IMG/VR virus record: IMGVR_UViG_3300012347_000137
Coordinates: 1-39,278 of that record
From: a virus
Taxonomy: Duplodnaviria; Caudoviricetes
Reading direction: 5' to 3' (one strand)
Length of the DNA: 39,278 bases
Made by a program: the position numbers and the translations under genes. Below the pieces are notes generated by a model. The model saw nothing but the letters and a program-made list of their open reading frames with translations. It was not told where the DNA came from and did not search any database. Below, piece after piece: positions 1 through 39,278 of the stretch (positions are counted from its first letter, which is position 1; each line of letters begins with the position of its first letter).

Positions 1-55
1 AAGGCATCCAAGGCATTCAGGGCTTGCAAGGCATTCAAGGTGTTGCAGGTGCCAA
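1..55. repeat. 55-bp terminal overlap, copy 1 (circular assembly junction)
   Basis: Bases 1-55 are identical to 39224-39278, and an ORF continues in frame across the join. Confidence 0.95.
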
Positions 56-203
56 AGGCGACCCCGGCGACGATGGCTTGAATGGTGCAGTCACTTCGAT
101 TGACACCGCGACAAAGACCGCCAGCTTGGTTGGCCGCAGCTCTGTGAGCGCCCGCTTGGTGTTGACGGCTGGCGTGCTTTCCATCGTGCTGACCACGGCA
201 TAA
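3..203 (+). CDS. 3' part of collagen-repeat tail fibre (continues from 38734 across the circular junction)
   Basis: Frame reads GIQGIQGLQGIQGVAGAKGDPGDDGLNG...SIVLTTA to TAA at 201-203, in frame with the ORF starting at 38734. Not in the ORF track. Confidence 0.88.
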   Translation, partial: GIQGIQGLQGIQGVAGAKGDPGDDGLNGAVTSIDTATKTASLVGRSSVSARLVLTAGVLSIVLTTA

Positions 204-213
204 AGGGCGACAC

Positions 214-918
214 ATGAACGCATTAACCCAACGCAACAAGACATTTGGCGAGCTTCTTACCGAGCTTCGCGCACGCTTGGGTTTTGTCACCCAAGGCTCT
301 GCATCCAAAGCCAACGAAGCCGTGCTCAAGAGCTTTTTGCAAGAGGCTCACGAATACGTTTATGGCCAGCTCGACCCGCCTGCATTGAAGAAACGCGCAG
401 TGCTCAAGCTGCAAGCTGGTTCGTCGTTGTACGACTGGCACGATGATGCAGAAGACGAAAACATTGACCCCGGCCAAGTGCTATCGGTGCACATCAAAGT
501 CTCTGACACCATCCGCGACCCAATGGCTCAAGGCATCACCGAGAGCGACCGCTCTTTCTCAAGCCTGCGCCAGCAGCCAACCAAATACGACACGTTGAAT
601 GGCCAGCTCGAAGTTTGGCCAACGCCCGGTCAAGTGTATGAACTCATCATCATGCACATTGCAGGCAAAGGCCGATTCGACCGCGCCAGCGACCGCAGCA
701 GCGTGCCAGACCGTTTGGTTTTCTTGTACGCACTGGCCAACGCCAAGGCGCACTATCGCCACCCGGATGCTCAAGTACCTGCCAAGACCTTTGAGGTCAT
801 GTTGAGCAATGAAAAGAGCAAGCAAAAAGAGAACACCCGTTATTTCGTGGGCACCAAAGCTGCATCGCGTGAGGGCCAAGTGGCTCGCACTGAAAACGGC
901 TACTCACTGCGAGCGTAA
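214..918 (+). CDS. Head-tail adaptor / tail tubular protein A-like
   Basis: 234 aa, directly before the nozzle-like gene. GQLEVWPTP motif is typical of podovirus adaptors. Confidence 0.6.
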   Translation: MNALTQRNKTFGELLTELRARLGFVTQGSASKANEAVLKSFLQEAHEYVYGQLDPPALKKRAVLKLQAGSSLYDWHDDAEDENIDPGQVLSVHIKVSDTIRDPMAQGITESDRSFSSLRQQPTKYDTLNGQLEVWPTPGQVYELIIMHIAGKGRFDRASDRSSVPDRLVFLYALANAKAHYRHPDAQVPAKTFEVMLSNEKSKQKENTRYFVGTKAASREGQVARTENGYSLRA

Positions 919-921
919 GAA

Positions 922-2310
922 ATGGCACAAATCACCTTCGACCGCTTCGACTTAGGTATTGACCTTCGCAAAGGTGCATCCGTATCGGATGCCAACCGCC
1001 TGCGCGAAATGAAAAACGCCTATGTCACCACGGGCTTGGCCACGCAAAAGCGCCCCGGCTTGGTCAAGGTGGCCGACTTGGAAGCTGGCACCAAGGGATT
1101 GTTTGCCGCGTTTGGCAAGCTGCACACGTTTTATGGCAGTGGCACCGTCACGCACGCCAATACGCTTTTCCAGTCGCACAAGGTCCAATACTCTGGCGGT
1201 GCTCGCCCGGTTGCCGACGTGCCTTATGCCGACGTGTTCAACGCCTTTATTTACTGCGCGGTGCAATACGACAACGGTACCGTGGAACACCACTACCTTG
1301 ACGGTAGCGCAGCCACTCACATTGCTGACACAAATTGCCCGGACACCAAAGGCGTGGTCAAGTTGTCGTCAAAGCTCTTTGCCATCAACGGCGACACCGT
1401 GCGTTTTTGCAAGACGGGCAACCCACGCGACTGGACCACGGCCAATGATGCTGGCTTCTTGCCCACGGGCTTGAACTCACGCGGCGACCGTTCGACCAAT
1501 GCCTTGGGCATCTACCAAAACAAGTTGGTGGCCCTGAGCCGTGACGGAGCACAAGTGTGGAGTGTTGACCCAAACCCGGCCAACATGAAGCTCGACGACA
1601 TCGTGGAGAACGTGGGCACCAGCTTTCCGCGCTCAGTGGCGTCGGTTGCGGGCGACTTGTATTTCTTGAGCGATTACGGCTTTCGCTCCATCACCACGTT
1701 GCAGCTCACCAGCAACTTGGCCGATGTGGACGTGGGTTCACCCATTGACGCGCTAGTGCGACCTGAGACAAAGGTGGCCGGGGTATTCCCACGGGCCTTC
1801 TATTTCTACGGCACTGGCCAATATATTTGCGCCATTGGCAACCGTTTATTCGTGTACTCAATCAGCCGCACGGCCAAGATTGCAGCATGGAGCCAATACT
1901 TCTTGACCCAGCCAGTCGATGCCTTCGCAGAGCTTGGCCAAGAGCTTTACATCCGCAGCGGTGACAGTGTTTACAAGCTCGACCCAGCGGTGAGCACCGA
2001 TGACGGCACCCAGTTTGAGGTGTTGCTCGACCTGCCTTACATGAACTTCAAGACGCCCGGCCAGCTCAAGCGCATCTATGGCGCTGACGTGGTGATTGAT
2101 GGCAAGTGCGAGTTTTCCGTGGGATTTGATGTGCGCGACCCGGACGCCTTCACGCTGCCCGTCAAGGTCAAGGGCAACACCCGCCCGGCTGGAATGATTC
2201 CCGTGGAGTGTTGCGGTACCGAGTTTGCGCTTCGTTTCCGAAACTATGACGCAGCCACATTCCGCTTGGATTCCGTCACCTTGTACTACGACGTTTTGGG
2301 TCCGATGTAA
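922..2310 (+). CDS. Tail nozzle / packaged-DNA stabilisation protein (P22 gp10 or T7 gp12-like)
   Basis: 462 aa, beta-rich, N-terminal KRPGL and late AWS motifs. Lies between adaptor and ejection genes. Confidence 0.65.
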   Translation: MAQITFDRFDLGIDLRKGASVSDANRLREMKNAYVTTGLATQKRPGLVKVADLEAGTKGLFAAFGKLHTFYGSGTVTHANTLFQSHKVQYSGGARPVADVPYADVFNAFIYCAVQYDNGTVEHHYLDGSAATHIADTNCPDTKGVVKLSSKLFAINGDTVRFCKTGNPRDWTTANDAGFLPTGLNSRGDRSTNALGIYQNKLVALSRDGAQVWSVDPNPANMKLDDIVENVGTSFPRSVASVAGDLYFLSDYGFRSITTLQLTSNLADVDVGSPIDALVRPETKVAGVFPRAFYFYGTGQYICAIGNRLFVYSISRTAKIAAWSQYFLTQPVDAFAELGQELYIRSGDSVYKLDPAVSTDDGTQFEVLLDLPYMNFKTPGQLKRIYGADVVIDGKCEFSVGFDVRDPDAFTLPVKVKGNTRPAGMIPVECCGTEFALRFRNYDAATFRLDSVTLYYDVLGPM

Positions 2311-2727
2311 ATGAACGTCACATTTATCACCAGCCCTGAGCTTTTGGCACAAAAATTCCATATAGCAGCGCCTTTGCTGCAACCCGTGATTGACCAAGCT
2401 GCACGCGGCGAATTCACGCTCAAGGACATTGAGCGAATGACCGCAGAAGGCAAGGTAATCACGGCAGTGGCAGAGCATGATGGTGTTGGCAAGATTGCAA
2501 TGGCTTTTGAGTTTGTCCATTACCCACAAACCTTGGCCGTCAATGTGATGGCATTGGGTGGTAGTGGATTGGATGAAGCAGCCACAGAGTTTTGGGACGC
2601 CTTCAAGTCATGGTGCAAAGACGCTGGCGCTTCTGTGATTGAGGCGTCATGCAGCGATGCAATGGCACGGATGCTTGGACGAATTGGATTTGAAACTGTT
2701 TATCGCGTTGTACGCGCAGAGTTGTGA
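2311..2727 (+). CDS. GNAT-fold-like virion assembly protein (P22 gp14 / T7 gp13 position)
   Basis: 138 aa with C-terminal ARMLGRIGFE resembling GNAT motif B. Sits ahead of the ejection genes. Confidence 0.5.
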   Translation: MNVTFITSPELLAQKFHIAAPLLQPVIDQAARGEFTLKDIERMTAEGKVITAVAEHDGVGKIAMAFEFVHYPQTLAVNVMALGGSGLDEAATEFWDAFKSWCKDAGASVIEASCSDAMARMLGRIGFETVYRVVRAEL

Positions 2728-2740
2728 GCCGGAGGAAAAG

Positions 2741-3640
2741 ATGCAATCACGAATGACAATGGAAGAACTGGATGCCCAGTTGTCGGCAGAGTTTGGCGGG
2801 CCAGCCATTGGTGCATGGCCACGCAACAAAGGTGAACGCATCCGACCCCACAAAGGTGGCGGCGGTGGTGATGGTGGCGCAGGCCAGCGAGAGGCCGAGC
2901 GTCAAGCACGCATCAAAGCAGCAACCGAAGAAATCAACAACATTTTCAACAACAAGGTCAAGCAAACGCGCACCATTTACAAAGACCCAAATGGCAATGC
3001 AATTACAAAAGACCAATATGACTTATTTAGCGCACTGCCAAACGGAAGCGATGGATTGATTAACTGGGATGGATTAAAGCCAACAGCAACCAATGAAGAT
3101 TATTGGATTGATGGCGACCCAGCCAACTCGCGCGAAACCATGTATGCAGGCCAAAAAGCTGCCGTGTACGACCTCAACAAAAAAGAGGTGGACCGTCAAG
3201 CAGTAGAGGCCGAGCGCACAAACCGATTTGGCTTGGCCCGCACTGGTTTGCTGGGTAGCTCAGTCGATGTCGACAGCAACCAAGAACTTGACCGACGCAC
3301 CAACGAAGGTTTGATGCGAGCTGGCGGCATTGCCGACCAGTCAGCCGCAGATTTCCGCGTTGCCGATGAGCGCACGCGCTCGAACCTAATCAGCATGGCC
3401 CAGTCAGGCATTGACACGGGTACCGCTGCACAAATGGCGCTTGGCGGATTGAAGGCCAACGCCGACAGCGTGGCACAAGCCCGCGCAGGTTCGACCGTGG
3501 GCAGTTTGTTCAATGACTTGAGCCAAGCGTATTTGATGAACCAAGTTAATGCAGGACGCGCAGCAGGCACGCAAGTTGGTGGCCAGTGGTACGGCGTTTC
3601 AAACCCACGTCAAACAACTCAAGGCACTGTGCAAAGCTAA
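2741..3640 (+). CDS. Internal virion / DNA ejection protein (P22 gp7-like leader)
   Basis: ATG 2741 follows GGAGG at 2731, a better start than the ORF-track 2639. 299 aa, PHKGGGGG motif, Ala/Gln/Gly-rich helical body. Confidence 0.6.
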   Translation: MQSRMTMEELDAQLSAEFGGPAIGAWPRNKGERIRPHKGGGGGDGGAGQREAERQARIKAATEEINNIFNNKVKQTRTIYKDPNGNAITKDQYDLFSALPNGSDGLINWDGLKPTATNEDYWIDGDPANSRETMYAGQKAAVYDLNKKEVDRQAVEAERTNRFGLARTGLLGSSVDVDSNQELDRRTNEGLMRAGGIADQSAADFRVADERTRSNLISMAQSGIDTGTAAQMALGGLKANADSVAQARAGSTVGSLFNDLSQAYLMNQVNAGRAAGTQVGGQWYGVSNPRQTTQGTVQS

Positions 3641-3643
3641 AAC

Positions 3644-4132
3644 ATGCAAGAGCTAGTCGTCACCAGCCAACACCAAATTGCCACTACTGGCAATGCGTGC
3701 CTGCCTGCAATGACACAAGACGAAATCAACAAGGTGAAGTTCTTGGAAGATTTCTCACGCTCGCTTTGCGAACAGGAAGAAATGCCGACTGAGCATTTGA
3801 TTCATGGCGGCATGTATGCACGCACGCTTCACATGAAAGCGGGCACTGTGATGACAGGTGCGCTTTTGAAGTTGCCAACTACTTTGATTGTTGCGGGCGA
3901 CTGCGCGGTGTTCATTGGTGAAGAAACCATCGAGCTTCGTGGTTATTCAGTGCTACCCGGAAGCGCTAACCGCAAGCAGGCATTTTTTGCTCACACAGAC
4001 GTGAGCATGACCATGCTATTTCCAACACAAGCCAAGACAGTTGCACAAGCAGAGCAAGAGTTCACCGATGACTATGAGCTTTTGATGAGCAATTTTCAAG
4101 ATTGTGTGACCACACGAATTACAGGAGAGTGA
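3644..4132 (+). CDS. Cupin-like phage protein
   Basis: 162 aa. EHLIHGGMYARTLHMKAGTVMTG pattern of cupin-like proteins seen among ejection genes. Confidence 0.5.
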   Translation: MQELVVTSQHQIATTGNACLPAMTQDEINKVKFLEDFSRSLCEQEEMPTEHLIHGGMYARTLHMKAGTVMTGALLKLPTTLIVAGDCAVFIGEETIELRGYSVLPGSANRKQAFFAHTDVSMTMLFPTQAKTVAQAEQEFTDDYELLMSNFQDCVTTRITGE

Positions 4133-4133
4133 C

Positions 4134-4871
4134 ATGGCAGGTGCATTAACCGCAACCCAAATTGCCGCGCTGGCGGCGATGGTTGCTGGCTCTTACATGC
4201 AGTATCAAGCGAATACTGAGGCAGCAGACCGCCAGCAATCCGCAATCCGGCAAAGCCTTGACCGCCAAGCCGAATTGCAAAAGCAAGCCGAGAAGAAAGC
4301 GCTCGACACAGCTGGCAAGTTTGCGCCCGGCGACCGCGCCAAAGAACAGGCTGCGATTGAGGACCAAATCGCCACTGACTTGATGGCCCCGGTAAGCGAG
4401 AGCCAACAGATTCGAGCGCAACAGAGCACGACCCAAGGCGATGTGTCCAACGACTACTCAGACGCCAAGGCGGCGTCGACAGCGGCTTCGCTCAAGTCAG
4501 CCGAACAACTGGCCCGCTTGCTGGGTAAAACAACTTCGGCCAACCGCCTGCAAATGAATGAGGGCATCCGAATGCTCGATTCTGGCCAAGCGATTGACCA
4601 GCTCAACAGCTTCTCGCGTGGCCAACAAGCTGCCGACCAAATCGGCATCCAAGTTGCTGGTCGACCAGATGCCGAAAAGGTTTTCATGGGTAGCCTGCTA
4701 TCAACCGCAGGAAGCGCCGGGATGATGTACGGCGGCGGTGGTACCGGAAGCGTCACACCCGCGCAAGCAAATGCAGCAAACGCAACGGCTGACCCCATTG
4801 CCTCACTCAATGCCCAAAAGGGCTGGACAGGTGGCAACGATTCTTGGTTAAGCGCATTCCTCAAGAGGTAA
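4134..4871 (+). CDS. Internal virion / ejection protein (T7 gp14-like)
   Basis: 245 aa with hydrophobic Ala-rich N-terminus, Gln/Ala coiled coil and Gly/Ser-rich C-terminus. RBS AGGAG upstream. Confidence 0.6.
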   Translation: MAGALTATQIAALAAMVAGSYMQYQANTEAADRQQSAIRQSLDRQAELQKQAEKKALDTAGKFAPGDRAKEQAAIEDQIATDLMAPVSESQQIRAQQSTTQGDVSNDYSDAKAASTAASLKSAEQLARLLGKTTSANRLQMNEGIRMLDSGQAIDQLNSFSRGQQAADQIGIQVAGRPDAEKVFMGSLLSTAGSAGMMYGGGGTGSVTPAQANAANATADPIASLNAQKGWTGGNDSWLSAFLKR

Positions 4872-4876
4872 GAAAT

Positions 4877-6226
4877 ATGAATTTCACAATCGACGGAAGC
4901 GGCGGTGCTATGGCGGCTGGCCAAGGTCTTGGCAATATGTTCAAGGCAGCAGCGATGGCCCCGATGTACCGCCAACAAGCCGAAGCTGATTCCGCACTCA
5001 AGGGTGCGCAGCTCTATCACCACACGATGGCTGGCAATAAAGCCGGGGTGGAAGCCGAGCAAAAGCGTGGCGCGTTGTCCATTCAGAATGACCCGCTCGA
5101 AAACACCATGCTGAGTTTGGGACTGCCAACAAACCTTGCACCAGCTTTCCGAAACAAGCTGGCCACGGGTGACTTTGGCGGCGCATACACAGCACCAGCC
5201 GATGGCGTTGGGCCAGTCATGCCAGCGCCAGCCGATGCCGATACCGTCAAGAAGTTGGCCCAAGCAATGTCGCTCACTCAGCGCATGTTTGCCACGGGCA
5301 GCAACGTGCACCAAGGCGCACAAGCTGCACTGGAAGAACAGAAGGCACGCGGCATTGATGCCGTGATAGCCAACCCGGCGCTCGCTGGCAACTATGGCAA
5401 GGCCAATGCAGCAGCAGCAGGCAAGCCACTTTTTGACAACGTGGGCAATACGGGTTACAGCATTGACAGCTTCACAGGTGGACAAGCAGAAGCCAACCCA
5501 GTTTTGGCCAAGATTTTCTCAGCCGTCGAAAACTCCAAGGCAAACGAGAACAACGCTCAAGCGGGCAATGCAAATGCGCAAAAGCGCAAGCACACGCTCG
5601 AAGGCGATGCACTCGCAGGCGCAGCAGACAACGGTGGCAGCGGTAAGCCGCTCACCAATTCCCAGCTTCGTGCCAATGAAGACGTGGAAGCTGCACGCAA
5701 GTACGTCACCGACTTGCCACGCGAGACCGTGGCAACCGTGTTGCGCAAGAATGAAATGGACTTGACGCCACAGGACAAAGACGTTTTGGCCCGCATCAAG
5801 AAAGCCCGCACCGCCAAGTTTGGTGAGAAGGGCGTGCCCGACCAGTACAACGACATGCTTGGACTTGACCAAGCCGTGGTGCAGCAACTCGCCACCGCAT
5901 TGGCCAACCCCGGCACCAAACAAGCTGGCGTACTTTCCAAGCTCTTTGGCGGTACCGACCAGCCTGCAACAGAAGAAGACGCTATCAAAGACGTGTTGGC
6001 CAAGTTGTCGCAAACCGAACAAGCCAACCAAGGCGCTTATGTCGCGGCAGCGAAACAAAAGAATCGCAACGCAGCACCCGCGCCGGCAGGTGACAAAAAT
6101 CCGGCAGGTGGTGGTGGCACTCCCAAAATTGAGGCCAAAGTCCCCGCAGGCTACAAACAGATTGGCACCTCAAATGGCAAGCCAGTCTATCAAGGGCCAG
6201 ACGGGAAAAAATACGTTATGGAGTGA
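4877..6226 (+). CDS. Internal virion / ejection protein
   Basis: 449 aa from ATG 4877, Ala/Gln/Asn-rich, ending GKPVYQGPDGKKYV. Directly precedes the giant protein. Confidence 0.55.
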   Translation: MNFTIDGSGGAMAAGQGLGNMFKAAAMAPMYRQQAEADSALKGAQLYHHTMAGNKAGVEAEQKRGALSIQNDPLENTMLSLGLPTNLAPAFRNKLATGDFGGAYTAPADGVGPVMPAPADADTVKKLAQAMSLTQRMFATGSNVHQGAQAALEEQKARGIDAVIANPALAGNYGKANAAAAGKPLFDNVGNTGYSIDSFTGGQAEANPVLAKIFSAVENSKANENNAQAGNANAQKRKHTLEGDALAGAADNGGSGKPLTNSQLRANEDVEAARKYVTDLPRETVATVLRKNEMDLTPQDKDVLARIKKARTAKFGEKGVPDQYNDMLGLDQAVVQQLATALANPGTKQAGVLSKLFGGTDQPATEEDAIKDVLAKLSQTEQANQGAYVAAAKQKNRNAAPAPAGDKNPAGGGGTPKIEAKVPAGYKQIGTSNGKPVYQGPDGKKYVME

Positions 6227-6229
6227 TAA

Positions 6230-9200
6230 ATGGCCTTACGAGAGTTCGACGGGAAACTTGACGAAACCCCCAAGTTAAAAGAGTTCACCGGGAACCTCGA
6301 TGGCGATGGCCAAAGCTCCGTGCTTGGTGACGCTGGCGCTGCAATCAAATCGCTTTTTTCGCCCAAGCCTGAGAGCGTGATGGAAGGTTTGCCGCCAAAC
6401 CCGGCAGCCTTCGACTTCTCCACTGCAAGCCGTTTGTCGCGCAAGCTCGATGACAACGCGCAGCGCCAAAAAGACTTTGGCACCATTGGACCGATTGTTG
6501 GCCCCAAGCCTTCAACAATGAGCATCATCAATGGCTTGTTCACCGACGTGGTGGCAGGCGGTAAGGCGGCACGCGCAGGTATCAACCAAATGGCTGGCGA
6601 CATGGCTGGCTCTGAGTACCTGCAAGACAAGGCACGACGCGAGCGTGGCCAAGCCGACTTGATGACGGCGGTAAATACCCCTGATTTTGAGAGTGACACA
6701 GCGCGAGCCGTTTATGGTGGCTTGTCAAGCACTGCCCGCATGGTGCCTTCGCTGGCGGCTGCCATCGTCACCAAAAACCCTGAGCTTGCGCTTGGTGGCA
6801 TGGTGGCACCGATGGTGCCGGATGCTTATGGCAAATATCGCCAGCGTGGAGCAACGCCCGGCGAGGCTTTGCCCGCAGCAGTGGGCGAGGCAGGCATCGA
6901 ATATTTCACCGAGAAAATGCCAATGGGCTTCTTGGTGAAAAACTTTGGCAAGGTTGGTGCGACCAAGATGATTACGGGATTCATCGCACGCGATGCGTTG
7001 CCCGAACAAGTGGCCACACTCACACAAGACGCCATCGACACGGCAGTGGCAAACCCCGACAAGACATGGGGCGAGTACATGGCCGAGCGCCCCGGCGCTG
7101 CCTATCAAACATTGGTGGCAACTGGCACACAAGCTGGCTTGATGGGTGGAGCCAATGCAGCAATGAACCGACTGTCACGCAGTCAAGCACCAGCACAATC
7201 AACAGAGCCAACCGCTGCCGATTACCAAGCAGCCGTGCAGAAAATCTTTGGCACTGGCCAAGCACCAACAGCGCCAGTGCAGCAATCGCCCGTATCGCAG
7301 CCACAAGCCGCTCAAATCACCCCAGTGTTACCAGCGCCCCAAGAAGTCGAACAAGCGCCCCAGCAGGCCATTCAATCATTGGCCCAGCTCATCACAAGCA
7401 CGGCCACCCAAGACAGCCCGCTCAATGTGCCCAAGCTCACACCCGTGGCCGACGACATTAAGCTCGACACGGAGACCCAAGCCAATGGCGCAGAAAATGT
7501 TTTACAGCCCGTGGATTCAAATGCCGTTGGAGCAGGGACACTTGACCCAGCAGCAGGCGTGGAATCTGTGCAACGAGTTCTCGATACCGGGAAACTGGAC
7601 ATCACAGGAAATGCAGCAACTGAGCCAACGGTGCGCACTGCACCACTGGAACCCGCTGGACAATTACCAGAGCAAATCGCACCTGCAACAGAGCAACCCG
7701 CTGCCAATGTAGCGGCACCAGTTACGCAGCCTGCCACCTTGGTGGCTACCGAGGCAGGGGCCGGGGGTGCCCAGCCGTTGCAGGCTGCATCTACACCAAC
7801 ACCCAAGGCATTGACTGGCTACATTGGCCAAGACGGCACCAGCATCGACGATGGTGGCACGCCATTCAAATCCAAGCTGGAAGCACAAAAAGCCAAGAAG
7901 CTGCAACCCATGATGCGCGTCAAGCAAGTGGTTGGCGGCTTTGTGCTTGCTGACAAGACGCCCGCGCAGCTTGCCGCCGAGGAAAAGGCAGCCAAGCGAA
8001 TTCGTGGTGCCAACGCAGAAGCAGGCTCAAAGGGCAAGCCAATGGCCGCGCACGAGTTCATTGCATCGCGTGGCGGCATGGCCCCAAGTGAGCGCTCAGA
8101 CCTTGGCATTGAGGGCAATGTGAAAATCGGCAACCGCTGGCTCTTTGCAGGCAAGGGCAAAGGCATGACCATTGCGCAGGCCACCGAAGCGCTGCAAGAG
8201 GCTGGCTATCTCAAAGAAGACAGCCACAACGCAGCGTATGACTTAATCAAGCGCAGCGTCAGCAATCCCCAATACACCGACGAAGGCTGGGAAGGCGTCG
8301 CAGAGCTTGAGCGACAAACCCAGTTTGAAGACTACTTGGCGCAACAGAATGAGGCCGAAGACGCACTGGGTCCATTGGATGCGTCCGACTACACTGGCGA
8401 CACAGGTTATGAACCTGCAAGCGAGGAACTGCAAGCAGAAGTCCGAGCACTGATTGAACAGCTCGAAGCCGCTGGCATTGATTCTGAATTGCTGATGGAT
8501 GAAGCGGTACGCGAAAACGTAAATAAGTCAGACGAGGAATACTATGACAGCGCAAAACAAAAACTCACAAATGCCCTCACACAAAATGCTCGAAGCGGCA
8601 GCAATGAACCAAATGGCGGAAATGCTCAAGGGCGACAAGGGCAAGAAACCGTCGATGGAAGCCGCGCAGATAGCGGCCAAGTTGATGGCCAACCGAGCAA
8701 TGCGGGACCAACAAGCGAAGTTGGCCAAGAAAGCCCCGACCAAGGGCTGACCAGCTACACGCCTCAAGAAATTGAGGACCGCTTGGCCAAGCTCGAACAG
8801 GCCGAGCAAGAACGCAAACGCCTAGACCGCGAGGCAGAACAAAACGCCAAGGCAGAGCGCGAGGCAAAAGACATTGCCGACCGTCAGCGTGCCAGCTCAG
8901 ACAACTTTCAGCTTGGCCAAAGCGCCGAAGATTCATTGTCGGGCCAGCAAGATATTTTCAGCGCCCCGGCACAAGAAGAAGCGCAGGCAGAGCCAGCGCC
9001 AGAAGCGACGCCAGCAGCACCATCCAAGCCAGCACGCAAACGCAAAGAGAGCACCGCAGAATTACGCGCCAAACTCGAAGACCACTTCGCAGTGGGCAAC
9101 ATCATCAAGAGCGACTATTGGAAAACCAACAGCCGCGTCATATCTTTTGACTGGAATGGCGGCAACTGGTCCGTGACCGTTGAAGGCGTTGGCAAGCGTG

Positions 9201-12200
9201 ATGGCGAATGGGTTTCTGCATCATCGCCGCGCACGCACTCGACTATGTTCTCAGCCAAAGACGAAGTGGTTGAGCGCGGCATCAAGCCAGAGGCACCAGC
9301 CGAAACAGCAGCCGAAGCACAAAACAAAATCGCAGACTTTGGCCAGAAGATTGGTGGCGCACGCAAAGACGTGTGGACTTCATTCAAGGACCAACTTGGC
9401 GAAGTCGTGGACGACGACATTGCATTGCAACCACTTTCCAAAGTTTGGCCACAACCAGACTATCAAGCATTGCTCGATGGCGGCACAGACCCTTGGACCG
9501 TGGCATTCATTCGCGCAGCACGCGACGAAATCCCAGCCAAGCCACGCCAGAGCTACAAGGTCAAGCGCTGGGCCGAGCAAGTAAAGACGCTTCGCTCTTT
9601 CGCCAACTTACTCATGGGCGAAAAAGAATCCGAAACAGGCACAGCCAAAAAGTTCATTGAGAAGTCGCAAACCATCAAACCACTCTTGGGACGCGTCGAG
9701 CTTTATTTGGAAGTCGGCCACGGCAAATCGCTCGATGGCATCACCATGCAGGAAAACTTCTATTCGCTCTACGCGGGTGAGAAGAACGTGACCAAGTGGG
9801 TGATTGAACAAAAGACGAAATCAAGTTCATTTGGTAGCTGGCCGCGCTCAGTTGCCGCAGGCAATACCAAAGAAGAAGTCGTCGCCAAGTTCAAAGCGCT
9901 CTATGAGGGTTTGGCCAGTAAGGACGACGCCAAGAAGCAAGTCACCTTCGATATTTATTCAAAGCACCGTGTCGATGGCTTCTTCGTTGGCAAGAAGCTA
10001 GGCCGCAATTACATCGACTTGGCCGGGCCATTCACCACGGTCAAAGAGGCACGCACCTACAAAGCCGAAAGCCAAGCCGAGTTGGTGGACAAGTTGGAGA
10101 AGGCAAAAGAAATCCCACGCGAGCGCCGCGACATGAACGAGCCACGCGTTGGTGAAGACATGCGCAATGGCCAAGACGTGACGCCACAAATGTTTGGCGC
10201 TGCCTTTGGTTTCCGTGGTGTTGAGTTTGGCAACTGGGTGGAGCAAGGCAGACGCCAACAAGATTTGAATGACGCATTCGACGCGCTCATGGACATGGCC
10301 GCAGTGTTGAACATTCCGGCCAAAGCAATCTCATTGAATGGCGAGCTTGGCCTTGCATTTGGTGCGCGTGGTAGCGGTGGCGTAAGCCCTGCCGCTGCAC
10401 ACTATGAGCGCGACAAGGTGGTGATTAACCTCACCAAGAAAAATGGCGCTGGCAGTCTTGGCCATGAATGGTGGCACGCACTCGACAACTACTTCTCACG
10501 CAAGCGTAACAAAGCCGACGGCATGATGACAGACGCCCTCGATGTGAAGCTCGCTTCAACTGGTAGCAAGTATTTGTATCAAGACAAAGGTGTGCGCAAA
10601 GAAATGGTGGACGCTTATGGCGTCGTGATGAAGGCGATTAACTCGACGGCCATCAAGGCACGCTCTGCACAACTCGACGGAAAGCGCAGCAAAGACTACT
10701 GGACCACCGACGTGGAAATGTCGGCACGCGCCTTTGAGAGTTATTTGATTGCAAAGCTGCAAGACCAAAACGCATCAAACGATTACTTGGCCAACATCGT
10801 TGACCCTGAAACTTGGGATGCGATGGCAGCGCTTGGAATGCAGCTTGATGAAAGCTACCCCTACCCAACAGCGGGAGAAATCCCAGCAATTCGCGCCGGG
10901 TTTGATGAGTTCTTTAAGACAACGGAAAACCGCGAGACTGACAAAGGCGTTGAGATTTACAGCGCCAGCAATGGCAAGCCCGTCAATATTTCTGAGCGCT
11001 TAACCCCGTCGGCGATTGAAGAAGAAATCGGCTATGCGCTCGCGAAGTTCGCGCATAAACCCGTAATTCGGGTGCTTGATACTGCGGTCGGGGTACTTCC
11101 GGGGGCAAGCGATAGTGATGGAATTTCCGGAGCTTTGCACGACTCCAGCATTTATCTTTTCCGTGATTTCCTCCATAGTCGAACCGAAGTACAACGGACG
11201 TTTTTCCATGAAATGCTCCACTATGGCTTGCGCCGATTTTTGACCAAAGACCAGTTTATAACCCAAATGAGCAAGCTCTACGAGCGAGACAGCTACATCA
11301 AAAAAGATGCAGACGCTTGGGTTCAAACCGAAGTTGGACAACGCACAAAGGCGACGTATGGCGAGGCATACGCAAAAGCGCGTGGCGTTGATGAAGCCTT
11401 GGCTATCTTTGCAGAGGAAAACCGCAGCGGCACGCTAGACAAACCCGTGCTTGAGCGCGTGCGCTCTGTGATGACCAAGTGGCTGGCACAACTGGCTGAC
11501 TTCTTTGGTTTCAAGCAATATGCTGCCGACTTGCGTTCCGTAAAAAATGATGAAGCCCACGCGCTCATCAACGAAATTTTCGGCAAGATGGAGGTGGACG
11601 CATCGCCAGCCATCGACGCTTGGAATGACATGCAAGACGTGCCATTCTCAATGAGGGGCGAAGAACAGCAGGCAGACCAAGCCGAATTGGACCTTGGCCA
11701 ACCCGCTCGCAACTTCGAGCCTATCAACGTCAAAGACGCATTCAGTCGTGAGGTGGATGCCAGCGGGCGAAAGCAGTATGTGCTTGGCCGAAAGCTCTAC
11801 GACCGGATGGCAACCTATGCCACGGACTACTTGGGACGGGCAAAGCTGGCCGACAACCGACCAACTGAGTTCAAGCAGATGATGCGTCAATTCCGTGTGG
11901 ACCAGAACAAGGCCACCGAAAGCGCAAAGGCCATTGCAGAGAAGGGCATGGACTTGACGCCAGAGCAACGCGTGCTCTTGTCAGACATGATTGAGAACCA
12001 AGTCAAAGTGGCTGACGTGCCACCACAAGAAATGGTGGAGCTGGCCGCGTCAATCACTGCGGCTTTGGAAACACAAGCCAATGAGTTGGTTGAGCTTGGC
12101 ATGTTGTCCGAAGAACGCTTGGTCAAAGACTACCTGCCGCGCCTATACAAGACGCCACTCATTGCCCAACTGAGCAACAAGCAAATGTTTATGTCGTGGT

Positions 12201-14071
12201 TCACCAAAACCCGCATGAAGATTCGCGGCGCTCGCTTGCAATCACGCGGCTTGGTCAATGAAGTGCCGATTGAAAAGGTCAAGCTGGCCGAGAAATTCGG
12301 TTGGAAGGTTTCGAGTTTGGCCGATGGTGACAACCTGCCGCAAAACTTGTTGGACGTGCTCAATTCGGGCGGCAAGATTCCAGCGAAATACAACGGCACC
12401 AAGATTGTCATGTGGCGCGACTTCACCGAGAGCGAGCGGCAGGACATGGGCGAAGTGCGCGACGCGGTGTTGCGCTATGCAATGGGGTATGTTGAAACTC
12501 AGCGTGACGTGGCCATTGGCCGCTTGTTCAAGTCCGTGGCCAACAATCCCGACTTGGCCAAGACGTACAACCCCGGCGGCTGGGTGCAGGTGCCCAACGT
12601 CGAAATCAAAGGCGCACCCGGCACCAAGACCTATGGCGCACTGGCTGGCATGTACGTCGAGCCACAAGTGGCCGATTCACTCAAGCGCAACACCCAACCC
12701 AAGGGTGTGCTCATGGCGGCATACGACAAGGCGCTTGGCTGGTGGAAAGAAGGCAAGACCGTTTGGAACCCAGTTAGCCACGGCAACAACGTGGTGAGCA
12801 ACGTGTTCGTGATGCACTTCGCTGGCTTGAACCCGGCCAACCCTGCCAACTGGCGCAACACTGTGCGCGAATACCGCACCAAGGGCCAGTATTACAAAGA
12901 GGCGGTGGACAAAGGCTTGTTCGGTACCGAGTGGGCAACGATGGAAATTCAAAACTTGCTCATGCCCGACTTGGCAGATATGGCCGACATGGAGAGCGTG
13001 GCAAGTTCGCGCTTTTCTAAGATGGCCGAATTCCTGAAAAAGACAGGCAAGCCCGTGAGCTGGTACCGCGAGAACATGCAGCGAGCCTATGAGTTCGAAG
13101 ACCAGTTCTTCAAGTTGATGATTTACGCTGACCGTCGCAAAGCAGGCATGACGCCAGAGCAAGCCATCGAAGACACCGAGCGCTATATCTTCAACTACGC
13201 AGACATGCCAGAAGGTGTGGAGAACATTAAGCGGATTTACAGCCCATTTTTCTCATACACCTACAAAGCCGTGCCGATGGTGATTCACACGGCCATGCAC
13301 CATCCCGACCGCTTAATTGCGCCCATTGCTTTGCTCGCTGGTGCCAACTGGCTGGGCTACCTTATCAGCGGTGGCGACGAAGACAAAGAGCGCAAGGGAT
13401 TGCCGGACTACATGCAAGGCCGCTCTGCCATTGGTACCCAAAAAGCAGTGCGGATGCCGTTCAACGTCGAAGGCAAACCAGCCTTCATGGATGTGACGCG
13501 ACGCGTGCCGCTGGGTGACTTGTTCGACGTGAACAACCAAACCAATGGCCTGCCAGTGCCAGCGCCTTTGATGCCTTCGCATCCATTGCTTTCAATGACC
13601 GCGGCTATTGCATGGAACGTGGACACATTCAGCGGCAAGGACTTGGTGAAGAAGTCAGACACGCCTTGGGAGGCAGCGCAAATCCGTGCTGGCTACATTT
13701 ACAAGCAGCTCACGCCCAACGCTCCATTTGTGCCGGGAAGCTACAACTTCAACAAGCTCATGGATTCGGCGGCATACACCTTTGACACCGAGTTTGGACC
13801 GTACACCGGGCGCACCAAGGCAGGCGACCCAGTGCCACTTTCCACAACGCTGCCCGACGTGTTGACTGGTACCAAGATTCGAGCCGTGGACCCTGAGCGC
13901 GGCATCGAGTACAAGCGTGCCGACATCGCAAAAGAAGAACGCGAAATCCGCGCCAACATGCGAAGCGCAAACCGCAACCAGTCAATGACAAACGACAGTC
14001 GCGAGCGCTACAACCAAGAGCAACGCGACAAGCTCGACACACTGCGAACCAAGCGCGGCGAGCTGCAATAA
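6230..14071 (+). CDS. Large polyvalent internal virion protein (LPD-type domains, two zincin-like HExxH motifs, LPD38-like C-terminus)
   Basis: 2,613 aa. Motifs DFGQKIGGARKD, FGFRGVEFGNW...LAFGARG...HEWWHALD, YW..EMSARAFE, FFHEMLHYG, PFFSY...LPDYM. Last gene of the ejection cluster. Confidence 0.75.
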   Translation: MALREFDGKLDETPKLKEFTGNLDGDGQSSVLGDAGAAIKSLFSPKPESVMEGLPPNPAAFDFSTASRLSRKLDDNAQRQKDFGTIGPIVGPKPSTMSIINGLFTDVVAGGKAARAGINQMAGDMAGSEYLQDKARRERGQADLMTAVNTPDFESDTARAVYGGLSSTARMVPSLAAAIVTKNPELALGGMVAPMVPDAYGKYRQRGATPGEALPAAVGEAGIEYFTEKMPMGFLVKNFGKVGATKMITGFIARDALPEQVATLTQDAIDTAVANPDKTWGEYMAERPGAAYQTLVATGTQAGLMGGANAAMNRLSRSQAPAQSTEPTAADYQAAVQKIFGTGQAPTAPVQQSPVSQPQAAQITPVLPAPQEVEQAPQQAIQSLAQLITSTATQDSPLNVPKLTPVADDIKLDTETQANGAENVLQPVDSNAVGAGTLDPAAGVESVQRVLDTGKLDITGNAATEPTVRTAPLEPAGQLPEQIAPATEQPAANVAAPVTQPATLVATEAGAGGAQPLQAASTPTPKALTGYIGQDGTSIDDGGTPFKSKLEAQKAKKLQPMMRVKQVVGGFVLADKTPAQLAAEEKAAKRIRGANAEAGSKGKPMAAHEFIASRGGMAPSERSDLGIEGNVKIGNRWLFAGKGKGMTIAQATEALQEAGYLKEDSHNAAYDLIKRSVSNPQYTDEGWEGVAELERQTQFEDYLAQQNEAEDALGPLDASDYTGDTGYEPASEELQAEVRALIEQLEAAGIDSELLMDEAVRENVNKSDEEYYDSAKQKLTNALTQNARSGSNEPNGGNAQGRQGQETVDGSRADSGQVDGQPSNAGPTSEVGQESPDQGLTSYTPQEIEDRLAKLEQAEQERKRLDREAEQNAKAEREAKDIADRQRASSDNFQLGQSAEDSLSGQQDIFSAPAQEEAQAEPAPEATPAAPSKPARKRKESTAELRAKLEDHFAVGNIIKSDYWKTNSRVISFDWNGGNWSVTVEGVGKRDGEWVSASSPRTHSTMFSAKDEVVERGIKPEAPAETAAEAQNKIADFGQKIGGARKDVWTSFKDQLGEVVDDDIALQPLSKVWPQPDYQALLDGGTDPWTVAFIRAARDEIPAKPRQSYKVKRWAEQVKTLRSFANLLMGEKESETGTAKKFIEKSQTIKPLLGRVELYLEVGHGKSLDGITMQENFYSLYAGEKNVTKWVIEQKTKSSSFGSWPRSVAAGNTKEEVVAKFKALYEGLASKDDAKKQVTFDIYSKHRVDGFFVGKKLGRNYIDLAGPFTTVKEARTYKAESQAELVDKLEKAKEIPRERRDMNEPRVGEDMRNGQDVTPQMFGAAFGFRGVEFGNWVEQGRRQQDLNDAFDALMDMAAVLNIPAKAISLNGELGLAFGARGSGGVSPAAAHYERDKVVINLTKKNGAGSLGHEWWHALDNYFSRKRNKADGMMTDALDVKLASTGSKYLYQDKGVRKEMVDAYGVVMKAINSTAIKARSAQLDGKRSKDYWTTDVEMSARAFESYLIAKLQDQNASNDYLANIVDPETWDAMAALGMQLDESYPYPTAGEIPAIRAGFDEFFKTTENRETDKGVEIYSASNGKPVNISERLTPSAIEEEIGYALAKFAHKPVIRVLDTAVGVLPGASDSDGISGALHDSSIYLFRDFLHSRTEVQRTFFHEMLHYGLRRFLTKDQFITQMSKLYERDSYIKKDADAWVQTEVGQRTKATYGEAYAKARGVDEALAIFAEENRSGTLDKPVLERVRSVMTKWLAQLADFFGFKQYAADLRSVKNDEAHALINEIFGKMEVDASPAIDAWNDMQDVPFSMRGEEQQADQAELDLGQPARNFEPINVKDAFSREVDASGRKQYVLGRKLYDRMATYATDYLGRAKLADNRPTEFKQMMRQFRVDQNKATESAKAIAEKGMDLTPEQRVLLSDMIENQVKVADVPPQEMVELAASITAALETQANELVELGMLSEERLVKDYLPRLYKTPLIAQLSNKQMFMSWFTKTRMKIRGARLQSRGLVNEVPIEKVKLAEKFGWKVSSLADGDNLPQNLLDVLNSGGKIPAKYNGTKIVMWRDFTESERQDMGEVRDAVLRYAMGYVETQRDVAIGRLFKSVANNPDLAKTYNPGGWVQVPNVEIKGAPGTKTYGALAGMYVEPQVADSLKRNTQPKGVLMAAYDKALGWWKEGKTVWNPVSHGNNVVSNVFVMHFAGLNPANPANWRNTVREYRTKGQYYKEAVDKGLFGTEWATMEIQNLLMPDLADMADMESVASSRFSKMAEFLKKTGKPVSWYRENMQRAYEFEDQFFKLMIYADRRKAGMTPEQAIEDTERYIFNYADMPEGVENIKRIYSPFFSYTYKAVPMVIHTAMHHPDRLIAPIALLAGANWLGYLISGGDEDKERKGLPDYMQGRSAIGTQKAVRMPFNVEGKPAFMDVTRRVPLGDLFDVNNQTNGLPVPAPLMPSHPLLSMTAAIAWNVDTFSGKDLVKKSDTPWEAAQIRAGYIYKQLTPNAPFVPGSYNFNKLMDSAAYTFDTEFGPYTGRTKAGDPVPLSTTLPDVLTGTKIRAVDPERGIEYKRADIAKEEREIRANMRSANRNQSMTNDSRERYNQEQRDKLDTLRTKRGELQ

Positions 14072-14104
14072 ATATCCGCCATTGACTGCACCCACCCATA
14101 GCAT
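14070..14104 (+). promoter_or_regulatory. Putative late promoter (lysis genes): AAATATCCGCC-N18-TAGCAT
   Basis: Same 11-mer and same spacing to a TA-initiated hexamer as at 29735 and 33444. Confidence 0.6.
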
Positions 14105-14124
14105 TACTGCATGGAGGTGCATCA

Positions 14125-14595
14125 ATGAGCGCGATTCTTTCTTTTTTGGGTGGTGCGGCTTTCCGCATGATTTGGGGGCAAGTTGCTGCCGTTTGGACAA
14201 ACGCACAAGACCACAAACATGAGCAAGCCATGCTCGCCTTGCAAGCCGAGTTGGATGACAAACGCCACGCACGCGACTGCGAGCGAATCCGCCTGCAAGC
14301 AGAGCTAGGCGTCAAAGAGGTGATGGTGCAAGCCGACGCCGACATTGCCCGCATCGAGGCCAATGCCTTTTTACTGTCAAGCAGCCGGGCCACTGAGAAG
14401 ACTGGAATTTGGCTAGTCGATTTGTGGAATGGGTCCATTCGCCCGGCAGCCGCATCAATCGCACTTTACCTTTGGGTGGTGGCGCTCAATACCGCTGGCT
14501 GGGTGATGACCGATTGGGACCGTCAGCTTGTTGGCGTCGTCATTGGCTTCTATTTCGCTTCACGCGTGTTGACCCGTGACCAACGAGCAAGCTGA
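14125..14595 (+). CDS. Holin-like membrane protein
   Basis: 156 aa with N-terminal hydrophobic segment, coiled coil, and IRP followed by two TM segments ending GFYFASR. Overlaps the endolysin start. RBS GGAGG. Confidence 0.65.
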   Translation: MSAILSFLGGAAFRMIWGQVAAVWTNAQDHKHEQAMLALQAELDDKRHARDCERIRLQAELGVKEVMVQADADIARIEANAFLLSSSRATEKTGIWLVDLWNGSIRPAAASIALYLWVVALNTAGWVMTDWDRQLVGVVIGFYFASRVLTRDQRAS

Positions 14596-15007
14596 CTTGG
14601 CCGCGCTCTACGCGCTGATTCGCACCTTTGAAGGGTGCAAGCTGGTGCCGTACTTGTGCCCGGCTGGCGTGTGGACGTGTGGCTGGGGTTCAACTGGCCC
14701 CGACGTTTTCCCCGGCAGGGCATGGACCCAAGAGTATGCCGACCAGCGAATGCGAATGGACGCACTCAAATTTGCACGCGGAACGCTTGCACTTTGCCCA
14801 AACCTCAAAGGCGACCGACTAAGCGCCATTGCTGACTTTGCCTACAACGTGGGGCTTGGTGCCTTGATGGCGTCAACGCTCCGTCGGGTTGTCAATGCTG
14901 GCGCTTGGGACCAAGCAAAAACTCAACTCATGCGCTGGGTGCGTGGCGGTGGCCGCGTGCTGCCCGGCCTAGTTAAACGCAGGACTGCCGAATCGAATTT
15001 GCTCTGA
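14576..15007 (+). CDS. Endolysin, GH24 lysozyme
   Basis: FEG-x-L-x-PYLCPAGVWTCGWGST catalytic region, FAYNVG motif, C-terminal LPGLVKRR. Confidence 0.93.
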   Translation: MTNEQADLAALYALIRTFEGCKLVPYLCPAGVWTCGWGSTGPDVFPGRAWTQEYADQRMRMDALKFARGTLALCPNLKGDRLSAIADFAYNVGLGALMASTLRRVVNAGAWDQAKTQLMRWVRGGGRVLPGLVKRRTAESNLL

Positions 15008-15013
15008 CACCGC

Positions 15014-15144
15014 CACCATTACCGTGAAGTCCACACGGCGCACCAAGGCGGCAATATTGGTGCGGGAGACCTTACCGTGACGGCCACGGATGGATGGTGC
15101 CGATAGCGCAGCCCCCAGCCCCACAAGGGTAGTCGTATGGGGGC
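15014..15144. ncRNA. Candidate structured element downstream of endolysin
   Basis: CACCAT/ATGGTG encloses three hairpins, two sharing TTACCGTGA...CACGG, followed by a GCCCCCA/TGGGGGC hairpin. No ORF. Confidence 0.35.
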
Positions 15145-15193
15145 ACCTTTTCGCCCAAAATCATTTCCGCATCTACTGCCAGCACCCTAGTAA

Positions 15194-15206
15194 AATCAAC
15201 GGCTTA
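15194..15206 (+). promoter_or_regulatory. IHF binding site
   Basis: AATCAACGGCTTA matches WATCAANNNNTTR. Confidence 0.75.
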
Positions 15207-15247
15207 GAGTATGCAAAAGACAGTGAGTTGCGGAAATGAAATTACTG

Positions 15248-15260
15248 TAAGGTGTTGATT
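15248..15260 (-). promoter_or_regulatory. IHF binding site
   Basis: Reverse complement AATCAACACCTTA matches WATCAANNNNTTR. Confidence 0.75.
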
Positions 15261-15394
15261 TTTATGATAAACACGGAAGACTTGAAAGCCGGTGCATTGG
15301 TTGGCGAAGCCAGTATTCATGCGGGTTTCAGCAAATCGTTTCCGCAACTTGCGGAAATCGTTTCCGCAACCCGTAGAATTTGAGTAATGTTTTT

Positions 15395-15484
15395 GGAAGC
15401 GTGTCCGAGCGGTTTAAGGAACTGGTCTTGAAAACCAGCGAGGGTGTGAGCCCTCCGTGAGTTCGAATCTCACCGCTTCCGCCA
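15395..15484 (+). tRNA. trnS: tRNA-Ser (anticodon TGA)
   Basis: GGAAGCG/CGCTTCC acceptor stem, CTGGT-CTTGAAA-ACCAG anticodon arm, long variable arm, GTTCGAATC T loop, discriminator G and encoded CCA. 90 nt. Confidence 0.97.
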
Positions 15485-15489
15485 AATGC

Positions 15490-15520
15490 AAAAAGGGCTC
15501 CACACGGAGCCCTTTTTCTT
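15490..15520. terminator. Bidirectional rho-independent terminator between tRNA and integrase
   Basis: AAAAAGGGCTCC-ACAC-GGAGCCCTTTTT. Confidence 0.9.
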
Positions 15521-15536
15521 GACTGGGTTTTGATTG

Positions 15537-16598
15537 TCAGCGTGTCGGCTGGACCACCTCACCGACCCGGCGATATACCTTCTCAGTGATTTCTTGCTCA
15601 GTGTGGCCAAGCAACTTGCTTGCGTGCTCAAGCGGCAATTCGGATGCAGCCTTCGGGCGAATGTCGCGGAATTGGAAATCCTTAATGCTCTTGGCCAACT
15701 CCAACTGCCCGGCTTCTGTGGCTACCTTGATGGCGGCTTCACGGGCATCGTCAAAGCGCGTGCGCAGCGTCCACTTGTTGAGTGCCACCCCGCTTCGTGT
15801 GGCAATGAGAAAGAGGCTGGCCACCTTGCGGTCGCGCGCGCGGATTCGGTCAATCACGCGGCCCAGCTCTGAGCGCACACCGTTTTGCTCAAGCATGATG
15901 CGCAGGCGCTTCTTGGTCTTGTTCTGGCGCACCTCAAGCGCACCGTCCTTAATGTCGGTGAGCATCATTTTCAGCACGTCGGCTGGCCGCTGGCCCGTGA
16001 GGTAGTTCACGTCCATTGCGTCCTTGAGTTCGTCGCACGCGTGAGCATAGACGGCGGCCCAAATGGTGTCGTCGGCGTAGAAGTCGCGTGGCTTTTCTTT
16101 GTTCTTGCGCACGCCCTTTGCCGGGTTTTCCTTGGCGGTGTAACCCCATTCGCGGGCCATGTTGAAAACGTGCGAGAGCATGGAAATTTCACGGTTGGCT
16201 CGCACCGGTGCAGCGGCCCCGCGCTTGTCTCTGTATTGGGCAACGATTTGTGGAGTGATGGCCTCGATTGGGGCGGCATCAAACACGCGTCGCAGGTTCT
16301 TGATGCTGTCGAGATTGTCCTTCTGTGTGCGAGGCGCTTTGGCAGGTACAACGTCGCGCTCATAGCGGTCGAAAATAAAGCGCATGAGGCCCGTTTCGGC
16401 TGGCGCTTCTTTGCATTCCAGCTCTGCCCATTTGCGCTTGGCTTCGTTCAAGTCGTTGCCAAGTGGTATCTCAACGCGTTTGCCGTCGGCGTCGCGTCCG
16501 TTGTAGTAGAACGATTCCCAAACCTTTCCGCTTTTGAGCGTGCGCGAGCGGCGCAGCATACGCGGCGGCAGGTCTCGGTGGTTGGTTTTCGGTCTCAT
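15537..16598 (-). CDS. int: Tyrosine integrase
   Basis: 353 aa with LTGQR, QNKT, FRDIRPKA, LLGH and YRR catalytic motifs plus an N-terminal arm-binding region. Confidence 0.95.
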   Translation of the reverse strand: MRPKTNHRDLPPRMLRRSRTLKSGKVWESFYYNGRDADGKRVEIPLGNDLNEAKRKWAELECKEAPAETGLMRFIFDRYERDVVPAKAPRTQKDNLDSIKNLRRVFDAAPIEAITPQIVAQYRDKRGAAAPVRANREISMLSHVFNMAREWGYTAKENPAKGVRKNKEKPRDFYADDTIWAAVYAHACDELKDAMDVNYLTGQRPADVLKMMLTDIKDGALEVRQNKTKKRLRIMLEQNGVRSELGRVIDRIRARDRKVASLFLIATRSGVALNKWTLRTRFDDAREAAIKVATEAGQLELAKSIKDFQFRDIRPKAASELPLEHASKLLGHTEQEITEKVYRRVGEVVQPTR

Positions 16599-16605
16599 AA
16601 AGTCC

Positions 16606-16839
16606 TCAGCTTAATGCAGAAAAGTCGGGTTTCCAAGCGGCAGGTTGAATGCCGTTGGCCGTTGGGGTTATACCAGCCATGCGCATTCGTGCGTACCAGC
16701 GGCTCACGACGGGCCTGCCAGCGGCGTTGGTGACATAGGCCCAGCCTTTCTTGTCCAGCCATTCTTTCTGGCTGGCAATGTGCTTGTAGCCCGTCACTTC
16801 GCCCAGTTCGTCGGCGTTTAAGAATTCGGTATCAGGCAT
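16606..16839 (-). CDS. xis: Excisionase-like protein (DUF4224-type)
   Basis: 77 aa from ATG 16839, FLNADELGEVTGYK...QKEWL...GRPVV, immediately upstream of int. Confidence 0.8.
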   Translation of the reverse strand: MPDTEFLNADELGEVTGYKHIASQKEWLDKKGWAYVTNAAGRPVVSRWYARMRMAGITPTANGIQPAAWKPDFSALS

Positions 16840-17041
16840 GGTTTTCTTTAGGTGTGCAGGTGTGAATGTGCGGCGTGTCGGACCGTAGCCAAAACTCTTG
16901 CCCACAATCGGGGCACGCGACCTTGCCGCGCTTGCCATAAATCCGCTCCATTGTTTCGCCGTAAGCCGTGTGATTGGTCGGGCGTGTTTTGCCACCTTTG
17001 CCCGCTTCGCGGTGTTGTAGTGGTGCGTGTTCTTCGCTCAT
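16832..17041 (-). CDS. Small Zn-binding hypothetical protein
   Basis: 69 aa, CPDC...HTC, RBS GGGGA, overlaps xis start. Confidence 0.6.
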   Translation of the reverse strand: MSEEHAPLQHREAGKGGKTRPTNHTAYGETMERIYGKRGKVACPDCGQEFWLRSDTPHIHTCTPKENHA

Positions 17042-17050
17042 GTTGTCCCC

Positions 17051-17446
17051 TTATGCGTGTGCGGCAGCGCGGCGCTCGGCTCGCAGCGTGTCGCGTGATT
17101 TGCCCATGTTGAAAACGCTGTTCATTGCAAACAATGCGTGGCGCTTGCGCTCATAGCGGCGTCGGTTGTCTAAAGTGCTGGCCTTTGGCTTCTTGGTGTC
17201 GGGCTTTGCGCCCAACGCATAGATGGCGCGTGGATAGCGGCGCTGGCCTTCTGCATCGAACACCCAGCCAGTGATGTAGATTTGCTTGCCAGTGCGCGGC
17301 GTGTCTTTGTGCAGGCGCGACACAATGGCCGCGATTGATTCCTTGTCAACGCCCACGGCTTCTTGAATCTCTGAGCGTGTCATTGGTCCAAGCTCGGCCA
17401 GTCCCTTGAGAATGGCTTTTGTGGTTTGTCCATACTTCACACGCAT
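17051..17446 (-). CDS. Winged-HTH DNA-binding protein
   Basis: 131 aa from ATG 17446, overlapping the upstream stop. ILKGLAELGPMTRSEIQEAVGVDKESIAAIVSRL pattern. Confidence 0.7.
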   Translation of the reverse strand: MRVKYGQTTKAILKGLAELGPMTRSEIQEAVGVDKESIAAIVSRLHKDTPRTGKQIYITGWVFDAEGQRRYPRAIYALGAKPDTKKPKASTLDNRRRYERKRHALFAMNSVFNMGKSRDTLRAERRAAAHA

Positions 17447-17892
17447 CACACAAACCCCTTGAGGTTGGGTGCGGTCCATCCTTCGGGCTTGCCAATTTTT
17501 CCGCCGGGCAAAATCACAGGCTTGCCGTCCACCAGTTTGGCGTCGTTGGATGCGAGCACGGCCAAGTCAGCGGCAGGCTTGTTGAATCCTGCAAAGTGAG
17601 CAACGCCGTTGCCAGTTACTTCACGGTCGCAAATTGCATCAAGCGCTTTTTCTCGGTTTTCGTCAGAAATGCAGGCATGAGATTGGCCAGCTTTTAATCT
17701 GGTAGCGATTGTCTTCAAGTTGTAAATTGCATTGCGAAGCAAGAATGCGTCGGCATGTCCATCAAGGTCTAGGATTTCCAAAAACTCCACGCCTTCTTCA
17801 ATGTCGCAACCAATTTGGAGTGACAAGTTATGTGCGCTTGGTTGTTTCCCACAGGCGGCAAGCCAGTTTGCGGTGCGTTCAAAGTTGCTCAT
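17446..17892 (-). CDS. MazG-like / all-alpha NTP pyrophosphohydrolase
   Basis: 148 aa from ATG 17892. IEEGVE, ALDAICD, SNDAK and GKIGKPEGW..PNL motifs. Confidence 0.8.
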   Translation of the reverse strand: MSNFERTANWLAACGKQPSAHNLSLQIGCDIEEGVEFLEILDLDGHADAFLLRNAIYNLKTIATRLKAGQSHACISDENREKALDAICDREVTGNGVAHFAGFNKPAADLAVLASNDAKLVDGKPVILPGGKIGKPEGWTAPNLKGFV

Positions 17893-17973
17893 TTTGTTTT
17901 TCTCGATTAGGCGGGCCACCAAGCTGACACTGTGCTCTGGCGAAATTGCCGACAGCCCGGTGGCCCTTAACAC

Positions 17974-18801
17974 TTACTGGCCTTTTTTGTATTCGCCCAA
18001 CAAGACGGGCAACGAATCTTTCAACTCGGCGCGTGTCAAGTCAGCCAGCTCATTGGCCATTTCTTCGTCGTGCACTTCTTGCTTGACGATTCGCAGCGTG
18101 ATGCTTGGTTTGTCACCACTGGTGAGCACACCAAGGCGCAGCACAAAGGTGCGCTCTGCCAACTCTTTGTATGGTTGGCAGGTGAAATAAATCACGGTTG
18201 GGATTGGCTCTTGGCTGGTGGCTTGCACCGATTCGAATGCGCTTTTGCTGGCGCTCAACGATTGCTCGCTGGCTTCAATCTTTCGGCTTGATTCGATGCT
18301 CAGTTTGCGCACGGCAGCGATTGCTTTGTTGCGCGTCACTTCGCCATCGTCGTTGTAGCACTTGGCGAACTCGGTCCAGTCTTCAAGAAATTCGGCCACG
18401 ATGGTTTGCGAGAGTGCGCGGCCTTGGGCCACGTTAAGCACGGCAGCATAAGCAGCGGTTTTCTTGAGCTGCAAGAATGCGCGGTTGTCAGCATGGCCGG
18501 GTTTGGCTGGGGTGCCAAGGTCGAGCACGGAAGTGGCCGACATTTCGCTGGCGTCAATGAACACCGTTGCGCCTTCTTCTTTGTGCGTGGTGGTGTACTC
18601 GGCAAAGTCTTTGAGCGTGTTGGTGCGCATAACACCGCGAGCGCGGCGACGTGCTGGCAAATATTCTTCAAGGTCTCGCTCGGTGAATCGCTCTGGCAGC
18701 ATCACCACGGCTTTGTCTTTGAATGCTTTGGCCACGGCTTCGCTCGATTGAGTGATGCCAGTGCCTTCGTTGATTGCGTCGATTGCTTCTTTGTTCAACA
18801 T
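17974..18801 (-). CDS. DUF2303 (YfdQ-like) protein
   Basis: 275 aa. DLEEYLPARRRARG, LGTPAKPGHADN, AEFLEDW, FTCQPY motifs. Confidence 0.8.
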   Translation of the reverse strand: MLNKEAIDAINEGTGITQSSEAVAKAFKDKAVVMLPERFTERDLEEYLPARRRARGVMRTNTLKDFAEYTTTHKEEGATVFIDASEMSATSVLDLGTPAKPGHADNRAFLQLKKTAAYAAVLNVAQGRALSQTIVAEFLEDWTEFAKCYNDDGEVTRNKAIAAVRKLSIESSRKIEASEQSLSASKSAFESVQATSQEPIPTVIYFTCQPYKELAERTFVLRLGVLTSGDKPSITLRIVKQEVHDEEMANELADLTRAELKDSLPVLLGEYKKGQ

Positions 18802-18823
18802 GGTTTTCTTTCAGAGTTGCGAC

Positions 18824-19180
18824 TTAGGCGATTTCGCCTTGCTTACCAAACAAAGGGGTTTGGGCAATGCTCATTGCGCCACCTTTGCCGACGTGCATGA
18901 CGGTTGAGGTTTCGATTTCTTCGCTTTGATTTCCCATTGAGGTTGGGTTGGCGAACTTGACACCGTGCACGATGCGCACTTGATGTGTGCCCGGAATCTT
19001 GAGCACTTCAAACGACACGGACACTTTGCCTTTGCGCTCATGGTCAACCACGGCAGCGGCAACGCGTGAGAGTGCGGTGGAGAGCATCACTTCAAATTGG
19101 CCACCATCCAAGTCGGTGATGAATTCGGCCACGTCAGTGGCGGCAGTTGATGGGCGAGAGGATTTTGGTTTGTCGGTCAT
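18824..19180 (-). CDS. YfdP-like partner of DUF2303
   Basis: 118 aa, TDVAEFITDLDGGQFE...MHVGKGG, directly upstream of DUF2303. Confidence 0.65.
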   Translation of the reverse strand: MTDKPKSSRPSTAATDVAEFITDLDGGQFEVMLSTALSRVAAAVVDHERKGKVSVSFEVLKIPGTHQVRIVHGVKFANPTSMGNQSEEIETSTVMHVGKGGAMSIAQTPLFGKQGEIA

Positions 19181-19195
19181 GGTCTTCTTTCTGAG

Positions 19196-19519
19196 TTACT
19201 GAATTTCCCAAAGGCTCACCGGGTTGCAATGCACCTTTGGGTCGGTGGCTGTTGTCCAGCCTTTCTTTACAATGAGCTTGGCGCGTGCTGCCTTGAGCAT
19301 CACGGCACCCCAAGCACGCTTGTCGGGTGGTGTGGGTAGCCCATGAAACTCAGCATGAGCGCGTACCAATTCGCTGGTGAGGTGTTCGCCACGGCCAAGT
19401 AAGTTGGCAAAACTCTTGAGAGCATCGAAGGCGTTTTCGGACCAGTTGGAGTGCACGCGGTCAGCGTGGTTGACGGCACGGGTGATGCCGTTGTCGCGCA
19501 GTGTTTGAGCTTCATTCAT
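19196..19519 (-). CDS. Conserved phage hypothetical protein
   Basis: 107 aa in the tight early operon. PPDKRAWGAV motif. Confidence 0.7.
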   Translation of the reverse strand: MNEAQTLRDNGITRAVNHADRVHSNWSENAFDALKSFANLLGRGEHLTSELVRAHAEFHGLPTPPDKRAWGAVMLKAARAKLIVKKGWTTATDPKVHCNPVSLWEIQ

Positions 19520-19533
19520 GGGCGTGTCTTTCG

Positions 19534-19989
19534 TTAAAACGGGATGTCGTCGTCCATGTCCTCAAAGCCGCGTGCTGGGGCTGCCGCTTGACGTTGAGGT
19601 GCTGGCGCTGGTTGTCGTTGTGCTGGTGCGTGCTCGCCACCTTGCGCGTTGTCGCGTCCACCCAAGAGTTGCAACTCAGTGGCCACGATGTCGCAGGTGT
19701 TCTTTTCAACGCCCGTTGTCTTGTCGGTGTAAACGCCATATTTCAAGCGTCCCTCGACATAGATTGGTCGGCCTTTTTTTACATACTCGCCAGCGATTTC
19801 CGCCAAGCGGTCGTAAAACGTGACGCGGTGCCATTGGGTGTCTTCAATGGTCTCGCCCGTGTTCTTGTCTTTGCGTCGGCTGGTAGTGGCCACACTGACA
19901 TTGGCCACGGCTTGGCCACTTGGCAGGTATCGCACTTCGGGGTCGCGGCCACAGTTGCCGACGATGATTACTTTGTTGACTGATGCCAT
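19534..19989 (-). CDS. ssb: Single-stranded DNA-binding protein
   Basis: MASVNKVIIVGN.GRDPE OB fold with C-terminal DDDIPF. Confidence 0.97.
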   Translation of the reverse strand: MASVNKVIIVGNCGRDPEVRYLPSGQAVANVSVATTSRRKDKNTGETIEDTQWHRVTFYDRLAEIAGEYVKKGRPIYVEGRLKYGVYTDKTTGVEKNTCDIVATELQLLGGRDNAQGGEHAPAQRQPAPAPQRQAAAPARGFEDMDDDIPF

Positions 19990-20001
19990 GATTTTTCTTT
20001 C

Positions 20002-20787
20002 TTATGCAGCGCGTGCGGCGATGCTTCGTTCTTCTTTGGCCAGCACGCCGGGGTAGAGCTGGCCCGCTTTCTTGAATGCGCGGGCTTGCGCACCCAAAAA
20101 CTTGGTATCTGCGGCGATGCACTCGACAGGGGCTTTGCCTTCGGCCACGGCCTTGACTAGCTCCATGAGGTCGGTGACTTCGGCGCTGAATGTCGAGCGG
20201 CTGCTAATGCCTGAGACCTTGGCAGGCGCTTCAACGGTTGGGGTGACGGTCACGACGTTGGCAGTCATGGCAGCCATTGCGGCTTGTTCTTGGGCATCCT
20301 GAGCGGCTTGCATGGCCTTGGCTGCGGCCTCGGTATCGCCAGCGTCAGCAGCGGCTTGCGCTTCGGCTTGCGCCTTGGCGGCAGCTTGGGCTTGCTCGCG
20401 CTCAATCTTGGCCAAGCGCTCGCGCTCGATGCGGGCTTCTTCGTCAGCCTTGCGGCGGGCTTCGGCTGCCAAACGCTCTTGCTCATTCGTGTAAGTCACC
20501 ATCGCACGCTTGAGCGTCGATTCGGCTTGGTCCAAATACTCTTTGGGGGCGCGGAACAAATCATTGATGGCCTTCACGGCTTGGTTGATTGGCCCAGTGA
20601 TGGCGGTGCGCTTTGCTTCGACATCCTTTTGCAGCGCCTTCACTTGCATGAGGTCTTCGCTGGCCAGCTCAAACATGGTGTGGCTGTCAATCACATAGTC
20701 TTTGGCATTGGTGAGTTGCTTTTGCGCTTCGGTCGTCAGCACGATTGCAGCGCTGGCGTCATAGGTCACGGTGTCAGTGGTTTTCAT
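20002..20787 (-). CDS. Coiled-coil recombination-module protein (Gam/Gp157-like)
   Basis: 261 aa, long helical coiled coil ending YPGV, between exonuclease and ssb. Confidence 0.5.
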   Translation of the reverse strand: MKTTDTVTYDASAAIVLTTEAQKQLTNAKDYVIDSHTMFELASEDLMQVKALQKDVEAKRTAITGPINQAVKAINDLFRAPKEYLDQAESTLKRAMVTYTNEQERLAAEARRKADEEARIERERLAKIEREQAQAAAKAQAEAQAAADAGDTEAAAKAMQAAQDAQEQAAMAAMTANVVTVTPTVEAPAKVSGISSRSTFSAEVTDLMELVKAVAEGKAPVECIAADTKFLGAQARAFKKAGQLYPGVLAKEERSIAARAA

Positions 20788-20797
20788 GGGGAGACTT

Positions 20798-21385
20798 TCA
20801 AAGGTTTGGGGTGATGCGGTGACGTGTGCACCAGTTGCGCACGGTCAAGAGAGAACAGAAAACAGGCCAGTCGGTTTGGTCCGTGTAGTGCTTGGCCACA
20901 TAAGTGCCGTCGCCTTTGAGCTGCACGGCCATGCGGTGAATGACAGGTTCTTCAAGTGCCTTGTCATAGGCGGCAAGTTGGGGGCCGACGCTTGGGTAAA
21001 GCTCAATCGAGCTTTTGATGTCGAGCAAAGTGCTCATGCCATCCACATAGCCATAGCGGTCCAACGTCCCGGCATAGCCAAGCGTTTTGTTGTGCACTTG
21101 CTTCTCGATGTGCACCCACTTGGCTGAGTGCTCAGTGGAGAACTTGCGCCACGCCATGAGGTAAGGCACAAGTGCGGGGTCGAGGGCAATGAGGTCAAGT
21201 TCGCCCAAGTCGTCCAGCTCGCACGCCTTGTGCACAGCAGTACCGAAGTCAGCGGCAGCTTGGAGAACGTGCGGCGGCACCATATCCAAGTTGGTCAATG
21301 GCTTGAGTACCGTTGTCACGCCGGGCACCACGTTTCCGTTGTAGCGGTAGGTGTGCGTGGCTTCGTCGAAAGTCAGCTCGCTCAT
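20798..21385 (-). CDS. PD-(D/E)XK exonuclease
   Basis: FDEATHTY, PGVTTVL, GTAVH, YAGTLD, LLDIKS and QLAAY motifs. Confidence 0.85.
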   Translation of the reverse strand: MSELTFDEATHTYRYNGNVVPGVTTVLKPLTNLDMVPPHVLQAAADFGTAVHKACELDDLGELDLIALDPALVPYLMAWRKFSTEHSAKWVHIEKQVHNKTLGYAGTLDRYGYVDGMSTLLDIKSSIELYPSVGPQLAAYDKALEEPVIHRMAVQLKGDGTYVAKHYTDQTDWPVFCSLLTVRNWCTRHRITPNL

Positions 21386-22113
21386 GCCAGCGCTGCCTTG
21401 ATTGCGTTGAACCCGGTTTTGCTCAAGCCGTCGAGCGTGTCGCCTTTGTCAAGGCCAGCGGCTTCGCGTGCTTGCGCAACCGTCATGCCTTTGTCCTTGA
21501 GCTTTTTGCCAAGGTAAGCAATTTCTCCGGTGGTTGCAGGCGCGTCGGTTTCTGTTGAAGTGGCTGGCGCTTCGGGCTTGTGTTCTTTTTCTTGTGTTTG
21601 ACGACGTTGTGGTTGTGTCACCGCTGGCTTTTGTCCAGCTTTGTCTTGTGGCGCTGCATTGCTTTCTTGTCCGTCGGCGTCCAAGTCATCGTCAGCCGCC
21701 ACGCCAAGCATTGCAGTCACCATGTAGCGGCGGAAATATGTAATTGCTGCGCCAAATGCTTTTGGGTCGCCTGCCATTTCACGCGCTGACGGAATGAGCA
21801 CTTCACTGGTGATGATTCCGCCACCAGCGTGCATGAGCCTACAAGTCAAAAGCGGGCCTTGTTGTCCGTGCTCGACGGTTTGAATCATTGACAAGCCATT
21901 TGACGCAAGCGCTGGCCGTGTCTTGGTGATGATTTCCTCAAGGTCGGCATATCGGAATTTGTAGCTATAACCAGACTTGGTTGTGATGGTGACTTCGCGG
22001 TTTTTTTCAATCGCGCTGAATTCGCCTTGTGCTTTTGCCAATGCGGCCATGAGGGCTGCGGAAGCGTTGTGCTGGTTGGCAGATGGTGTGATTTCGTTTT
22101 GTTGTTCAGTCAT
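21382..22113 (-). CDS. erf: ERF-family single-strand annealing protein
   Basis: ALAKAQGEF, YADLEEI, GAAITYFRRY...GVAADDDLD signature. Confidence 0.92.
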   Translation of the reverse strand: MTEQQNEITPSANQHNASAALMAALAKAQGEFSAIEKNREVTITTKSGYSYKFRYADLEEIITKTRPALASNGLSMIQTVEHGQQGPLLTCRLMHAGGGIITSEVLIPSAREMAGDPKAFGAAITYFRRYMVTAMLGVAADDDLDADGQESNAAPQDKAGQKPAVTQPQRRQTQEKEHKPEAPATSTETDAPATTGEIAYLGKKLKDKGMTVAQAREAAGLDKGDTLDGLSKTGFNAIKAALA

Positions 22114-22122
22114 GGTGTTGCC

Positions 22123-22329
22123 TTAGAAAATTGCGAGAGCCAGCGCCAGCACGCATACAGCGGCAATGGCAATGAGGGTTTTTGTTGGGGCGGTTATCCA
22201 GTCCCAAGGGCCAGTGATTTGCTCGGCTAAATCGAGCGCTTCTTGGTGGCCTTCAAGGTGGTAAATGCCGCAGGTGTAGGGCGTTGGACAGTTACCAACG
22301 TCATGCGAGCAGTTGCAACGCGGGTTCAT
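22123..22329 (-). CDS. Small Cys-rich membrane-anchored hypothetical protein
   Basis: 68 aa from ATG 22329 (ATGA-coupled). N-terminal Cys cluster and C-terminal TM. Confidence 0.55.
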   Translation of the reverse strand: MNPRCNCSHDVGNCPTPYTCGIYHLEGHQEALDLAEQITGPWDWITAPTKTLIAIAAVCVLALALAIF

Positions 22330-22622
22330 ATCGAGCTGCCAAGTTGGGTAGCTGGCACGCCATCGCTGGCTATGCAGCGCAAGTGGCCTTGCTCGCTCCA
22401 ACGGTGCGTGAAGCCGGGACCATTGAGGCGCACGCACAACTCAGTGGCAGCACGCTCGACGCGGGCTTCTTCTGCCGCCATGCGTGGCGCAAGTTCAATC
22501 TCTTGTTGATAGAGGCGTGCAGTTTCGATTTCGTCGGGGCCATCGAGCAAGTGAGAGCAGGCCAAAGACAAAGCCAGCAACGCGGCCAATATCCAGTTGA
22601 GTGCGGTTTGATTGATATTCAT
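22326..22622 (-). CDS. Hypothetical protein with N-terminal TM/signal segment
   Basis: 98 aa from ATG 22622 (ATGA-coupled). WILAALLALSLAC resembles a lipoprotein signal. Confidence 0.6.
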   Translation of the reverse strand: MNINQTALNWILAALLALSLACSHLLDGPDEIETARLYQQEIELAPRMAAEEARVERAATELCVRLNGPGFTHRWSEQGHLRCIASDGVPATQLGSSI

Positions 22623-22924
22623 TGCAGGCACTCGCTTTCCCAACGTGCCACGGCCAAGTCCAAATTGCTTTGGTCGGCTTCGATGCGGCAGTGCTTGCGG
22701 TACTCACGTTCGAGCGCTTGAACGACGACATCCGACAAGAGGTTGAAAATCTCTTTGCCTTCGACGTAAACGTGCCAGAGGTTTGAGGTCTCAGGCTCGA
22801 AGTAGCAAACCAGTTGGGCGTCGCTGTCGTGGTTGTCATCGGCCACATAGCGCTCAAGGTCCGGGTGGTGCGAAGCCAATGCCAGAGCGGCTTGTTGGCT
22901 TTCGATGTGCTGCAAGTTGTCCAT
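22619..22924 (-). CDS. First early-left hypothetical protein
   Basis: 101 aa, directly downstream of the OL/PL region. Confidence 0.65.
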   Translation of the reverse strand: MDNLQHIESQQAALALASHHPDLERYVADDNHDSDAQLVCYFEPETSNLWHVYVEGKEIFNLLSDVVVQALEREYRKHCRIEADQSNLDLAVARWESECLQ

Positions 22925-23016
22925 TTAAGTGCCCTTCAAATTCGTTGTGAATGAATGTTAGCACACTTAAAGCATGGATTGAAGCAAACTTAAATTTATT
23001 TTTAAGTAGGCGTAAA
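22924..23016. promoter_or_regulatory. OL/PL: four 16-bp operators (consensus TTTAAG-N4-CTTAAA)
   Basis: Sites at 22924-22939, 22956-22971, 22979-22994 and 23001-23016. AT-rich. Confidence 0.75.
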
Positions 23017-23036
23017 AAAACCCGCCGAAGCGGGTT
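23014..23036 (-). terminator. Terminator of the cI transcript
   Basis: Minus strand AACCCGC-TTCG-GCGGGTTTTTTT with a UUCG tetraloop. Confidence 0.9.
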
Positions 23037-23041
23037 GGTTT

Positions 23042-23054
23042 TAAGTTGTTGATT
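23042..23054 (-). promoter_or_regulatory. IHF site upstream of PL
   Basis: Reverse complement AATCAACAACTTA matches WATCAANNNNTTR. Confidence 0.6.
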
Positions 23055-23228
23055 TCAGTCGAGCGGTATGCCTTGGCGCTCGATGGCGGTCTCCACGGCT
23101 ATGGCTTTTGATGCGGCAAAGCGTGCCACCTTGTTGGCTTGTGCAAGCTCTTGTCTCAGTTGCCAATAGTCATAGGCGAACAAGCAAAAAGCCGCAGCGG
23201 CCAAGGTGAGTAATGCCGTGCGTTTCAT
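23055..23228 (-). CDS. 57-aa membrane protein co-transcribed with cI
   Basis: MKRTALLTLAAAAFCLFAYDYWQLRQELAQANKVARFAASKAIAVETAIERQGIPLD. Starts 2 nt after the cI stop and ends before the terminator. Below the ORF-track cutoff. Confidence 0.7.
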   Translation of the reverse strand: MKRTALLTLAAAAFCLFAYDYWQLRQELAQANKVARFAASKAIAVETAIERQGIPLD

Positions 23229-23230
23229 GC

Positions 23231-23887
23231 TTATTTCTTTCGGTATTTGCGGTGCTCAACCATTGTGCCAACCACTTTGATGTGCTGAATATCTGAGCGC
23301 ATCGAGGCGAAATCTTCATTGAGCGGTACCAGCTCAAAAACAGTGACGCCATGCTCATTCACGCCACGGGGTCGGTACTTCTTGAACGTGGCTTCTTCTT
23401 CGCTGTTCTTGGCCACCACAAAGTCACCGGGCAGCGGTGCCACCAGAGGGTCAATGATTACCCGGTCGCCTTCTTTGAACTCAGGCAACATCGAATCACC
23501 CTTGATTTGCAGAGCGAAGGCGTGGTCCGACAACTCCAAGTCGGTGAGTAGCCAGTCATCGGCATCACCCGGTTGGAAATTGTCAACGATGCCAGTCCAA
23601 CACCCGGCCTGCACATAGCTGATAAGGGGAATACGCACTGCGCCAATGGAAGAAGGCGCGACGTTTTGCGTGCTGGCCAACATTGGACCTTCACCAGTAA
23701 TAAGCCAGCTCGCACGCACTCCAGTGGCAGCCTCAAACTTGACCGCGCTATTGGCTCGCAAGTTCTTGGTTTTGCCCGATAGAAGCTGCGACACGGCACT
23801 GTCAGACAAGCCAGTGTCAGCCGCCACTTGCGTGGGGCTTTTCTTCGCTACGGCGAGCGCTTCGGCTATACGGTTTTTAAGTTCCAT
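23231..23887 (-). CDS. cI: CI-like repressor (HTH + S24 peptidase)
   Basis: N-terminal HTH, VQAG cleavage site, GDSM serine motif, TFKK lysine motif. Confidence 0.95.
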   Translation of the reverse strand: MELKNRIAEALAVAKKSPTQVAADTGLSDSAVSQLLSGKTKNLRANSAVKFEAATGVRASWLITGEGPMLASTQNVAPSSIGAVRIPLISYVQAGCWTGIVDNFQPGDADDWLLTDLELSDHAFALQIKGDSMLPEFKEGDRVIIDPLVAPLPGDFVVAKNSEEEATFKKYRPRGVNEHGVTVFELVPLNEDFASMRSDIQHIKVVGTMVEHRKYRKK

Positions 23888-23895
23888 GTCTGAGA

Positions 23896-24012
23896 CTTTA
23901 GCACACTAAAGATTTAAGTGTGTTGAAGTTTTCACCTTTTTTTTAAGTGCCCTTGAATTCTCATCTTAAATGTGCTTAAAATGTGTATCGTCAATAGTTA
24001 AGCACACTTTAG
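23896..24012. promoter_or_regulatory. OR/PR/PRM: five 16-bp operators
   Basis: Sites at 23896-23911 (CTTTAG-CACA-CTAAAG), 23913-23928, 23942-23957, 23965-23980 and 23997-24012. Same consensus as OL. Confidence 0.75.
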
Positions 24013-24023
24013 GTAATTTCAAG

Positions 24024-24227
24024 ATGGAAACAAAAAAAGCGATAGAACTGGCAGGGTCGGCGACCTTGTTGGCCTCCATGCTGGGAATCACAGACAGCGC
24101 GGTGAGCCAGTGGGGAAAAACAATTCCAGACAGCCGCGTGTGGCAACTTCGTGTGTTGCGCCCTGAGTGGTTCTTGGCCAAGCCAGCCGCGACGGGTAAG
24201 CGTGCCACGGACAAGGTGGCCGGATGA
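24024..24227 (+). CDS. cro: Cro-like repressor
   Basis: 67 aa from ATG 24024. AIELAGSATLLASMLGITDSAVSQWG HTH, divergent from cI. Confidence 0.9.
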   Translation: METKKAIELAGSATLLASMLGITDSAVSQWGKTIPDSRVWQLRVLRPEWFLAKPAATGKRATDKVAG

Positions 24228-25099
24228 ATTACTACCCGTTTCACATTGGCGATTACGCCAGCGCGACGCGGCACCTGAGCTGGGATGAAGACCTCGCATA
24301 CAGGCGTTTGCTTGACGTGTACTACACCAGCGAGAAGCCATTGCCGGAAGACCTGCGCCAAGTGTGCCGTTTGGTGTTGGCCACCACGGAAAGCCAGCGT
24401 GATGCCGTGCAAGTTGTCTTGGTCGAGTTCTTTGAGTTGACCGCAGAGGGTTGGACTAGCGCCCGCGCAGACGCCGAAATTGTGGCAATGCTGGAGAAGC
24501 AGCAAAAGCAACGCGACCGCGCAAACAAGCGTTGGAACAAGCCAAGTGGTGACGCTGGCAATGCAGTAACCGATGCCACGGCAATGCCACGGCATGAAGA
24601 AAAGGATGCCACGGCATCAAAAGCAGATGCCACGGCAATGCCACCAACACCAACACCAACACCAACACCAACACCAAATATAGATAAGAGCGCAAGCGCA
24701 CAGCGGGCCAAGCCCGCCGTTGTCACCCAACCCGAAGGCGTAAGCGATTCGGTTTGGCAAGATTTTTTGGCAGTACGAAAAGCCAACCGCGCACCGCTCA
24801 CACAAACCGCACTTGATGGAATTGCCAGAGAGGCAAGCAAAGCAGGCATCACGCTCGCGCAAGCCTTGTCGATTTGCTGCACCCGTGGCTGGCGCAGCTT
24901 CAACGCAAGTTGGAAGTGGCGCGACGAGGCCACTGAGCAAACCGGGGAAACGCCTTACCAGCGCTCGATGCGTGAGCGCGTGCAGCAAATGGCACCTGCC
25001 ATTGCAAGCCGTTCGCACTTGCGTGCCATGCCTGCCGTTCAATTTTTTGAAGGCCAAGCCATCGAGGTTGAAGCCAAGCAACTGGGGATGGAGCCATGA
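24224..25099 (+). CDS. Replication initiator (YdaU/DUF1376 N-terminus)
   Basis: MNYYPFHIGDY...AYRRLLDVYY, Pro-Thr linker, C-terminal WQDFLAVRK domain, internal iterons. Confidence 0.85.
   Translation: MNYYPFHIGDYASATRHLSWDEDLAYRRLLDVYYTSEKPLPEDLRQVCRLVLATTESQRDAVQVVLVEFFELTAEGWTSARADAEIVAMLEKQQKQRDRANKRWNKPSGDAGNAVTDATAMPRHEEKDATASKADATAMPPTPTPTPTPTPNIDKSASAQRAKPAVVTQPEGVSDSVWQDFLAVRKANRAPLTQTALDGIAREASKAGITLAQALSICCTRGWRSFNASWKWRDEATEQTGETPYQRSMRERVQQMAPAIASRSHLRAMPAVQFFEGQAIEVEAKQLGMEP
24573..24677. repeat. Iterons (putative replication origin) plus CCAACA hexamer run
   Basis: ATGCCACGGCA at 24573, 24584, 24606 and 24627, partial copy at 24638, then (CCAACA)n encoding the PT linker. Confidence 0.75.
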
Positions 25100-25443
25100 G
25101 TTTGCCAATGCTTTGGGTGGACAAGATTTTCACCAAATTGGGTTTGGTTTATGGCCGGGCGCTGTTGTCGCAGTACGAGGGCTTTGACATTGACGACGTG
25201 AAAGCTGATTGGGCGCATGAGCTGGCTGGGTACGAGAACCACCCCGAATCAATCGCCTTTGCGCTGCAAAACCTGCCGATTGACCGCCCGCCAAACGTCC
25301 TGCAATTCCGTGCGATGTGTCGCAGAGCGCCGCCGCCCGTGTTCAAAGCGTTGCCAACGCCTGAGCCAACACCAGAACAACGCGCAAAGGTTCGCCAAAT
25401 GATTGATGGCCTGCGCAAAAAAATGACAGCGGGGGGCATGTGA
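25096..25443 (+). CDS. Putative helicase loader / replication accessory protein
   Basis: 115 aa, ATGA-coupled to the initiator. PPNVLQFRAMC motif. Confidence 0.55.
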   Translation: MSLPMLWVDKIFTKLGLVYGRALLSQYEGFDIDDVKADWAHELAGYENHPESIAFALQNLPIDRPPNVLQFRAMCRRAPPPVFKALPTPEPTPEQRAKVRQMIDGLRKKMTAGGM

Positions 25444-25736
25444 CATGCGAAGTTGCAACGAACTTGGGTTGTGCCAGTCCCGCGAATGCTTCGACTGCCT
25501 GCCCGGCCTGCGAATCATCGAAGACACGGCCAAACAGTGGGGTCTACCACTTCACATGCGTGCATTGCTGCGCCCGGCTGGTGCTCAGTGCGCACCCGGA
25601 CAAGCGCCAAGCATCCGCCATGCTGGCCGCGATTGCGAGATTTCGGGAAAGCCCTTCGCGGGCCGACGTGTTGGAGTGCGTGCGCCAACACCTGACGAAA
25701 CCCCCCTCAGCAGCGAAGAAGTCCTCATCGGAATGA
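25440..25736 (+). CDS. Cys-rich hypothetical protein (frame A)
   Basis: GTGA-coupled to the upstream stop. CPAC...YHFTCVHCCARL. Confidence 0.5.
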   Translation: MTCEVATNLGCASPANASTACPACESSKTRPNSGVYHFTCVHCCARLVLSAHPDKRQASAMLAAIARFRESPSRADVLECVRQHLTKPPSAAKKSSSE

Positions 25737-25753
25737 GGGAGGGCATCTTATGA
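25445..25753 (+). CDS. Cys-rich hypothetical protein (frame B, overlapping)
   Basis: ATG start, CNELGLCQSRECFDC N-terminus, stop ATGA-coupled to the next gene. Confidence 0.45.
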   Translation: MRSCNELGLCQSRECFDCLPGLRIIEDTAKQWGLPLHMRALLRPAGAQCAPGQAPSIRHAGRDCEISGKPFAGRRVGVRAPTPDETPLSSEEVLIGMREGIL

Positions 25754-26202
25754 AAGCCATGCTCATCAAGACCGACGCCGGGTTGCGCGGCTCGACATCC
25801 GCCGACCATGAGGCATGGGCCAAGTTCAAGCGCCGCCTTGAAACCATGAAGCCCGGCACTTGGCTGCGCATGGAGTGGGCCAAACCACGAAATGGCCAAC
25901 ACCACCGCAAGCTCTTTGCCTTGCTCACGCTGGTGGCCGAAAACTCAGAGACCTATGACACCACGGCCAAGGCTTTGGTGGCCATCAAGTTGGTGACTGG
26001 CCATTGCGAGCCATTCATCGACCCAAAGACGGGTGAGTTGACCCAGTTGCCCAAGTCAATCGCCTATGACGCGATGGACCAAGACGAGTTTGACGAGTTC
26101 TATTCCGCCGCCATTGACGGTGTGTTGCGCTACATCCTGCCGCACATCGACCAAGTGCAGGCCGACCGCCTCATTGAAATGATTATTCAGGGGTGGGCAT
26201 GA
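25750..26202 (+). CDS. DUF1367-family protein
   Basis: 150 aa. PRNGQHHRKLFALL and PKSIAYDAMDQDEFDEFY motifs. Confidence 0.8.
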   Translation: MKAMLIKTDAGLRGSTSADHEAWAKFKRRLETMKPGTWLRMEWAKPRNGQHHRKLFALLTLVAENSETYDTTAKALVAIKLVTGHCEPFIDPKTGELTQLPKSIAYDAMDQDEFDEFYSAAIDGVLRYILPHIDQVQADRLIEMIIQGWA

Positions 26203-26504
26203 AGGGAAGAACACCGAACAAAGCCGAAAAGCAATTTCACAACGCCATCGCTGCGCTGGGCTGCATTGCCTGCCGCGCTGACGGCATATTCACTGAGCTG
26301 GTAAGCATCCACCACATTGATGGCCGGACCAAGCCAGACGCGCACATGAAGGTGCTGCCGCTTTGCGCTGGCCACCACCAAGACAACACGGGAGCGCCGG
26401 GCCTCATTGCCGTGCACCCGTGGAAAAAGCGATTCGAGAACCGCTATGGCACCCAGCTTGAGCTTTTGGCCAAGTGCATGGAGCTGGTCGAGGTGGAGCA
26501 ATGA
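26199..26504 (+). CDS. Ref-like HNH nuclease
   Basis: 101 aa from ATG 26199. GCIAC, IHHIDG, LPLCAGHH, FENRYGTQLELL. Confidence 0.8.
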   Translation: MKGRTPNKAEKQFHNAIAALGCIACRADGIFTELVSIHHIDGRTKPDAHMKVLPLCAGHHQDNTGAPGLIAVHPWKKRFENRYGTQLELLAKCMELVEVEQ

Positions 26505-26734
26505 GGGAAATGCTCGACATGGAAGATTTCCCAATGGGCACCCGCGTGACCACCCCAAGTGGCCGCACTGGCGTTGTGACCAAACACCGTGGTGCTGAAA
26601 GCAAGTTGGACCACTTTCAACGCGTGACCGTGCTTTTGGACGGCAAGCGCAAAAACGATTACGTCACCTTACAGCCGCACCTACTTACCAAAAATCCGCC
26701 CGAAGACAAGGGCGAACCAAGAATTGAAGCATGA
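26501..26734 (+). CDS. Small SH3/KOW-like hypothetical protein
   Basis: 77 aa, coupled at both ends. FPMGTRVTTPSGRTGVV. Confidence 0.6.
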   Translation: MREMLDMEDFPMGTRVTTPSGRTGVVTKHRGAESKLDHFQRVTVLLDGKRKNDYVTLQPHLLTKNPPEDKGEPRIEA

Positions 26735-27084
26735 ACGTCACTTTGCCATTCCCCCCCAAAGAGTTGAACCCAAACAACAAGTCGCACTGGGCAGTGCTCG
26801 CACGCGTCAAGAAGAAGTACCGCGAATTGTGCTGGGTGCTGGCGCTGAAATCGGGCCTGACCCCGGAAGCCATCGAAGGATGGCAGGGCGCAAGCGTGCA
26901 CCTTGACTTTTATGCCCCGGACCGCCGCCGCCGCGACGACGACAACATGCTCGCCGCCATGAAGTCCGGGATTGATGGCTTGGCCGACGCGCTGGGGATG
27001 GACGACAACAAATTCAAGGTGACTTTCGACGTGTCAGACGACATCGGCGGCATGGTCAAAGTCACCGTCACAAAGAGGGACTGA
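26731..27084 (+). CDS. rusA: RusA-like Holliday junction resolvase
   Basis: LPFPP..LNPN and PDRRRRDDDNMLAAMKSGIDGLAD motifs. Confidence 0.88.
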   Translation: MNVTLPFPPKELNPNNKSHWAVLARVKKKYRELCWVLALKSGLTPEAIEGWQGASVHLDFYAPDRRRRDDDNMLAAMKSGIDGLADALGMDDNKFKVTFDVSDDIGGMVKVTVTKRD

Positions 27085-27088
27085 GAAC

Positions 27089-27286
27089 ATGGACAACAAC
27101 TTTAAGTCGGGAAACAACCGGGTGCCAATGGCACGCCCAACCAACACCGACATTTTTTCTGGCACCTACGATGGCAAGGAAATGCGCCCCTACGATGGCC
27201 GACCCGGTGCCAACGACGCGCTCGCGCTGCCAAGCCGCATTGGCAACACCTTGCACTACCGCGATGGCCGTGAGGTGGAAGCATGA
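27089..27286 (+). CDS. Conserved small phage protein
   Basis: 65 aa, RPGANDALALPSRIG motif, in the operon. Confidence 0.65.
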   Translation: MDNNFKSGNNRVPMARPTNTDIFSGTYDGKEMRPYDGRPGANDALALPSRIGNTLHYRDGREVEA

Positions 27287-27489
27287 ACAAGCTGCCACGA
27301 CTGCCACGACGCGGCAACGTGCTCGAAGCCAAGTACACCGCCGAGCAAATGCACGAATACGCCCGCAAGGCGTTGCATGAGGCCCAAGCGCCAAAACCAA
27401 ACCCAATGCAGGGCTACAAGGAACGCTGCCAACATGGTGTGCGCTGGGAAAACTTCTGCCCTGTCTGCGATGTCCGGGGGGCCGCATGA
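27283..27489 (+). CDS. Small Zn-finger-like hypothetical protein
   Basis: 68 aa, CQHG...CPVC, ATGA-coupled both sides. Confidence 0.65.
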   Translation: MNKLPRLPRRGNVLEAKYTAEQMHEYARKALHEAQAPKPNPMQGYKERCQHGVRWENFCPVCDVRGAA

Positions 27490-27896
27490 AGAAGCGCCAA
27501 CGCCCGGTCAAGCTGCACCCATTCATCAAGCAGGCCATTCGCGCCAAGTGGCGGTCCGAAACCGTCAAGGCCGACATTCACACGTTCATTGGTGAAGACA
27601 AAGACAAGCTCATGGCCTACGCCTCAGTGCTATTTTTCGTCGCTGGTGGCTGCGCCATGTGGCTCAACTGGACGGGTGACGAGCCAGACTTTCGAATCCT
27701 GCGCGGCTCAGTGAATGCACTGGACGACATGAAGCAGCGCAACGGCATCACCCAAGACGACCGTGGTTCACTTCACGCGGGAATGCTTGCCGCCTCACGC
27801 ATCCTTGAAATCACGCCAGAAGAAGTGGTCAACGACGCCGCGCTCATGTACGCCGAGCACAGCCGTGGCTACGAAGTGATGGCCAAACGACTATGA
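27486..27896 (+). CDS. Hypothetical protein
   Basis: 136 aa, ATGA-coupled both sides, immediately before terS. Confidence 0.7.
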   Translation: MKKRQRPVKLHPFIKQAIRAKWRSETVKADIHTFIGEDKDKLMAYASVLFFVAGGCAMWLNWTGDEPDFRILRGSVNALDDMKQRNGITQDDRGSLHAGMLAASRILEITPEEVVNDAALMYAEHSRGYEVMAKRL

Positions 27897-28417
27897 CCAA
27901 GCTCAAAGCAAGACAACAAGCCTTCGTGGACGAGTATCTGGTGGACCTCAACGCCACCCAAGCGGCTATTCGTGCCGGGTATTCGCCCAAGACTGCCGGG
28001 CAAATGGGTGACGAGAACCTTAAAAAACCACAAATCAAGGCTGCAATCGACGCGGCAATGGCCAAACGGGCAGAGCGCACGGAAATCGACCAAGACTATG
28101 TGCTCAAGACCATCAAAGACACCATTGAGCGCTGCGCCCAAGCCGTGCCCGTTACTGACGCTAAAGGCTTGCCCGTGTACGTCAAAACACCAGACGGGGA
28201 AATCAGCCCTGCCTACCGCTTTGACGCTCAATCTGTGCTCAAGGGTGCCGAGTTGCTGGGTAAGCACTTGGGCATCTTCATTGAGAAACGTGAGCTGACG
28301 GGCAAGGACGGCAAGGACTTGATGCCAGAAGCACCCAAGGGCGTGCTCATCGTGCCGGGCGTGATGAATGAAGCCGACTGGGAGAAGATGATGGCCAAGC
28401 GCAAGGGCAGCGCGTGA
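27893..28417 (+). CDS. terS: Terminase small subunit
   Basis: FVDEYLVDLNATQAAIRAGYS signature and ELLGKHLG. Confidence 0.95.
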   Translation: MTKLKARQQAFVDEYLVDLNATQAAIRAGYSPKTAGQMGDENLKKPQIKAAIDAAMAKRAERTEIDQDYVLKTIKDTIERCAQAVPVTDAKGLPVYVKTPDGEISPAYRFDAQSVLKGAELLGKHLGIFIEKRELTGKDGKDLMPEAPKGVLIVPGVMNEADWEKMMAKRKGSA

Positions 28418-29802
28418 GCACTGTGACCGAATGGAAGCCGCTGCCCGGCGCTCAATTCCAGTTTCTCACCTGCCCAGTGTATGAGGCATTGATGCACGGC
28501 ACCCGTGGTGGCGGGAAGACTGACACGCTCTTGATGTCATTCGCCCAGCATTGCGGCAAAGGCTTTGGCCAACACTGGCGTGGTGTGCTCTTTCGCTTGA
28601 CCTACCCACAACTGGCCGACGTGGTGGCCAAGTCGCGCCGCTGGTTCTCGCAGTTTTTCCCGGAAGCCAAGTTCAACAAGGCCGACTATTACTGGGAGTG
28701 GCCAACGGGCGAAATGCTGTTCTTTCGGTATGGCGCGAGCGAAGACGACTATTGGAATTACCACGGCCACGAATACCCGTGGCTTGGGTTTGAGGAATTG
28801 ACCAACTGGCGTGACCTGAGCTTCTACGAGGCGATGCAATCGACCTGCCGTTCAAGTTATCCGGGAATGCCGCGCATGGTCCGTGGCACCTGCAACCCAT
28901 TTGGCAAAGGCCACGGCTCAGTCAAAGAGCGCTTTCAGCTTGGCAGCGATGGCGTGGCATCGGGCACGGTGCTGCGCTTGGAGGGTGAGAAACCCCGCGT
29001 GGCTATCCGCTCGACCATCTACGAGAACAAAGTTCTCCTAGCCAATGACCCCGATTACTTGGCCACGCTCGAAGCGCTCAAAGACCCCAACCGCCGCAAG
29101 GCATGGCTTGAGGGTGATTGGGACATCCATGTGGGCAGCTTCTTGGAAGGTGTGTGGGACGCCAAGCGCCATATCGTCGAGCCTTTCCCCATTCCATCGA
29201 CGTGGAAGGTGTGGAAAGCAATGGACTGGGGTTATGCCCGGCCATATTGCGTGTTGTGGTTTGCGCTCGACCCGGACGGTGTGCACTACATCTGGCGCGA
29301 GTTGTACGGCATTGGTGAGAAGCCCAACGAGGGCAGCCGCGAAGACGCCGCCAAGGTGGCCCGAAAGGTCAAGAACATCGAGGAACGTGACGAGCGCTTG
29401 GGCTATGAGTACCGCTTGAACCTTGCCGACCCGGCCATCTTCTCCAAGATTGGCGCTGACCGCTCGATTGGCCAGATATTCCGTGAGGGTGGCGTGAAGT
29501 GGCAAGAGGCATGGAACGCCAAAGGCTCACGCGTGAACGGTGCGCAAGAGGTGATTCGCTTGTTGGCCGAAGACAAGCTCAAGGTTTTCTCAACCTGCAA
29601 GCACTGGCTGCGCACCATCCCCAGCATTCCCCCAAGTGACGATAACCCGGAAGACGTTGACACCGACGCCGAAGACCACGCATGGGACACAACACGCTAT
29701 GGCGTGATGCGCCGACGCCGCAACCCGGACGAACAAATATCCGCCACTAGCGACGATTCGACTTACAAACATGAAGACGGCACCTATCAACTGGAAGTGT
29801 GA
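28414..29802 (+). CDS. terL: Terminase large subunit
   Basis: Walker A GTRGGGKT, Walker B FEE, TCNP coupling motif, nuclease MDWG, ADPA and EDHAWDTTRY. Confidence 0.95.
   Translation: MSTVTEWKPLPGAQFQFLTCPVYEALMHGTRGGGKTDTLLMSFAQHCGKGFGQHWRGVLFRLTYPQLADVVAKSRRWFSQFFPEAKFNKADYYWEWPTGEMLFFRYGASEDDYWNYHGHEYPWLGFEELTNWRDLSFYEAMQSTCRSSYPGMPRMVRGTCNPFGKGHGSVKERFQLGSDGVASGTVLRLEGEKPRVAIRSTIYENKVLLANDPDYLATLEALKDPNRRKAWLEGDWDIHVGSFLEGVWDAKRHIVEPFPIPSTWKVWKAMDWGYARPYCVLWFALDPDGVHYIWRELYGIGEKPNEGSREDAAKVARKVKNIEERDERLGYEYRLNLADPAIFSKIGADRSIGQIFREGGVKWQEAWNAKGSRVNGAQEVIRLLAEDKLKVFSTCKHWLRTIPSIPPSDDNPEDVDTDAEDHAWDTTRYGVMRRRRNPDEQISATSDDSTYKHEDGTYQLEV
29735..29769 (+). promoter_or_regulatory. Putative late promoter (portal): AAATATCCGCC-N18-TACAAA
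   Basis: Second copy of the motif, inside the terL 3' end just upstream of the portal start. Confidence 0.5.
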
Positions 29803-31739
29803 CTATGAACAACGACAAGAATCAAAACCCCACCGAAGGCAATGCCGACGGCTACCGCGAAACACCAGCCGTTGACGAGCTGGCCAAGAAGTGGAACCAA
29901 CGAATCAGCAATGCACGTTCGCATTGGGACAATTTCCACAAGCGCGTGCGCCACAACCGCAAGACCGTGGCGGGCTTCGACTGGAATGCAGACCCCAAGA
30001 GCAAAGACTTTTATAAGCACCGCGCCAACCTGATTCACGGAACCATCACCGCCGTGATGCCAAGCATTTATGCACGCAACCCGGAAATCAGCGCTGCACC
30101 GCTCTACAAGTCCGACAACCTCAAGCTCTTTTGCCAGACCATCCAAACGGTGACAAACCGTTGCTTGGAGCGTGCAAAGCTCAAGAAGCGAGCCAAAGCC
30201 ACGGTGCGCTCTGCGCTGACATCGAGCTTTGGAATCATCAAGGTGATGTACCAACGGGACTTGAAGAAAGACCCGCACATTGAATCGCGCATCAATGACA
30301 CGCAAGACAACATCGCCACCATCGAGCGTTTGCTTGCTGACATCCAAGACCCGGACCAGCGCAGTGAGCAAGAAGTCAAACGCGCCGAGCTGCAACAGCT
30401 CTTGGCCTCACTAGAGCAAAACGTCGAAGTCGTTGCCGCCGAAGGCTTGGTGATTGACCGCGTGCTGACTGACAACTTGCTGATTGACCCCAGCGTGTGT
30501 GAGTTTGCCGACTACCCCGAAGCGGGCTGGCTTGCGCAAATCATTCCCATGAAGAAGTCCGAAGCCGAGGGCATCTACAAGCTCAAACTGGACAAAGCCA
30601 AGGCGTACCAGTCCAACGAGCAAATGGCCAAGAACGACAAGCGCATTGCCAGCGGTACCACTGCACTGGAAGAAGACAAGCAAATCGCCATCATTGAGAT
30701 TTGGGACAAGACCACCAACCGCGTTTTCACAATGGCCGAAGGCTGCGACTACTGGTTGCGCGAGCCGTTTTCCCCCGCCAAGATTGGTGAACGCTGGTAC
30801 CCATTCTTTTTGCTGCCATACCAAGAAGTCGATGGCCAGTTTGTCGCACCCAGCTTGGTTGACCTCACCGAGAAGCTGCAAGAAGAACACAACAACACCC
30901 GCGACAAGTTCAATGACCACCGCGACTTGATGAAGCCGGGTTGGGTTGCTAGTGGCGACATCAACGAGAAGTCCATCAAGCGCTACAAAGACAGCGAGTT
31001 GGGCGAAATCACGCTGATTGACACCGAAGGCAAGCCGCTGGCTTCGATGATTCAACCCAAGCAGCATCCACCCATTGACCCCGTGGTGTACGACACCAGC
31101 GCCGTGCGCTATGACTGGGAGCAAGTCACCGGGTTGCAGGATGCCGCACGCTCTAGCGTGGTCAAACCCAAGACCGCGACAGAGGCCAGCATCATGCAGC
31201 AAAGCCTATCTGGCCGCGTGTCCGAATTCCGTGACCAAGTGGAAGACTGGCTGCAAGAGGTTTCCCAATACGCCGCGCAAATTCTCTTGATGGAAATGAC
31301 GCCCCCGCAAGTCGAGCGCATCATGGGACCAGCCAAGAAGTCCATGCAAGACATGGGTGGAATGCAAATGGAGGTGGAAGAAAAGACCTTCGACTGGCCG
31401 CAGCTCTCACGCGAACAAGTGTTCGACATGATTGAAATGCAAATCCGTGCAGGCACCACGGGCGCACCCGATAAGCTCGAACAGCAGGACAACTGGACCA
31501 AGATTCTGCCGCTCATTGACGGCCTGATTGGAAAAATCATGGCCGCTCAAGCGCAGGGCGCAGACACCCAGCCGCTCATTAACTTGTTGAGCGAAAGCCT
31601 CAAGCGATTTGACGAGCGTTTGGAAGTCGAGCAATTCATCCCCAAGCCACCACAACCCCAAATGCCAGCAATGCCCGGCATGGCCCCCGGCATGGGTGGC
31701 GCTATGCCTGAGCCAACACCACAGACCGCAACCGTTTAA
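29799..31739 (+). CDS. Portal protein
   Basis: 646 aa after terL. YPF, KTATEA motif, Pro/Met/Gly-rich tail typical of podovirus portals. Confidence 0.85.
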   Translation: MTMNNDKNQNPTEGNADGYRETPAVDELAKKWNQRISNARSHWDNFHKRVRHNRKTVAGFDWNADPKSKDFYKHRANLIHGTITAVMPSIYARNPEISAAPLYKSDNLKLFCQTIQTVTNRCLERAKLKKRAKATVRSALTSSFGIIKVMYQRDLKKDPHIESRINDTQDNIATIERLLADIQDPDQRSEQEVKRAELQQLLASLEQNVEVVAAEGLVIDRVLTDNLLIDPSVCEFADYPEAGWLAQIIPMKKSEAEGIYKLKLDKAKAYQSNEQMAKNDKRIASGTTALEEDKQIAIIEIWDKTTNRVFTMAEGCDYWLREPFSPAKIGERWYPFFLLPYQEVDGQFVAPSLVDLTEKLQEEHNNTRDKFNDHRDLMKPGWVASGDINEKSIKRYKDSELGEITLIDTEGKPLASMIQPKQHPPIDPVVYDTSAVRYDWEQVTGLQDAARSSVVKPKTATEASIMQQSLSGRVSEFRDQVEDWLQEVSQYAAQILLMEMTPPQVERIMGPAKKSMQDMGGMQMEVEEKTFDWPQLSREQVFDMIEMQIRAGTTGAPDKLEQQDNWTKILPLIDGLIGKIMAAQAQGADTQPLINLLSESLKRFDERLEVEQFIPKPPQPQMPAMPGMAPGMGGAMPEPTPQTATV

Positions 31740-31771
31740 GTTTCACAACCACCACAAAAGGAAATCTCACT

Positions 31772-32635
31772 ATGCCAATTTGGAAGCAACGCATGTTCTC
31801 GCGCCTAATGAAACCAGCCGATGGCGAAGGCAACGACCTTGGCGGTGGCTCTGCCACTGAGGAAGTCGTAACCGACGAAGCGGGCGCAGAGAGCACGGAC
31901 GAACCAAGTGCAACCGAAGAAGCCGCCGACGCCATTACCGACGATGGCACGCAGGACTTGCCAACCGACAAGCCGCAGTCATCCAAAATGATGGCCATGC
32001 TTGATGAGATTTCAAGCGACAAGCCTGCCGCTGGCGACGTGAAGCCCGCAGCTCCAAAGCCAGAAGACGAGGTAAAGCCTGCCGCCAACGTGGACGAGCA
32101 GCGCACACCAGAGCAAGAAGAAGCCGAATTGCTCGAAGGCGTGAAGTCAGAGCGCGGCAAAGACCGCATCCGCCAAGTGTTTGCCAAGAGCAAGCAGCTC
32201 GAACAGGACATGACCGAGTTCAAGCAGTTGGTGACATCCACAGGCATGAGCCCACAAGACTTTGCGCAGACCTTGGAGTTTGGCCGCTTGGTCAACTCAG
32301 GCGATGAGAAAGACATCCGCGTTGCGCTCGAAATGATTGAGGGCCAGCGTGCCGCGTTGTATCAAAAGCTAGGCGTGGAAGCGCCCGGAATCGACTTGCT
32401 CGAAGGTCAAGACGACCTCAAGGCAGCCGTGGACAACATGGAAATCACCCGCGACAAAGCCGTGGAGCTGGCCAAGTTTCGCAAGAGCGAAGCAGCCAAG
32501 GCGCAGCAGCAACAGCAGGTGCAAGCCAGCACTGAGCGCCAGCAGCAGTTTCAACAAACCGTGCAGAGCGCAGCGGGCGCGATGGAGGCGTATCTCAGCA
32601 CACGCGCCAATGAGGTGGACACCCAGCACGCATGA
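31772..32635 (+). CDS. Scaffolding protein, N-terminal part
   Basis: Acidic disordered N-terminus and Gln-rich coiled coil, between portal and capsid. Appears to continue in the -1 frame. Confidence 0.65.
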   Translation: MPIWKQRMFSRLMKPADGEGNDLGGGSATEEVVTDEAGAESTDEPSATEEAADAITDDGTQDLPTDKPQSSKMMAMLDEISSDKPAAGDVKPAAPKPEDEVKPAANVDEQRTPEQEEAELLEGVKSERGKDRIRQVFAKSKQLEQDMTEFKQLVTSTGMSPQDFAQTLEFGRLVNSGDEKDIRVALEMIEGQRAALYQKLGVEAPGIDLLEGQDDLKAAVDNMEITRDKAVELAKFRKSEAAKAQQQQQVQASTERQQQFQQTVQSAAGAMEAYLSTRANEVDTQHA

Positions 32636-32877
32636 AGGTGATTACTTCGCACTTTCAGAACCCGGCCAACCTGCAAGCATTCATCACGACTTACCAACCC
32701 AACCAATGGGCTGCGACCATCAAGATGATGTATGACGGCATCGTGGTGCCACCAACGCAGCAGGCAAACCAGCCGCAGCCGATTCGCTCGCGTCCATCGC
32801 AACTGGGTGCACCAGCCGCTCAAGGTGCAACGCCTGCCGACCGTTTGGCGCAGCGCCTCGACAACATGGGAATTTGA
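32632..32877 (+). CDS. Scaffolding protein, C-terminal part (frame-disrupted or split)
   Basis: 81 aa ending QPIRSRP...ADRLAQRLDNMGI, resembling a scaffold C-terminal helix. Confidence 0.55.
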   Translation: MKVITSHFQNPANLQAFITTYQPNQWAATIKMMYDGIVVPPTQQANQPQPIRSRPSQLGAPAAQGATPADRLAQRLDNMGI

Positions 32878-32879
32878 GA

Positions 32880-33044
32880 ATGATTAGGTTAATCCATTCA
32901 TGGTGGATTCGCCGCAAGCTCATTAAAGCAGTGAGCTTGATTCAACGCGCCGGGTTGCATGTTGTGCGGCTTAAAGAAGTCGCTGGCACTGAGTACCTAG
33001 TCAAAGAAAACGGCACCATGCTCAAGCTGGTGCCACGCAAATAG
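32880..33044 (+). CDS. 54-aa cationic peptide
   Basis: MIRLIHSWWIRRKLIKAVSLIQRAGLHVVRLKEVAGTEYLVKENGTMLKLVPRK. Fills the gap between flanking genes. Not in the ORF track. Confidence 0.6.
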   Translation: MIRLIHSWWIRRKLIKAVSLIQRAGLHVVRLKEVAGTEYLVKENGTMLKLVPRK

Positions 33045-33066
33045 CCAACTTTCAGGAGAAAACAAC

Positions 33067-33441
33067 ATGGCATTGACCGACTTAAAAATCACCAAGGCAG
33101 AAGCCAAGAAGGAATCCAAGGCATACGCCACGCTTGGACCATCCGAAGGCGAGCGCTATTCATACGGCACGCGTTTGTCGCTTGACGATGCAGAGCTGAA
33201 AAAGCTAGGTATCACTGAGCTGCCAGCCGTGGGCACCGTGCTTATGTTCGAAGCCAAAGCCAAGGTGATTAGCTCGCGCCAGTCAGCAAGCGAAAGCAGC
33301 GACAGCCGAAGCATTGAGCTGCAAATCACGCACATGGATTTGGAGCTTGACGAAGCCGACGAAGAAGTGAGCGAAGGCGAGCTGACCCGTGGCCAAGCTG
33401 GCGCAATGAGCAAGGTTGCAAAAAAGATGCAATCAATGTGA
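33067..33441 (+). CDS. Putative capsid cement/decoration protein
   Basis: 124 aa, YSYGTRLSLDDAELKKLG motif, strong RBS AGGAG, just before the capsid gene. Confidence 0.5.
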   Translation: MALTDLKITKAEAKKESKAYATLGPSEGERYSYGTRLSLDDAELKKLGITELPAVGTVLMFEAKAKVISSRQSASESSDSRSIELQITHMDLELDEADEEVSEGELTRGQAGAMSKVAKKMQSM

Positions 33442-33443
33442 AG

Positions 33444-33478
33444 AAATATCCGCCGGGCTATTGACTGGCGAATATATT
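33444..33478 (+). promoter_or_regulatory. Putative late promoter (capsid): AAATATCCGCC-N18-TATATT
   Basis: Third copy of the motif, intergenic. Confidence 0.65.
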
Positions 33479-33495
33479 TCTTTCACCAAGTCCTG

Positions 33496-33740
33496 CATTG
33501 TTGTGCCGACTAAGTTGAAAAGAGCGTAAGCGGGAATCGCCATCCGCGCCAACCTAGCCAGCACTTCAATGCGGAACATGCCTCAATACCGCTGTCACCG
33601 CTGGGGTCGCGTCCAGTAGCGCAAAGCGTCAAGGCCAAAGCTGTACCCGAAGTCGCGCCGGGAGCCGAGAAGCTAAATCGACGGGTTTGCGTCCCATCAC
33701 GGCATGAAAGGTGTTTTCTCAACTTTCATTCGGAGCAGTG
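33496..33740 (+). ncRNA. Structured 5' leader of the capsid mRNA
   Basis: Long-range basal stem enclosing four related bulged hairpins and covering the GGAG RBS. Confidence 0.6.
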
Positions 33741-33742
33741 AC

Positions 33743-34789
33743 ATGCCTATTTCAAACGCAGACTTGCAAGAGCTGGCCAAAGTATCTTTGGACGAATACT
33801 TGCGCAACATGCCCGTGGACCAAATCGCCACGGAGCGCCCCCTTCTCAAGAAACTCATGGAAGGCCGCAAATCCTTCTTGGGTGCCAAGCAAAACGTGGT
33901 GGAAAACATCCGTAAAGGCTATGGCTCAAACTTCAACTGGGCTTATGGCGAAGAAACTGTCGCCTTCAACAAGCGCAACACAACTGAGCAAGCCGCATTC
34001 CCGTGGCGTCGTGCCGTTGATGGCTTGTACCTCGACTATGACCGTTTGTTCGGTGCTGGTATCAAGGTGCGCGAAGGCCAACGCGGTGAGTTCAAGTTGG
34101 AGCAAAACGAAAAAGTCCAACTGTTGAACTTGCTCGACGAGCAAATGGAATCTTTGAAAGAAGGTTTCATGCAGAAGCTGGACCTCGAATTGCACCGCGA
34201 CGGTACCCAAGACGCTGACGCCATCGCTGGCCTCGACGTGTTGGTTTCCACTGCCCCAACCACTGGCGTTGTCGGCGGCTTGGATAGCGCGACTGCAACC
34301 TACTGGCGCAACTATGCCAAGACTGGCATTGCGACTGGCACCGTTGGCACATTGGCCACGGAAATGGAAGCAGGCTGGCGCAAGGCCATCAAGGCAGGCG
34401 GCTCGCCAAACTTCATCTTGGCAGGCGGCAAGTTCATCGACGCATACCGCAAGGAAATCGTCGTCACCAACAACGCGCAAGCTGGCACCGCCAAGGTGTT
34501 GGACGCAGGCGTGGGCACTGGTGTGAACACTGGCTTGTATTTCAAGGGCGTGGAAATCATTTGGGACCCACAGTTCGAAGAATTGGATGCGCTGAACAGC
34601 CCCACCGTGCAGTGGGAAAAGCGTTGCTACTTCTTGAACACCAAGCACTTGAAGTACCGCGATGACGACATGGACATCGTGACACCTACACGTCCACACG
34701 ACGTGCTGGCCATGTACGCAATGGTCAACTTGCGCTGCGCACTGTCTACCAGCCGCCGCAACGCTCAAGCTGTCCTCGCCATCGCCTAA
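33743..34789 (+). CDS. Major capsid protein
   Basis: 348 aa from ATG 33743 (RBS GGAG), position in the head module, followed by a terminator. Confidence 0.88.
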   Translation: MPISNADLQELAKVSLDEYLRNMPVDQIATERPLLKKLMEGRKSFLGAKQNVVENIRKGYGSNFNWAYGEETVAFNKRNTTEQAAFPWRRAVDGLYLDYDRLFGAGIKVREGQRGEFKLEQNEKVQLLNLLDEQMESLKEGFMQKLDLELHRDGTQDADAIAGLDVLVSTAPTTGVVGGLDSATATYWRNYAKTGIATGTVGTLATEMEAGWRKAIKAGGSPNFILAGGKFIDAYRKEIVVTNNAQAGTAKVLDAGVGTGVNTGLYFKGVEIIWDPQFEELDALNSPTVQWEKRCYFLNTKHLKYRDDDMDIVTPTRPHDVLAMYAMVNLRCALSTSRRNAQAVLAIA

Positions 34790-34807
34790 ACAGCGATGCA
34801 AAGAATC

Positions 34808-34838
34808 CCCCGGCTGGCTCACCCCAGTCGGGGTTTTT
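34808..34838 (+). terminator. Rho-independent terminator after capsid gene
   Basis: CCCCGGCTGG-CTCACC-CCAGTCGGGG-TTTTT. Confidence 0.85.
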
Positions 34839-34864
34839 GAAACCAAGAACCCTTTGAGGACACC

Positions 34865-35194
34865 ATGACAAAAGTACCACTGATTCAAGTCACTATTCGC
34901 CGCGATGCGAACACCATCACCCCCGTGACCGTGCCCCCTTACGAGCTGACCATCTTGCGCAATATGTTTGGCAAAGAGAACGTCACCGAAGGCGAGCAAG
35001 TTGGCGAATTCGAAGTCGATTCCGCCAGCGAACATGAGCGCCTGAGCGCCAAGTATGGCCAAGGCAAAGTCGTGAAGGTGTACGGCGACGACGAAGGCGA
35101 GCGCTTGACCGAGTTGGTCGAGAAAGCTGCAATCAAGGCAAAGCCCACAAAGGCAGCCGAAAAAGAGGCCGCAGCTCAAGCCGCTGGCAAGTAA
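34865..35194 (+). CDS. Virion-associated hypothetical protein
   Basis: 109 aa after the capsid gene, RBS GAGGA. Confidence 0.7.
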   Translation: MTKVPLIQVTIRRDANTITPVTVPPYELTILRNMFGKENVTEGEQVGEFEVDSASEHERLSAKYGQGKVVKVYGDDEGERLTELVEKAAIKAKPTKAAEKEAAAQAAGK

Positions 35195-35218
35195 TAGCCC
35201 CGCTTAGGAGCAACAAGA

Positions 35219-37315
35219 ATGCAGCCGCAAAAGTACGAACGCACAACCGATTTCACTGAGCGCGATGGTGATGACACCGACCACGCCAGTATCAATGCCG
35301 AGTTCGATGCGGCTGCACTCACCACAGACCAGATTCGCGAGAATCTGGCACTCATTCAACGCGATGATGGTGCCCTGAAAAACGGCATCGTCACCGCTGA
35401 CGCACTGGATGACACGGCATTCGATGCGGTGTTGGTCAACGTCAACGTGGCCGTGAATGACGCGCAGCAATCAGCGACGAGCGCATTGACCTCAGCCACT
35501 ACGGCTTTGGGTGCCCGCGACGCTGCCGTTGCCGCAAAGACGACAACCGAAACCGCGCGCGATGTCACCATTCTCAATGCCAACAATGCCAGCGCAAGCG
35601 CGTTGGCCGCATTGAACAGCCAGACAGCCGCAGCGACAAGCCAAAGCGATGCAGCGGCCAGCAAGGCGTCGGCAACAGCAAGCCAAACCGCAGCAGCAGC
35701 CAGCGCAACAAGCGCAGCAACTAGCGCGACCACGGCAACCACACAAGCAGGCATTGCCACAAGCAAGGCAGCAGATTCATTGGCAAGCGCCACCGCAAGT
35801 GCTTCAAGCGCAGCAGGTGCGCAAACTGCCAAGACCGCAGCAGAAACAGCACGCGATGGCGCACAAACTGCCCGCGCAGGTGCAGAAGCGGCACGCGACA
35901 CCGCAGTGGCTTCAAAAGACGCAGCGGCAGTGTCACAGAGCGCAGCATCATCGAGCGCGTCAAGCGCTGGCACTTCGGCCACCACAGCCACGACTAAGGC
36001 GGCAGAGGCTTCTGCCAGTGCAACCAGCGCAGCGTCGTCGGCAACGACTGCAACTACACAAGCCACAACGGCAACGACCAAAGCCACCGAAGCCGCTGCA
36101 AGTGCAGCGTCGGCATTGGCCAGCAAGAACGCAGCAGCCACAAGCGAAACCAATGCAGCGGCCAGCTCAGTAAGCGCGGCCAACAGTGCAGCGGCAGCGG
36201 CCACGGCACTCGACAACTTTGACGACCGCTACCTTGGCCCCAAGGCCAACGACCCAACACTGGACAACGACGGCAACGCACTGACTGACGGCGCGTTGTA
36301 CTCCAACACAACCACCAAGAAGATGCGCATTTACTTTAATGCGTATGGCTGGATTGACGCCTCAAGCGCGTCGGTGGCTACGTTGGTGACTTATGAGTAT
36401 GTGGCCACGGCTGGCCAAACAACTTTCAGCGGCAATGACGCCAACGGCGTTTCGTTGAGCTACACCGTTGGGGCCGAAGTCGTTTTGGCTCAAGGCGCGA
36501 AGCTAAAGCGTGGCGTGGACTACACCGCGAGCAACGGCTCAAGCATTGTGCTGGTCGAAGGCTTGGGCGTTGGCCAAGAGCTTTCAGTGCTGGCCTTCGG
36601 CAACTTCGCAGTGGCCGACACTTATTTGAAATCGGAAGCCGACGCACGATTTGTGAATGCCACTGGCGACACGATGACTGGCGACTTACAAATTGCTGGT
36701 GCAAAACTTGATTTGCGCTCTGCGCCCGGAGATACAAACGGCCTAAAAGCATGGATGGATTTAAACGGCGTTGGTTATATCAATGCTGGATATTCAGTAA
36801 GCGATTTGGAATTGCAAACCGCAGGAGTTACACGCATTAAGGCATCCAGAAATGGCCATGTGAATATGCCATATCAGCCAATGTTTTCTGCTGGCATCAA
36901 CTCAACATCCGATGCGACTGTTGCTTCTGGCGCATTTGTTAATTTCAACTCTGTATCTGGTGGTGCAGGACAAAACATTGGTGGTCACTTCAACACTGGA
37001 ACCTACAAATTCACCGCGCCAGTTTCAGGAACTTACTTTTTTTCAGCAAGTATTTATTTCACAAACAGTGCAACAAACAATCAGGCGATGCAGGCCGCAC
37101 TAAATGTGAATGGAACATATTTAGGAATTACTGGGGGCGATGCAAGTCACGTAATAGCAGCGACTCCGGGCTCGGTTGGTGGAGTTATTGTTTTAAACGG
37201 CTCATGGGCCGTAAAACTTGCAGCTGGTGACGTTGTTGGAGTTAGCAATAGGTCAGCAGGCAACTTGCGTTTGTACCAAGGCCACTGCGCTTTCAATGGT
37301 TGGTTAATGGGTTAA
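35219..37315 (+). CDS. Tail fibre with Ala/Ser/Thr stalk and C-terminal C1q-like domain
   Basis: 698 aa. N-terminal anchor, A/S/T-rich coiled coil, FDDRYLG.K..DPTLDNDG, ATAGQTTF, and FSA...FNTGTYKFTAPVSGTYFF C1q motif. Confidence 0.85.
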   Translation: MQPQKYERTTDFTERDGDDTDHASINAEFDAAALTTDQIRENLALIQRDDGALKNGIVTADALDDTAFDAVLVNVNVAVNDAQQSATSALTSATTALGARDAAVAAKTTTETARDVTILNANNASASALAALNSQTAAATSQSDAAASKASATASQTAAAASATSAATSATTATTQAGIATSKAADSLASATASASSAAGAQTAKTAAETARDGAQTARAGAEAARDTAVASKDAAAVSQSAASSSASSAGTSATTATTKAAEASASATSAASSATTATTQATTATTKATEAAASAASALASKNAAATSETNAAASSVSAANSAAAAATALDNFDDRYLGPKANDPTLDNDGNALTDGALYSNTTTKKMRIYFNAYGWIDASSASVATLVTYEYVATAGQTTFSGNDANGVSLSYTVGAEVVLAQGAKLKRGVDYTASNGSSIVLVEGLGVGQELSVLAFGNFAVADTYLKSEADARFVNATGDTMTGDLQIAGAKLDLRSAPGDTNGLKAWMDLNGVGYINAGYSVSDLELQTAGVTRIKASRNGHVNMPYQPMFSAGINSTSDATVASGAFVNFNSVSGGAGQNIGGHFNTGTYKFTAPVSGTYFFSASIYFTNSATNNQAMQAALNVNGTYLGITGGDASHVIAATPGSVGGVIVLNGSWAVKLAAGDVVGVSNRSAGNLRLYQGHCAFNGWLMG

Positions 37316-37325
37316 AGGGAAAATC

Positions 37326-37610
37326 ATGCAATACACAATCACACTCAGCGACGCAGAAAACAAAGCCCTTGGCATTGTTGCTCTTGACCAAAATGACTGG
37401 ATTCAAAACGCAGTGCATGAGCGCTGCCGAATCGCCATTGACGAAATCGTTGCTGCCGAAGTGCAACGCAAGCTCGCGGCTGGTGAGCCTATCACTGGCA
37501 CGAAAGACGACATTGTGATGGCTGCTCAGATTGAATCAGCCGCAGAGCGTCAAGCACGCTTTGAGGCCGAAGCCGCAGCCCGCGCAGCCGAGCAAACACA
37601 AGGGGCTTAA
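37326..37610 (+). CDS. Putative tail fibre assembly/accessory protein
   Basis: 94 aa, directly after the fibre gene. Confidence 0.5.
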   Translation: MQYTITLSDAENKALGIVALDQNDWIQNAVHERCRIAIDEIVAAEVQRKLAAGEPITGTKDDIVMAAQIESAAERQARFEAEAAARAAEQTQGA

Positions 37611-37612
37611 TC

Positions 37613-38191
37613 ATGTCGCTGGCACGTTATCTTTCAAAACTTGGGGCGTTGTTGTCTAGCGATGGAAAGGTTCCGGCTGCTGCGCTGGCCGCTGGTGCTG
37701 CTCGCGCAAACTTTGGTGCTGGTGCGGTGTTGCAAGTAAAACAGATTACAAGCGGCTCAGTTGTATCAACAACAAACACAAGTTGGACTGATACAGGAAT
37801 TGCGTTTGCGTTTGACAACGCATTGCAGTCAAACAGTAAGGTACTTGTTTGTTTGGATGTAATGATGGGCCAGATGTATGCAAGCTCATGGGCCTACTTG
37901 GGCTATGTCACCATTAACGAAGGCGGCGTAAATAGAGGTGACGCCTCCTATGGCATCGCTGGTTCAGCTGCAAACCTAGCTGGAAGCGCTCTTACTGGCG
38001 GAATGCAATATGACGTCGAGCGTATGGGTGGTTCATGCCTATTCACCCCAAGCACAACAAGCCCAACTGTAAAACTGTTTTTTAGATGTTCTGACAGCAC
38101 GCTTGGCATAAAACTAAATTCAAACTGGAATGACAGTTCTAGTGCTTACAGAAGCCAGCTTACTGGTTTTATGATGGAGATTGCAGGATGA
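37613..38191 (+). CDS. Short receptor-binding / tail fibre tip protein
   Basis: 192 aa. GAVLQVKQ...TSWTDTG...SKVLV...MEIAG beta-sandwich pattern of phage fibre tips. Confidence 0.65.
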   Translation: MSLARYLSKLGALLSSDGKVPAAALAAGAARANFGAGAVLQVKQITSGSVVSTTNTSWTDTGIAFAFDNALQSNSKVLVCLDVMMGQMYASSWAYLGYVTINEGGVNRGDASYGIAGSAANLAGSALTGGMQYDVERMGGSCLFTPSTTSPTVKLFFRCSDSTLGIKLNSNWNDSSSAYRSQLTGFMMEIAG

Positions 38192-38457
38192 ATCATGCAG
38201 CAATTTACGCAATCTATCCACAAGTCACAACGGTAGACGACACCGCCGGCGCTTTTGATGCGCAAGGAAAAAAAGTTGATATTGACTTGGCTGTTGTCAA
38301 TGCTTGGGTTAACCCAAACGAATACAAGTCTCAACGTGCACGCGAATATCCACCCATCACCGACTACCTCGACGGCGTTGTGAAAGGCGACCAAGCCCAA
38401 ATCAACGCCTACATTGCCGCGTGCCAAGCCGTGAAGGCTAAGTACCCAAAGCCTTAA
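38188..38457 (+). CDS. Tail fibre assembly chaperone-like protein
   Basis: 89 aa. AIYAIYP, YKSQRAREYPPI, AVKAKYPKP. Confidence 0.65.
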   Translation: MNHAAIYAIYPQVTTVDDTAGAFDAQGKKVDIDLAVVNAWVNPNEYKSQRAREYPPITDYLDGVVKGDQAQINAYIAACQAVKAKYPKP

Positions 38458-38472
38458 CGAAAGCCCAGCCGC

Positions 38473-38724
38473 ATGATGACGCCCGAAGAACGCCACGAAC
38501 TTGTTTTAGAAATCACGCACGCGCTCGCATGTTCGCAGCCAGCGCCGCAGCTCACCGACGAAGAAGTGCAGTATGTGAAGCTCGCCATTCAGCGTGAAGC
38601 ACAAAGCATCGAGCTTCGCAAAGCCATCATCGAGAAAACCATCACTGGTTTGATTTGGCTGGCGTTGCTTGGTTTGGGCGGCATCTTCTTGGAGTGGGCC
38701 AAGGCTCACGGATTCAAGCCTTAA
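38473..38724 (+). CDS. Small single-TM protein (holin/antiholin-like)
   Basis: 83 aa, coiled coil followed by one C-terminal TM segment. Confidence 0.5.
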   Translation: MMTPEERHELVLEITHALACSQPAPQLTDEEVQYVKLAIQREAQSIELRKAIIEKTITGLIWLALLGLGGIFLEWAKAHGFKP

Positions 38725-38733
38725 AGGACAAAC

Positions 38734-39278
38734 ATGCAAGCCCAAGCCTACAACCGAACAAAGAACTTTCTCGAAAACAACTCAGCCAGCACGGACCACG
38801 GTTCGCTCAATGCTGAGTTGGACAAGGTTGCAACTTCAATCAACACGCTGCGCGATAACGCTGCGCTGATTCAGAAGGACGACGGCACTTTGGCCAACGC
38901 CATCGTCGAGCTGGCCAACTTGACTGACGAAGCCGTTGCCGCGCTGGCTATCCCCGGCCCGGCTGGTGTTCAAGGCCCGGCGGGTCCACAAGGCACGCAA
39001 GGTATTCAAGGCGTGAAGGGCGACACGGGTTCATCGTTTGATGCGGACGTGCGCGACCTCGCTGCCAACAAGTCGCTCTACAACCTGCAACCCAAGGGCT
39101 TTTCGTTCTTGGCAATGGACACCGGGTTTTTATATTTCAAGTTGTCGGCCACAAGTGGCGACTGGTCCACTGGCGTGCAGTACGGCAAGGGCGACACGGG
39201 TGCGCAAGGCCCAGCAGGCGCACAAGGCATCCAAGGCATTCAGGGCTTGCAAGGCATTCAAGGTGTTGCAGGTGCCAA
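38734..39278 (+). CDS. Second tail fibre with collagen G-X-Y repeats (5' part, 230 aa in total across the junction)
   Basis: RBS AAGGA, ATG 38734. N-terminus paralogous to the 35219 fibre, GPAGVQGPAGPQGTQGIQGVKGD repeats. Missing from the ORF track because it runs off the end. Confidence 0.88.
   Translation, partial: MQAQAYNRTKNFLENNSASTDHGSLNAELDKVATSINTLRDNAALIQKDDGTLANAIVELANLTDEAVAALAIPGPAGVQGPAGPQGTQGIQGVKGDTGSSFDADVRDLAANKSLYNLQPKGFSFLAMDTGFLYFKLSATSGDWSTGVQYGKGDTGAQGPAGAQGIQGIQGLQGIQGVAGA
39224..39278. repeat. 55-bp terminal overlap, copy 2
   Basis: Identical to 1-55. Confidence 0.95.

Follow-up and report, generated by a model that had tools for sequence, protein, structure and literature searches.

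The window, 39,278 nt of viral DNA analysed here at its full length, contains a phage attachment site in which the seven-base anticodon loop of tRNA-Ser(TGA) is followed by a complete spare copy of that tRNA gene. We propose, with a probability of about 0.92, that the phage splits the single tRNA-Ser(TGA) gene of its host at the 7-bp anticodon loop and sets its own copy about 110 nt behind the host 5′ half, where the host promoter likely drives its transcription and its product likely sustains the lysogen. The window is one contig whose ends overlap by 55 nt, which indicates a circularly assembled genome, and it represents a temperate phage in its free form. Profile matches identified terminase, portal, major head, tail fibre and endolysin proteins, the endolysin gene (14576-15007, plus strand; PHROG 7, E 1e-44) marking the left boundary of the attP region. 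On the other side lie a tyrosine integrase of 353 aa (15537-16598, minus strand; PF00589, PF24624, PHROG 1) and an excisionase (16606-16839, minus strand; PHROG 4764, E 1e-24, DUF4224), and further on a CI-type repressor with HTH and S24 peptidase matches (23231-23887, minus strand) and, divergent from it, a Cro-like gene (23970-24227). The virion region also encodes a protein of 2613 aa (6230-14071) matching PHROG 616, a family of unknown function. The best-matching public runs for the window are freshwater metagenomes; in an independent freshwater run the left arm, core and tRNA are spanned by one record (X3 record 17, 14948-15483), and among the loose ends listed for DNA runs X1, X2, X3 and X5 none is a junction at the core.

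An earlier note on this DNA had described the attachment site from the letters alone, and all its coordinates were confirmed when we inspected them again. CTTGAAA at 15281-15287 (plus strand) equals the anticodon loop of tRNA-Ser(TGA) at 15427-15433, and no tRNA 3′ half follows this first copy. ARAGORN called the intact tRNA-Ser(TGA) gene (15395-15484, plus strand, complete and with CCA encoded) in the same orientation, 107 nt behind the core. CTTGAAA is the only stretch identical between attP and attB and is the junction point in attL and attR of relatives. By itself the heptamer is weak evidence (P ~0.02 in shuffles of the intergenic region; 4 copies on the plus strand of the genome), and we consider the core real because of its fixed place in relatives and because it is the junction in prophages.

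The arm-type and IHF sites claimed around the core are likewise there, as judged by repeat analysis and consensus match. Arm-type repeats TTTCCGCAW start at 15164, 15339 and 15361 and, reversed, at 15228 and 15349; elsewhere in the genome TTTCCGCA is found just once, at 14160. In the left arm, the site at 15164-15173 (plus strand, repeat family D2) lies at -117 from the core and the inverted site at 15227-15236 (minus strand, inverted repeats I5 and I6) at -53; both places are kept in 16 of 17 attP, at -116/-115 and -52, and recur in attR junctions. Three right-arm sites (15339 plus, 15349 minus, 15361 plus) fill 15339-15370, and 37 of the 38 att regions compared have right-arm sites at +58 and +80. 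The left arm also contains two IHF-like sites (15194-15206, plus strand; 15248-15260, minus strand), each an exact match to the IHF consensus WATCAANNNNTTR. Immediately after the core lies a putative core-type site C′, GCCGGTGCA (15288-15296, plus strand), the family consensus over 38 att regions; it mirrors the host half-site, which reads ACCGGTGCA outward, and the left core-type site C matches it poorly. The layout is that of a lambda-type attP, with arm repeats at fixed distances on both sides, IHF sites, inverted core-type sites and a 7-bp overlap, and it lacks the classical replacement fragment, there being no displaced tRNA half after 15287. By analogy with the biochemistry of lambda-type integrases, Int and IHF would bridge arm and core sites and exchange strands across the 7 bp, and Xis would reverse the reaction. 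In the gap between the tRNA and int, a hairpin with A and T runs (15490-15517, the 12-bp perfect inverted repeat I17) is likely a bidirectional terminator; it was not called in the terminator scan. Several variant sites were seen among relatives. In the attP-like site of L013 the left arm is 15 nt nearer the core than elsewhere in the family. Just downstream of int, L102 has an attP that lacks right arm and tRNA and in which the core runs into the terminator, either a natural deletion or an assembly artefact. In L170 the integrase is internally deleted (94 aa, 773-1054), whereas the attP next to it is intact and the tRNA-Ser(TGA) highly divergent.

Integrase searches provided 71 genome loci and the best 80 of 139 viral loci; a further 21 viral and 14 metagenome loci came from scans for the att motif. 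A script found the window-like layout in 42 rows and, as L313 repeats L163, in 41 distinct regions, which we assigned by eye from the printed flanks to 17 attP, 21 attL and 3 other (L001, L163, L252). The earlier note had predicted an attL in which a host tRNA-Ser 5′ half is fused at CTTGAAA and followed by a phage tRNA, and prophages with homologous integrases bear this out in 21 distinct junctions, which are not independent of each other (7 stem types, some near-copies). Each attL reads host tRNA-Ser 5′ half, CTTGAAA, phage right arm with its sites at +58 and +80, full tRNA-Ser(TGA) and int. Hosts named in the record titles are Comamonas, Limnohabitans, Aquitalea, Thiobacillus, Sterolibacterium and Herminiimonas. 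Two attL come from the window's own lineage and carry the same tRNA as the window: L241 matches the window with 94.4% identity along 1574 nt that start at 15281, and L251 with 96.6% along 235 nt. The host flank of L251 matches a Limnohabitans-genus genome with an intact gene at 99.2% over 130 nt; the best match for that of L241 is 74%.

The other end of the prophage, attR, was found in 8 of the 13 attL-bearing records (G002-G007, G939, G940) and consists of phage left arm, CTTGAAA and an orphan host 3′ half, with neither a 5′ half nor a gene called by ARAGORN; it was not found in G001 and G057, which show attL only, or in the short or partial virus records G941-G943. Spans from attL to attR measure 37-43 kb, with 14.7 kb in G004 and two contigs in G007. 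When attL and attR were rejoined in silico, ARAGORN called a tRNA-Ser(TGA) in 6 of 6 pairs and in 0 of 12 single junctions, and the empty site in G049 matches the junction flanks of G006 at 59/60 and 75/75 nt. That integration breaks the host gene, as had been claimed, is borne out by the 21 attL and by the 8 records with an orphan 3′ half. In an ordinary integration the tRNA gene itself would be the att core and the upstream CTTGAAA a chance match, and remoter relatives (53-70% identity; L080, G010, G011) do integrate classically at the same tRNA. This reading is refuted by the junctions, which in 21 attL and 8 attR lie at the upstream CTTGAAA and never inside the phage tRNA, and we give it practically no chance of being right. 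Such lysogens are rare: an order-wide search for the attL motif matched 2 of 401 genomes, G006 and one with no tRNA behind the motif, and it was not exhaustive because it missed G007. One family-1 element, L001 (G009:C115), sits outside tRNA genes, with CTGCAAA as its junction and an ORF resembling a DNA glycosylase upstream, and still carries its tRNA-Ser(TGA).

In the lysogens G002-G007 a broad 3′-half pattern picked out the phage gene and the orphan at attR; all further matches were judged by eye not to be tRNAs. No intact tRNA-Ser(TGA) other than the phage gene turned up in these six genomes, four of them from cultured strains by title; all are drafts or MAGs, in which such a pattern search could miss a divergent gene. 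The cultured lysogens are C. sediminis JCM 31169, C. koreensis KCTC 12005, Limnohabitans MMS-10A-192 and A. palustris MWU14-2217. In samples of two genera the same pattern matched 60 of the 61 genomes from Comamonas and 66 of the 81 from Limnohabitans, nearly all once; the exceptions, judged by eye, are lysogens, G051 and G868, and atypical extra tRNA-like matches occur in G071 and G016. The latter (L201 in G071; G016:C2) are atypical tRNA-Ser(TGA)-like genes within tRNA clusters of two Comamonas genomes. The disrupted host tRNA is non-redundant by this pattern-based count over drafts, which covers the six lysogen and 142 genus-level genomes; BLAST with the tRNA missed known copies (0 matches in G794; the attR of G007) and was left out of the counts. 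The first step of the proposed mechanism can be followed in the sequences themselves, from the core of CTTGAAA only to both junctions, the empty site and the sole intact copy in six lysogens.

UCA codons are read by tRNA-Ser(UGA) only, and for this reason the phage gene should be both expressed and required in the cultured lysogens; by these decoding rules the phage copy is probably what an infected cell relies on. Were the tRNA instead an accessory gene for lytic growth or counter-defence, dispensable to the lysogen, an extra supply would be conceivable: of the 415 serine codons in 12 phage genes, 146 are UCA or UCG. The split host gene, the lack of any other intact copy found in the six lysogen genomes and the absence of such a spare from relatives that carry a 3′ half make this accessory role very improbable. 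Dependence of the lysogen on the phage copy offers one concrete answer to why single tRNA genes occur in temperate phages, and the culturable and harmless lysogens in Comamonas, Limnohabitans and Aquitalea make it directly testable.

In an alignment of 20 of the 23 distinct phage copies of the tRNA, 99.2% of the cells are paired and two-sided changes occur at 21 of 25 pairs, both far above slid controls, which indicates that the copies are under structural selection. They diverge over the whole molecule and not in one stem alone, and the anticodon loop is invariant. Orientation of the tRNA and its adjacency to the attP right arm are fixed in 37 of 38 att regions; in L139 about 540 nt are inserted between arm sites and tRNA, which places the tRNA 661 nt from the core. 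The stretch between arm sites and tRNA in L139 contains an opposite-strand ORF of 194 aa (4150-4734) with no Pfam match, and the phage backbone of L139 is unlike that of the window.

The earlier note had placed a plausible tRNA promoter in the right arm. Its two elements, TTGCGG at 15349 and TAGAAT at 15374-15379 (plus strand), are present; the promoter itself is weakly supported, with a spacing of 19 nt, a -10 hexamer that the family does not conserve, being confined to the sub-lineage of the window and a few other members, and 0 sites in a promoter scan of 14950-15650. A -10 pattern, TAn[A/C]AT, chosen after viewing the host leaders and covering the window's TAGAAT, matched all 59 host leaders at empty sites, 15 of the 21 host leaders at attL and 7 of the 38 distinct leaders of phage copies, for which shuffled sequence gives 4.2 +/- 1.9. 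As most spares have no -10 box, the simplest reading for the family would be that they capture the promoter of the host. Transcription from the host promoter would quite probably read through the orphan half and the right arm, followed by RNase P trimming, and no terminator-like site was called between core and tRNA on the plus strand. The window's sub-lineage may in addition have a weak promoter of its own.

The same destroy-and-replace event could be served by a right-arm promoter (TTGCGG...TAGAAT), as in Fionnbharth, the place beside attL then being incidental. In the window and in L072, L241 and L251 the distance from TAGAAT to the tRNA is 15 nt; L180 and L001 have similar hexamers 13-15 nt ahead of it, most host -10 boxes fall within 9-15 nt, and the tRNA of L139 stays at its distance from the core. 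Besides the empty promoter scan and the 19-nt spacer, the hexamer is absent from 31 of 38 leaders, including L129, L244 and L254 of the nearest sub-clade, and the gap between last arm site and tRNA, 3 to 26 nt in general and 538 in L139, shrinks to 3-6 nt in L183 and L172; with orientation and adjacency also fixed in 37 of 38, we regard a promoter of the phage's own as the less likely explanation. RNA runs, available as contigs only and so without start, strand or level, include a 109-nt contig in X15 over 15374-15482 with 4 differences and one in X16 over 15307-15370, and the left arm is uncovered in X15-X18. When the predicted attL transcript was folded, the phage cloverleaf was not recovered in 3 of 4 cases, the orphan 5′ end pairing with the phage 3′ end; minimum-energy folding is unreliable for tRNA precursors.

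The stem of the phage copy had been suggested to keep the integrase from using its own tRNA as attB, and this idea came through in part. Anticodon stems in the window's lineage are CCGGT/ACCGG in the host and CTGGT/ACCAG in the phage, and host and phage stems differ in 21 of 21 prophages; a CTGGT host stem nevertheless serves as attB for two relatives, L015 and L092. With a matrix built from 10 distinct C′ sites, the host half-site outscores that of the phage tRNA in 20 of 21 prophages and 12 of 13 distinct pairs, few lineages being represented and host B′ sites scoring low too. For the window's lineage the scores are 10.3 bits in the host and -2.7 bits in the phage, a contrast helped by a U10-A26 pair unique among 20 copies. 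Self-avoidance by recoded stems is plausible on these grounds, and we lean slightly towards a mechanism in which anticodon and D stems have been recoded away from the core-type site of the integrase, which would make the phage tRNA a poor attB.

Recoded stems might instead reflect the donor of the tRNA or escape from an anticodon nuclease. The divergence of phage copies over the whole molecule around an invariant loop would fit such an origin, as would the CTGGT and CTAGT stems in host genes that serve as attB and, in a second integrase family, the spare of G627, which has the same stem as its host. Self-avoidance is favoured by the 21 of 21 differences from the prophage's own host and by 7 of 9 phage stem types being unseen among host-type tRNA-Ser(TGA) genes in the fetched loci. 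In MAG G009, moreover, a second element has gone to the non-tRNA site CTGCAAA and left a left-over phage-type tRNA unused (one case, possibly a mixed bin). We hold the donor or nuclease explanation to be a serious one, at somewhat under even odds.

Some spares appear to have outlived their prophages. A yccA-linked locus in MAG G009 (L163, G009:C58) retains a decayed 5′ half, one arm site and a phage-type tRNA, with no integrase within about 19 kb, and in G022 (L197) the half is further decayed and stands ahead of a tRNA whose type is that of the prophage in G004. A host 5′ half with CTTGAAA and, after 9-20 nt, a full tRNA-Ser(TGA) was found in 7 of 401 genomes of G006's family and also in G038 and G003. 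Two of these genomes hold complete islands with an orphan 3′ half at attR (G687, 12.5 kb; G627, 15.8 kb), the attR of G596 is on another contig, and the integrase of G687 and G627 (Arm-DNA-bind_3) is 23% identical to that of the window (E 0.036). The same tRNA-Ser(TGA) is the target of a second integrase family, unrelated to the first, whose elements split the gene and bring in a complete replacement 9-20 nt behind the core. The loci of this family are L255-L261, L228, L305 and L306 (G687, G627, G596, G794, G779, G501, G724, G038), and the elements are satellite-like islands with primase or DUF3987 genes. G794, G779, G501, G724 and G038 have one copy, and neither an orphan 3′ half nor, in about 19 kb downstream, a match to either integrase was found in them; incomplete assembly could explain some of these loci, less so G794 (a 4.17-Mb contig of 4.5 Mb). 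The two families also stack at one core, in L065/L159 (G003) with two host-type 5′ halves in tandem and in L252 with the left arm of family 2 fused to the right arm of family 1. We had considered L252 as a non-tRNA site, which was ruled out when its left flank matched the left arm of the second family.

Decayed 5′ halves before element-type tRNAs with no integrase (L163, L197, L228, L255) are likely domesticated spares. Decay of such a prophage has to spare the tRNA, and it is fairly probable that the phage tRNA stays behind as the host's gene, which would be a route for replacing a core housekeeping gene from outside. More tentatively, at rather less than an even chance, the spare may be viewed as a promoterless, integrase-proof tRNA cassette that is switched on at integration and outlasts the prophage, with repeated events by at least two unrelated integrase families swapping an essential single-copy tRNA gene of Betaproteobacteria, leaving 5′-half scars in tRNA leaders and perhaps barring the site to the same phage family in later infections. 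Prophage finders that rely on a duplicated 3′ end would miss or mis-map such elements and count the phage tRNA as the host's.

The principle is known as tRNA-dependent lysogeny from actinobacteriophages, namely Fionnbharth (K4), Cluster L, Cain, Gaia and Gordonia CQ2/DL (Guerrero-Bustamante and Hatfull, 2024, PMC10865867). The features of it that can be sought in sequence, as given in the excerpts of that paper available to us, all occur in the window's lineage: a tyrosine integrase of a temperate phage, an attB overlapping a host tRNA gene, a short common core, no functional tRNA rebuilt at attL or attR and, by the pattern-based count over drafts, a host tRNA without a second copy. According to the same excerpts, the two systems share a lambda-type integrase with arm sites, a short core in the anticodon loop, a phage tRNA of the same isotype and close relatives that rebuild the gene (PMC10865867). 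They differ in the betaproteobacterial hosts, in the isotype (tRNA-Ser(TGA) here, Lys, Ile2 or Leu there) and in core length, 7 bp compared with 8-17 bp (PMC10865867). The spare of the window's family, known here from sequence alone, abuts the attP right arm and mostly lacks a -10 box, whereas the tRNA of Fionnbharth lies in gene 37 with a strong promoter of its own and that of Gaia downstream of int (PMC10865867, as excerpted).

Closer in host, Sinorhizobium meliloti prophages like Mesorhizobium phage vB_MloP_Lo5R7ANS replace tRNA-Leu (UAG) in two strains (PMC11476347, PMC12429752, both available in part). As in the window's family, the host is a proteobacterium, integration is mid-tRNA and a prophage copy of foreign origin acts as the replacement; these are, however, Alphaproteobacteria and a tRNA-Leu, and the accessible text includes the authors' suggestion that such replacement diversifies tRNA genes, and no account of att anatomy, promoters or relics (PMC11476347). 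The Lactobacillus johnsonii prophage Lj965, as cited in the part of PMC10865867 at hand, also rebuilds no tRNA at the junction and carries the cognate tRNA, in a Firmicute host. The VarioGold paper (PMC9658991) and a tycheposon preprint, in the parts accessible to us, describe ordinary partial-tRNA repeats. Our literature search, covering few subscription papers, returned nothing on the window's integrase clade, on promoter capture or on domesticated spares, and the experiments it located concern actinobacteria only. What is already known is the principle of tRNA-dependent lysogeny, which the present data extend to Betaproteobacteria with complete junction evidence; new are the host class, the isotype, a spare set against attP mostly without a -10 box, the differing stems, an unrelated integrase family at the same site and the decayed relics.

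The integrases place this family beside classical ones. In a quick IQ-TREE of 82 of 156 extracted integrases, without the rows lacking a readable att class and with midpoint root, SH-aLRT support and no bootstrap, 30 replace-type rows and one tRNA-deleted form make up one clade (31 rows, SH-aLRT 99), which adjoins relatives from Oxalobacteraceae and Pseudomonas with Ser, Cys or Leu tRNAs as their targets. The classical same-family integrases of these groups share the core CTTGAAA, the arm motif and an int convergent with the tRNA. Their attP carries the 3′ half and has right-arm sites about 150-160 nt from the core, as in L080 (core plus 3′ half, right-arm sites at +158), whereas in the window's clade right-arm sites lie about 58-80 nt from the core and the whole tRNA follows. 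With the midpoint root, the replace type looks derived, by loss of some 90 nt from the right arm and gain of a whole tRNA beyond the arm sites. This bears on the direction from 3′-half to whole-gene replacement, which the portion of the 2024 paper available to us leaves open (PMC10865867). Integrases 54-57% identical are found in Pseudomonas phages F10, LESphi2 and PA8, and INPHARED held no cultured phage integrase above 59% identity.

The 3′ half is duplicated in G010 and G011, and because of this duplication in G010 the Pseudomonas fluorescens-group case is classical; replacement upstream of the tRNA, which we had considered for that group, was ruled out on the same ground. The tRNA-Ser(TGA) sequence of the P. 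fluorescens group (L042-L054, L059, L062, L067) is unlike that of other pseudomonads, its leader is about 25-30 nt longer and contains a hairpin, and it is possibly an old replacement. The sister integrases L018, L021, L024, L025 and L004 target tRNA-Cys(GCA) or tRNA-Leu(TAA), whose loops are one or two bases off CTTGAAA.

What the first reader, a model, noticed from the sequence alone, without database searches (positions are those of the whole stretch)
33485..33745. Large structured capsid-mRNA leader with four repeated bulged hairpins and a sequestered RBS
Seen: about 260 non-coding nt between the late promoter and the capsid ATG in an otherwise tightly packed genome. Basal stem: CATTG 33496/CAGTG 33736, CCGA 33506/TCGG 33730 (covers the GGAG RBS), AAGTTGA 33512/TCAACTT 33719. 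Inside are four related units of form GC(T)-bulge-stem-loop(T(C/T)GC)-stem-GC: GC-GTAA-GCGG-GAATCGCCAT-CCGC-GC (33524-33549), GCT-GTCACC-GCTGG-GGTCGCGT-CCAGT-AGC (33591-33620), GCT-GTA-CCCG-AAGTCGCGC-CGGG-AGC (33640-33665) and GCT-AAATC-GACGGG-TTTGCGT-CCCATC-ACGGC (33672-33703). Stems differ in sequence but keep pairing while loops are conserved. CATGCC 33577/GGCATG 33701 competes with the base of unit 4. Inference: a possibly undescribed RNA device, either a multivalent protein-binding switch coupling capsid translation to scaffold/assembly state, or a processed structural RNA. The CGCG loops are self-complementary and could kiss.
Basis: partly seen in the sequence, partly recalled or inferred. 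Interest (0 to 1): 0.82.

Follow-up and report, generated by a model that had tools for sequence, protein, structure and literature searches.

The report
Pseudoknot switch before phage capsid gene
The non-coding stretch in front of this phage's capsid gene is a conserved RNA, absent from Rfam, made of four small pseudoknots whose pairings are kept by matched mutations across a large phage family, and it likely works as a switch that hides or frees the ribosome-binding site of the capsid message.

Summary
The four hairpins are real and belong to a conserved RNA absent from Rfam.

Instead, each hairpin loop pairs with an upstream strand as a pseudoknot. The best-supported knot is 33620-23 with 33688-91: paired in 73 of 73 leaders, with 16 changes per strand but 17 joint changes on the capsid tree. 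A two-knot core closed by helix P2 precedes NF033394 capsid genes down to about 32% identity (77 of 78 loci picked by protein alone).

The strand closing the core can instead pair up to and over the Shine-Dalgarno site, giving ON and OFF folds. It is likely a translation switch; the partner holding it ON is inferred (host S1/30S first, phage protein second).

The scan noted a look-alike on another genome (e1-9702978). A published candidate (DNAVirus_5613) may overlap; I could not read its alignment.

The parts
33444..33478 (+). Predicted late promoter: AAAWWTCC box (33444-51), 21 nt, -10-like hexamer (33473-78); start predicted near 33485
   Evidence: Same box and spacing in 48 of 73 leaders; four + strand copies in the window, each ahead of a gene start. 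Not mapped experimentally.
33490..33577 (+). P1, long 5' hairpin carrying unit 1 at its tip
   Evidence: 23 pairs, 88% paired, 18 with changes on both sides; z -3.4. Replaced by a short hairpin or absent in short forms.
33524..33547 (+). Unit 1: stem 33530-33/33544-47; predicted knot 33524-26 with 33538-40
   Evidence: Stem covaries. Knot 88% paired, no two-sided change among near relatives; GTG/CAC swaps seen by eye in L040 and L048.
33577..33706 (+). P2, helix closing the core (33577-82 with 33701-06); its 3' strand is the switch strand
   Evidence: 96% paired, 4 of 7 pairs with two-sided changes in 36 long forms; 96% in 40 short forms.
33590..33619 (+). Unit 2 (core unit A): stem 33600-04/33613-17; knot 33590-92 and 33594 with 33608-11, one bulged base; conserved AG after it
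   Evidence: Stem is the top covariation signal. Knot invariant in near relatives; two-sided changes in distant ones (GACT/AGTC, GGCG/CGCC, GACG/CGTC rows printed).
33620..33698 (+). Unit 4 (core unit B): long-range knot 33620-23 with loop 33688-91; stem 33680-85/33693-98
   Evidence: Ranks 3, 5 and 6 in an all-column covariation scan, 100% paired; 73 of 73 leaders pair 3 of 3; 16 and 16 changes, 17 joint.
33625..33674 (+). P4 insert carrying unit 3 (stem 33646-49/33659-62; predicted knot 33640-41 and 33643 with 33654-56); long forms only
   Evidence: Base of P4 95% paired with two-sided changes; upper P4 misregistered in my string (46%); knot 87% paired. GTG/CAC and CGT/ACG swaps by eye in L035, L036, L086, L124, L125.
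33697..33734 (+). Predicted OFF hairpin: 3' end of unit 4 plus the P2 3' strand pair with 33720-33734, covering GGA of the Shine-Dalgarno site; excludes P2
   Evidence: -12.5 against -5.5 kcal/mol with the strand withheld; 92% paired in 36 long forms; 7-bp anti-SD helix in short forms.
33732..33745 (+). Shine-Dalgarno GGAG (33732-35) and capsid ATG (33743)
   Evidence: Sequence; conserved columns.
33743..34789 (+). Major capsid gene, NF033394 / PHROG 9953
34808..34840 (+). Terminator-like hairpin with T run after the capsid gene
   Evidence: consensus match only.

Best explanation
The leader is a conserved RNA with four pseudoknot modules, and it likely acts as a translation switch for the capsid gene: one strand (33697-33713) is predicted to pair either with P2 and unit 4, closing the knotted core (ON), or with the bases up to and including the Shine-Dalgarno site (OFF). 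Shown by covariation: P1, P2, the unit stems and the two core knots; both pairings of the switch strand are conserved. Inferred: the ON partner strand is transcribed first, so new transcripts would fold ON and relax to OFF unless held. The holder is most likely host ribosomal protein S1 with the 30S subunit, docking on the knots by shape as at tisB and timP. P1 would also shield the 5' end. My odds: structure 0.9, two-state switch 0.7, switch held by S1/30S 0.4.
For: Structure. Position: in a 71-hit pattern scan that did not encode two stem pairs, the 64 hits with those pairs all preceded this capsid family and the 7 without did not; 77 of 78 distant capsid loci carry the core. Strand: many G-C/G-U and A-U/G-U exchanges on +. 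Two folds: the switch strand gains 6.3 kcal/mol with the pre-SD region against 3.1 (shuffled) and 2.3 (random strand); the hairpin ends within 2 nt of the SD in 42 of 54; the two folds differ by a median 0.45 kcal/mol, nested pairs only. The P2 5' strand lowers the cost of opening the ribosome footprint by a median 2.4 kcal/mol against its shuffle, in 32 of 38. In short forms a 7-bp anti-SD helix has 6 or more pairs in 37 of 40, and all 4 changes at one anti-SD position can coincide with SD-side changes on the tree. Shape over sequence: knot letters vary freely; a like module sits before 6 capsids of another family, PF13252; leader intact in G003, where portal was not found and scaffold is a 36-aa remnant. 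Precedent: tisB (PMC7708055, abstract) and timP (PMC13000454, abstract and first part of Discussion).
Against: No binding, probing or reporter data. Covariation of the OFF helix is modest: 11 and 17 of 500 shuffles as high in short forms, and no two-sided change in the six extension pairs of the long-form alignment; both strands are conserved for other reasons too. In the long forms the computed ON fold does not leave the SD itself more open (0.24 against 0.41 unpaired); only the 8 nt before it open (0.16 to 0.70). In short forms nested energies favour OFF by a median 10 kcal/mol, which a general host factor may not overcome. Knot energies were not computed. In 4 of 6 Polynucleobacter-clade leaders tested the competing hairpin ends 10-22 nt before the SD, and it is weak in all 6, although the knots persist. 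A conserved OFF fold suits a regulated partner better than a constitutive one.
Confidence: 0.4

Rival explanations
1. Same two-state switch, but held ON by a phage late protein (scaffold first, or the conserved small protein encoded after the capsid gene) that binds the repeated modules, so capsid would be made only when its assembly partner is free; or pushed OFF by spare capsid protein.
For: A conserved OFF fold, strongly favoured in short forms. The capsid gene has its own predicted promoter, apart from scaffold. Two distant phages whose capsid gene follows the upstream gene within 16-18 nt have no leader. Two to four module copies suit multivalent binding. Mu Com/mom is a precedent (PMC6483171, passages).
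Against: Leader intact where scaffold is a remnant (G003). The Gp10-like gene was not found with one query in G004 and G005, which hold four-unit leaders (no positive control). Module shared with a different capsid family. The small downstream gene follows 197 of 198 capsid loci, including one without the leader, so it does not discriminate.
Confidence: 0.25
2. A static stabiliser and enhancer: the 5' hairpin and knots slow RNase E and the OFF pairing is incidental.
For: Long forms start with a strong hairpin 0-8 nt after the predicted start. Pseudoknots block RNase E scanning (PMC9943677, passages). PF13252 leaders hold linear knot arrays.
Against: All four knots lie inside stems closed by P1 or P2, and the same paper says stem-loops orthogonal to the path are bypassed. 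It does not explain the conserved anti-SD pairing.
Confidence: 0.17
3. A small-molecule or ion riboswitch whose aptamer is the two-knot core closed by P2.
For: Aptamer plus expression-platform layout; compact core of about 70 nt with conserved unpaired AG and U.
Against: Found only before capsid genes: model searches gave 2 hits in one of 151 genomes, both before this capsid family, and 1 known hit in another 151; these searches are insensitive and missed G004. Loop letters vary; no evident metabolite link.
Confidence: 0.1
4. A processed, packaged or structural RNA, or a put-like antitermination RNA.
For: Large ornate fold directly after a predicted promoter; modules displayed on stem tips.
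Against: No + strand terminator-like site between leader and gene. Contigs from 5 of 6 RNA-library runs bridge leader and gene (contigs show no single transcript). The switch strand is tied to the SD.
Confidence: 0.08

Closest known systems
timP 5' UTR structural switch (timPR toxin-antitoxin; PMC13000454, abstract and first part of Discussion read)
   Same: Pseudoknot in the leader plus a long-range pairing that competes with an RBS-covering hairpin; two exclusive folds; S1/30S proposed.
   Different: Here 2-4 knot modules, a phage capsid gene, no antitoxin RNA found, and the ON partner is transcribed first; no homology test against timP beyond Rfam.
tisB pseudoknot standby site (PMC7708055, abstract read)
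   Same: Pseudoknot about 100 nt or more upstream of a covered RBS, needed for S1 and 30S binding.
   Different: tisB needs processing and a single-stranded standby stretch; here the knots are repeated and enclosed by P2.
Phage Mu mom leader with Com (PMC6483171, passages read)
   Same: Phage mRNA with a translation-inhibiting structure opened by a binder at a neighbouring element.
   Different: No pseudoknot array in mom; no Com-like gene identified here (not searched for).
T4 gene 32 operator pseudoknot (as cited in PMC10690425, passage read)
   Same: Pseudoknot in a phage leader tied to translation control.
   Different: Single knot, autogenous repression; here repeated knots with a 1-2 nt last loop and a competing anti-SD fold.
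Candidate DNAVirus_5613 of PMC10690425 (supplement rows read)
   Same: 86-nt candidate found 52 times within 25 bp upstream of capsid_maj_Podo genes, the same capsid family.
   Different: All 259 members from wetland or peat, 1 covarying pair, no pseudoknot or function stated in the rows seen; its alignment could not be read, so identity is open.

Membership tests
Any Rfam 15 family | Score at or above gathering threshold | tested here: not met
   Window: only a tRNA; leader at E up to 10: three chance hits; 20 related loci: none.
H-type pseudoknot | Hairpin loop pairs with an outside strand, with compensatory changes | tested here: met
   Core unit B. Core unit A.
H-type pseudoknot | Compensatory changes in the knots of units 1 and 3 | tested here: inconclusive
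   87-88% paired, no two-sided change; swaps seen by eye only.
H-type pseudoknot | Classical loop lengths (middle loop 0-1 nt, last loop 3 nt or more; recalled) | tested here: not met
   Middle loop 2-4 nt, last loop 1-2 nt: a non-classical geometry.
Translational riboswitch or protein-dependent leader switch | Two exclusive folds, one covering the SD | tested here: met
   Computed and comparative only; OFF-helix covariation is modest.
Translational riboswitch or protein-dependent leader switch | Ligand binding shifts the fold and the output | not testable with these tools
   Needs probing and reporter assays.
S1-dependent pseudoknot standby site (tisB type) | Pseudoknot upstream of a structured RBS | tested here: met
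S1-dependent pseudoknot standby site (tisB type) | S1/30S binding needs the knot | not testable with these tools
   Needs toeprint and binding assays.
RNase E scanning obstacle | Pairing coaxial with the path from 5' end to gene | tested here: not met
   In the ON fold all knots are enclosed by P1 or P2; they would be on the path only with P2 open.
Kissing-loop RNA | Loops stay complementary to each other | tested here: not met
   Loops change with their own upstream strand, not with each other.
DNAVirus_5613 candidate | Match to its covariance model | not testable with these tools
   Alignment files too large to read.

The most novel reading that the evidence does not exclude
A family-wide RNA sensor of capsid assembly: a two-pseudoknot aptamer, multiplied to four modules, binds free scaffold or another phage late protein and only then frees the capsid RBS, setting capsid-to-scaffold ratio after transcription.
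Probability: 0.22. Interest if true: 0.9.

Novelty: new variant of a known kind. Interest (0 to 1): 0.74.

Why it matters
How phages with a separate capsid promoter match capsid output to scaffold is little studied. This element gives a precise, testable model: named base pairs for an ON and an OFF fold, natural two-, three- and four-module versions, and prophage copies in cultured Burkholderiales. The core is near-universal in the part of the NF033394 family sampled, so it is a new RNA family worth an Rfam entry. The 70-nt double-knot core with unusual loop lengths is a good structure target and a possible part for synthetic translation switches.

Tried and rejected
Single-sequence folding: uninformative (z 0.22 whole leader; z +1.7 core). 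RNAalifold on the first alignment proposed a pairing over the RBS that did not fit the covariation scan. A conserved in-frame upstream start at 33704: rejected, frame not kept (9, 8 and 14 in the three frames). Canonical sigma-70 promoter: none found; TTGAC at 33461 has no -10 at 17 nt and is missing in the Polynucleobacter clade. My first parse of unit-B loops was misregistered and discarded (redone); one search crashed (redone). Capsid relatives in the PDB by sequence: none. Atlas search for the 109-aa protein: only unnamed clusters below 0.9. L225 capsid alone found only itself. Parts without RNA-contig cover are not used as evidence; X7 and X8 contigs stop at 33616 and 33615, a weak hint at best since no DNA run was laid. 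Literature: ten searches; none listed a paper describing this leader. Passages of PMC5737381 name no capsid motif. Of the PMC10690425 supplements, the two zip files and three large files could not be searched and one table was cut, and these may hold the motif.

Full report
Setting. The window is a 39-kb temperate phage genome with integrase, repressor, terminase, portal and a major capsid gene at 33743-34789 (NF033394). The gap 33442-33742 holds the finding. There is no Rfam match in the window, in the leader at E up to 10, or in 20 related loci. Folded alone, the leader is no more stable than shuffles (z 0.22).

Capsid-based searches gave 53 viral loci, 47 genome loci and more by pattern. 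On 32 near relatives the proposed basal stem is 61% paired and no better than shuffled partners (263 of 500). The GCT/AGC stems that define the 'bulges' are 68% paired (46 of 500). My model is 87% paired over 74 pairs, 41 with changes on both sides, 0 of 500, and about 40% paired when slid. The shuffle control ignores kinship, so I also counted changes on a tree (below). Frequent G-C/G-U and A-U/G-U exchanges point to RNA on the + strand.

The real anatomy. After an earlier scan note mentioned a pseudoknot I looked for one. An all-column covariation scan on 52 leaders put the unit-2 stem first and second, and three pairs between 33620-23 and the unit-4 loop 33688-91 third, fifth and sixth, each 100% paired. 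Of 79 non-redundant leaders, 73 had a parsable core; the 6 dropped were L044, L172, L207, L281 and two distant phages without the leader, L054 and L055. All 73 pair 3 of 3 in this knot (71 Watson-Crick; two rows read by eye), in five distinct Watson-Crick letter sets. On a capsid tree each strand needs 16 changes and the two together 17. Unit 2 forms the same kind of knot with 33590-94. It is invariant in near relatives but swaps on both sides in distant ones. Units 1 and 3 fit the same pattern, supported only by 87-88% pairing and swaps seen by eye. Because loops change with their own upstream strand, kissing through CGCG is excluded. The last loop of each knot is only 1-2 nt, unlike classical H-type knots (recalled), so the 3D form is open. 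The core is P2 enclosing unit A, a conserved AG and unit B. The window's long form adds a knot on the tip of P1 and another on P4, which is inserted inside knot B.

Distribution. In a pattern scan that left two stem pairs unspecified, 64 of 71 hits had those pairs and all 64 preceded this capsid family; the other 7 did not (many hits repeat contigs already held). A model of the short core hit 77 of 78 capsid loci chosen by protein alone (80 of 364 were returned, two left out); 35 representatives are 32-45% identical to the window capsid. Of 8 metagenome hits, 7 preceded the capsid and 1 ended at the contig edge. Four cultured phages with 22-27% identical capsids gave no model hit. One module with swapped knot letters lies at one place before 6 PF13252-family capsids, among arrays of a different knot (background 12 such patterns per 39-kb strand; only L288 scored with the model). 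Model searches of two samples of 151 bacterial genomes found capsid-linked hits only, with low sensitivity.

Promoter and expression. A box AAAWWTCC, 21 nt and a -10-like hexamer precede 48 of 73 leaders and occur four times on the + strand of the window, each ahead of a gene. This predicts a start near 33485, five bases before P1. Contigs from five of six RNA-library runs bridge leader and capsid gene (X1, X2, X3, X7, X8; X4 reaches only 26 nt in). Contigs show neither strand nor a single transcript, and the runs were chosen for holding this region.

The switch. The 3' strand of P2 has a second partner. In the window, 33697-33713 can pair with 33720-33734, covering GGA of the SD. Over 54 leaders (6 of the Polynucleobacter clade included, L125 dropped, 7 P2 strands set by hand) this pairing gains 6.3 kcal/mol against 3.1 and 2.3 in two controls, is significant in 24 and 36 of 54, ends within 2 nt of the SD in 42, and is nearly isoenergetic with P2 (median 0.45). 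Both pairings are kept in 36 long forms (96% and 92%), and three-way letter changes are visible in L019, L020, L135, L042 and L048. The P2 5' strand eases opening of the ribosome footprint more than its shuffle in 32 of 38. In 40 short forms the 3' strand of unit B with the next three bases is a direct anti-SD: 6 or more of 7 pairs in 37, 7 of 7 in 24, while the ON fold is 92% paired. Against this reading: OFF-helix covariation is modest (11 and 17 of 500; no two-sided change in six extension pairs); the computed ON fold of long forms leaves the SD no more open, only the 8 nt before it; short forms favour OFF by about 10 kcal/mol without knot energies; and in the Polynucleobacter clade the competing hairpin is weak and mostly ends far from the SD.

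Mechanism. Shown: fold, distribution, two conserved pairings of one strand. Inferred: the ON partner is made first, so new mRNA would be ON and decay to OFF unless something binds the knotted core. I rank host S1/30S first: knot shape is kept while letters vary, the module serves two capsid families, and the leader persists in G003 where portal was not found and scaffold is a remnant. Precedents are tisB (abstract) and timP (abstract and first part of Discussion). A phage protein, as with Mu Com (passages), is second, since a conserved OFF fold suits regulation. A pure RNase E shield is third, because the knots sit inside closed stems, which RNase E is reported to bypass (passages).

Novelty. 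It works like known pseudoknot-assisted translation switches but is a member of no Rfam family. Ten literature searches listed no description. A bulk-predicted candidate, DNAVirus_5613, lies before the same capsid family and may be part of it; its alignment was unreadable. The scan has noted a look-alike leader on another genome and knot arrays before other capsid genes; these are unchecked notes, not support. Verdict: real, new variant of a known kind, interest 0.74.

Noticed in passing
window 6095, 14070, 26690, 33444 (+): Four copies of a predicted late-promoter motif (AAAWWTCC, 21 nt, -10-like), ahead of the 2613-aa gene, lysis genes, the RusA/terminase region and capsid; the activator is unknown.
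   Followed up: partly
window 33442-33482: Strong inverted repeat over the promoter (z -4.8); in near relatives TTGAC is the loop of a conserved hairpin in the spacer, in distant ones it sits at -35 with a 15-nt spacer. Unexplained.
   Followed up: partly
window 31772-32877: The putative scaffold gene is split by a one-base gap near 32619; L001-L004 have one 368-369 aa ORF and contigs of two runs lack the gap. Probably an assembly error.
   Followed up: yes
L285-L287 (G001-G003); genus search: Compact Polynucleobacter elements with capsid, a small gene, holin and peptidase and no match to the window's tail genes in 20 kb. Capsid matches in 15 of 61 genomes, 97-100% identical; portal not found in G003. 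Satellite-like or domesticated capsid cassette.
   Followed up: partly
L288-L342, about 200 nt before the PF13252 capsid gene: Arrays of 2-5 copies of another pseudoknot-like repeat (GCCGCCGGG ... GGGCG) in capsid leaders.
   Followed up: partly
window 34865-35194: 109-aa gene of no known family; a homolog follows 197 of 198 capsid loci.
   Followed up: partly
window 15395-15481: tRNA gene beside the end of the integrase gene, possibly part of the attachment site.
   Followed up: no
L078 1453-1538 (-): One unit-A-like hairpin right after a tRNA-like 3' end, no capsid gene nearby; may be chance.
   Followed up: partly
L125, between P5 and the SD: About 135 extra bases with a long inverted repeat inserted into an otherwise intact leader.
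   Followed up: no
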